DNA of 63,551 nt, counting the filler, from Pelomyxa schiedti (taxonomy: Eukaryota > Protista > Evosea): NCBI GenBank assembly GCA_020536535.1. It is 9 parts of 9 records of this genome, joined end to end, with 100 filler letters (N's around TTAATTAATTAA, not from the genome) between each part and the next. Parts side by side here need not be neighbours in the genome. Positions count along the whole stretch, not along the records: positions 1 to 19,861 come from JAHLWZ010001099.1; 8 more parts are not named here. One strand, written 5' to 3'. The translations under genes and the position numbers were made by a program. Of the stretch, positions 1-63,551 are shown one piece after another. How positions within the stretch are numbered: position 1 is the first letter of the stretch; each line of letters starts with the position of its first letter. The notes under the pieces were generated by a model that searched no databases, was not told the origin of the DNA, and was given only the letters and a program-made list of their open reading frames with translations.

Positions 1-212
1 ATCATTACTCGGACCAAATCTTGAAGCACCCTGCCACCTACACTTTGTTCTCTGAGAGGTTGGACTCGCAGCCGCAGATGAAAGCGCTCAAGGCTCAGGG
101 CGTCATCCACGACAGAGTTTATGTGCCTTGGACGTACGAGGCCGATGCCCTGGCCGCAAAACTGGCTCTGGAGGCTGCCAAGAACGCCGCTGCCGCGAAT
201 CGAACAACTTGA
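1..212 (+). CDS. 3' end of an unidentified gene (partial)
   Basis: GC-rich, coding-like frame open from the window edge to TGA at 212, followed by an AT-rich UTR-like stretch; no recognisable motif. Confidence 0.45.
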   Translation, partial: HYSDQILKHPATYTLFSERLDSQPQMKALKAQGVIHDRVYVPWTYEADALAAKLALEAAKNAAAANRTT

Positions 213-286
213 GAAAAAATACAGTAAAACACCAATGAAAATGCTTTTTCAATGTATGGTTTACAGAAGAGTTGGAAGTGTTGTGG

Positions 287-1720
287 TCAATGCATTATTT
301 GTGATTGTTGGTGGGTGTTGTTGCATAGATCCATAAAATCTAACTTGTGTGTGTGACCCCTCAAATTTTTTTGTTGTTGAAGAACAGCTTCATCAACAGC
401 ATAAGGCACATTGATGGCTGTGTATACAAGAAGCTCGGCTGAAATTGTGTTGTTCATCATGTAAGACTTTAGAGAAGAGGCCGAAGCATCGTAGGCCAGC
501 TTCCATCTATTATACTGATCTTCACCACATTTCTGGAAATGACCCCAGAACTTGCCATTGTCTGAATGTGCTGCTTTGGTGTACGGCATCCATGTGTGTG
601 TAAAGTGAACAATTTTGACCTGAAGACTGAAATTAGGATATTACAAATAGGTTTTTTATGTTTTTAAATCTTTTTTCTATGTCAATAGCTCTAACAGTTC
701 TGTTTTATGAAGAAACATACATCCTCAGGTTGGTATGGCCATTTCGGCAAGTTCTTCCAGCAACCACATTGATACACAAAGCCAACCTCAGAGGTTGGCA
801 GTAATTCATAACTCATGTTATTGGAAGTGATATACACGGAAATTAACTCTTGGTCCCCTTTCACTATAACGTGGTTCTCCAGAGTTTCCATCATTCCCGA
901 GTACCAGTCTTCATTTGGAATTGTTGACATGACTCCACTGTTGATCCATGCTTTGTTTTGACGACAGGTAATAACGTCTGCTTGACTGACAAACCTGAAA
1001 TTTCTGTTAAACAAGGTATCTTTTGATTTCGTACGGTTCATCAACATCAAATAAAGAATCAATGTTATGCTGAATGCTGAGGTCGGCATCAAGGTAAACT
1101 ATCCTGTCAAATCTGGACCCAAGTCTCCAAATCTCTATTTTGCAGACTGTTGTGTTCCACCACTCGTATTTTGGTTTCCAATTGCGGTGCCATTTCAGAC
1201 ACTCTATATCTTGGGTGGAATGAGCTGAGATTGTTGTTGTTTCATATTTTATTTTTCATCTTTGGAAGGTTGCTCACACCAATGACTGTGATGTTTGAAA
1301 TCGCCATCAAAGCCCGAAATTGTGGTCCAATGTTCGGAGTGCACAAAACAACTCTCTGCCTCTTTGTCCCAGAAGCAACAAGCCCCTGCAAGTGCGAAGG
1401 GTCCGGAGCGCCCGGAAGTAAGGAAGAGGATTGGAATTGTGGTGGTTGCATACCTGGTTCACGGTCAGGATGCCAATCAACGGGCTTTCGTTCGTTGCCA
1501 CGAAGACGAAAGCCTGTCTATCGAATGGCCCGGGTTCAGGTGAATATTGGGGAGTCACGTCCTCATTGACACACAATGGTTCTTTTGGTGGTGGTTCCAC
1601 CTCATCGCAGCCACTATCGAAAAAGAAAAAGGCCAAGAGCGCCACCCAGCACGCAGCCACCAGACATAACACAACGAACAAGGCTGTGTGGGGCCGTGCG
1701 ACGCGCCTTAGAACCCGCAT
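287..1720 (-). CDS. GT8 (glycogenin-like) type II membrane glycosyltransferase, multi-exon
   Basis: N-terminal TM (ALFVVLCLVAACWVALLAFFFF), Pro-rich stem, AFVFVATN, KIEIWRLG..FDRIVYLDAD (DxD), INSGVM, GDQELI and KIVHFTH, the typical GT8 motif order; paralog at 6839-8121. Confidence 0.85.
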
Positions 1721-2149
1721 TTGGCTGGGGGATTGTAGATCAATGACTCTTTCAACGAACATCACACCCTGTGGGTTCTGAATCCTTGGCAAATCCACTG
1801 TGCATGTGTTGTTTCAGTCATACAACCACAACGGTTGAGAATTAATCTTCCTTCTCTCCGTCTCCACCAGCTGCAACACACCAAGTTGAGCGTTGGAAGT
1901 TTCCAAAACCACAGAAGGGGAGTATGTGATGATTGTCGTGGCTTGTGTGTAGTATCTCGGTGTTTCTCGGACTCTGGAATCAAGAAGGAAAAAAATTTCG
2001 GATGTTAGAAGCGCAGGGTAATAAAAATTTGTTCTAAGCAATGAAGGATATGAGACTTGAATTGGAAATCACTGAACACAACCCACATGCTGGCGTTTCC
2101 AGCGTGTGGAGAATAAAAAAAAAAAATTCCTCCATGAATTATGAAATGC

Positions 2150-3145
2150 CTACTTGGCGAAATAAAAGGAAACGAACTTGTTGCTCTCATCCCAGCCAAT
2201 ACAGAGCTGGCGGCAAACAGACATTGTGAAATTGTTTACTGCAGACTTCACTGCCCGTAAAGTTTCAACAGAACCATCAGGCTGTACTCTCCACTCTGGC
2301 ATCTCATCCTGTGCAGGTTTTGGCATACAAATAATAATGGTTAAAGGTTACAATGTCAATGTAGTCGTGCCCTGCCATTATTCCACCCCTTTTAAGTTTG
2401 GGGTACCACAAATTCAAATCCTGGAGAACACTTGTGTAGTCATGTCTGGCATCAATGTACACAAAAGTAAGGGACTCATCTGGTATCATTTTGGCTGCCT
2501 GTAAAGCAAGGAAAGGTCAAACTCAGTTAGTACAGAAATCCATAAAACCTGCTCTGATGTCAGCCTCATTACAGTGGCATACTGGAATGGTGCAAGTTCA
2601 GCAACAGACTTTTGATAAAGCCCATTTTGTGCAGCCTAAAAAACATCAACACTTAACATTCAACACGGAATTACCTGATTGACATTGGCTCCATCATCGT
2701 AAGTCTCCTGCCACATCCAAGGGTCAACTGCATAATACTTTGTGCACTTCTTCCAGCCAGTAAGAACTCTCTTTGAGAAATACCCGTTTTGCACTCCAAT
2801 TTCTGCTCCCTCTCCTGATGAAATTGAGACCACTAGGTTGGTGGAGAATAAGAAACCTTCCAATCCCAGCCACTCCAGCAACACGGGAAAAAGGACCCGG
2901 GAGTTCACACAAGGTAACGGCTCTTGTGGTGGGAAGTTGGCGCAGTTCGGATTGTATGCTAAAGAAACGGGAATTTCAGGGGCCTCATCGACTTGCGGCG
3001 GGACACGCGCTACAGCTGGTCCGAGGTGGTCGTTGGGCTTGTCGGCACGTGGGCTCCCTGACCGTGAGAAACCAAAGAGATAAATGCAAAAGATAATCAA
3101 TGCCGTCAGCGCACAAACGACCACCTCCTTGCGGCGCATCGCCAT
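2150..3145 (-). CDS. Type II membrane class I SAM-dependent methyltransferase (Methyltransf_24-like), multi-exon
   Basis: N-terminal TM, then GAEIGVQNG (motif I), YAVDPW, FVYIDARHDY, WYPKLKRGGIMAGHDY; ends FYFAK* like the paralog at 15045. Confidence 0.85.
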
Positions 3146-4745
3146 CCCGAAAAATGATCCTTCTTTGCTTGATTAGTTTAAAAAATACATCAAACCATCG
3201 AACGCGGAAAACCAACACTCTCATCTTTCTCAGTGTCACTGCTCACACTCCCATCTATATCACTGCTGACAGTCTCAGTATCCTTGTTCAGACTCTTGAT
3301 CTCAGTGGTTTTTTGGTACAGCTGATGACTTTCTTGAATGTGACTCTGATAGAACTGTTGCCAATCTGGTCCAGTTTGGGTGCGTGATTTAGGTCTGCTG
3401 GATGTGGGTTCTTAAACAGCCTACAATTGGCTCCATTAACACACTTGGGGCTCAAACTAACTCCACCCAAAAAACACAAGAAACTTCAAAATCTCCTCAC
3501 CAGGGTCTCAGAATCAGGTGGAGATGGTAGTCCTCAGTTGGTCAACACAGTCCTCAGTGTTTCCCTCTGTTCCCATTGCTGCATTGGGAACCACCTTACT
3601 AATTACCTATTGACTTTGTGTTTTTTCTTCCCCAAATTGGAGCCCACAAGCAGGACATCTCCAATCTGGCACAAGGAAGCAGCAAGGTGGTGCCCAAAGT
3701 GACAGTGTACCCCATTTGACTTCAGGTGTGAAACAAGTAATTTGCTTGCTCCTGTCAAGTAGTTGATGGGCCTCTGTAGATATCAATAAACAGTGGCTGT
3801 GGAAACACCGTCTTCTGTGCAATCACTATGGGGTCTTCCTTGCTGTGTGCCCACTCACATAGCGTACAGCACTGCTCCACATCTTCCCTTGGCATCCATC
3901 TCACGTTTTTTTGTTTCCTATGGCACCCAATTCAACTACAAATACGCACGCCAAGACGCCGCGGCGGCGCCGCGCCAACCGCCCCGCAGTAAGAGTATCG
4001 TTGGCTTGGAAGATTTGAAGCAAGTGTTGAGACAGAGTGAGAAGTTTATATTATTCAAAACAAACTGGTATCCAATGGTATTGCAAATACAGACTGAAAA
4101 GGAATGGAGTTTTTTTTGGTAAAAATTCTCTCCACCAAGACTCTGAGCATTCAGGAACAGAAGTGGGTATCAAATCAGGGTTGTGTGTAATAATAATCTC
4201 TTTTGCCTGATATAAGATTAACAACACTTATTCCCTCTTTCCTCAAATTACCTTTGCTCTAATTTCCAATTGCGTTGGATGCTCATTGTGGGTTATCTTC
4301 TCAGGGATACAATCAAGTAACTTTTGTTTTTGACAAGGAAGCAACAATGATGGTCTCCCAACCCTCCTCAGAGGTCTATCTCTTTCTGAGCATAATATGC
4401 CCTGCAAACCACCTCACCAACACCACAAGCATGACCAGTTTGGGCAAAAGAAACTTGTGCAAACTACAAAATGGTGAAAAATGGGGCTGTTGTTGTGTAA
4501 ATCATGAACATTATGCAAAGCAACAGCACGACCAATAACAGTGTCTTCTAACAGAAAATGCGGGGGCACAACCGAGCTCCGGACTGCGCATCACTCTCCT
4601 TAAGCATCGATGTTTTGTTTTGATTAAGGCGTTTTAACAGAAAAATGATGGATCTGTGGATACAACTTGGGTTTTCGTTTCCGCCTTGGATTGAAATAAA
4701 GCTTGATGTAGATCAAAAAATCCGATTTGGATAAATTTATATTTG

Positions 4746-5717
4746 CTATTGAGGGCATACCACACCCTTGCCATTTTTCTTATGGACCACGGAGTAATTG
4801 CTGTATGGAGTGGTTCTCCCCTTGAACTTAAATGAGAACAAAGGGTGACAGCCATCTCCATCCCACATTCTCTCTTGCATAGTTGAGTTTGCCATCCAAA
4901 ACTCGTGGATGGCCTTGTTGTGTGCAATCATGTCACACACCACCCCTGTGGAGTTTCCAGTGTGTTCTGCCATTCTCATCAGATTTGGTGCCACAATTTT
5001 CATATGCGCTATCATTGCTTCCCGCTTTCCACCAAACACTCCACAGTTGTACAGAAGCTTCTTTTCGTCAGTTCTGTCGATCACGTCGCAGCCCTTCCAC
5101 GACCTATGCACCCACACCCACTGCGGTTCCTCCTCCGTCGAGAAGAATATGTCCCGGCCAGTGATGTTCCGCATAATCACGACAGGGTTGCTGTTGAACC
5201 TCACATCCAGAACGTCAGTGGCCATCACGTACTCCCACTCGCTGTGGTTCTGCATCAAATCCAACAGAGCCAGCATCCTCCACTCGTTTGGCCGCATGTT
5301 CCTGTTGTAGTGTGACTTTTCCACTCGCACAAACTTGAAAGTGTCAGTTTCCAACTCCCTCACTGCAGTCTCGTTCAGCCCATTGTGCATCAGAACACCG
5401 TGGATTCCGTGCTTGTGCAGAGAGTCATACCACCCTCGGAAGTACTCCACGCAAGTGGGAGTGTACTTGTTGCTCTTTCTCTGTGGATCAACCTCCCCGT
5501 GGAAGTAGGCTCCAACCACAACAAGGGGGATCGTCGGTATTGGTTCTGCCACAAGGATGGGTGGTGATGATATCGGTGCTGTAGCGCCACCACTGTGGTA
5601 ATTGACATCTTTCGGGACTACAACTGTGATTGGCCGCCCCATAGAGGCATACAGGAGCACACTGGTACACGCCACCGAGACCACCACGACGAAAAGCAAC
5701 ACAATTGGGCGGCGCAT
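4746..5717 (-). CDS. Intronless type II membrane GT-A-like putative glycosyltransferase (323 aa)
   Basis: Single ORF with N-terminal TM (IVLLFVVVVSVACTSVLLY), Pro-rich stem, YVMATDVLDV acidic motif, LYNCGVFGG, CDMIAHN and C-terminal VVHK. Confidence 0.7.
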   Translation of the reverse strand: MRRPIVLLFVVVVSVACTSVLLYASMGRPITVVVPKDVNYHSGGATAPISSPPILVAEPIPTIPLVVVGAYFHGEVDPQRKSNKYTPTCVEYFRGWYDSLHKHGIHGVLMHNGLNETAVRELETDTFKFVRVEKSHYNRNMRPNEWRMLALLDLMQNHSEWEYVMATDVLDVRFNSNPVVIMRNITGRDIFFSTEEEPQWVWVHRSWKGCDVIDRTDEKKLLYNCGVFGGKREAMIAHMKIVAPNLMRMAEHTGNSTGVVCDMIAHNKAIHEFWMANSTMQERMWDGDGCHPLFSFKFKGRTTPYSNYSVVHKKNGKGVVCPQ

Positions 5718-5781
5718 TCTGTGCGTTGATGTTAGGGACTCAAGAGAGTTTCTTTCCTTTATTGTGGAATGAACGTTCTGT

Positions 5782-5856
5782 GTTTGAATAAAATAATCAA
5801 CAGACCGGAACGATCGTCGCTCAGTCTCGGAGGTCTGTGTTTTTTTTTATTCAGCC
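5782..5856. mobile_element. Short MITE-like element (copy lacking the nested insert seen at 45459-45710)
   Basis: tgaataaaat-aa-tcaacagaccggaacg...ttttattcagcc aligns with the 45459 element once its internal insert is removed. Confidence 0.65.
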
Positions 5857-6198
5857 ATCTGAGAGTCTAGCATGGCAGCTATTATCCCAGCGTTGTCAGG
5901 GGAAGTGGCACAGATTCCCACTGGGGATATACAATCAGTACAAGAGGATTAGCTGCCAACACCTGTGAATGATTTCGCCCTCATTGAGACCTTTAAAAGG
6001 CTGCTGCCCCTTGATTGGGTCAATGAAATTGAGCATTGCTGTGCTGCCACACTTGACAGCCTATCGTTATCAAAATATGCAGAGATAGCCAACAAGTGGT
6101 ATGTGCAGGATCCAGATAAGTTATAAGGCCACCTTCCAGCCCACCTCAACGACTACAAGTTGTACGCGGTGACTCCACCGGCACAAGCACAAGTGGTT

Positions 6199-6234
6199 CA
6201 GGATCGGCGGTCTGGTGTTTTTTTTTATTCAGCC
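6199..6234. mobile_element. Right end of the same MITE family
   Basis: caggatcggcggtctggtg-polyT-attcagcc is essentially identical to 45676-45710. Confidence 0.65.
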
Positions 6235-6838
6235 ACGCAGAGATTCTAAAAAGAATAATAGCAATTCTTACCTTCCAATTGGAACGAGAGGGTTAAAAAA
6301 CTTAACTAGAAAGTTTTAAAGGCATATACATTGCTGTACCTTCGTATACATATTCATCTTCATACATCGATGGCGGAAATATATGTACTTGTGTAACTTA
6401 ATAAAAAAAAAAAAACTCACGATGACGTGTTAAAACTCACGAACGTCATCATCTCTATGTCGGGTGCTGTTTCCGATGGGGCTGAAATCACCCCGATGCT
6501 TTGAGGAAGTACCTGTCGTACACCCGAATGAGCAGGACCTTTTCCGAAGGACAACGCTTTGTGAGCGCCGATCGCTCTGTCACCAGACGTTTTTGACGCC
6601 GTTGTCCGACCCGTTCGCACGGAACGGGCATTACACGCCAACGATCAAAGTTTTTTTTTTGAGTTTCGTGGAAGTCCGCTCCCTCGCAGACAGTGCAAAC
6701 CCCTGGGTTACCCACTCAATCCGACCAGAGTGTTCGATAGACAATAGTATCATTAGCGGGCACCAGGGTTTCAGCTCAGAGGGATACGTATTTCCAGAAC
6801 CCACAAATTGCAAAAAATCCTCTTTTTGGACCAACAGC

Positions 6839-8121
6839 ATGCCAGGCACCGGGGTGAAGACACGTGCTCTGTTTGTCGTTATCGTGTGCAGTAGTGCGTG
6901 TTCAGTGATTTGGTTGCTGTACCACGGCCCAGGCTGGGTGACTGCGCCTGCTGTGCCGACAGCCCTGCCGACTACACTGGCCGTGGCAGTGGCACCACCA
7001 CCTCCAATTATTGGGGTGGGGAAACACCCTAGGGAGGCGTTCGTATTTGTTTTGACGAACGATAGTCCCTTGGTTGGGATACTCACTGTCAACCAGGTTG
7101 AGTAATTTTACTTGTTAAGACTTGTTTAATATTCTGTCAGGGATTGGTAAATACCAAAACTGAGAGGCAACGGGTGGCACTGTGTACCCCTGGTGTTACA
7201 GATGCATGCAAAAAGGTTTTGCAAATGGCAAATATATCAATTATAGGTTTTTCTTCAAAAAAATTTAAAAACCTTTTGTACACATTGTTAAAAATAACAA
7301 AGACCTTGAGTGGCCCAACACAAACCACTCCAATTGGAAGCCAAGATTCCCACAATGGGATACTACTTTGACAAAAGTGGAGCTGTGGAGACTGGGGGAT
7401 AAATTTGACAGAATTATTTACCTTGATGCTGACCTTCACATTGCTCACAACATTGATGAGATGTTTGATATGAAAGAACCGTTGATCGTTCTCTCCCTTA
7501 TTGTTCCTGACTTGAGTGCAGGATTGTTGCATCAGCGTACTTTATTAAATGCAACGATAATGCCAAGGGCCTCTTAAGTGGAGTGATGTCAACAGTCCCA
7601 AATGAGACATGGTATCAAGGAATGATGGAGGTCCTGGACACAACAATCATTACAGATGGTGATCAACAGATGATAGAACATTTCTTGGCCAGACACAAAA
7701 TTCGCCCTGTCTTGCCATCGCACTCTTATATTGGAAAAGCATGTCACTGTGCCTGCTGGAAAAACAAGCCTTACCCTTACAATCTCAGTGATGTGTGTAC
7801 TGTAAAGATTTTTGTTTTATTGTTAAACCCCGATAGGTGAAGGTTGTTCATTTCACACATCAATTCATGTTGGACTACAGAGCAGCTGCAGAGGCCAAGG
7901 ATGGACAGTTGTGGGGTTGGTGCACTTGTGCTCCCATGCACTACCGTGCATGGAAGAACACATTCCTTTCTGTCACTGAATCACTCAGAAGTTATTTGAT
8001 GCAGTACCCTGTTTCAGGCAACCTCCTGGTATACATAGCTGCACATGTGCCTGCTGTGGTGGATGAAGAAATATTACAGCAGCAAAGACACTTGAGAAAT
8101 GACTTGAATTGGTTTTTGTGA
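6839..8121 (+). CDS. GT8 (glycogenin-like) type II membrane glycosyltransferase, paralog 2, multi-exon
   Basis: TM ALFVVIVCSSACSVIWLLY; AFVFVLTNDSPLVGILTVNQ; KVELWRLGDKFDRIIYLDADL; GDQQMI; KVVHFTH; collinear with 287-1720. Confidence 0.85.
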
Positions 8122-8759
8122 CAAGATACTTCACCCAAGAAAATACTTGATGGAAGCAACAAAAAATGCCCCTAAGTCGGCATCACACTGTTAATCTCAA
8201 CCAAAATCAATAGCTTTCATCATGCAGTTCGCTTCGGCACTATCGGTTGCACCTGGTCACATATCCAATGGGGAGCGCACTTCTAGACCCCCACTTCGAA
8301 GTTTTAGAATGGAAATGAAGTTTTGTTGTTTAGCGCTAGGTTAGATGATAGATTATAGCGATCAGATTTGCTCGAAAAAAGCTCCCACAACGAAACAGCA
8401 TTTATTACTTTTTACTGAGAGGTACCAGTGCTCCCCCAGCTAAACCTAGCTTATCCAGCTAAGTTAAGAGTTTCTTTCTGTTTTATTTTATTCGTGTTGT
8501 AAGTTTAAGGCCAGGGATATTAAATACAATATTTGGAGTATTAAATATTTGAGAATGAAATCATTTAGAGCAGCGATGCTTAATCCGAGCAGGGGGAAAA
8601 AGTCGAAGGTACCATATCTGGGTTTCCTGCCCACGGTTCTGTTTTGGACACGGTGTCTTACATGTTCCGTCACAGAAACCTTGTTTTTAGGCAGCGCAAA
8701 TCTGCCTGTGTCACAGATCGGCCTACACCAAGTTAGTGGTGGGGCAGTTGGAGCCCAGA

Positions 8760-11700
8760 CTGTAAATAAAAGCTGTTGCAGGGTCATTGTCCACCTATTC
8801 ATTTGAGTTTTAGTTAATTAGGCTGGTATAATTATTCAGCTCTACCCAACAGCGGTTCCAATAAGGAGACCAAAAAATGAGGAGGAAAAGACTACAATAA
8901 ATGCCTCGTAGATGTATACTCTACTCCTGCAGTGGGGAAAAAAAATTATGGCTTTTACTCAAAGTAAGGAACATACAGCCAGGACTTGGAGAGTCCAACC
9001 GCTCTCAATACACCAATTTCCTTTGTCTGTTTGCAAACATACTCGAAATTAGTGAAAAGAATGAGGTAGTCATGGCAATTGCTGTCATGAATAACTTGTG
9101 GTGGTAAGTGCTTCACATTTTCGATTTTTTTTGTACAGCAGCTACAACAAAAGATTCCATCTCATCTCTGAAATCCCATATACGTTGAGACTGCGGCGCT
9201 CCACAATCCATCCTGTTAGTGAACTTGGCTGGATAGGAAGTTACAATTATGTCATCAAACTGTGAGTAAGGTGTATCAGGCTTCACTTTGATTAAAAATT
9301 CTCGTAGTGGCAGTTGCTTCTTAGATTGGATGCCACCATTGGACATCCTGAGATACGAAGGAAACGAAACAAATGTGTCCTATAGTGATAGGTCGGCTAT
9401 GGACTGGAGTGTGTGGATGTGGATGCTTACTTGGTCGGTTGTTGAGGGAAATTTGGAAAAAACAAATGAGGGTGCACTATCCAAAAATGGCGCGACCTTG
9501 GTTATGAGGGGGGCACTGAGAGTGTGTAAGTGACTTGGGTTTTTTTTTATGGAGCACCGAGAGTACTTATCACTAAAGGTCATTAAAACGTGGTCTCCAG
9601 GTTTTACCCCAAGATACTTCTTGTATGTGGAACCAAGCACTGTCGAGCGGCTACCATCCTTCCACTATGTAAGCAGTAGTTGTCTCAAGTGTAAACACAC
9701 CAAGGTATAAACCCTTTTGGCATTGCTTGGAACTGAGGGATCGTACAATTGCTCTGAAACCTTCGAAAAAGAACTTAGCAAATAGGGCCCAGTTATGTGT
9801 TTCCGAACCTTTAGGAAGCCGGGAAGAGAAACATTGAAAAAATTCGGTGACAACCCATTTCTGGTATTAGACGCACTATAAATATGCCCTAGAGGGGGGG
9901 GGTTATGTGTTCTGCCAAGCCGGTAGTTGTTTGTGTACCCAAGTTGCTGACTCCCATGCCCATCCCGGTTATCTCCGCCAGGTTTCTAGTTTTCCAGGTA
10001 TACCCTTGGATTCTGGGATCTGTAGCTGTCGCTCCTTCTAAGGATTGCGCCAGCTATAAATTTTTTTTCAGCAGAAGCAAAAGAGTGGTGTTGGTTTGGT
10101 ACCGGTAATAAATTGGGGCTCCCCCTTGCGTAAACCACAACAGGAGCACCGGCATCTTGCAGAAGGGAGTACTGGAAAGAGGAAACCTATTTTCAAATTT
10201 TAGTGGATGAGCAGTGGTTAGTGGATGAGCAGTATGAGAAAGGAAAATGCTATGAACAATTGCTGTGTGGTCCCAGAAAAAGAAGAGCCAACAAAATATT
10301 TTCTCAAGCAAAGTCTCTGAGATAGGAATTACAGAATTACAGTGGCAAAAGTTATGAGCCTTACCGAGACTCAATGACAATAGTACAAGACCAAGAAGCA
10401 TGGACATAATTAATAAAAAGAACATATTTAGCATCACTTGGAAGTTATTGGCCAGAAGGCTTGACGGAAGCACATAGTAGATTCCAAACCTTTGAGTGTT
10501 GAGACATAGATTTGGCAAAAAAAAAAAAAAGGTCAGGAGGGCACACCCAAAAACAGTAAGTACCATTCCTACGAGAATAAGGGTCCAATTGATTTTCCCA
10601 GGTTCTGCACGCTCCATGGTGATTTGAACAGCCTGTTTTAGTTACACCCAAATCGAAGGGAAGTTCCCACACACTTGAGTCTTGGAGCGTCTTGTATCAA
10701 GTGACTCCTGAAGCTCTTGTGTTAATGCAGTTCTGTGGGAATAAAAGAGTTGAAAGTATGAAGAATAAATTAGCTACCTTAGAGGAAGAATGGATGATAA
10801 AATAGGAATGAGAAAGCCGAGCAGAGTTGCTATCCCAACAGCATTTGGAGATAGTAGTTTACTCAATGGAACCTTAATGGCATGGTTAGAAAGAATTAAC
10901 TCATTTATTTTCTGATTACTGCTGTGAGTGCTTCAAATGCCTTGGCAATGAAAACTTCAACTAGTTGTGCAAAGCACATTCCGAGAATCCATGAGGGTAA
11001 AGCATAGGCCATAGCCTAAGGTTCGTCTATCTTAATACTACACAATAGAGAGGTTACCTGAGTGATCATCAGCCCAATAACACCAAGTTTGGAAGTACCA
11101 AGAGTGCACATGACACCCATCTCAAATGTACATGTCTCAACATTGATCATTAAGAGAGAGTAAATAAGAATTACTGACAGAAATAACTGATTGAGGTTAG
11201 AGTGAAACATTAATATCCAACTGAACAGTACAAGAATGACAATAGATATATTGATGAGGAGCCCAAGAAACAATGTGACAAAACTGAAGTTAATAATGCT
11301 ATCCAAAACTGGGAGCGACACATCAATATTATTGAATCCTGCTCTGTAAGCTACCATATGGTAAACTCCTAAAAGAGAGGGGAAAAAAGTACCTCTGACG
11401 CAAATCTAATAACCTGAGATTGAACAATGTCAACATTGGAGCTCATATAAGCAGAAACACGGGGAGGAGGCAGATTAACAACCATACTCCTTGCGTGTTG
11501 GTAGATCAACCTTTTTTTCAATTTACAATCAAAAACCCATTCACTGAGAAACCTCAAACCTGTGTGATGTCGTTTCGTAACTCTTCATCCCATGGATCCA
11601 TTTGCTGCCCAGGTATGAGATAAAATCTTTAGTTGCAGTTTAGGTCAATTGCATGGCAATAGGTGGTAATGTAATACATTCATATTCCACGATCAAAGCA

Positions 11701-12420
11701 ATATCTGACTGGGCAGCATGTTTACCCTGAACACAGTTAAACTAGGAATCAATCAAGTGAGGATACACCTTGGGTTTAAGCCCCACCCCCTCTATCAAAA
11801 AAGAAATACTGGAGGCATGTATCTGGGTCTTCACAATAGCCAATAGAAAGGTCTGTTTCAACACCTTTGATAATCCATCAGTACACCTAAAACTACAGTC
11901 TGAATAAGAACCATGGTACTTCCAATATGGGTCTGCAAGATCGAGCCCAGGAGGGCATGAGTTGGAATGGACAATGCGCCCAGATAACTCCCATCTGCAA
12001 AGGGAGTAAATTGATTGAAGACTCAGTAGGCTTGCCTTGGGGTAGTGTAATTGAACCCTTCGTCAGTAGCAAGAACAGAACGTGCCATTGAAAAATTGAG
12101 AAGAGTATAACCAGTGTCATTGTTTATCCTGATTGTAGCTGTCAGGAAGCAAAGGCTTGAAACAGGCATACAAACAACATCCTTTTCACCATCGTGTAAT
12201 TCAGACAAACGAAGGTATATAACAGGGGCATTTGTTACTACTGACAATAGTATTGCCACCACTGTAACCACAACAAAGCAAGCCAAAAATCCAATTGTGT
12301 AGTTGGCCTTGGTGGCAGTTATTTGTGAATTTTTTCTTGAAGCAGGATTGTATGCAAAACACGAAACGACAACAAATGGCAATACCAAAAGTAGTAATAG
12401 TATTAACAATAAAAAAAATG
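8760..12420 (-). pseudogene. FtsX-like (MacB/ABC3-type) multi-TM permease, probably decayed
   Basis: NYTIGFLACFVVVTVVAIL..PVIYLRLSE, IYSLLMINVETxTFEMGVM, QTKEIGVLRAVG and RVYIYEAFIVVFSS match the protist FtsX-domain permeases. There is a frameshift near 9030, unrelated sequence at about 9870-10250, and a truncated C-terminus. Confidence 0.7.
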
Positions 12421-12679
12421 GCAGCCTCTCAACAACAAAATGGAGCAGGGAAGTGATGCCAAATGCGTGCCTTGTTAGTTTTTATTTGCACCCAGGTCTG
12501 TTTGCAGAAGTGCAATCACAACAACGCCGTCGACGCCATCCACTTTAGTATTCGGTCGGTCCAAAAAAAACCAACGCTTAAAAGGGGCCCGATTGAATCA
12601 ATTCCACAACACGGTTTCGATTGTAAAATAACCATTTGCGTTCGAATTTCCCCAGTGCATTCCGGTGTAACGCTTCCGT

Positions 12680-13410
12680 ATGTTGCGGTGGCAGAAAGCG
12701 CTCCTCGTAGCGGTAGTGGGGTGCGCGCTGGTCGTGGTGACGTACAAGATGGTGTCGTCGAATGGTCAGGACGACAAGCCTCCTACGGTCCAAATACAAA
12801 AGGTGGAGAAGGAGGCGGAAAAACAACCACCTGCTGAAGTAAAGAAGAAGTGGCCGTTCGCGCACGATGAAAGGTGTGCGGATGTCACCCCGCAGGAGCC
12901 ATTGACCACAATTAAGACCCTCGCTGACCTGCCCGCTCTTCTCTTTACCAGGAAAGTAGTCGGTACGCTTGTTGTTGTGTTTTGGGCTTGCGTGTGGGTT
13001 GGGGAAGGGGTGTGTGGGTTAACAAACAAGTAGGTGAAGCGGTTGAAGTTAAGGCACCAAATGGGGATTTTTCTGCCACTCTCTTCAAGCAGTGGCCCAA
13101 CTGTACCAAATTTTATGCTGTCTCTCCGTCATATCCAATAAGCTTCAATAGCGGTCCAGTTGTGGTGTTTGACAAATCATCAAAGGAGGTTCAAGCCTCA
13201 GCACAGCAATTGTGAACCATTCTAATTCATTTTTCAGGCTGCCGAACAAATTCCTGATAAATCCTTGGCACTTGTATACCTAAATAACTACGCAACGGTA
13301 CTTGAAGATTTGGCAATATGGTACCCAAAACTCAAACTAGGGGGAATTATGTCTGGTGGTTTCAAGGATTTGGTATTTCTCATTCCCACTCTTTACTCTC
13401 GACTTAGTAA
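12680..13410 (+). CDS. Type II membrane methyltransferase paralog with degenerate SAM-binding motifs (pseudo-enzyme or young pseudogene)
   Basis: TM, then PQEPL, W..CTKFYAV, IPDKSL and DLAIWYPKLKLGGIMSG, homologous to the other two MTases with shared intron positions. EIGVxxG is replaced by EVKAPNG, AVDPW by AVSPS, and IDARHDY by LNNY. Confidence 0.7.
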
Positions 13411-15044
13411 TGAGTGCAATCTCTTTGATGCACTTAAAAAATAACAGAAGAACGGCGATAACGCCGCGCTCTTTGAGGAGTCACTCAATACACCCGTCCT
13501 TCAATTTTCAAGAGCTGTCTGTAGGCAAGTGTCATTGACCTACCGCACAGGGAAATCGCCCTCATTTTACTTTGCAAAGTAAAACAAGTAAAACAGTTTT
13601 TGTTTTTTGAAACGGATATTCTCTCATAAACAGTTCCCTCTAGGCTAAACAAATTATTTGGGACTCCAAAAACCAACAATCTGGTCCTGGGGTGTGGCGA
13701 GGTGACTTCGCGTCGCTGTAGTTCTAATCACTGATGGATGTCTGTTGGGACCCTGAGGGAGATTCAGGCGACACCTAGATCTGATTCTAGCGCCTTATAA
13801 GCGGGAACACCATCGTAGTTATCCAAGCTAAGCTAAAGTAATAAACAATAAACTCTTGTGCAGTAAGGGAGAAAGAAGCCCAAACACAAGTAAAACAACA
13901 ACCATCAACACCCCAGCACACCTCACAGTGTGGTGGTCAATATCCAAAACCAATCGCCACAAGGGGAAAAAAAATACTTCTGAACCCTTATAGGTGTTGT
14001 GGGCGCACCCACTGTGACTCTAGACTGAGGACCCAGCCTGAAGTGTCAGAGAGCAAGTTCCGAGAAGCAGTGAGACTCATAACTGGTCCAGGTCAGGCAT
14101 TCACAGGAACGTTCGGGGCGTCTCAACAGCTGTTCAAAGTTATTATTAATTTCTCGAGGTTAGGTCCACAAGTGACCCCCCAAGGTCCCGACCAATCTAG
14201 TTGCTACTAATAATAATATAGAACAGCATTCCCAAAACACATAGAGAATGGCCATCTCGCGATTCACTGACAATTCACGGGTTGTGGTGGGTACTAGTAA
14301 CATGCCTTTTGTCAGAGAGCAAGTTCCAAGAATCATCGGGAAACTTAGTTCGGGACAGAGCTGGCCATCCACAGGAACGGCCGGAGCGTTCATTCTAATG
14401 GCCTTTCCTTGAATCCCCCGCCGTTGTACCACAGAAAGATTGTAAATAGGAATAATAACAAAAAAAGAATTCTTCCTGATAGACACTATCACACACACAA
14501 CTCAAATGGGAACGAGAGTCTTATCACTTTGCTCTTCGCTGTCTTCCTCCGTCGTAATCACCTCCTCGTCCTCGTCCTCATAATCATCCTCGTCTTCGTC
14601 CACACTGTCGCCCTCGCCCTCTTTCTTGCTCGGCACTTCCTCGTCGTCGTCACTCCTCCTTGGTGGCTGTGGTTGCGTGTGGTTGGTGTGGTGTGTCTAC
14701 CATTTGCTCGTCGTCGGTGGTGCCCCCCTCGTCCTCGTCTTCGTCGTTGCTGGGTGCTCGTCGGTTTTTTTTGTGCGTGGTGCTTCTTCGTCAGATATAG
14801 TTTTTCTATTTGCGCAGCAATTTCGTGATGTAAAGCCAAGTCAGGACTGATAGAACTGGTACTAGTTATTGAAAAAAAATCCTTTCTCCCTTCCAGGCAC
14901 AGGGACTTCTGGACCAAGCATTTTCTGGTCCACCCTGTGGGCCAGCTAAATCCAATCTGCAGATTTTTCCCTCCACCCACTACTGAGAACAACACTCTGA
15001 TTCATTTAGGCTAAGTGCTTGAGACTTTTGATCAATTGACCAGG

Positions 15045-16132
15045 ATGAAGTTCAACAAGGGGGTAGTTGCTGCTGCATCGGTGGTGGCGATTATCGTTGT
15101 GTGCATTTACTTGGCCAGTAATCGTACGCCCGACGCCCCCGTCGATGGAAAAACCCAACAGAACGCTGTGGCCACGAGTGCCCCAACACCAAAGAAAGAA
15201 GTGGCAACCATCCAGGAGGTGTCACTGGCGTACAGCCAGTACTGTGCAAATTTCGCACCACAGGAGCCGTTGCCGTGTGTGAATCAGAGGAACAACATCC
15301 CTCTGCTGTTGGACCGGCTGAATATAACAGGTTCGATGATCTGTGACCTCCTTTTTTTTTTCCCCGTTCGAAGTATTTCCTGCATTATCTCATTCCATTC
15401 CACAAAGGGGAAGGAGCAGAAATAGGAGTGCAAAGTGGAGCCTTCTCCAAGGTAATTCTTGAGGGATGGAAGAAGTGCACAAAGTTTTATGCAGTTGATC
15501 CCTGGATGTGGCAGGAAACATATGATGACAAAGCCAACGTGGCTCAGGTAATTGTGCATTTTTCACTCCCAGAATAAAAGTATTTTTTTTTTTCACACAG
15601 ACTGCCCAAGATGCACTTTACCAAAAGACAGTTGGCGATCTTAGACCATTCAAGCATGCAACTGTACTGAGGTTGACTTCAGAGCAGGTTCACCAAATGC
15701 CCCCAACTCAATGTAATAAACGCCTTAACATACCTGAATCAGGCAGCCAAATTGATACCAGATGATTCCCTTTCTTTTGTATACATTGATGCCAGACATG
15801 ATTACTCAAGTGTCCTTCAAGACTTGTCACTGTGGTATCCCAAACTCAAGAGGGGAGGAGTACTCGCTGGCCATGACTTCATTGACATTGTATGTCTATC
15901 TACTCTTTAACATTTTTTCTTGTTTTAGTGTTTATGGAATGTGTTGTTTTTATTCTGCACCTCAATGCCAAAAAAGGATGAGATGCCAGAATGGAGAGTG
16001 CAACCAGATGGCTCTGTTGAAACTCTGCGGGCAGTCAAATCTGCAGTACTGAATTTTACCACTCGTATTTGTAGGCAACTCTGTGTGTGCTGGGATGAAT
16101 ACAAGTGGTGCTCCTTTTATTTTGCCAAGTAG
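15045..16132 (+). CDS. Type II membrane class I SAM-dependent methyltransferase (Methyltransf_24-like), paralog 2
   Basis: TM VVAAASVVAIIVVCIYLA; GAEIGVQSG, FYAVDPW, FVYIDARHDY, WYPKLKRGGVLAGHDF; ends CSFYFAK*. Confidence 0.85.
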
Positions 16133-18537
16133 AACAAAAAGAACCAACAGTCAATTCCTCTTCCTTTTACCTAGCACAAAATTAGAGGTGGAGCATAGGA
16201 CGATGCAATTATTCAAAACTAATACGGGAGATCTTTCCAATTTCGTTTTTGTGTTAATCCAGTACAACCAACTCGAAAACCAGTTAAACAAACTCTAAAA
16301 GAGTCCTGAAAAAACTTAAACTTGTTTTCCGGGAGCTTTGGGCAAACATTCAGTAGTTTCAAAATCATCATTTTTATAGGAAAACGGGTCGATTTATGTG
16401 CTGCCATGGTGACCCGCTGTTCGTCAAGTTTTGGGAATGAAGTGAAGGGTGACCCAGAAGCACAGCAACGAATAATGACAAAACTTGCATGTTGTGGCTG
16501 TGAATCGAGTGCAAACAACAAAACTATACAGCACAAATTGTGGCAGAAAACGAGTCACCAAAGAAAGTGAAAAGCTACATGTTATAAAGGCACAAACTGT
16601 TGCATCTAACTCATTCAAGTAATTTGTCAGTCTTGCAAAACTGTCAGGAATCTTTTTCAGCACCATACAAGGAAATAATTGGTTATTCAGAACAGTTTGG
16701 TGGGCCTTACACAACAGTGACCGTTAATCTCCCAAACCGTGGGCAGTTCATGAATGTGTTTTATTCACATGTTTCTCAGTTGGTTCGAGAGTGGGTTGCT
16801 GCACAGGAACAGAATCCACAAATGCAAGCACTGCTTCCTCCTCCATCACAATTGTTGCCTCCTTCTTCCCTGGTGTCTTCTCCACAAATTGACACTCCAG
16901 TGGTAACACCAGAACCCCTGGCAAGCCCTTCAAGTCCCAGTGGTTGTCAACTTCAGTCAGTGCAGAATACACCCTCTATCGGCTCCCGTTTCATGTCTTC
17001 CACTTCCCATACAACAAGCTCCTCCCAGCTTGTGCCTCCCAGGTCACAAGCAGAGCAGAATGTGACTCCTCCCACGAGCTGTACAACATCACCTGCCACA
17101 TGAAAACCAAAACTTGTGATGTTTAAAAAAAAAAGACTTTTTTCCCCAAGTTGTTTTAGTGAAGCCAATCTAACCCAACACCATGCAATGAATGGCGTGA
17201 CATCCGTGTTTCCAAGCAGAATATTAGATCGTCAACATCCGCACATCGCCGCACTCCATACTTATCTGTTCTCGGCACCAAGTAAAACCTGTAAGTAATT
17301 CCAAGTGCAACTATGTGATTCGACTTGAAACCACATCCCAGAACTTCTCAATTAAATTAGGTCTGGGGACTGAGGGGGATTACATGCAATAAAGCTTCCA
17401 GCTGCAGCAATCTCTGGTGTTTGTTGTCTGTGCTGGGGCATATTCTAATACCACAACACTGTTAGCGCCTAAGCAAAAGTGAGTAGACACATGGAGGATG
17501 TTGAAGTTACCAGGATGTGGGGACAGATGACAAGGTAACGCATGGGTATAAAACTGGACTTTCTCTTCCTTTCTAGGCTGAAATCTGTTGTCTGGAGGGC
17601 AGAGCAAATTGTTTTTACAGATGAGAAAACATTTGATTCTGGTGATATTACCAAGAGGTTGGAGGAATGAATTATTATTATTTATTTGTTAATTAAAAAA
17701 CAGAATGGGAAATTATGGCTACTCTCCAATAAATGAGTGACTTCCCATAACAGCCCGGCTTGTGCATCTCCCTGTTCCAAAATATGGCCAGGTACTGCCA
17801 ATCATCTAGGTGGTATTGATACCGTTCCACAGCAACTGATAAACCTGGGGTTGCACTTTTAACCTTCTTGGACAACTTAAGCAAGAAAATTCCCTACGAG
17901 GCTGTTAGGGGGTAATAAATGCAAATATTCTACAAAATTACACAAGCAATACTTTGGAGATATCTCTAGGTGTTATAACCTCGTTAAGGTTGTCAGAGGC
18001 CAAGTACGATAACGCCTTTGGTCCCCCTAGAACTTTCCCACAGTAGTGCTGTAGAAAAGTGCACAGCCTAAAGTTCTTTGAACTGCAAGAGGGAAAAAAA
18101 GGCAGTGTTGGGGCAGTTAGAGTGACTTACTTGGGTTTAAAGTGCTGAACAATGTTACATTTCATGGTCAACACAACTCACACATTGGCACAGGCATTCC
18201 TTGAAACGTGTCGTGTGACGAAACAAAATAAAATAAAACACGAAGGCGATGCGCGGCTGTTGTTCGTCGGTGGGGCTCTGGTGCGTGCGGCACTGGGGAG
18301 GGACCTGTCATCGAAAATGAAGTGTGTTGTGACATTCGCAGCCCCCCGTGCAACTTAAGTTAAAGAAGCCAAAGTTTGCTAAAAAAAAGTCTATCCTGGT
18401 TTTGGGTGCTGGACTAACTAAGGACTCACAGGGACACTTTTAGGCCTGTCAATTCTTGTGCGGGTACCAAAAAACAGAGTTTCAGTCAAGATCTTTTTTT
18501 TTTTCTTGTCATGGGGCAAGGTTGTTATTCTGTGTAC

Positions 18538-19447
18538 TTAGAAGTAGGTGTAGTGGGGGTTATCACCCTCGTGAGTGATTCCAGTCACCAAGCCATGTGC
18601 GTTGATGTGAATCTTCCTCAGGGCGCCAGGAATCTTCTCCCAGTTGCCTCCATGGGGCTTCCTGAAGACCTGGGCAGCTCGGTTGCAGCAAACGGCCTCG
18701 TTGGTGCCAGCACTGACATAGATGCAATGGCCATCAATCTTGTGCCAGTCAGTTCCCATTGGGTTCTCAGCGCTGGTTCCTACGAGATATTAGACAGTGT
18801 ACGGGAAAAAGAAGCAAGACGTAATAATGGAGGAAATGAAACGATGAATAGAAAGAAAAGAGATACCCTGGCGGACGAAGATGTTATCGTCGTGATTGCA
18901 ACCCCAGACTTGGAAGTGAGGCCCGCATGAGACCATGTTGAGCTTTCCGGGGACAACAACCCAGTCTGTGGTCTTGGTCTTGAAGTAGATTTCGTGAGCA
19001 GCAGTGCATCCCCATACGGTCCCTGCCTCGCCCTGGGCAATGTGCTCGAAGTGGGGGGCGTTCTGCTTCTCCCAGGTGGTTCCCATAGGCTCAGTTTCGG
19101 TAATACCAGTTCGGATGAAGAACTGGTGGAGGTGGTTGATTCCACACACGTGAGGAATGGGTCCCTGGCTGACACTGACGTGGTTGAGCAGGCCTGGAAC
19201 TACGACCCAGTCGTGGGTGTAGGGCTTGCGGAAGAAGATCTGGTGGCCAGCATTGACTCCCCAGAGGTTGCCCTTGGAGTCAGACTCGATTTGCTGTTTG
19301 TTAAGGAAGTGAGAATATAGTAGTGGGTTGTCACAGTTTGGTAATAAAAAGTGGAGTCTGTTATGTTGTGTTACGTTCTTGTTTGTGTTACGTTACCACA
19401 AGTTGGCCTTCAATGTGTGTCCATTCGACGGTCGCGGTTGCTGCCAT
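18538..19447 (-). CDS. Tectonin-family beta-propeller lectin (3 exons)
   Basis: Repeated W-x-x-(I/V)-(P/D/E)-G-x-L-x-x-(V/I)-S-x and (L/V)WG(V/C)N...IF blades, e.g. WVVVPGLLNHVSVS, WVVVPGKLNMVSCG, VWGCNHDDNIFVR, WEKIPGALRKIHI; about six repeats, no signal peptide. Confidence 0.85.
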
Positions 19448-19861
19448 TTATTGTTCTTAAGTTAAATTATATTTCTTTTCTACTTTTGATTGTTTAAAAG
19501 GCCTTGAACGGACGTTTCCAGGAATGTTTCGAAACAGAAAGGCGTCGAAGCTTCGAAGGAAATTTGTTCCTTAAAAGGAAAGCACCGTCACAGAGGCGAA
19601 CATTCGGAAAAGTAACTAACCCATGTTCAAAAGAAGAAAAACATGAATCTGGACAGCACAAGTTGGAAAGGAAAGCATTAAGAATGGTCAGCCAAAAACG
19701 CAGTCCCTTCTGGGGAGCTAAAAGGGCCGTTGGCTGGGTGTGGGGGGCAACAAAAAGCTTGGACGGGGGAGGAGGGGTGCTGAGAAGTGAGGCGGCAAGG
19801 GGTGGCTGGTCCCCTGCTTGTCCCCTCACCCTCCCGCTTTTTTTTTTTTTTTTTTTTTGGC

Positions 19862-19961
19862 NNNNNNNNNNNNNNNNNNNNNNNNNNNNNNNNNNNNNNN
19901 NNNNNTTAATTAATTAANNNNNNNNNNNNNNNNNNNNNNNNNNNNNNNNNNNNNNNNNNNN
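19862..19961. other. Artificial contig linker N44-TTAATTAATTAA-N44 (also at 23575-23674, 32285-32384, 49097-49196, 52851-52950, 56589-56688, 59826-59925, 62171-62270)
   Basis: Identical 100-nt structure with a six-frame stop palindrome, eight occurrences. Confidence 0.98.
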
Positions 19962-20850
19962 GTGTCGGCATCAATGTCACTTGGTCCCTCAGTGTCACAC
20001 GGGGGTACATATCCTGTGCACCTGACCCCATCCTTTACCAGTGGTGTGCCCTTGTCACCCATGGCTCTGGCACTGATGCAGAATGTCACACCACTGCACT
20101 GCAGTGTGCATGTGAATGGTCCCTCCCTGGCACAGTAGGCACTCACCCTGGCAACCATGCTGCAGGATTCACACATCCTCACTGGTTCTGTGCCTGCAGA
20201 GTGTTTGTTTTTTTGCCATGAGAAAGGGGGAATGTTATAGACATGTAATTAGATTGTGTGTATTGTTGGTGTACCTGAGTTGTGTGACTGAGGATCAGAG
20301 CATGTGACAAGGAATTCACTTCCATCAGGCATGTGGGTGCTGGCAATATGGGTATTGGGCAGAGTAGCCAACAGATCAACATCTGGGAGTGCTGCAGAGT
20401 TTTCACATGATTCCGCAGCCATGCAGGGTTGACTGCCTGGTAATTGTTGTGTTCCATGTATACAAGTATCAAAGGAATATGTATGCCACTCTACAGAGCA
20501 AAGTCAATAGCTATGGCACTACAACACCACCAGCAAAGAGGCAAACCAAAAACCAAAACCAAAACCAAAAAACCCCAAACAGACCCACCCTTCAACAGGC
20601 CAAAGTCCACATTAACAGTGACCAACGAAGGAGGCACCAGAACCACACAGAACAACGGCAAGGATGAAGACTCCAACACAGTCTGATGTGGTACTGCCCC
20701 CCTCCTCCTCCTGCCGAGTAGCACCAATTTGGTCGTGCCGGCCTCGTCACCATTGCAACTGCAAGGACTTTCGGCTTCGTTTTCGTTTTGGTTGTTGTTG
20801 TCATTGGCGTCAGCGTCGTCTGGTAAGTCCCATGTGACTCTCTTCCTCAT
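19962..20850 (-). CDS. Hypothetical protein, 5' part (runs into contig end)
   Basis: ATG MRKRVTWDLPDD followed by coding-like segments to the contig edge; no family recognised. Confidence 0.35.
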
Positions 20851-21092
20851 CGTTATTAAATGAATTTCTTCTTTCTGGTAAATCACATGTTGTTGCTGCG
20901 TTGGGGTTTCGGTATTGTAATAGCGTGTGACACTGTAATGTAAAGAAGGAATTGTGAATGTGTTTTAGGTGTGCTTGGCATATAGAACCTTCTTCATGCC
21001 AGTATTCCACTTTGCAGCTGTGTTGTTGGTTAGAACCCCCAATTGTGGTATAATTATATGTATTAGGTTTAAATACAAACTGGCGGTATTTT

Positions 21093-23489
21093 TCATACTA
21101 GGCCTTTCTGGGATTCCGCAAGGTCCGACCATGGTTGCCGTAACAGCATATAGCATGTGAGTATAAACAAATGTAATAGAACCCAGAATCCACCCAAAAA
21201 TGTGCCAAAGGTGAGGTCCGTAAGCTGTGTGGGAATTAAACGCCATAATTGTGTGTTTTTTGTTAAAGTTACCCGCATCCACCAGAGTTCGTCGTGGTAA
21301 GTCCAGATAGTTGATAGCACATGCCCAAGAATGAGGCCAAATACAACGGACAAAGCCATGAAAATGTATACATCCATGTAGGTCAAGTACTATGAAAAGT
21401 TGGTTGCAACTTCAAGTTCGGAAGAGCTTACTTGAGTTTTGATTGCTGAACCAGTTGTAAACCTTTTATGAAATTTTAAACCGGCTGGAAAGGGGAAAGG
21501 GAATGACTACTTGAAGAAAACAATGGTAGATATTAGCCCAGTTGTCAACATTAATCTCTTGTAGGTAATATCTCCACTTTCATAGACATAGGCAGTAAAA
21601 CCCAAACTGTCACATGTTAATTACAAGAGGCAAAAAAAGGAATAGTCATTGCATACCCCACAATGAGAAACAGAGGGAGCAGTAAATTCCACAGGTAGTA
21701 CATTCCATTTCGCTGAGCCTCAAGAACCATTACAACTTCGTTCTTGTTAATTTCCAACCTCAACTTGTTGGCCATTTTCCATTCACTGCACTTGGCAGAG
21801 ACAGTTGATTGCCCGCCCCATAGTTCTTTCGCATCCGCCCCAAAACCTGCAACACTCACTTCGCCAATTTTATTGGGCTGTTGTTCTTCATCATCATCAC
21901 AGTCATTTTTGTCACCAAGTCGAATGTGAACATGCATTTGCTGCCTATCCAGTGGGAAGCGCTGAAGTTCAAACACCTCTCTCCAAGCCCCTTGCACATT
22001 GCATTTGTATTTTAATAATTTTGTTCCTGTCTCTAGCCGTTCATTGCTTACTGTTACACTTTCAGGGTTCACAATATTGGTGAATATGAACCTGCGAAAG
22101 ATGAAACATTGTAAGATGTTTAAGTAGACTGGACTTGCATTTAACTGTGCTTTACCTTGGGTACCAATGAGTTTTCGTGCTGTACTGCTCATTTTTGACC
22201 TCAGGGTCGATCCATTTTACATCTAAGTTGATCGTGGCTTGAAACTTAACGACGGGTTACTAAGTTTGATGGAAATTCGAAGTTACCTGACTGAGGGGTT
22301 CGGAGACAGAATCCAGTGTAAATGTGACTCGGTAAAGCGAGACTTTCGTTCCTCCCGCAGTAGTAGGAAGGGTGCGTGGAATGTATAAATTGAGGGCCTC
22401 TTGGTAGAGATTGAAGCCATCGCCAAGCGTTGGTGCCACTGTGATGCACTCTTCTAGTGACAGTGACTTGATCATGTGCAGGGTTTGCAGCTGGGACCGG
22501 TCATGTCAAAAGTGAGATTGCAAGGATAAGCCGACAGATGACAACCTTGTTTGACAGTAAATGCTCTATTGCCTTCCGAGAAAAGCATTTTTCTGTCAGC
22601 CATTGTCTTGTATCTCGTTCTTCCATGGCAACAACAACTCTAAGTAGCTCAGAGTACACTTCATTCTTCTGGAGAGCAGTGGCGCCAGGGCAGAAGGTCC
22701 TGTAAACCAGCTCCCATTAAGATAAAATTTGTAAAGATTATTATGTACACATTCTAGCAACTACGGCCTCTTGCCGGTAATTCATGATGTCAAGGAACCT
22801 GAATGTCTTTGGGGTGAAATATCAGGAAACTAGGACAAAAAAGAAATAGTTACCGTGTCTCTTGCCCAATCCTGGCTCAGTGCTTTGTTGTCAGCAATTG
22901 GCTTGTAGTCCGTAATATAAGAATCCAGAGATAAATTCTCCAATTCTGGGGGTAAAAATAAAAGGTCAAACACAAACCATACAAAAAAAAAAAAAAAAAA
23001 GCAACATAAAAAAAATAATAAAAATATCTTACCCCTTGCCAGTGAATCCCTTGGTGTTTTAGAGGTATTGGACTTTCCCCGTGGCCTTACGCTATCAACC
23101 TCACGGCCGCTCCTGTCCTTCGTTCTGCTATTATGGGTTGTACTAGAGGACGTTGTAGTAGTAGTGGCCGTTGTTGGACTCGAAACTTTGGCGGTCGCTA
23201 GTGCCATAATCGGCTTTTGTTGGTTTTCGTCGCCGTCATCATCGCCTTCGTTGGCGTGCCGTGTACTTTGATGTTTATGCGGGTGATGCCGAGACTTGCC
23301 GTGGTGGTGGCTGCTGCTTTTGTCGTCAGTCCCCCGAGGTTTAGTAGGAGGTGGCGATGTACGTGTTGTTGGGATTGTGGGATGTTGGTCGTTTGCATCC
23401 TCCTGGGCATGGTGACGCCGAGGCGTTGTGGTGGTTTTGGGAGTGGTAGATGAAGATCCCACAATTACATCCGCTACCTCGCTGGTCAT
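21093..23489 (-). CDS. Pentameric ligand-gated ion channel, Cys-less Pro-loop type, multi-exon
   Basis: EVFELQRFPLDRQQM (Pro-loop without the flanking Cys), RNGMYYLWNLLLPLFLIV (pre-M1/M1), KRLMLTTGLISTIVFFKF (M2), YLTYMDVYIFMALSVVFGLIL (M2-M3/M3) and a hydrophobic M4. Confidence 0.8.
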
Positions 23490-24239
23490 TTTCAACGGTC
23501 CAGGAGCTGGTGGTTATCGCGCTCGTTTCGTTTCGTGGTTATTGCGGTTTGTTGATTTCTAAGAAGCGGAAAAANNNNNNNNNNNNNNNNNNNNNNNNNN
23601 NNNNNNNNNNNNNNNNNNTTAATTAATTAANNNNNNNNNNNNNNNNNNNNNNNNNNNNNNNNNNNNNNNNNNNNAAGACCCCAAAACCTGCACAGCAGCA
23701 GCCCCAGCGCAACGGGACCCCCGGTATTCATACCTGAAAGGTGGCTGCCAATCTCCTTGTCAAGAAAAAGCTGCAACCATAAAATTTTTTTTTTTCGCTT
23801 CTCTTGGGGTGCCTTGTGCCTTGTTGTCCCTTGTCCCAAGCCCCACGTGCTGGCCTCACCTCTGCACACAGCTCTGGGTCCCGGCGCTGGACCCCACCAC
23901 TGCCTTGCCCCCCGCCTTTGACGTACTTGGGCACCTGTTTTCTCCAGAACCTCCTTCCAAAACCCTAAAAATCTTGCCTGGAAAACTGTGGTTTTTTAAG
24001 CCAAATAATGGAGCAGATCCATTGAGACATTGAGAGATTGCCATAAAATTGGTCTTACACCAAAACAATGCAATGTTCTTGAACACATTATGTGGGGGAT
24101 TAATCCCAGAAATCGTACTTCTCAACTTGTGTTTTAAAAGCAATGTGATTATGGTGTGGTGAATTATGGGACTTGGATTGAGCCATGGCTGCCAAACGGG
24201 TTTTGCAAGGAAAGTACACATAAATTTTTAAGCCTTGTA

Positions 24240-36199: not shown

Positions 36200-37545
36200 T
36201 TACTCTGCGCCTGGTTTGAAGGCTGTCATGTCCTCAAAGGTACAGAATGTTGGTGGAGGAAGGACAAATGACCTGAGTTGAGACGTAAACAGCGCGGTCA
36301 TTTTTGCTCTTGCTTCGTTTAATGTGACCCGTTGGCCTATGGAGGGCTCATACATGGGATAGGCGATAGATATATCTAAAATAATGTGAGATTGAGAGTG
36401 GATTGTGCAATGTTGTGAGCACGTACGGAATTGGTATGTGGGGTCACATGGAACTCCCGTAGCAGTCGAAAGTTGAGCCCTAAGGCCAGCAAGGTCATCT
36501 GCTGTACGCTGATTGGCAGGACGCAATATCAGCAAGTGCGACATATGCATGTGATCAAAATTCATTACAATATCTCCAGACCAAGTGAAGTTCTTAAGTA
36601 CAGAGTTCGCCTTCAGAGCCATTTCTTCATGAACAACTGATAGAGAATTACATTTATTAGATTATACCCAGAGGAAATACCATACCAAGGTGCCTCAATA
36701 TTAAATCCATGTTTTAGATCAAATACAGTCATATGGAAGCTTGAAGGAGGCAATGGTGCCAAGGTTTGGGAGATCGTTGGCTTTTTATGCATTAAATGTA
36801 GTCTCAGAGTGAGGAATTACGAACCTCAGAAAGGAAGGATTGCCCCTGAGACACAATGGATTGCACGTTTGGATCAACAAAAGAAATGACAGTATTTCCA
36901 GGGAATCTCCTGAAAGTTCCATCAGGTGAGCACTTCTCTGGGAAAAAAGGAGCAGGGCGCAGTCCCACTCCTTTTGTTGATACAAGGTTACTCAGGGACA
37001 ATAGGTTTGCAGAGAACTAGTACCAGGTACTGCACGCAGAGCTTTTGAATCAAAAACATCACAAGTTGAGCTAATGTTCAAGGGAAGAGGCCTGTCCCCA
37101 CAAGACTCCCACACAATCTCGCCACTTGCCTTGATTACAACATATTTGTACCGTGCGTCCAACTGAGGTGCCTTATCCACATCCAAGGCCAATTCCCACA
37201 GGTAATATCCAGGGCACTCTGGTACACCTCCTTTGCACTCCATCCTCCTTGTAATGGTGAATACGTTCAAATAAGGAGTTCTGAATTAAAATTCGCATGG
37301 TACAAGCAAATGTCTCAATGGCAAAAAGAGTTGCAAAGAAAAAGGAAAAGTGAAAAAGGGGGGATAAAAAAAAAGTAATAATAAACGAAAAGGGAACAAA
37401 CTGCACACAGGGCGCATTGTGGGAGCCAGGCCCCAAGTTGGGGTCTGTTTCCGAGAACGGCCAAGGTGTCCCCGAAGGAGCAGGCCGCGGACCAACAAAC
37501 AAAATGGACGGGCGCGGACCGTACCAGATGTGCGCTGGTGAACAT
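36200..37545 (-). CDS. CBM20 starch/glycogen-binding domain + DUF1868-like 2H phosphoesterase
   Basis: CBM20: FGDTLAVLGNRPQLGAW, LW, YKYVV..GEIVWE..DR. 2H domain: KCSPDGTFRRFPGNTVI, LPPSSFHMTVFD (HxT) and spliced YQFHISIAY (HxS). Confidence 0.8.
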
Positions 37546-37879
37546 TCGTGTCTTTGTTGCCTGAGCTGCACGAAAATTTCTCTGATGTAAGAGGTGCACT
37601 GATTTGAATTCAGAACGACCTAATGGAAACCGCGGAACTTGCGCGGAGGTCCAAAAGGCAGAGATCTTCCCTTGATTTTTTGGTACAAGAAGACACAAAC
37701 AACGTTGTTTCGCGGTAAGATTATTCTCCTAAGGTAATCATACACATAATTCCGATTGTTGTGTGTGACAATCATACCTGTTTTGCCTGTCATTTTAAAA
37801 AAGAACCACCGCGAGTACTCTTGCCCTCTTCAGAAAGCAAAAAAAACAACAAAACCCACTGGGTTTCGGTCAAAACCAA

Positions 37880-40800
37880 ATGGATTTCAGGGTGGCAGAG
37901 AACTGTGACCCGCGTGGAATGGTGTCCCCTGTCTTAAATGTGAAAAATCCTGTGTGGCTGCAAGATGGAGGGAAGAAGGAATTTGAGTTTACATGCAAAG
38001 AAATACCTGTCTGTCCCCACAAAAACCCACCTGACAATTTATGTAAATACTGTTGGAAGTCCTTGACTCAAGGTAGGTGGATGTTTTGACTTTTTTTCTC
38101 CCTCCTTGATGTGCCAAATGTGTAAGTGAAAATGCAGCTGTGAAGTCTATCATGCACAACAGTCTGATGCACAAGTATGAACTGTTTATCACAGCACGCA
38201 AGCCTGGTGCTGAATACTTTCCACTGTGCCGAGTTTCACAACTCAACGAAATTGTATGCAGGCTTGGCAGAAGGTCCTCAGAATATTATCCTTCCCAGAA
38301 TTATCTCACAGTCATAATAGGCCTAATAAATGTAAGCAACAACGCATACTCGCGGAGCCGGAAAGATATAGTGGAATGTGTGCGGAGCAATTTGATGTGT
38401 CAACCACTACCAGGAATGGTGGAGGCTGTCCAACAAAGAACAGTCCTGATTCACCTGAAACAGTAAACGATACAGAGGGGGAAATCAGTAACACCAGAGA
38501 TAAAATTATTGAGAGTTGGTGGATGCACTGTGCCACAACATACCATAAACAAGAACTGCTAGCGTCCAACATATTTTTGTATGGTGGAGCAATTCAATCG
38601 AGACTGTGGAATTCCCCTGAAACGAATGGCAATGACGAAAGCCTTGTTCATCCTCAACTTCCCCTGAACACAAAGCCTCGAAAGAGCCATTCGCCAGTAA
38701 TTTCACCAGAAACCAATGAGACTTCGGCATTGCAGCCTTGGGGCCTCACTGACGGAACTGCTGGAACTTCCTCTGAAATATCACAAAAACCAAGCCGCTT
38801 GTCTCCTAGCCCAACAAGTTCCAGTGAAGATGAAAAAATAAATACACCAGCATCGTACCTTTTCCCTTTGGTTGCTTGTTCCATTAATTCCAACGCAGGA
38901 AGCGGCAATGCCTTACTCTCCAATCCTCTACAGATAGAGAACGTAAGAAAGCAACATAAAGAAAAACTTTTACATTAGCGTAACCTTGTAACATAGTTGC
39001 GGCCAATGCAATACTGAGCCAGCCTGGTGTTCAGATACTCTGGCAGAATGCCAATGATAAAACTGTTGTTATTGCGTGCTGGAAAGACAGTGGAGCAAGT
39101 GTGCCATTACATCAATGGTAGGATTCCTTTCAGGTACCTTTATTTAATTATCTCCTTAGGCCGTTAGCTTGTATAGCCCCTACATGTGAGATTCCCCAAT
39201 ACATTTCAGCACCGAGTGGAACTTTGTTATCTTTTCTTCAGACCGCCTTAAGGCATATTAACGATGGGCAAATGTCCCATGCCACATACACTCTGCGTCT
39301 CGCTGTTGGAATTGCACCTAGGTATACCCCAAAGCTCCAATCCTGGCGGCATATAATAGTAAAAACAGGTCATTGGCAGCCTTGGCACTGCTCAACTGGT
39401 GCTGGTGGTCCCGCCCTGAATCGGAAGGTGAAGATGTAGCCCAAGTTAAAAGCGGAGAAGAGACAGCCGTTTTCGACGCACCTTCCAATGACATGGCCAT
39501 CGAGTTGCTCCGAAACGCCACAACTGAAGAGCAAAACTCCGCAGAGGCGTTCTTCACCGCACACTGTGACATACCTGCATCTCGATCAGTACTCGCGACC
39601 CTTGTGTAAGTTTTTCGTTTCTTCTTGGGTCAAGCGACCGAAAAAAAATAAATAACCCTTGAACAGACTGTATCTAAGACGGGACGCGCGACTAGCTACG
39701 CAACTGTGGGCAAGCGCTGCAGAACAAAATTGTGCCCCGGCACAGCGATCAGTGGCAGTGAGGCACATACGGGGTGATAGCTCTGGTGTATGTGGATGCG
39801 ATCCCATGGAAGGAGTTCGCCTTCTCAGGTATCTAGTTTCTTGAGAGGAGTGTGTATGGAGGTGTAGGGGTCGGTGTGGGAGAGTGGTGCCACCAATTTG
39901 TTTTTCTTCCCTTTGTTCCATGTTAATACTGGAAAGGTTAGCTGCCATGAGGGGTGATGTACCAGCTTATGGATGGCTTGCTCACTGTTATGAACTTGGA
40001 ATTGGGCTTCCTCAGAACTGGAAGAAGGCTGAAAAATACTATAGACTTGCCAGTGAAAGAGGTGACTTGGAGTCACAATGCGGGTTCACATAATTCCATT
40101 TACTTTTTCCCTTCTCACCTTATTTTAGTCTTGGTTGGTTGTACGAACGTGGACTCGGGGTAAGTCACACGAATTTCGGGAAGGCAGTGATGTGGTACCA
40201 CCGATCGGCAGCTCAGGGATTTGCTGATGCCCAGAGGTTCGTCAGCTTCCTTCTTATCTTGTGAGAAAGTAAACCTGCACTGTAGGCGTCTGGCTTGGCT
40301 TCAGTGGGTGGGTCTTGGTACTCCCCGAAATCGTCCACAGGCAGTAAAAAACCTCCTCAAAGCAGCAAAACAGGGTCACGTGCAATCACTGACCGAGCTA
40401 CAACTATGGCTGTTATCCTTGAAGGGTAAGCTGGCAATGTCCTTGCCAAATCAAAGCCTCTCCGCAACTGCACTTCCGGTTAGACACCCAATGTCAGCAC
40501 CCATTTCCGAGGCGGCAACATCTATGGGATCACCGTTGGCATTTGGTTTCTACACTTATAGCTGTAACTTTGCCCTTAACCTTACAATAGGTTACAAACC
40601 TTTTCCATTAGAATCAGGGCACTCACCCCAACAACTTCCTCTTGAACCTAGTTTCCCTGTCCTGACAGGCCACTCAACAACTCCCAATACCCCAAGGATT
40701 CTACCCTCAGTGCAAACCCCACTCGCCGAGTTCCACTCAGGAACTGCTTTTCTATTCCAGCCTCCAATTTCAGGCCCATCCACAATACAGACTCAAATCC

Positions 40801-40982
40801 AGATACTGAGTGCCTCACCAACAGTACCAGGAGAAATTCCACCAGAACTCATATCTGCAAGTGAAGAATGGCTGACGTGCACAGTCAGCAGCAGCACCCT
40901 CCTCAGCACATTCTCACAACGCCAAGCAGATCTTTCAAGACGTTACTTCTGGTCCAAGGACAACTCCCCACCAATAATCTGA
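37880..40982 (+). CDS. Large multi-exon protein with Sel1-like repeats (may be more than one gene)
   Basis: AYGWLAHCYELGIGLPQNWKKAEKYYRLASERG, LGWLYERGLGV..AVMWYHRSAAQG, LAWLQWVGLGTPRN..AAKQG; upstream exons lack recognisable domains. Confidence 0.65.
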
Positions 40983-41093
40983 CACTAAACACTTGTGTGA
41001 TCATCCCATGCATGTACGATAAAGAGTGACACAAACAGAAACCTGTAAATTCCGGCTTCAAGAAAGGAATTTCCTTTCATTTCCCATTTTTTT

Positions 41094-43580
41094 TTATTTT
41101 GCTTTGTTTTGTTTGGACTTAGGTGCTATTGGGGAGGAAATATGACCTGTAGTGCAGCACCTCCTGTTGGGAAAATTTTTCTTGGTTAGCCAAAGTGTGG
41201 TTGTGGAATGGGCAACCTTGGTTGTGGTGTTGCAGGTTATTTCAATCAAGGCTGCTTTGGTCAAACGTTTGGTAGTGCCACTGTTGATATAGAGCTTCTT
41301 GGGAGCAAATTCCCTCGTCATGGCACAATGTGTGTGACCTGTTTGGGACTTTGAGTTAGTGCGTTTATAAGAGAAAGGCAAACCCAGAACAACGCAGGCT
41401 GTATTTTCGGAGGCATTTAACAGCTGCCAGGCATACCTAAAAGGTGAGTGACTCATCAGAACCAAACAAAGAGAACGTACTGATCAACGGTTTTTGACAA
41501 AATCAGGGGGGAAAGTTCTGGGGTTGTAGACAGAATTAAATCGAATTTCTTATGTGCGGTGTCTCCATCAAGAACCGTTTCAGTCTGTGGTTGAGATTTA
41601 AGTGACTCGAGCCTTGCTCCTAGATACAGTGCGTGCATCTGTTTGAGATTTGAGAATGGCACTAGCCAATGTTGGAAGGGGGAAAACTATTTTCTCGTAT
41701 TTCTCAATTACAGCCGGCTTTCAAGGAAAATATATTGCCATGTAAATCAGTGGATTACTGTGGAGGAATGATTTGGCATACAAGGGAGGCAGTGGTAGTT
41801 TCAGTACTGGACAGGGGTATTTCAAGACAAATACTTTCGTACTGTGTTGATTTGTAAGCTACTGCAAGGACGATTTCCAAGAGGGCATGCCACTCGCAGA
41901 TATCACAAGGTATTTTTCTTATTTCAGGCTGGAGCTGAACTGAGTGCAAAGAAAAGGGAACAAGAAGGACGCACATGGTGAGGTAAAGAAAGAACCTCCC
42001 GTGCTTGCGCTGTGCCAAACTTCTTTACAATTTTATGGACCAGCTTTTTTCGCTTGCCTGTTGACTCCTCACGGATATCAACAGTTGTCCGGAGTTTCGT
42101 TGTGAAGAATCCGAAGGGAAGAACGCCATACACGATTGGATTTGGTGGTGAGAGCCTCATATCAAAGATATCCTTTGAGTGGCCATGCTCCACTATAACT
42201 GTCTGGTTGCTGTCCGAAAAGAAGGTTCCCTGGAAGAGGGAATGAGCTTATGTAGAGCATCACATGAATACCTACATCAGTGTACTCGACGTCGCCGCTG
42301 AAGAAGCTTGTTATATCTTCAGGTGTGACTGTCATATCATGATTTCCCGTTAGATAGTAGAAATTCACGCCGGCACTCTGGGAGGGAAGTAAAAGTCAAA
42401 TGAGAAAAGAGAAAATGAAAAAGTGTGATGGCAACACATACTTTGAGCTTTCTAATGGTTTCCTTGAATGTCAAGCAGGCGGCCCTCAAGTCAAACACTT
42501 TAGGATTTGCAACTAAATATTGTAGGTATAGCCTTGTTTGGTCACTGAGGTGAGGTGCTTCAAGCCACCTGCTTGGATCGAAGCTATCTATGTCTGACAA
42601 AGACTTGAACAGGATGTCTATGGGCTGAGGTAACAGTTTTAATTCAGAAAAAAGTCTAAGAAGCAACAGTAACCTGAGCCCATAAATCGAAAATGTCACC
42701 AGCCATTACTACTGCCAAATGAGTAGGGGATGCAGCCGGAGGATTTCCTGTAGTCTTGCGTTCGAACCAAGATACCAGGCCATCACACAGATGATCAACA
42801 ACCTGAGTGGGGCATTGGTTGCCCATGCTCTTTCGCGGAGGGAAACTGCCCAGGTGCAAGTCACTGAACACTAAAATGTCCATACCACCGTCTACACTGC
42901 TTAAATGAGTAGAAGTAGTAGTGGTAGTAGTAATGGTGCCGGGAGATGGCGGAGTGCCCGTGCCTGTGCTGGTGGGGTGACCTGGTGGTGACTGAGGCTG
43001 AACAAAGGTGTCCATTACAGAATCAAGGAATTTCACAAACATGGAATTGCAGTGGCTTTTCCATTTAGTTGTGGCCAGGTTGGCACTGTAGAGTGCATGT
43101 CCGGGCTCCGCGCGGTGGCAAAAGGCGTCTCCGCCAGTGGATAATCCCACAGGGTAGGTAACATTCCGTGCGGTGACAAACTTCACGAAGTCCAGCACAC
43201 TCGCTTGCCTTCCTGATACCTGTATGCATGGGAACAAAAACCAGCAGTCAAAAAGTTAATGGCCATAGATTCCGAACCTGACACCGGGAATTGAATCTAT
43301 GCATACCTCGATGATGAAGTCGCCAGGGTCGAGCCTGAAGGATTTGACCTGACGGCCTGCTGGAGACCCTCCCGCAGCAACCACGGTAGTCCCTTGCTTC
43401 AACTGAAAGTTTCAGGAGAGTGGGTGGTTAATGGGATGGGATTGGATTGGATGGGGTCGGGAGAAATGCAAGTCACAGACCAACCTGGAGGAAGCCTACG
43501 TAGTCCCCATCCAGAGCGTAAACGACTTCAGTGACAACCGATTCCCACTCGGGGCTGCCTGTCCTTTCGTCGGTTGTCAT
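41094..43580 (-). CDS. Jacalin-like lectin + calcineurin-like metallophosphoesterase (LpxH-like motif set)
   Basis: MPP motifs VFSDLHLG, MAGDIFDLW, LTGNHD, MEHGH, GHTH and YINSG; N-terminal GG..FRLDPGDFIIE|VSGR..LDFVKFVT..Y..G..GGDAF beta-prism pattern. Confidence 0.75.
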
Positions 43581-43838
43581 CTTGCGGTGGTTTGTGTACA
43601 GGATTTCTCCGAAACAACTACTGGACTGTTTACAGGAGGTGCCTGCCTCAACAATGGTTGTCACGTATCACACAGTTTGAAGCGCTGATCTGATGGGTCA
43701 TTGAGAACCCAGGGAACCCCTCCGGTTCTTTGAAACTCCGGGGTTTTCAAATAACCGCATACCACAGTGCAAAACAAAATTTCGAAGCAGGCAAATTTGT
43801 AAATTTGTAATTTATAACCCAGAAAAAACAAAACATAA

Positions 43839-44528
<690 letters not shown>

Positions 44529-45458
44529 GAATCAGTGCCACTTCTCTAGAAATTCGCAATGTACTCTGAGTAAATTGTAAAAAAAAAAAAAACCTCTTTT
44601 TGTTACCTTTTTTTTATTTCCACTGTCACAGACGATGGTAATGAAACAAGCACAGAGCCTGGAGACAAGTAAGACGTTCACCCATAAGGCCTTTACCCTT
44701 CGAGCATATCCTGCTCCCCAATCACTAGTACCGCATTCATAAGTTCATCGACTCTTTTGCATCGACCCCTGTTGAATTCACACACAGGCGGCGGCACGGC
44801 GAGCCTATAGGGAGAGGGGCTAACGGAGGCAGAGGCTGAGACCAGGCGCAGCCCGGCTCGGCCCCCAACTCTGGGGCGTGGCTTTGCCACACTAGCTTAT
44901 GGGGCGCCCACTCCACAAGATTCGCTTGGAAGTGGGAGTGAGAGACGTGCAAGCCCCAGTTTTTGCACCCACACTCGGCACCGCCACTCCCTCTCAACCA
45001 ATTCAACAACAAAATTAAAAAGGGAAGGAGAAACTGTTGTGATGATCGTAGCAACGGAAAACGTTGTTGTTGATCTTTTATTTGTTCATGATCACCTTAT
45101 TGGGGATTTCACCGGTGCTGCGGGAGGCCCACGCGACGTCGGACCGCAATATTTGTAGTAGGTGATTCCTAAGTCGTGGTTGTTGTGTTTTTTCCCCGCA
45201 CCGGCGCGATTTTCGTAACCTTGTGGGTTTTTTTTTCCGCATCACCCGAAAGGACTTTACGTTGTGTTTCGTTCCTAAGGAACGAATGTGAGAACAAACA
45301 CACGGAACACCAATGGTCCGACGCCAAAGCACCAGCAAATAACCACAAAAACCGGGAAAAAAAAAAAGCCTTCTCAACTGTGGGACCGAAGTCCCTCAAG
45401 AGTGGGCCTGAAAGAACATCGTCGCGGAATTTGGAGTTGAACAAAACAAAGAACAGGT

Positions 45459-45710
45459 GGCTGAATAAAATTATTGGACGTTTCAGTCAAAAAACAGCAT
45501 AATGAATGAAAAATAAAAACAACCAACAAAAAACGAGTTTATCCACTGGGCACACCCAGTGCATTTCGTTTGATTTTGATGATAGTTCTCGTTTTTTGTT
45601 TGTGTGGCTTGAACCCCGGGTTTTTGACTGAAACGTCCAATATCAACGGACCGGAACGCTGTCATTATCGTCGCACAGGATCGGCGGTCTGGTGTTTTTT
45701 TTATTCAGCC
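45459..45710. mobile_element. MITE with 12-bp TIRs (GGCTGAATAAAA) and 4-bp TSD AGGT, containing a nested TA-flanked MITE
   Basis: AGGT at 45455-45458 and 45711-45714 flank the TIRs; internal 22-bp inverted repeat at 45472-45493 / 45621-45642. Confidence 0.8.
45474..45640. mobile_element. Nested MITE with 20-bp TIRs (TTGGACGTTTCAGTCAAAAA) and TA target duplication
   Basis: Perfect TIRs flanked by TA on both sides; the insert is absent from the homologous element at 5782-5856. Confidence 0.7.
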
Positions 45711-45910
45711 AGGTGCTCCCTGCTGTTGCTCTTGCTGTGGAATGATGGTGCCTGAGGGGCTCTTGTTTGTGGTGGTGATGATACCGGTGCCCGTATCAGC
45801 TGAAGAACAAGACGAGGAGGATGAGGATTCCTGGAGAGTTGCAACTTGAGGATGAGCGTAGTGACTCCCTACAGAAGCAGCAGCGGATGCCGGACTGCTG
45901 ATGGTCGTTC

Positions 45911-47300
45911 TCATGATGGACCCACCTGGGTTGAGCACAAGCCACGACGCTTCCTCTCCAATTGCACCAACAGGTCGCTTGGCGGTGGATCCACCTGTCC
46001 TGTGGGGTGGTGCAGCGCGTCCAAGGCACCGCACCTCACAAGGAAGCGCACAACTTCTGAGGTGTCTCTGGCACTGGTGAGTGCGTCGAATATTGGGAGG
46101 TTGACAGCTGGGTTGACGCCAATGGAATCAACAAGATGCTGGACAACGAACAGGTTTCCCACTGCACACGCAAGTGCAAGAGTCGTGTTCAGCATGGAAT
46201 CGCATATCTTTTCTCCACACAACAGTATCAGCTGCTCAAGGAACTTGTGGCAAGTGCAGGATTGGTCTATCTCTGGCGGTGCCTTCTCGCTTGGATGGTG
46301 GTTGCCCCAATACTGATTCCGCACTGCCCCGTGGGTGCAGTGGCACAGCTTTCTGTAGTGTTTCCTGAGCGGCAAAGTGAAATTTCGTGACAGGCATGCC
46401 TTGATCGCATCCTGGTGCATTTTGGGGCTCCGAGCTACGTATGTGCATAACTCCAGGTGCGACGTGGCGCAGTCTTCGTCAATGCATGCCTGACACGAAA
46501 TTTCACTGTGCCGCTCAGGAAACACTACAGAAAGCTGCGCCACACAATGACAACTACTACAAATGAGAGTGGCCACAAGAGCAGCAGAAGAAAGAGATAA
46601 TCATCACCTGTGGTGATTGTGGCTGACTGTCCAAGCGAAACAGTTTCTTGAGCCTCTTGAGGTCCCCAAAAGGCATCACAGCGACCAGTTTCTTTGGGTC
46701 AAAACCCAGGTGGTCCGCGCTCCGCCAGCGCGGATCCTCTTGTACTGGACACCCGGCTGACGAAGCAATCATCAACTACTTCCAGTTGATCACCGTCACT
46801 AGTGAGCTGTTTCTTCCTCTCATCATGATCAGCGCCACCGCCACCACCATCGCCGAAACTGTCGTCGTCGTAAGCACCACCACCATAGTCATCCACGTCC
46901 GCACCGTAGTCGTATTCATCCCACTCATAGTCTGGTGGTTGCACGGTGCCGGGCTCCTGGGGCCGCTGTGGCTGATTGGGCTGCTCTGCTGGCACCAACT
47001 TGTGTGCATGGCTGCGGAGGGAAAACTCCTCGTCGGCGGCGAGGCCTGGGCCCAGCCCCGTCGCCCCCATCTCGATCTTGAACGTGATAGTCGTCGCCCT
47101 GCTGCTGCTCCTGATCGGGCCCGTGCCCATCCACTGTTGCCGACGCTGCCACGGTACTTGTGGCACTGAATGCAGTTGTTCCCGGTGCTGATGTTGCGTT
47201 GGTTGATCCGGTCGTGGGCGTTGCCAACCTTACGAGTGGCACGATGGCTGTAAACCGTCACCTCTTGCTCTACATTGTTGCTGTGTGCAGGTGACACCAC
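45911..47300 (-). pseudogene. Hypothetical ankyrin-like gene, rearranged or frameshifted
   Basis: LALACAVGNLFVVQHLVD..GVNP and EVVRFLV ankyrin-like segments; acidic upstream exon with a frame discontinuity; an internal 65-bp inverted repeat. Confidence 0.4.
46340..46543. repeat. 65-bp inverted repeat (46340-46404 / 46479-46543, 4 mismatches)
   Basis: gtggcacagctttctgtagtgtttcctgagcggc...catgccttga is the reverse complement of tcaatgcatg...gaaagctgcgccac. Confidence 0.9.
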
Positions 47301-47335
47301 CACTTCGACAACAAAGAAGGAAAAGAAGTAAAAGA

Positions 47336-48513
47336 AAAAAAAGGGGGCAGCCGAAGTTGGGATTCACGGGGACATTGGCGAATCGTTCAGAGGAATTCCG
47401 CAGGGTACAGAAAACACAAAACCAGGGATTCTCATTGAATGAAGCCAAGGGAGCAAAATAATAATTGTGAGAGAAAAAGAAAAAGCTGGGGCTCATGGAT
47501 GACGAAGGAAACAATCGCCAATGTCCCCGTGAATCCCAACTTCGGCTGCCCCCCTTTTTTTTTGCTGGCATAAATGCCGAGGCCTACAGAACTTTTGTGA
47601 AACCCATCATTGAACTGTCGGAGAGAATCCGCGAGGTACAGGAAAACGAAAAACATGGATTCCACGTCGAATGGCAAGCTTGGGCTAACGGATGATGAAG
47701 GAAACAATCGCCAATATCCCCGCGATGACCAGCTTCAATTCATTCATTCATTCATTCACCTCCTTGTGTGTGATCCATTTTTTTTTTGTTTTTTGTACAC
47801 CAGGGTGTTCTATGTGATAGAGTCAAAGAATGGCACAATAAGGTGTAAGGAGTACTTGAGTTTTTGTGTGCCAGGAAGGATCTATAGAACGTATGCCACT
47901 GATGAAGGACATCCCATATTATGTTCTCTTATCTCGAGTACTAAAATGGGGAAAAGAAAAAAACCTAGATGGTGGTGCCTTCTAGTAACGCAAAATGCTC
48001 CACAAAGGTGAAAGAAAACCAACCTGTGGGCAATAAGTGCAAGAATGGGAGAAAAAGCAGTGTTACTATGCGGGATTGGGAAATCTGGCAACTGCTCAAG
48101 GAACTGCTGGAAGGAAGAGGTCAGAATGGAAGGATGAAGAAGCACCTTCAACGAATATTGTTGGCCGAATGCTCCGGACCAGGATATGATGAATCCCATG
48201 AGGCAATTTGCAGGATACCAGAGACTTTGGCAAGGGAAATCGGACTTTCTACATTAATACATCATCGGTTTGTGGTGATCTCAATACGCCTGGGAAGGAG
48301 TGACTGGGAGAGTGGGATGTTTGGATATACCATCAAGAAGGCAGCTGAACAGAATGCGGGATTGCTCAAGAACCTGCTGGAAGAGGTCAGAATGGAAGGA
48401 TGAAGCTCTTTCTTCCATTGGAATGTGGCAAGGAGTAAAGGCAGGGGATGGAGCTGGGGCTAATGGATGACGAAGGAAACAATCGCCAATGTCCCTGTGA
48501 ATTCCAGCTTTCG
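47336..48513. repeat. Mosaic of dispersed ~60-bp direct repeats, one inverted copy and a second repeat pair
   Basis: gggct.a.ggatga.gaaggaaacaatcgccaat.tccc at about 47484, 47677 and 48452; inverted partial copy at 47336-47381; tgctcaag..ctgctggaag..ggtcagaatggaaggatgaag at 48093 and 48363. Confidence 0.85.
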
Positions 48514-49196
48514 CCTCATTTCATTAATTCATTCTCTCCCTGTCCTCCAAGTTGTGAATTTTTTTTTTTCCCTTTTGTTCTTCCAGTCAGTCCCTCCTCT
48601 CAGACAGCAGTTAGACAAACAATTAGATGCTGATTGCTGATAAAATAAAATGCTGAAGCTCAACCTCATCATAATGATCAGGCAGCGTGGATTTTTTGCC
48701 AAGCGACTCTGAACAGAACTGAACAGAGCTCAGTCATACAACAAGGCAAGTGCCAACAGTGAAAGTGGCTTGGCAGGAACCCCCGCAACACAAGTTCATT
48801 AACTCTCACCTTGAGGAACCTAGAGCGTACCCTAGACCGATGCCGAGGTGCACCTGGATCCGTGTGGACTGCGCCACCGAACCACACATCCTACTTTGCG
48901 AATGCCTAAGTTGCTGTGAACTCAGTCTCTGTGCTGTACTTCGTTTTTTTTTCTTTTCTTTTCGTCCCAGTTCCAAATAAAAGCAGGAAAAAAACATGCA
49001 CCCAAGTGAGGGTCTTTGGTCTACAGGTCCAGAATCTTTCTTATTTCAGAGAAGACTGTGTCGCGGTGCTGGAGGGCGTTGACGTGGTGGATGGATNNNN
49101 NNNNNNNNNNNNNNNNNNNNNNNNNNNNNNNNNNNNNNNNTTAATTAATTAANNNNNNNNNNNNNNNNNNNNNNNNNNNNNNNNNNNNNNNNNNNN

Positions 49197-49481
49197 AATA
49201 GCGGCCGATAACACGGACAGCACTGTATTGACTGAGTGGTCACGGCATAAAAAGAAAGTAATACTTGATTCTGAGAGACTCCTTTGGCTTTACAAGAAGG
49301 GAGTATAACACAAGAACGACACCAATCTCTTCCAAATGCTGCAAAAATATTTTGGGGGGATTGGCTATCACATGCTGAAGGACTCCAAGCACATCTTCCA
49401 GTTCATCACATTCCACATTTGTTGTGAAGTAATGCAGAAGTGCATCAGTCTTGGGAGAAAGATGTTAAAAAAAAATAAGTT
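49197..49481 (-). repeat. Inverted duplicate of the BEACH-gene segment 52566-52850
   Basis: 285-bp reverse complement with 2 substitutions; both copies end at the contig edges. Confidence 0.9.
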
Positions 49482-49842
49482 CTGGTTTGAAAAAAAAGGG
49501 GAAAAAAAGAAACACAAGTGCGAGAAAATCAATCTGTAACTGGTAAAAATGGAACATCTCCAAAAAAACTGAGGTTTCTTCGAAGCATAATTTGGCCGAT
49601 CTTCCAATGAGGACGCGGATGTTCCCTTCCATTCAACGACGCCGCTTTCGGTTGGCGAAACTTCGGGTACAATCTCGCTTCTTGCCAAGGATTGCAGGTC
49701 GAAGCCGTGCCGCAACCGGCAAGTGCTGTCATTTCCGTTTGGCATCTTGAGTACGTTTTCAGGAAGAGATTCTTCCCATACTTTCTAATTAACAGAAAAT
49801 CAGTAGAGCAAAGGGCCTTTGCGTACCCTGCACTGTAACACA

Positions 49843-52800
49843 ATGAAGGGGCGCCAGCCGTTTGACCAGATTGTGACACCGTCATCGGTGTCGTCCGCGT
49901 CATCATCTACGGGGCTCGTTGCGGTGGTGTCCAGGGTGGCGAGCATGTGCGACGGCAGGGTGGTCGTGCCGTCGGCGTCGATGCTGTTTGGAAACGACGT
50001 GGGTGGCGCCGTGGGCATGAGGAAAGGAGCAAGCACGATGGACGGCGTGTGGTCCACTGCTCAGAAAATCGCGGATCTGTTTGGCACCTTCGTAACCTTG
50101 ACCCCTGCTGACCAGGTAGTGTAGGCCTAGTGCCCCATTGCTATTTTGGCTTTGGCCACATGAGCGCTTGATACCTACCACAAAAAATGTGACTGCACAA
50201 ACACCACAGCCAACTAAAACTAAAAAGGCAAATGTGTTGAGCGGTCTGAAAGTTTTCCTGAACGCATTTACTTCATGTATTCCTCTGTGTTCCGAGGTAG
50301 GTTTGATGGGCAAATTCATAGATGCTCTAAGCAGAGTATCGGAACCTCACATTTTTGGTATGCTTTGCTCCCTTTCTTTTATTTTCCTTTTTTTTTTTTA
50401 CCAGTGGGGATCTCACAGATGAACTCATGAACGTCATTGGAATGCTTGGCTCACATCATATAACTGCACCTGAGGTGAAGCACTTGCTAAACCTGCTCTG
50501 CTCACCCTCCTTGAATGTCAGTTCTACACTAAAACCAGCTACTGAGACCAACCTGGCTAGTGCCAACACTACTTCTTTGTGCTGTGAATTCCCAACCCAA
50601 GAGCAGAGGGCCAAGATCCTAGAGACACTACTTGTTATGTCCCAAAGACAAGCACCTGACCGGTATTTCTTACTCACAGGAGATAAATCGGTTGGTTCCA
50701 TCCCTTTTACTTTTCTTTGTGTAAGAAATAACTAACAGGGAATCGATATTGGATGTGGTCCTGAGGATATGCCTCAGTCATATGCCTTCTCTGTGTGGGT
50801 GTGGGTTGATCAATTTCGCAGTGCATATCCACGTCTTGTTTGGTAATGCAAGTTATTATGAAATACCACTCACAGATTCAATAGCTTTTTGGCCCCAAGT
50901 AATTCTGGTGTAGAACTTTTTATCAGAAAAGACACTATAGGCTTCAGAACAAATGTTAATAATATCGTAACCTGTACTTACACCTTTCATGAAAAAAGGC
51001 ATGACTGTGTTATTTAACCTCTGTCCTTATATTTTCAGGTGGTACCACATAGTTGTTTGCCATTGCCAATCAAACTGGTCTAAATTATTCAACGCAAAAC
51101 TTCAGTTTTTTATTAATGGTGACCTGATAAATGACACAACCCTCAAGTTTCCTTCAAGTTCTGAAAGGGTACTTCTCACAATTTTGATAAAACCCCAACC
51201 CTCTAACTTCTATCGTAAGTTCCAATTCCACTGCCTGGGATATGGAGGAGTTGTGAATTTGGGAATGCTTCAACCACAAGCCCAAATGTACTTACATGGC
51301 AGGCTCGCAACTATTGCAATGATATATGGTGTGGTGACTCTGCCACTGGCTTCTGCTGTGTTCAATAAAGGACCTGACTTCTGTCTTACAAATACTTCCT
51401 TGAGGCATGTATTAATTCCATAAAGTCGGCTGATTCCAATTTAGTCCACTTGCTGGATCTTCACATGTTACTGTTGCTTTTTGCTATTCTCCGAAAGTTT
51501 TGGCTTGCATTATCAAATATGAATTATAAATTGTACTTTAGGCCTGCACAGGCAAGTACTGTTACAATGTTGCTGAGCAAGCTACCTTAGACGAGAGACC
51601 CACTGCACTGCCAACTAAACTTTTTTGGCAGCCTCAGAGAAAAGTTCAGCACACAAAAACAAGAGGAACATTATTGGATGGGGCACGGTGTGTATTTGGC
51701 GAGCGATTAGTGACCAGTCTTCACTCAGCCACTGGAATAAAGGTGTTTGGACTCTCCTTTATGTTTTATTGAAGTCAAATGCAAGGTGCTACTTCCCCTT
51801 TTCCACTCACTCAATGTTGCTATGTATGGACCTCATTGCCTCTCTCTTGCAATTCGACTTCTTGGTAAGCTTGTTCATTGATATCTGTGACCTTTCTCCA
51901 GGCAGTGTATTGAAATCATCGGAGGCAGCAACCAGAGAAGCCCAAAATACTGGTGTACTGAGGATTCTTGGGTCTTCTCTCCTTGAAAATATTCCTAGAA
52001 CTTTCTTTAGCAAAGATCTAGTAGAAAGTGTACTGGAGCTTGTTGAGTCAGTGTCTCATTGTGGAGGTTGGTTTCTTCATTATCAGTCCCTCATTGAATG
52101 TGCAATCAACCAGAAAAGCTTCAGCGCCACTCTTATTCCCATGTATTGCTTAACTTTGGTCTCTGGAGAGCTGCTGAGTTTTCCCTCCAGCAATTTCACC
52201 TGGCCCAAGTACAGGCGCACGTGTCAACACGCCCACAGGCACCTTATCCCCAGCCTTTTTTTTTTCCCTCACACTTCCTAGTATTTTCGAAAAATATTTG
52301 GTGTCAACAGCATCCTGCATGTGCTCAGATATTTTTACTCTCTTGATTCCGCCACACCCAATTCCACAGAATTTTCCCATGGAGAACAGCTTTTACTTCC
52401 CCATTTTGCATCCCTTACAAGGTTTTCCTTTTTTCTTTTACAAGCACTTTTTGAATTTCACATCACAGAGAAGAGATCAAATCGCTGCGCTCCTATATCT
52501 GCACAATTCTTAAGTTGCTTTTAAAACAAGACGATATAACCAAAGAGGAGGTTCCCACTGAACATAACTTATTTTTTTTTAACATCTTTCTCCCAAGACT
52601 GATGCACTTCTGCATTACTTCACAACAAACGTGGAATGTGATGAACTGGAAGATGTGCTTGGAGTCCTTCAGCATGTGATAGCCAATCCCCCCAAAATAT
52701 TTTTGCAGCATTTGGAAGAGATTGGTGTTGTTCTTGTGTTATACTCCCTTCTTGTAAAGCCAAAGGAGTCTCTCAGAATCAAGTATTACTTTCTTTTTAT

Positions 52801-52850
52801 GCCGTGACCACTCAGTCAATACAGTGCTGTCCGTGTTATCGGCCGCTATT
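49843..52850 (+). CDS. Neurobeachin/BEACH-family protein, N-terminal part with LamG/ConA-like domain (partial)
   Basis: LGSHHITAPEVKHLL, PDRYFLLTG, YAFSVWVWVD, YPRL, WYHIVVCH..LQFFING, VLLNFGLWRAA, LRYFYS and DELEDVLGVL, as in the NBEA/NBEAL N-terminal half. Confidence 0.75.
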
Positions 52851-53885
52851 NNNNNNNNNNNNNNNNNNNNNNNNNNNNNNNNNNNNNNNNNNNNTTAATT
52901 AATTAANNNNNNNNNNNNNNNNNNNNNNNNNNNNNNNNNNNNNNNNNNNNTCATCTGTCTCATTGTGGTTTGGTTTCAAAGCAGTAGAAGGTAAAGCTCG
53001 CACAACCACAAATTCTGGAATTGTTCTAAGATGAGTAAGATGACATGCAAAACCACAGATAAAGAAAAACCACAGTGGATCTGTTTCTGCATGTAGCTTG
53101 GTGCTTGCACTTCAGAATCACTCTGCCATCCGAACTTCCGAATGTCTTCCTCTCTGTCTGTTATTCACCCCGCATCCAAGTACCGATCGTAATTTCTGAA
53201 AACTGGGGTTTTGATGGGGTGTCAGTGTATTTGGGGGTGGTCATTTTACCAATGAGGCACCCAGCTTTGTGGTTTTCCCACCCTTGGTGCGCGTGTGTGC
53301 AGCGATTGTTTTGGAGTTTGGTGGCAAGTTTTTTGTGTTTTTCTTCGAGGGAGGCCCACTGATGAGCCAATGCTGTGTAGCTCTGCTGGTGTGGGGTCAT
53401 GAAAATATCGAATAACAGTTTCCCTCATCACCTCGGTCTGCTGATTCTCCACCTTGGTTTTCAGGGTCTCCTTCACTCCTTGCACTGCATTTTGCGTTGC
53501 CACTTTTCTGTGCAGCAATTAGCTTCGTACTAACCTAGTTAACTTTACTTTAAAGGTTTCCTTGTTTTTTTTTCTTCTTGTTTATTTGTTGTTTTTTCTT
53601 CTTCTCGGTTATTATGGTAGAACCTCTCATTTTTTTATAGTCTTGCTTAAATGAAGTCTTAGGAAAGACAGTGTGTAGAGCCGCATTTGATTGGGCATGA
53701 GCGCCTTAGTAACTTACATTTATTTATCACTGGGGCTAGGTCTTTTACTACATTATAATCACTACCCTATAAACTGACACACCAATAGAGATGCCACTGA
53801 CTATCGCTGCTACAGTTACTCCTGTGAATCTGACAAGCAGAAGACTGTTGTTGAGTGGATTACCTCCCGTGTCATTGAGTCCCAT

Positions 53886-54706
53886 TTGTGTGAGCCCATG
53901 GTTGGGAAGAAAGGTATTGATCATGATGGTAGTCAGAGGGTTATACTGCCGGCATCTGAGACACTTATTGATCTATTTTCAAGACTTGTGGATGACCTCC
54001 TTGATGAGAAAATGCCAGCAGAGAGAGTACGATTTAAGATGGATGCCAAGCAGCATCTTATGCTCTCACTTCGTAGAAGAACTACAGTCTCACAAGGGTG
54101 CCCCAAATATTCTTTGCATATTATGGGTATCCAGGATTTGGCCAACAAAGACAGAGCCATCTATGTATACCCAGATATCTGGAGAAACAATGCCAATATT
54201 ATCCTTTCCATCCTTCACCAAAATCTCACACGAATGTTCCTTCCTGTTCCACGTGATATGCTTACTGGCACTGCCAAGAACCACTACAGGTATACTAAGC
54301 TTTATTTGACATTCGACAATGCTTGACTTCATTGCTGTACTGTGGAATGCTGGTTGCAAAACACTGGGTGCAGTCTGTTGAAGTTGGCTTTTTGCTTCCA
54401 GGACATGGGCATGGCCTGCAAGATCAGCTGTTCAGCTCTCTGCATGTTCCACTCCACACACAAGATGCCCTTACAGTGCCTGCATTTCTGCAACGTTGCG
54501 AGTATGCTTATCAGCACAAGCCAATCACTCTGTTTGTGCTGGATGTTGTCTGGGACTGGCGTGGTTACTTCTCTCCCTTCTTGCAGGGGTATCAATGGCA
54601 ATGCCTTGAGGACTGCTTTGGATTTTTGATCTCCATTGGAGTTCCCTCAGGTTCCACCCATGAATCTGTAGTGGTGCAGTCAAGAAGATTTAACTCACGA
54701 GAGTAA
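53886..54706 (+). mobile_element. Sola-like (DUF7869-type) DDD transposase, degenerate
   Basis: KMDA..., ANIILSILHQ, KLYLTFDN, LVAKHWVQSVEVGFLLPGHGHGLQDQLFS, DALT, VWDW; the segment expected after DN (xxxNKN) is missing and the frame shifts at about 54325. Confidence 0.7.
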
Positions 54707-56688
54707 AGAGCCACGAGAATCATACATACTGACTTGTGAAGTTCTGGATTCCAGCTGCATCACAAGGTTGGTTCTTTTCCAAAAATCCTTCTGTTGTGGT
54801 GTTGCTGGAAACACTTGTTTTAAGGCCCAGGTGAAACCTCTTTTTATTGTTCTTATCCTCTTGTCTATTATTATGTTGCCACCAAGTAAGTTTTTTTCCC
54901 AGTCTATGTAACAGATCATCAGACTTCATCACACAGAGCATCAGCTTGTTTTAACTATGTCTAGATATGTACTTTGGCATGGTGCCAAAACTGACACCTT
55001 CACAAAGGCATACATTAAAACAAGTGCCACGTAACACTATTGCATGTTGCTGTTGCAACTTGCTGCCACCAGTACCACGCTATGAAGAACACCAGTGGCC
55101 ACCTTGCATTTTACACAACTGTTTGTTATGAACACCAAGGTTTTCCACAAAAAATGACACTCAACTGAACAAAAATAGCAAGGATTTTTACACAATATCA
55201 ACCACAGAGTTGCAATTTGACTGTAATTTTGTGCTTTTTGGGTGTAATTTCCTGGGTTCTGTAAACCTGATTCATTGGCAAAAGCCTGACTAGGTTGGCA
55301 GGAGCTTAAGTCCTGGAAGTGTGTAGATACACTGGGGCCTTGAACATAAATGGGTTCCATTTGCTTTTTTTATAGCTGCACCAGATGGCAACCACCAACG
55401 TACATCCCTCCCCCCTCGTCCCACTCAAAGTACTAGGGCACCAGGCCGAATTCCTCACACTCACTCTCACCATCCTCACACCTCTATGTACAAGCCTGAA
55501 GTCGAAAATCGACTTCGTGCAAAAAAAAAAGTTTTCTGCCCTTGGATACAAAATCGTGCCACGTTTTTTTTAAATCCACGTTTTGGAGAGAAGTGGGCGT
55601 TGTGGGTACGCATGAGAGTGAAAGAGTAAGAAGGGAAATTTGGGCCTGGTTGTGCACCCGTCACAGTAAAGTGTGGTGGTTGGAAAGCGGAAAAGCGGGA
55701 GAGTGGGTTAGGGAAGTTGGGGTTGGTCAGTCCGGTACCTACAACTGTTCAGCAATGACAAAAAAAGGAGAAGGATGTACGTCGGTGGTTGTCATGTCAG
55801 CAGCGGCAGGCAAGTTGACCACCTAAGTGTAAAGCATACCAGTGTCCCAGTGCTGAAAGAACAGATGGAATTTACCTTGCCCGCTGGAATGATAGTTATC
55901 TACTATGGGAAAAAGAAACCAAAGAAACAAGAAACCACATACCAGTGGAAGGCTCGGAAATACATTAAAGGGGTGCAGAAATGCTGTAGGCCGTATTACC
56001 TTATTACAAGGCGTAAATGCGTAAAAAATTACTTTTAATTAAATTAATAATAAATAAAATATAAATATATTTAATATATATATGAATTAATTTAATTGAT
56101 TCAGAAATAAAACAATTAATATTAGATGGCACTACGTGATGGAAGATACAAGGCGGGTACCGCTTGTTCCTCTTCAGCCCAGGGCGGTCTCCCCTCGTAG
56201 CAGCGATTTTTTTGTGTGGAGATAAACAAAGAGGCAAGTCACTGCACAGTCCCCACAACCCCAAACATGCCATTTATGTTCAAGGCCGCGGCGAGGCCCG
56301 ATTCAACGAACACACACGCCGCGCTGCCCCGCCCCGCGGCGCCGCGCCAACCGCCCCGCGGCAAAAGCATCAACAAATCCCGGCAAAAATCGGGCCCCTT
56401 CACCCTGCCTTGCTCACTAAAAAATTCTGTTTTTCTCATTTCACTTTAACCAGTTCTAAGAATGTCGTCACCTTTTTATTTTCATTCGGAGTCGGAACTG
56501 CTGCTTGGAGTGTGGTCCACCCAAATGATATCCTTGAGGATTTTCTGTGCATACTCATTGCCAGAATTTGCAGCTAATCTGTAAAATGNNNNNNNNNNNN
56601 NNNNNNNNNNNNNNNNNNNNNNNNNNNNNNNNTTAATTAATTAANNNNNNNNNNNNNNNNNNNNNNNNNNNNNNNNNNNNNNNNNNNN

Positions 56689-56987
56689 GCCACTTCCTTG
56701 AGAACCACCAGGAGACCCTGCACTCTGATTCTGGCTGGATTGGGGACATTTCTGTACTGAAGGTGTTCTCAGCAGAGGACCTTGAGCAGCCGTGCCGTGT
56801 GATACCCTATGGAAAAGTGGATGAGGCAATAACAAGGTGCTCAAATGGGTTGGTTGCCATCCAGGATGCGAATAACATTGACCTTGTTGATGCCGTTACT
56901 GGTTTCTGGCTGTGGCGCCAACCTGTTCCCCAGAATAGTGATTCATGCCAGGTGTACAAATACTTTTTGACGTGCTCATCATGTTGA
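56689..56987 (+). CDS. 3' end of hypothetical protein (lineage-specific family, ..LVDAVTG.. C-terminus)
   Basis: Coding-like exon ending at TGA; resembles the C-terminal fragment at 59926-60305. Confidence 0.4.
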
Positions 56988-57052
56988 ATACAACTACAAG
57001 CTTTAAAAAAGAACCAGCTTGAGCAGCCAACCATTGTTTCTTTAAACCAAAT

Positions 57053-59735
57053 TCAAAGTCTGTTGGTTTGTTGGGTGAGTGATGAGATGGCATCAGCGGC
57101 TGAGAGCCTGGCAGCCTTGTCAGGGTTCATCATCCCAATCATCACCAACTCGATCCGTAAAATGTCATCTTTATCTTTCCGTCTCAGTGTGGAAACTGCG
57201 TCTGAAAACCAAGGAACTGGGAAGTGACTGCGGAGTGACTGAGTGCTGAACACGCTCATGTCTGCATTCAGTGGGCTCCCAATGAACTTGTTGGATTGTG
57301 GAAGGAGAGCATCCCAGAAAGTGAGGGCAAGTGCAAATGAGTCGCATTTTGAGTATGAGAACACACCACTGCTACCTCTTGTGGTCCTCTTGAGGAAAAC
57401 GCTCAGCTCTGGTGGCATTGTGCCTGGGTTGCCCCATGTCTCTGTTGTGGCTGTTATAACTATCTCCATGGTGCGGTTGGGGCAATGCTGAGCTTCACCA
57501 AAGTCAATCAATGTCAGCTTCCCGGTCTCTGGGTCAACAAGAATGTTGTCTTCTTTGATGTCCCTGCCATGGTGTTTGAGAGTTAGTTTCTTTAGAAGAA
57601 TACAACAACCTGTGAACAATGAAATGTGATTCAATGTGGTGAATGGCTTTGAGTCCTTGAATGAACAGATTCCATGTGCCTCTCTGGTTGGTGGAAGACA
57701 GGAACGATGACAGGGTGATCCCACAATGGGGCATTAAGATTGCCAATGACTTGTTGTTGCCCAGCTGTCGGTAATATGGTTGATCACTTGGTATTTTATC
57801 CAAAAACTCTGCTGGAAGGCTTCAAATGTAGTGTTAGTATGATATCATTTATGAATCAAGAGATACCGAGGGATAACCAAGGCACCAAGAGGGTGGATCA
57901 CATTTGGGTGACTTGGAACCAAGGAGAGGGCAATACACTCAGCCATGTATTTCTGCCTCAAAAGTGTCTGACGTGGGGTGTTCTCCCAGTTGAAAAGCAC
58001 CTTCATCACCATGTTGACTAGTGTGGTTCGGTATTGCACTTTGAATGCCGCAGCATTTGACCCTGTACCAAGGAGCGCCTCGACTCTAAAATCAGGGGCA
58101 GTTGCCGAAATAAGTGACACCATTGTGTTAACAATTTTCTTATTGGTGGCAATTTAGTGACTTGTGTATGTTAAGAGGAAGAAAACCTTGAATCTTTCCA
58201 CAGCAGTTTGTTCTTGACAGAGAGCTGCCTCTGTGTCTGCAACACGACTTACAAGTTGTTCCTTCTCCTTTTCCAACTGAAAAGTTTTAGACCCCCAAGT
58301 TGGTCACTAGCCATGAGACATACCTCATCATTCTTCTTTGTTAAATCCTCCCAGCATTCCTGTAACGGATACCTTAGTTAAGTGTTGTTGGGCCTTGGCA
58401 CACACCTCCAAATTCATCACTGCGTGGTGTTCCTGTGTGAGGTATTTTAGTTGAAAATGTTGGTTCTTAAATTCTCACCTCTTCAACATGTGCTCTTTCC
58501 TGAAGGAGCTGTGCCTGCAAGTCTGCAACTTGTTGTCTCAATGTTTCAATGGTATCTTGTTTCTCCTTGATTAAGTGCTGTCCTGTCTCTATGTTGTGGG
58601 GATCCAGTGATGACATAAGCATCTCTGAGGCTCCCCTGTGTCCACACTGAGCGGCTTTCTCCAGCCAGTGGCGTGCCTGCTCCACATTGCAAGCAATACC
58701 ATCACCTTCCATGAGACATACGCCCAGGTGAAACATTGAAACAGGATCACCTCCATCAGCACCCATCTTGAAATATCCAATAGCAGCCCCCTTATCTTTT
58801 GGAGCACCACACTCTCCCCGACAGTACACTCCCAGCTCCCCAAGAGCCCCTGCATCCCATACTGAGCTCTTTGCCTCGTTGTACAACACATGAGCCTTGT
58901 TGGTGTCCAGTTCCACACCAATGCCTCTTTCATGACAATACCCAAGGAACACCTTGGCGTTGTTACAACTCAAAACCCCTCCAGCAGCCACTTTGAGCAG
59001 TTGCACAGCCGTTGCCACGTCCCTTTCCACACCACACCCCCACAAGTAACACCACCCAAGGTATGCCTGCGCAGACATGCACTGGTCCCCAGACTGGCGC
59101 ATGAGTGACACCGCCTTGGCCCAGTCCCGCTCCACGCCCTCACCGCGCAGATAGCACAGGCCAAGCCTCCACGAGCTCCCCCTGTGGGTGCCTATTGCGC
59201 TGCCGTAGAGGGACACAGCCCTCCGCGGGTCGCACGCCACTCCCACGCCGTGCTGGTAACACCACCCAAGCTCCACCATTGCCCAAGCATCGCCCAGCTC
59301 CGCGGCCATCGCCCACAGCGAAACGGCCCTGTCCACGTTGGAGTTGCAGCCGCAGCCGCGCCCGCTTCCGCTTCCGCCTCCGCCTCCGCCGCCGTCGCCG
59401 ATACCACCACCACCACCGTAGTGATAGTAGTAACACCCAAGGCTGCACAGGCCACTGCCGTCGCGCGCCATGGCGTACAAGTGCTGCGCCGCGTCGAGGT
59501 CCTTGGGCAAATCGCCGGCGCCGCTGCGGTGGCACTGGGCAAGCCGGGACATGGCGGCTGCGTTTCCGCGTTCGACGGCACGCTGCAGCAGCGACACACT
59601 GCGGTTGACGTCGCGGGTGACGCCGGCGCCTTTCCAGTAAAGCGCAGCGAGCTCGTACATCGCGTCCGCGTTGCCTGCGCCGACTTTTTCGGTGAGGGAG
59701 GCAACGTAACTTGCGTGGTTCGTTTGTTGCGCCAT
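57053..59735 (-). CDS. Sel1-repeat + coiled-coil + protein kinase (PINK1-like features)
   Basis: About 9 Sel1 repeats (e.g. AMYELAALYWKGAGVTRD); kinase LGTGSNAAAF, MVMK, HPNVI, H|RDIKEDNILV, DFG, GNPGTMPPE, YSKCDSFA. Start taken at MAQQTN because the sequence upstream is a foldback copy. Confidence 0.88.
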
Positions 59736-59749
59736 CGCCTGCGATGGGG

Positions 59750-59825
59750 GGGGGTGTGGTGTGGAAAGGGACGTGGCAACGGCTGTGCAACTGCTCAAAG
59801 TGGCTGCTGGAGGGGTTTTGAGTTG
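59750..59825. repeat. Perfect 76-bp inverted copy of 58966-59041 at the contig end (probable foldback chimera)
   Basis: Exact reverse complement of a Sel1-coding segment about 700 bp away. Confidence 0.85.
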
Positions 59826-59925
59826 NNNNNNNNNNNNNNNNNNNNNNNNNNNNNNNNNNNNNNNNNNNNTTAATTAATTAANNNNNNNNNNNNNNNNNNN
59901 NNNNNNNNNNNNNNNNNNNNNNNNN

Positions 59926-60305
59926 ACAATGATTCTCACTACCACAGGGTCCTTGTTGACGTGACAACTGAGGAACAAGTTGCACGGTTTCCAGGCAATG
60001 CCTTCGTAATACCAGTTGGCAGGAATCATCTATTTGTGAGGGCTCATAGGGGTTACTCCAAGTTCAAAGTGTACAACACCTCAGGCAGGAAACTGACAAC
60101 AACACCATGTACATGGGCGAGCCCAGCAATGCAGAGCCACTCTGGTCTCATTGCTCACAGTGGCCCTGTGAGTGGCAGTGAAACTGCCACTCAAGTCACA
60201 TTCACCGTTTGTGATGTTGGTACAGGGTTCTGTGTCTGCCACATCCCTGTGACCTTTGACTCCAGGACTGCTCCCTTTGACAGTGATTCCTACTATCTGG
60301 AATAA
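59926..60305 (+). CDS. 3' end of hypothetical protein (..VCDVGTGF.. C-terminus)
   Basis: Open frame from the contig edge to TAA; similar in style to 56689-56987. Confidence 0.45.
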
Positions 60306-60455
60306 TTCCAGAATTTTTTCTTCAAAAAATGGGCCCGTACTGAAAAAATGTGAATGTGTGTACAATCTCGTTGGTGTAGGAGTTGGACACATGCTGGCTA
60401 CCTGGTGCATGCTCTCCCTTTGCTCGGGGAGGGTGTGCACTTTACTATCCGTTTT

Positions 60456-62170
60456 TCAAAGAAGGTTCTTTTGATGAATTGGGGTGCGGCAGACAAGGCA
60501 CTTCCTCATTCCCACAACAGTGGTGGCACACTGTGTGTTTGTGTGGATTTGCATTAGTTGTGCGTGGAATGGTGAAAGATAAAACAGAAAAAAACTACCT
60601 GAGAGCACAGGACAATGTGACCACAGGGCTGGAATTGAACATTGGCTGTATTCTCATCACACTCGATGCACAGTTTGTTCACAATGGTTGTGGGTGCTGC
60701 AGTCACACCTGCTGAAGAAGACAAGGCGGTGGAAGTGCATCCAGGAAGTGTGCTTGTGGTTACTGCTCTCATTGAAGGGGGGGACACAACGGCAGCCATG
60801 GAGGCAGCTTTGGATACCACGAGGTCAACAACAGCCTGTTGAGCCTGAGGGAGCAACTCAGAGAGCATCGACCACACACAAGGCATCGCCATGAACTGCT
60901 CGTCACCTTCCAGTCCTCGCATCAACATCCACTTGGTTTTGTGTTCCTGTGTCATCATGGTGCACACTCCCTTGATCTCCTCGATTTGCTTGTGGAGGTT
61001 GAGGCCCACTGTGATCTGCTCAGAGAGTTCCTTTGACAGCATCGTTTTCTGGTCTGCCAGCTTTGTGCACTCTTCAAACCTGCACCCTTGAAGCTCACCA
61101 AGTGTGTCTGAGAGTGAACCCAACCACTGGAAAGGTTGTGGCAAGCCGCTTGTTGCGTCCAAGTGGATAGCTTCAGCGATTTTATTCAATACCAAAGGCT
61201 CACTCAGTGTCACCATCAAGAGTTCACTCCCTGTTTGGATGAGGTTATTACGCGACTCATTCATCTCTATTCTTGTTACCTTTTGTTGGGGGAATGACAA
61301 CTTTCTCTCCTTCTGTTGTTGTCTCTCCTCCAGCAGCTGTATGCTTGGTTGCCAAAACCTTCTTTGTCAAATCAGAGATGCTCCTTGAGCACTGTTGAAT
61401 CTCTGCCTCGCTGTTCTGAACTGTCAGTGTCTGCCCAAGTGCCCTCTTGCTTGTTTCACATGTTTCATCAAGTTGCTTTTCGAGCAAGTCCTTCAGCTCA
61501 TTGAGGTCTCGCAGATGTGATCTGAGTGCCTCGTTGCATTGTGTGGCTCCTTGAAGGTGCTTGGTGCTTTTGGCCAGTGACTCTCGAAGCAAGATAAACT
61601 CTGGAGCTGATTTTTTGAGCAAGGCTTGGAACTGTGTGGTCAGTTTCATGGCTTGGTTCAGTTCAAGCTTTGCTTTTTCTTGCGTTTCCACAGTGGTTTC
61701 GTCATCATTGCTCTCCACAGAAAACTTCACAGTGGTTGGGATCAAAAGTGAGTCACCTTTGCCTTCCAGTTGCTCTTGTTGTTGTATTTTGTGCAACTGG
61801 TTGGGCTCATCAACGTGTAGTTGGTTGTTTCTTTTTGCCACTTCCTTTTTGTTTTAAAAACAAAAAACTAAAAAAACAGAATTGCACTGAAGTTGGAAAA
61901 AACAAAAGCACACACCTCTGGCTCCATCTTTGAAATGGCCATTTCCTCTTTTAATCTTGCCTCCAGCTCACTTTTTTCTTTAATGTGTGCCCTCATACAT
62001 TGTTCATCCAGTTTCTGTTGAATGATGGTTTTTTCAGTTTTCAACTTTCGCAGTTCCTCCTGGTGACATTCATAGCTATGTAAGTAAGGGGAAAGAAGAT
62101 AAATAATGAACCTCCATAAGCAGGTCACCACACCCCATGTGATGACGGACTCCCCCATTTCCATGTTCTT
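60456..62170 (-). CDS. Coiled-coil protein with C-terminal C3HC4 (IAP-type) RING finger (partial)
   Basis: CIECDE..NVQFQPCGHIVLCSQ|CA....MRKCLVCRTPI; long heptad-rich segments; frame discontinuity at about 61350. Confidence 0.75.
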
Positions 62171-63551
62171 NNNNNNNNNNNNNNNNNNNNNNNNNNNNNN
62201 NNNNNNNNNNNNNNTTAATTAATTAANNNNNNNNNNNNNNNNNNNNNNNNNNNNNNNNNNNNNNNNNNNNCGTCGGCAACAAACAGATCCTGCGTGGAAG
62301 ATCCAAGTCAGAAAAACCGAGAGTACAACGTGGAGGAAATGCATACTCGGCAAAGGCGGTTGCTTCCTCGGGGCGATTCGCGGCGGAGAGCGACGTCGCT
62401 CTCCGCCAGGTCTGCGTATCACCGTGTTAGCGTTGTTGGAAAACCAACAAAAAGAAACAGCGCGAATGCGTGGGGGAAAAAAAAAAACGAAGGTGGGAAG
62501 TGTACCTACGACCATGTGCAGCAAGAAACGATGTCTAATTCGCGTGTCGGTATTGTAGGTCTCGCGTTACGCGTTGGTTGTTTTGGTTTTTATTTTAAAG
62601 TTGTAACGTTTAAGCTTTAAAAGGAGGCGAAAAAGGAAAAAAGAAGGAAAGTGACGTATTTTACACACAGCAGTTGCTCGTCCCAGTCGCATAATAAATT
62701 GAACTGGCTGCGAGACTGACTCTCAAACTCGAAGCACAGTGATGGGCTTCCACTTCCCTCAGATTATCCTCAGAGTCCTAGTTCTGAGACCAGTCTCAGC
62801 CGAGGAATCTGTTATCAAACCGTCTGGTCTGATAACGGCAGCGTTTATGAAAGACGAAAGCGCCGCGTGCCGTGGTGGGAGAAGACACCCAAAACACGTG
62901 GACTCATTGTGACCAGATCAATGTTGGTGCCTGCCAGGGACGCCGCTCCCACAATTGTGGGAATGCACTGCACCTTTGTCCATTTGTCCCCTGTGAACTG
63001 TTGTTGTTGTCTGCTGTGTGTGCTGCGCGTAGCGCCCACTCGTCCACCCACACGCCCACCCCACCGCGATCGGCGCCGCTGCAGGACCCCGTTGTGGGAC
63101 CCTGTGGCCTCTTTGGCATTGTGGGACACAGGGTGCCCAGACATCGTCGACCCAGTGTCGGTTGGTAGTAAATCACCCCAACGTGGGGCTCATCATCCGA
63201 ACCCAAGTCCTTGGTGTTCCCATTATTCAGGTTAGTTCCGTCGCCCCTCTCTCGCGATATGTGTTGTTGTTGATGAGACTAGCTACAATCGCCTGTTGGC
63301 TTACGTTGTCACCACAGCCTCACCAAACGGCCCGTTGGTACCAACGAATTTTCAAATACGCAGAAAAACCCCTTCATCACAAGCCAGCGAAGACTTCAAA
63401 AAGCAACAACTGCTCCCCTTTGTTTTCATGCGTTACTATGGAGACTGTCGCTGCGCTTTTGATAGTAGAGTAAATGCATTTTACTCATTTCCGCTGATTT
63501 CCAGGCAACACTGGCTTTTTGAGCTACTTCTGTGATTCCTAATCGCTTTCC

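Follow-up and report, generated by a model that had tools for sequence, protein, structure and literature searches.

The window analysed here is a stretch of 63,551 nucleotides from Pelomyxa schiedti, filler included, and its first contig carries all eight genes named in the initial annotation as open, canonically spliced models, apart from an apparent frameshift in the FtsX-like gene. Six of them encode enzymes, namely two glycogenin-like GT8s, one GT-A-fold enzyme and three Methyltransf_24 proteins. The features of the locus are:

1..212, + strand: last exon of an O-acyltransferase combining an Acyl_transf_3 domain with a putative SGNH domain (OafA/OatA-like layout)
287..1720, - strand: GT8a, type II glycogenin-like GT8, 384 aa, 5 exons, DxD intact
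2150..3139, - strand: MT1, type II Methyltransf_24 methyltransferase, 271 aa, 8/8 invariant residues
3300..3900, - strand: small cysteine-rich multicopy element or gene, with high depth and loose ends in the RNA contigs
4746..5717, - strand: type II glycosyltransferase with a GT-A fold, 323 aa, no introns, family unnamed
6839..8121, + strand: GT8b (annotated as Pelo_16238), type II glycogenin-like GT8, 365 aa
8560..12480 (ends approximate), - strand: putative FtsX-like permease, multi-pass, made up of two FtsX halves
12680..13582, + strand: MT2, type II pseudo-methyltransferase, 235 aa, open frame
15045..16132, + strand: MT3, type II Methyltransf_24 methyltransferase, 271 aa, intact
16260..18213, no strand assigned: dispersed-repeat block, common to contigs C174 and C986
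18538..19447, - strand: six-bladed tectonin, 238 aa, 3 exons

The gene total thus exceeds the eight first recognized, through the O-acyltransferase exon at 1-212 and the small multicopy element at 3.3-3.9 kb. This element has a related copy on contig C495; a Pfam search returned no match for it, and as far as tested it has no relation to glycans. The FtsX-like gene, which gave two matches to PF02687 below the cut-off (E 0.0012 and 0.013), is interrupted near 9030 by a frame break with no usable intron, hence an apparent frameshift, and is probably a bystander. Bacterial or viral contamination was rejected because the spliceosomal introns are RNA-confirmed and the proteins are annotated as P. 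schiedti. Transcripts of GT8a, MT1, the GT-A gene and the acyltransferase are present among the RNA contigs of one sample, which record presence only and carry no levels.

The six enzymes had been described as type II membrane proteins, and this anatomy was borne out in every case: an N-terminal hydrophobic 19-mer (Kyte-Doolittle 2.3-2.9) is preceded by 2-4 basic residues and followed by 4-9 prolines within the next 40 residues. HMM searches and structure models likewise supported the GT8, GT-A fold, Methyltransf_24 and Tectonin assignments. The GT8s combine a PF01501 match with a DxD motif in a glycogenin-like GT-A domain. The GT8a exon scores 25.5 bits against a cut-off of 24.3, and GT8b falls slightly below it at 23.5 bits; glycogenin matches have E about 1e-14 (4e-14 for GT8b, whose top Atlas families are all GT8). 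All four GT8a introns are visible as RNA joints. The two proteins are 50% identical, with dS about 2.3, and are old local duplicates, still interleaved with the methyltransferase genes. The genome holds at least four independent GT8 loci, and those elsewhere stand alone.

The GT-A enzyme was modelled with pLDDT 91 and its predicted fold is closest to that of the LH3/PLOD glycosyltransferases (Z 15.9 to LH3, rmsd 3.3 over 191 residues, 6WFV), with Mimivirus R699 and the PBCV-1 capsid glycosyltransferase 2P6W among its neighbours. The fold is accompanied by an acidic metal motif, an Asp-x-x-Asp invariant in 103 sequences, and by a C-terminal His present in 91% of them, as in the GT-A superfamily. 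Membership in a named Pfam family was rejected, as neither this protein nor its 102 relatives matched any GT Pfam profile, GT_PLOD included, and a PDB sequence search found no match. The unnamed family comprises over 400 clusters. RNA contigs cover 4745-5325 of the gene with zero differences. In the genome, the family occupies about seven dispersed loci (a lower bound), often close to contig ends and repeats, with no GT8 or methyltransferase gene close to any of the other copies. Since the family is intronless and dispersed, and its other copies lack such neighbours, the copy at 4746-5717 may be a late insertion. No partner families were found at the loci of the nearest GT-A relatives.

MT1 and MT3, which are 77% identical, match PF13578 above the cut-off, have a class I fold (pLDDT 91.6 for the MT1 model) and keep the motif I Glu/Gly, the motif II Asp, the Asp-x-x-His and the Gly-His-Asp. 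Four MT1 introns are visible as RNA joints. Together with MT2, these genes are old local duplicates, still interleaved with GT8a and GT8b. The only Methyltransf_24 genes detected in the genome are those of this locus, of its recent duplicate on C174 and of C495 (counts are lower bounds). The best PDB match of the family profile (E 2.7e-5) is MeT1, which 1-O-methylates mannosides and comes from a cluster of methyltransferase and mannosyltransferase genes (PMC9883506), and a second, weak match is a spinosyn rhamnosyl enzyme. Fold comparison did not single out sugar methyltransferases, with TrmR and catechol-type enzymes tying with MeT1 (Z 16.4-17.1). Among 15 long prokaryotic or viral relatives, fusions to glycosyltransferases were found with GT34 (4/15), GT2 (2/15), GT9, GT29 and a group-1 GT (1/15 each), and gene neighbours include glycosyltransferases, sulfotransferases, FkbM methyltransferases and flagellins. 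A eukaryotic cluster, most of it from diatoms, belongs to the family as well (TM 0.84). The sequence matches and fusions place MT1 and MT3 in a sugar-associated clade, with a sugar hydroxyl as their candidate substrate. Transfer of a ready-made viral or bacterial block of GT8, GT-A and methyltransferase genes is unsupported, as no GT8 or GT-A relative was found near 102 viral or bacterial methyltransferase loci.

The initial annotation counted three methyltransferases alongside the two GT8s and the unrelated GT-A enzyme. The families stand, but the catalytic set is kept in only two of the three, and a trio of active enzymes was rejected: missing from MT2 are the Gly of motif I, the Asp of motif II and the Asp/His/Asp set. 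Four of the eight invariant columns, plus the motif I Gly, are lost both in MT2 and in its paralogue on C495. A decayed pseudogene was ruled out by the open frame and by a dN/dS of about 0.16 between these two genes. Because it has lost half of its invariant residues yet evolves under purifying selection, MT2 is best described, on sequence grounds, as a conserved pseudo-enzyme.

The remainder of the O-acyltransferase is encoded by contig C1987, whose overlap with the window is 121 nt, and RNA contigs of 1.3-1.4 kb extend into positions 1-219; this gene certainly adjoins the others. Its Acyl_transf_3 match is above the cut-off (E 8.6e-12) and its SGNH match is weak (E 0.011), with the Ser and Asp-x-x-His motifs visible. 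The N-terminal Arg-x10-His motif, which we take to be typical of AT3-SGNH acyltransferases, reads Asn in the Pelomyxa protein. The acyltransferase is a collapsed two-copy repeat with two upstream contigs. One of them, C495, encodes a nucleotide-sugar transporter and the second pseudo-methyltransferase; at the other exit, the first gene encodes another kind of class I methyltransferase, and the best relative of this protein on a plasmid sits among glycosyltransferases. Because of the collapsed repeat the link to C495 is unphased, and the transporter probably adjoins the cluster. Both the acyltransferase and the transporter came to light after the hypothesis of a glycan cluster had been stated.

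Genome-wide counts, all lower bounds, give 2-7 independent loci for each enzyme family, so the check on abundance proposed with that hypothesis came out in its favour: the named families are too rare for their co-location to be explained in this way. Chance meetings of GT8 and GT-A genes within 20 kb of a methyltransferase locus are expected 3e-5 times. We also considered a broad null in which any glycogene counts and 1-3% of genes are glycogenes (in Dictyostelium, they approach 2.5%; PMC3188802). Under this null, three families in five genes, as for the enzyme families of the window alone, are expected 0.1-3 times per genome, four families in six genes 0.002-0.15 times and five in eight genes 0.0001-0.016 times. 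Physically certain here are four unrelated glycan-enzyme families in six genes, and a C495 in phase would bring this to five in eight. The claim of clustering beyond chance therefore holds for the named families, but the broad null lends it only moderate significance. A eukaryotic biosynthetic gene cluster is taken here to need a beyond-chance grouping of three or more unrelated enzyme families; at this locus, four are physically adjacent. A scan of metagenome contigs for synteny found no close relative. A single inverted duplication of a GT8-methyltransferase pair was rejected because gene order differs on the two arms.

We consider it somewhat probable that the locus is a Golgi gene cluster that builds one secreted or surface glycoconjugate and decorates it with methyl and acetyl groups. 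The transporter of the upstream contig would supply the donors, sugar addition in the lumen would fall to the two GT8s and the GT-A enzyme, MT1 and MT3 would perform SAM-dependent O-methylation of sugar hydroxyls, and the putative AT3-SGNH protein would O-acetylate the glycan. MT2 would take part without catalysing a reaction, probably as a scaffold for MT1/MT3 or as their acceptor-binding subunit. A possible, though rather doubtful, alternative is that no single pathway exists: in a repeat-rich area, the two old tandem families, GT8 and Methyltransf_24, would be adjacent by chance, joined later by a mobile copy of the GT-A gene and by a duplicate of the acyltransferase, each a genuine Golgi glycan enzyme with its own product. 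The broad null, not extreme for three families, the scattered GT-A copies and the recent local duplications (the MT2-MT3 block on C174, the acyltransferase on C1987 and a tectonin fragment on C1979) agree with such rearrangement; the number of unrelated families packed into the locus, and the methyltransferase that opens the other exit of the acyltransferase repeat, argue against it. It is improbable that the methyltransferases are luminal but act on a sugar-phosphate, the carboxyl group of a uronic acid or a small phenolic compound. Catechol-type and tRNA methyltransferases are structurally as close as MeT1, and Dictyostelium carries methyl-phosphate on mannose (PMC6994554), but the PDB sequence matches are sugar O-methyltransferases, the fusion partners are mainly glycosyltransferases and the cluster showed no gene for a phosphotransferase.

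The initial annotation had joined this biosynthetic 'writer' to the tectonin as its 'reader'. The writer gained support from the rarity of the families, the sugar-associated clade, the acyltransferase and the transporter, but what the reader has in its favour is position. The tectonin has six repeats (PF19193 above the cut-off, E 1.5e-25) and its best PDB match is Lb-Tec2 (5FSB, E 5.5e-19), which binds 2-O-Me-fucose and 3-O-Me-mannose (PMC4539729). It shares six-blade tectonin repeats and a similar length with Lb-Tec2 and with the fish-egg lectin (tectonin, PropLec6B); unlike in these, two blades diverge, and the Asn typical of Lb-Tec2 repeats is kept in only four of the six. It lies 2.4 kb from MT3 and is one of three full tectonins in 52 Mb (a lower bound); the chance of finding a member of this family within 20 kb is 0.2%, a coincidence picked after the fact. 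An unlikely extension is that the tectonin leaves the cell in spite of lacking a signal peptide and binds the O-methylated sugar that MT1/MT3 produce, serving to recognize self, prey or symbionts. Against it, hydropathy shows neither signal peptide nor membrane segment, repeats separate the gene from MT3, and no tectonin follows the C174 duplicate of the MT2-MT3-repeat block. The other two full tectonins, of the same layout, have no gene of the enzyme families in question closer than about 5 kb, and the class includes GlcNAc-binding and bacteria-binding members (PMC11186620). The tectonin is probably a bystander. We regard as quite unlikely the wider picture of an island for transport, building, O-methylation and O-acetylation that also includes a pseudo-enzyme as partner and a lectin to read the methyl mark. 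Pelomyxa would use it to tell its own surface or endosymbiont vacuoles from prey, and the recent rearrangements near the acyltransferase would give alternative glycan types.

To our knowledge, eukaryotes seldom keep genes for unrelated Golgi enzymes in clusters. The Aspergillus galactosaminogalactan cluster resembles the Pelomyxa locus in that unrelated eukaryotic genes build and modify one surface polysaccharide, but it consists of a plasma-membrane synthase, an epimerase, a deacetylase and hydrolases, and we know of no Golgi type II enzymes or methylation in it. In plant xylan synthesis, GUX (GT8), GXM (DUF579) and TBL acetyltransferases are likewise Golgi enzymes acting on one glycan, but their genes are unlinked and the methyl- and acetyltransferases come from other families. 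The mycobacterial MMP cluster (meT1, mmpH, pmeT3, manT; PMC9883506) also unites a glycosyltransferase with two sugar O-methyltransferases; its enzymes are bacterial and cytosolic, the GT is of another class and a hydrolase is present, whereas the Pelomyxa genes are spliced, encode type II membrane proteins and include an acyltransferase and a pseudo-enzyme. Giant-virus clusters (PBCV-1 A064R/A061L and the 12-gene cluster of Mimivirus) link or fuse glycosyltransferases to SAM methyltransferases that O-methylate terminal sugars (PMC9614988), and both viruses supply fold neighbours of the Pelomyxa GT-A enzyme. Glycosyltransferases and methyltransferases are linked here as well, but the viral enzymes are soluble, encoded by intronless genes and act outside the Golgi.

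Few of the luminal enzymes responsible for O-methylation of eukaryotic glycans have been identified, as stated for C. elegans in 2019 (PMC6422873), and our literature search found no link between PF13578 and Golgi glycans. MT1 and MT3, both intact and of type II anatomy, offer concrete candidates for this activity, and their gene neighbourhood suggests which glycosyltransferases make the acceptor. A conserved pseudo-methyltransferase next to intact paralogues would be a candidate regulatory or scaffold subunit, and the cluster context may provide a first functional handle on the unnamed GT-A family.

The cluster proved larger than the eight genes of the initial annotation, all of which are present. 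Positions 1-121 of the window exactly overlap the end of contig C1987, which encodes an Acyl_transf_3 protein with an SGNH-like domain at its C-terminus (AT3-SGNH), and the window opens on one further feature:

1-212, plus strand: last exon of the acyltransferase gene, tail to tail with the glycosyltransferase gene GT8a

C1987 is a collapsed two-copy node, with two entries (C495 and C1979) and two exits: C139 and C1099, the whole contig that carries the cluster (window positions 1-19,861). The acyltransferase copies differ by one SNP, located within the window, and RNA contigs of both types are present. The end of C495 carries a pseudo-methyltransferase paralogue, a Nuc_sug_transp gene and a likely acyltransferase start. 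No acyltransferase start was found on C1979, where L021:1-1505 holds retrotransposon debris resembling a Ty3/gypsy reverse transcriptase; beside it lies a tectonin fragment of 228 bp, 98% identical to the window tectonin. On C139, the next gene after the acyltransferase copy, about 120 bp beyond it (L149:8500-9670, minus strand), encodes a second, unrelated class I methyltransferase, hydrophobic at its N-terminus, the best plasmid relative of which sits within a polysaccharide locus. Another methyltransferase domain occurs at L149:1-582 on C139, and an apparent GH7 cellulase at L150:3199-4860. The simplest path is C495-C1987-C1099, because all old Methyltransf_24 paralogues then share one locus; we consider this phasing fairly probable.

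Spliced genes were searched per exon or via annotated proteins (MT1 and GT8b), with joined translations used only for frames, hydropathy, dN/dS and scoring against a profile built in this analysis. Database protein matches carry the name Pelomyxa schiedti. Open frames with canonical GT-AG models were obtained for GT8a (384 aa), GT8b (365), the methyltransferases MT1 (271), MT2 (235) and MT3 (271), and the tectonin (238), while the glycosyltransferase without a named family, GT-A, has an intronless open frame of 323 aa. RNA contigs were compared over positions 1-6000 (GT8b, MT2, MT3 and the tectonin lie outside this span); there, the introns of GT8a (4/4) and MT1 (4/4) are visible, and 4745-5325 of GT-A is covered with zero differences. 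GT8a and MT1 also lie together within a single 3285-nt contig of run X1, which is probably DNA. Hydropathy bears out the proposal that the six enzymes are type II membrane proteins: in each, a short basic tail precedes a single hydrophobic segment, and a stem rich in proline follows. The FtsX-like gene, with two Pfam matches, both sub-threshold, has an apparent frame break near 9030 (9020-9045) in its second FtsX half that no intron rescues; either pseudogene decay or a faulty assembly may account for it. Three window segments have no Pfam match: a small multicopy cysteine-rich element with transcribed related copies (3300-3900), a short ORF under a low-depth RNA contig (4251-4388) and a 167-aa Pro/Ser-rich ORF inside the repeat block (16600-17103).

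GT8a and GT8b are glycogenin-like GT8 proteins with DxD present, 50% identical and near saturation at synonymous sites; their donor sugar is not readable from sequence. A long, apparently perfect inverted duplication, possibly an amplification artefact, has a GT8 gene at its centre (C801:64501-74500). The Pfam search assigned no family to the GT-A protein, which has 415 relatives across eukaryote, virus and bacterial data. Its predicted model (pLDDT 91) has a GT-A fold; the nearest structures are the glycosyltransferase domain of human LH3 (Z 15.9) and then Mimivirus R699 (15.1), with GT6 and GT8 just behind. About 10 dispersed intronless copies (including those on C251, C25, C986, C1211, C1626 and C4854), several frameshifted, occur in this intron-rich genome, a pattern that looks like the recent spread, by mobility, of a glycosyltransferase family that has no name. 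In a virus-like metagenome contig, a relative directly follows an MGAT4-like gene, close to heliorhodopsin.

The three methyltransferases originally proposed are not equivalent. MT1 and MT3 are intact Methyltransf_24 proteins, keeping 8/8 residues invariant among 74 relatives. In MT2, the glycine of motif I, the aspartate of motif II and the Asp/His/Asp set are gone. Its C495 paralogue shows the same losses (59% identity, dN 0.31 versus dS 1.9); judged by sequence, the two form a conserved pseudo-enzyme lineage. Recent tandem duplicates of the MT2-MT3 pair, paralogue or haplotype, occur among repeats at C174:1-7840 (at least two MT2-type and at least three MT3-type pieces), followed by apparent WD40 and alpha-SNAP genes. 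The best solved-structure match of the family profile is MeT1, a mannoside 1-O-methyltransferase (PMC9883506). Relatives are frequently fused to GT34, GT2, GT9 or GT29 domains, and their genomic neighbours include glycosyltransferases, sulfotransferases and flagellins, although kinship among these loci means that the counts are not independent. The fold as modelled is by itself not specific, and a literature search found no link between Methyltransf_24 and Golgi glycans. A methyl acceptor other than a hydroxyl seems very improbable.

The published single-cell genome of P. schiedti has 19,876 genes (PMC8887013). Genome-wide counts on the P. schiedti assembly (52.4 Mb, 5337 contigs) found the named families to be few: Methyltransf_24 on three contigs (C1099, C174 and C495), GT8 at four independent loci, GT-A at about seven and three full tectonins, all lower bounds. 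Chance co-location of these families is about 3e-5, in a test chosen after the fact. A fairer null takes any glycogene as 1-3% of genes; Dictyostelium glycogenes approach 2.5% (PMC3188802). Under this null, one expects 0.1-3 cases per genome of three families within five genes, and the three enzyme families of C1099 alone are therefore unconvincing. The expectation falls to 0.002-0.15 for four families in six genes and to 0.0001-0.016 for five in eight; it is the acyltransferase and the transporter that make the case for a cluster. Two points speak against a pathway: elsewhere in the assembly, GT8, GT-A and tectonin genes have no partner family nearby, and the GT-A family looks mobile. Independent glycan enzymes that came together by accident are an alternative reading, albeit an unlikely one.

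The proposal that the tectonin reads the mark written by these enzymes fared less well, and we regard the full writer-reader model as improbable. The protein is a true six-blade tectonin whose closest PDB match is Lb-Tec2, a lectin with O-methyl fucose and mannose as ligands (PMC4539729). The position of the gene, with a 0.2% chance for this family within 20 kb, is the sole evidence for the model and suggestive of a reader role. However, hydropathy reveals neither a signal peptide nor a hydrophobic segment, 2.4 kb of repeats separate the gene from MT3, and no tectonin follows the C174 copy of the MT2-MT3-repeat block (87-95% identical, then unrelated genes). Two paralogues elsewhere in the assembly lack such enzyme neighbours, and other members of the class bind GlcNAc or bacteria (PMC11186620). 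That the protein serves to bind prey or bacteria is no less likely.

A literature search found no treatment of Pelomyxa glycans. In its workings the cluster would resemble the MMP cluster of mycobacteria and the glycogene clusters of giant viruses, but its genes are spliced and Golgi-type, and it is a member of neither. On balance, we lean towards a Golgi cluster that builds and decorates a glycan; the Golgi location, the substrates and a shared product are what we infer for its enzymes. The Nuc_sug_transp transporter would bring in a nucleotide sugar, GT8a, GT8b and GT-A would lengthen the glycan, MT1 and MT3 would cap its hydroxyls with methyl groups, and the AT3-SGNH protein would attach acetyl groups, with MT2 as a putative non-catalytic partner.
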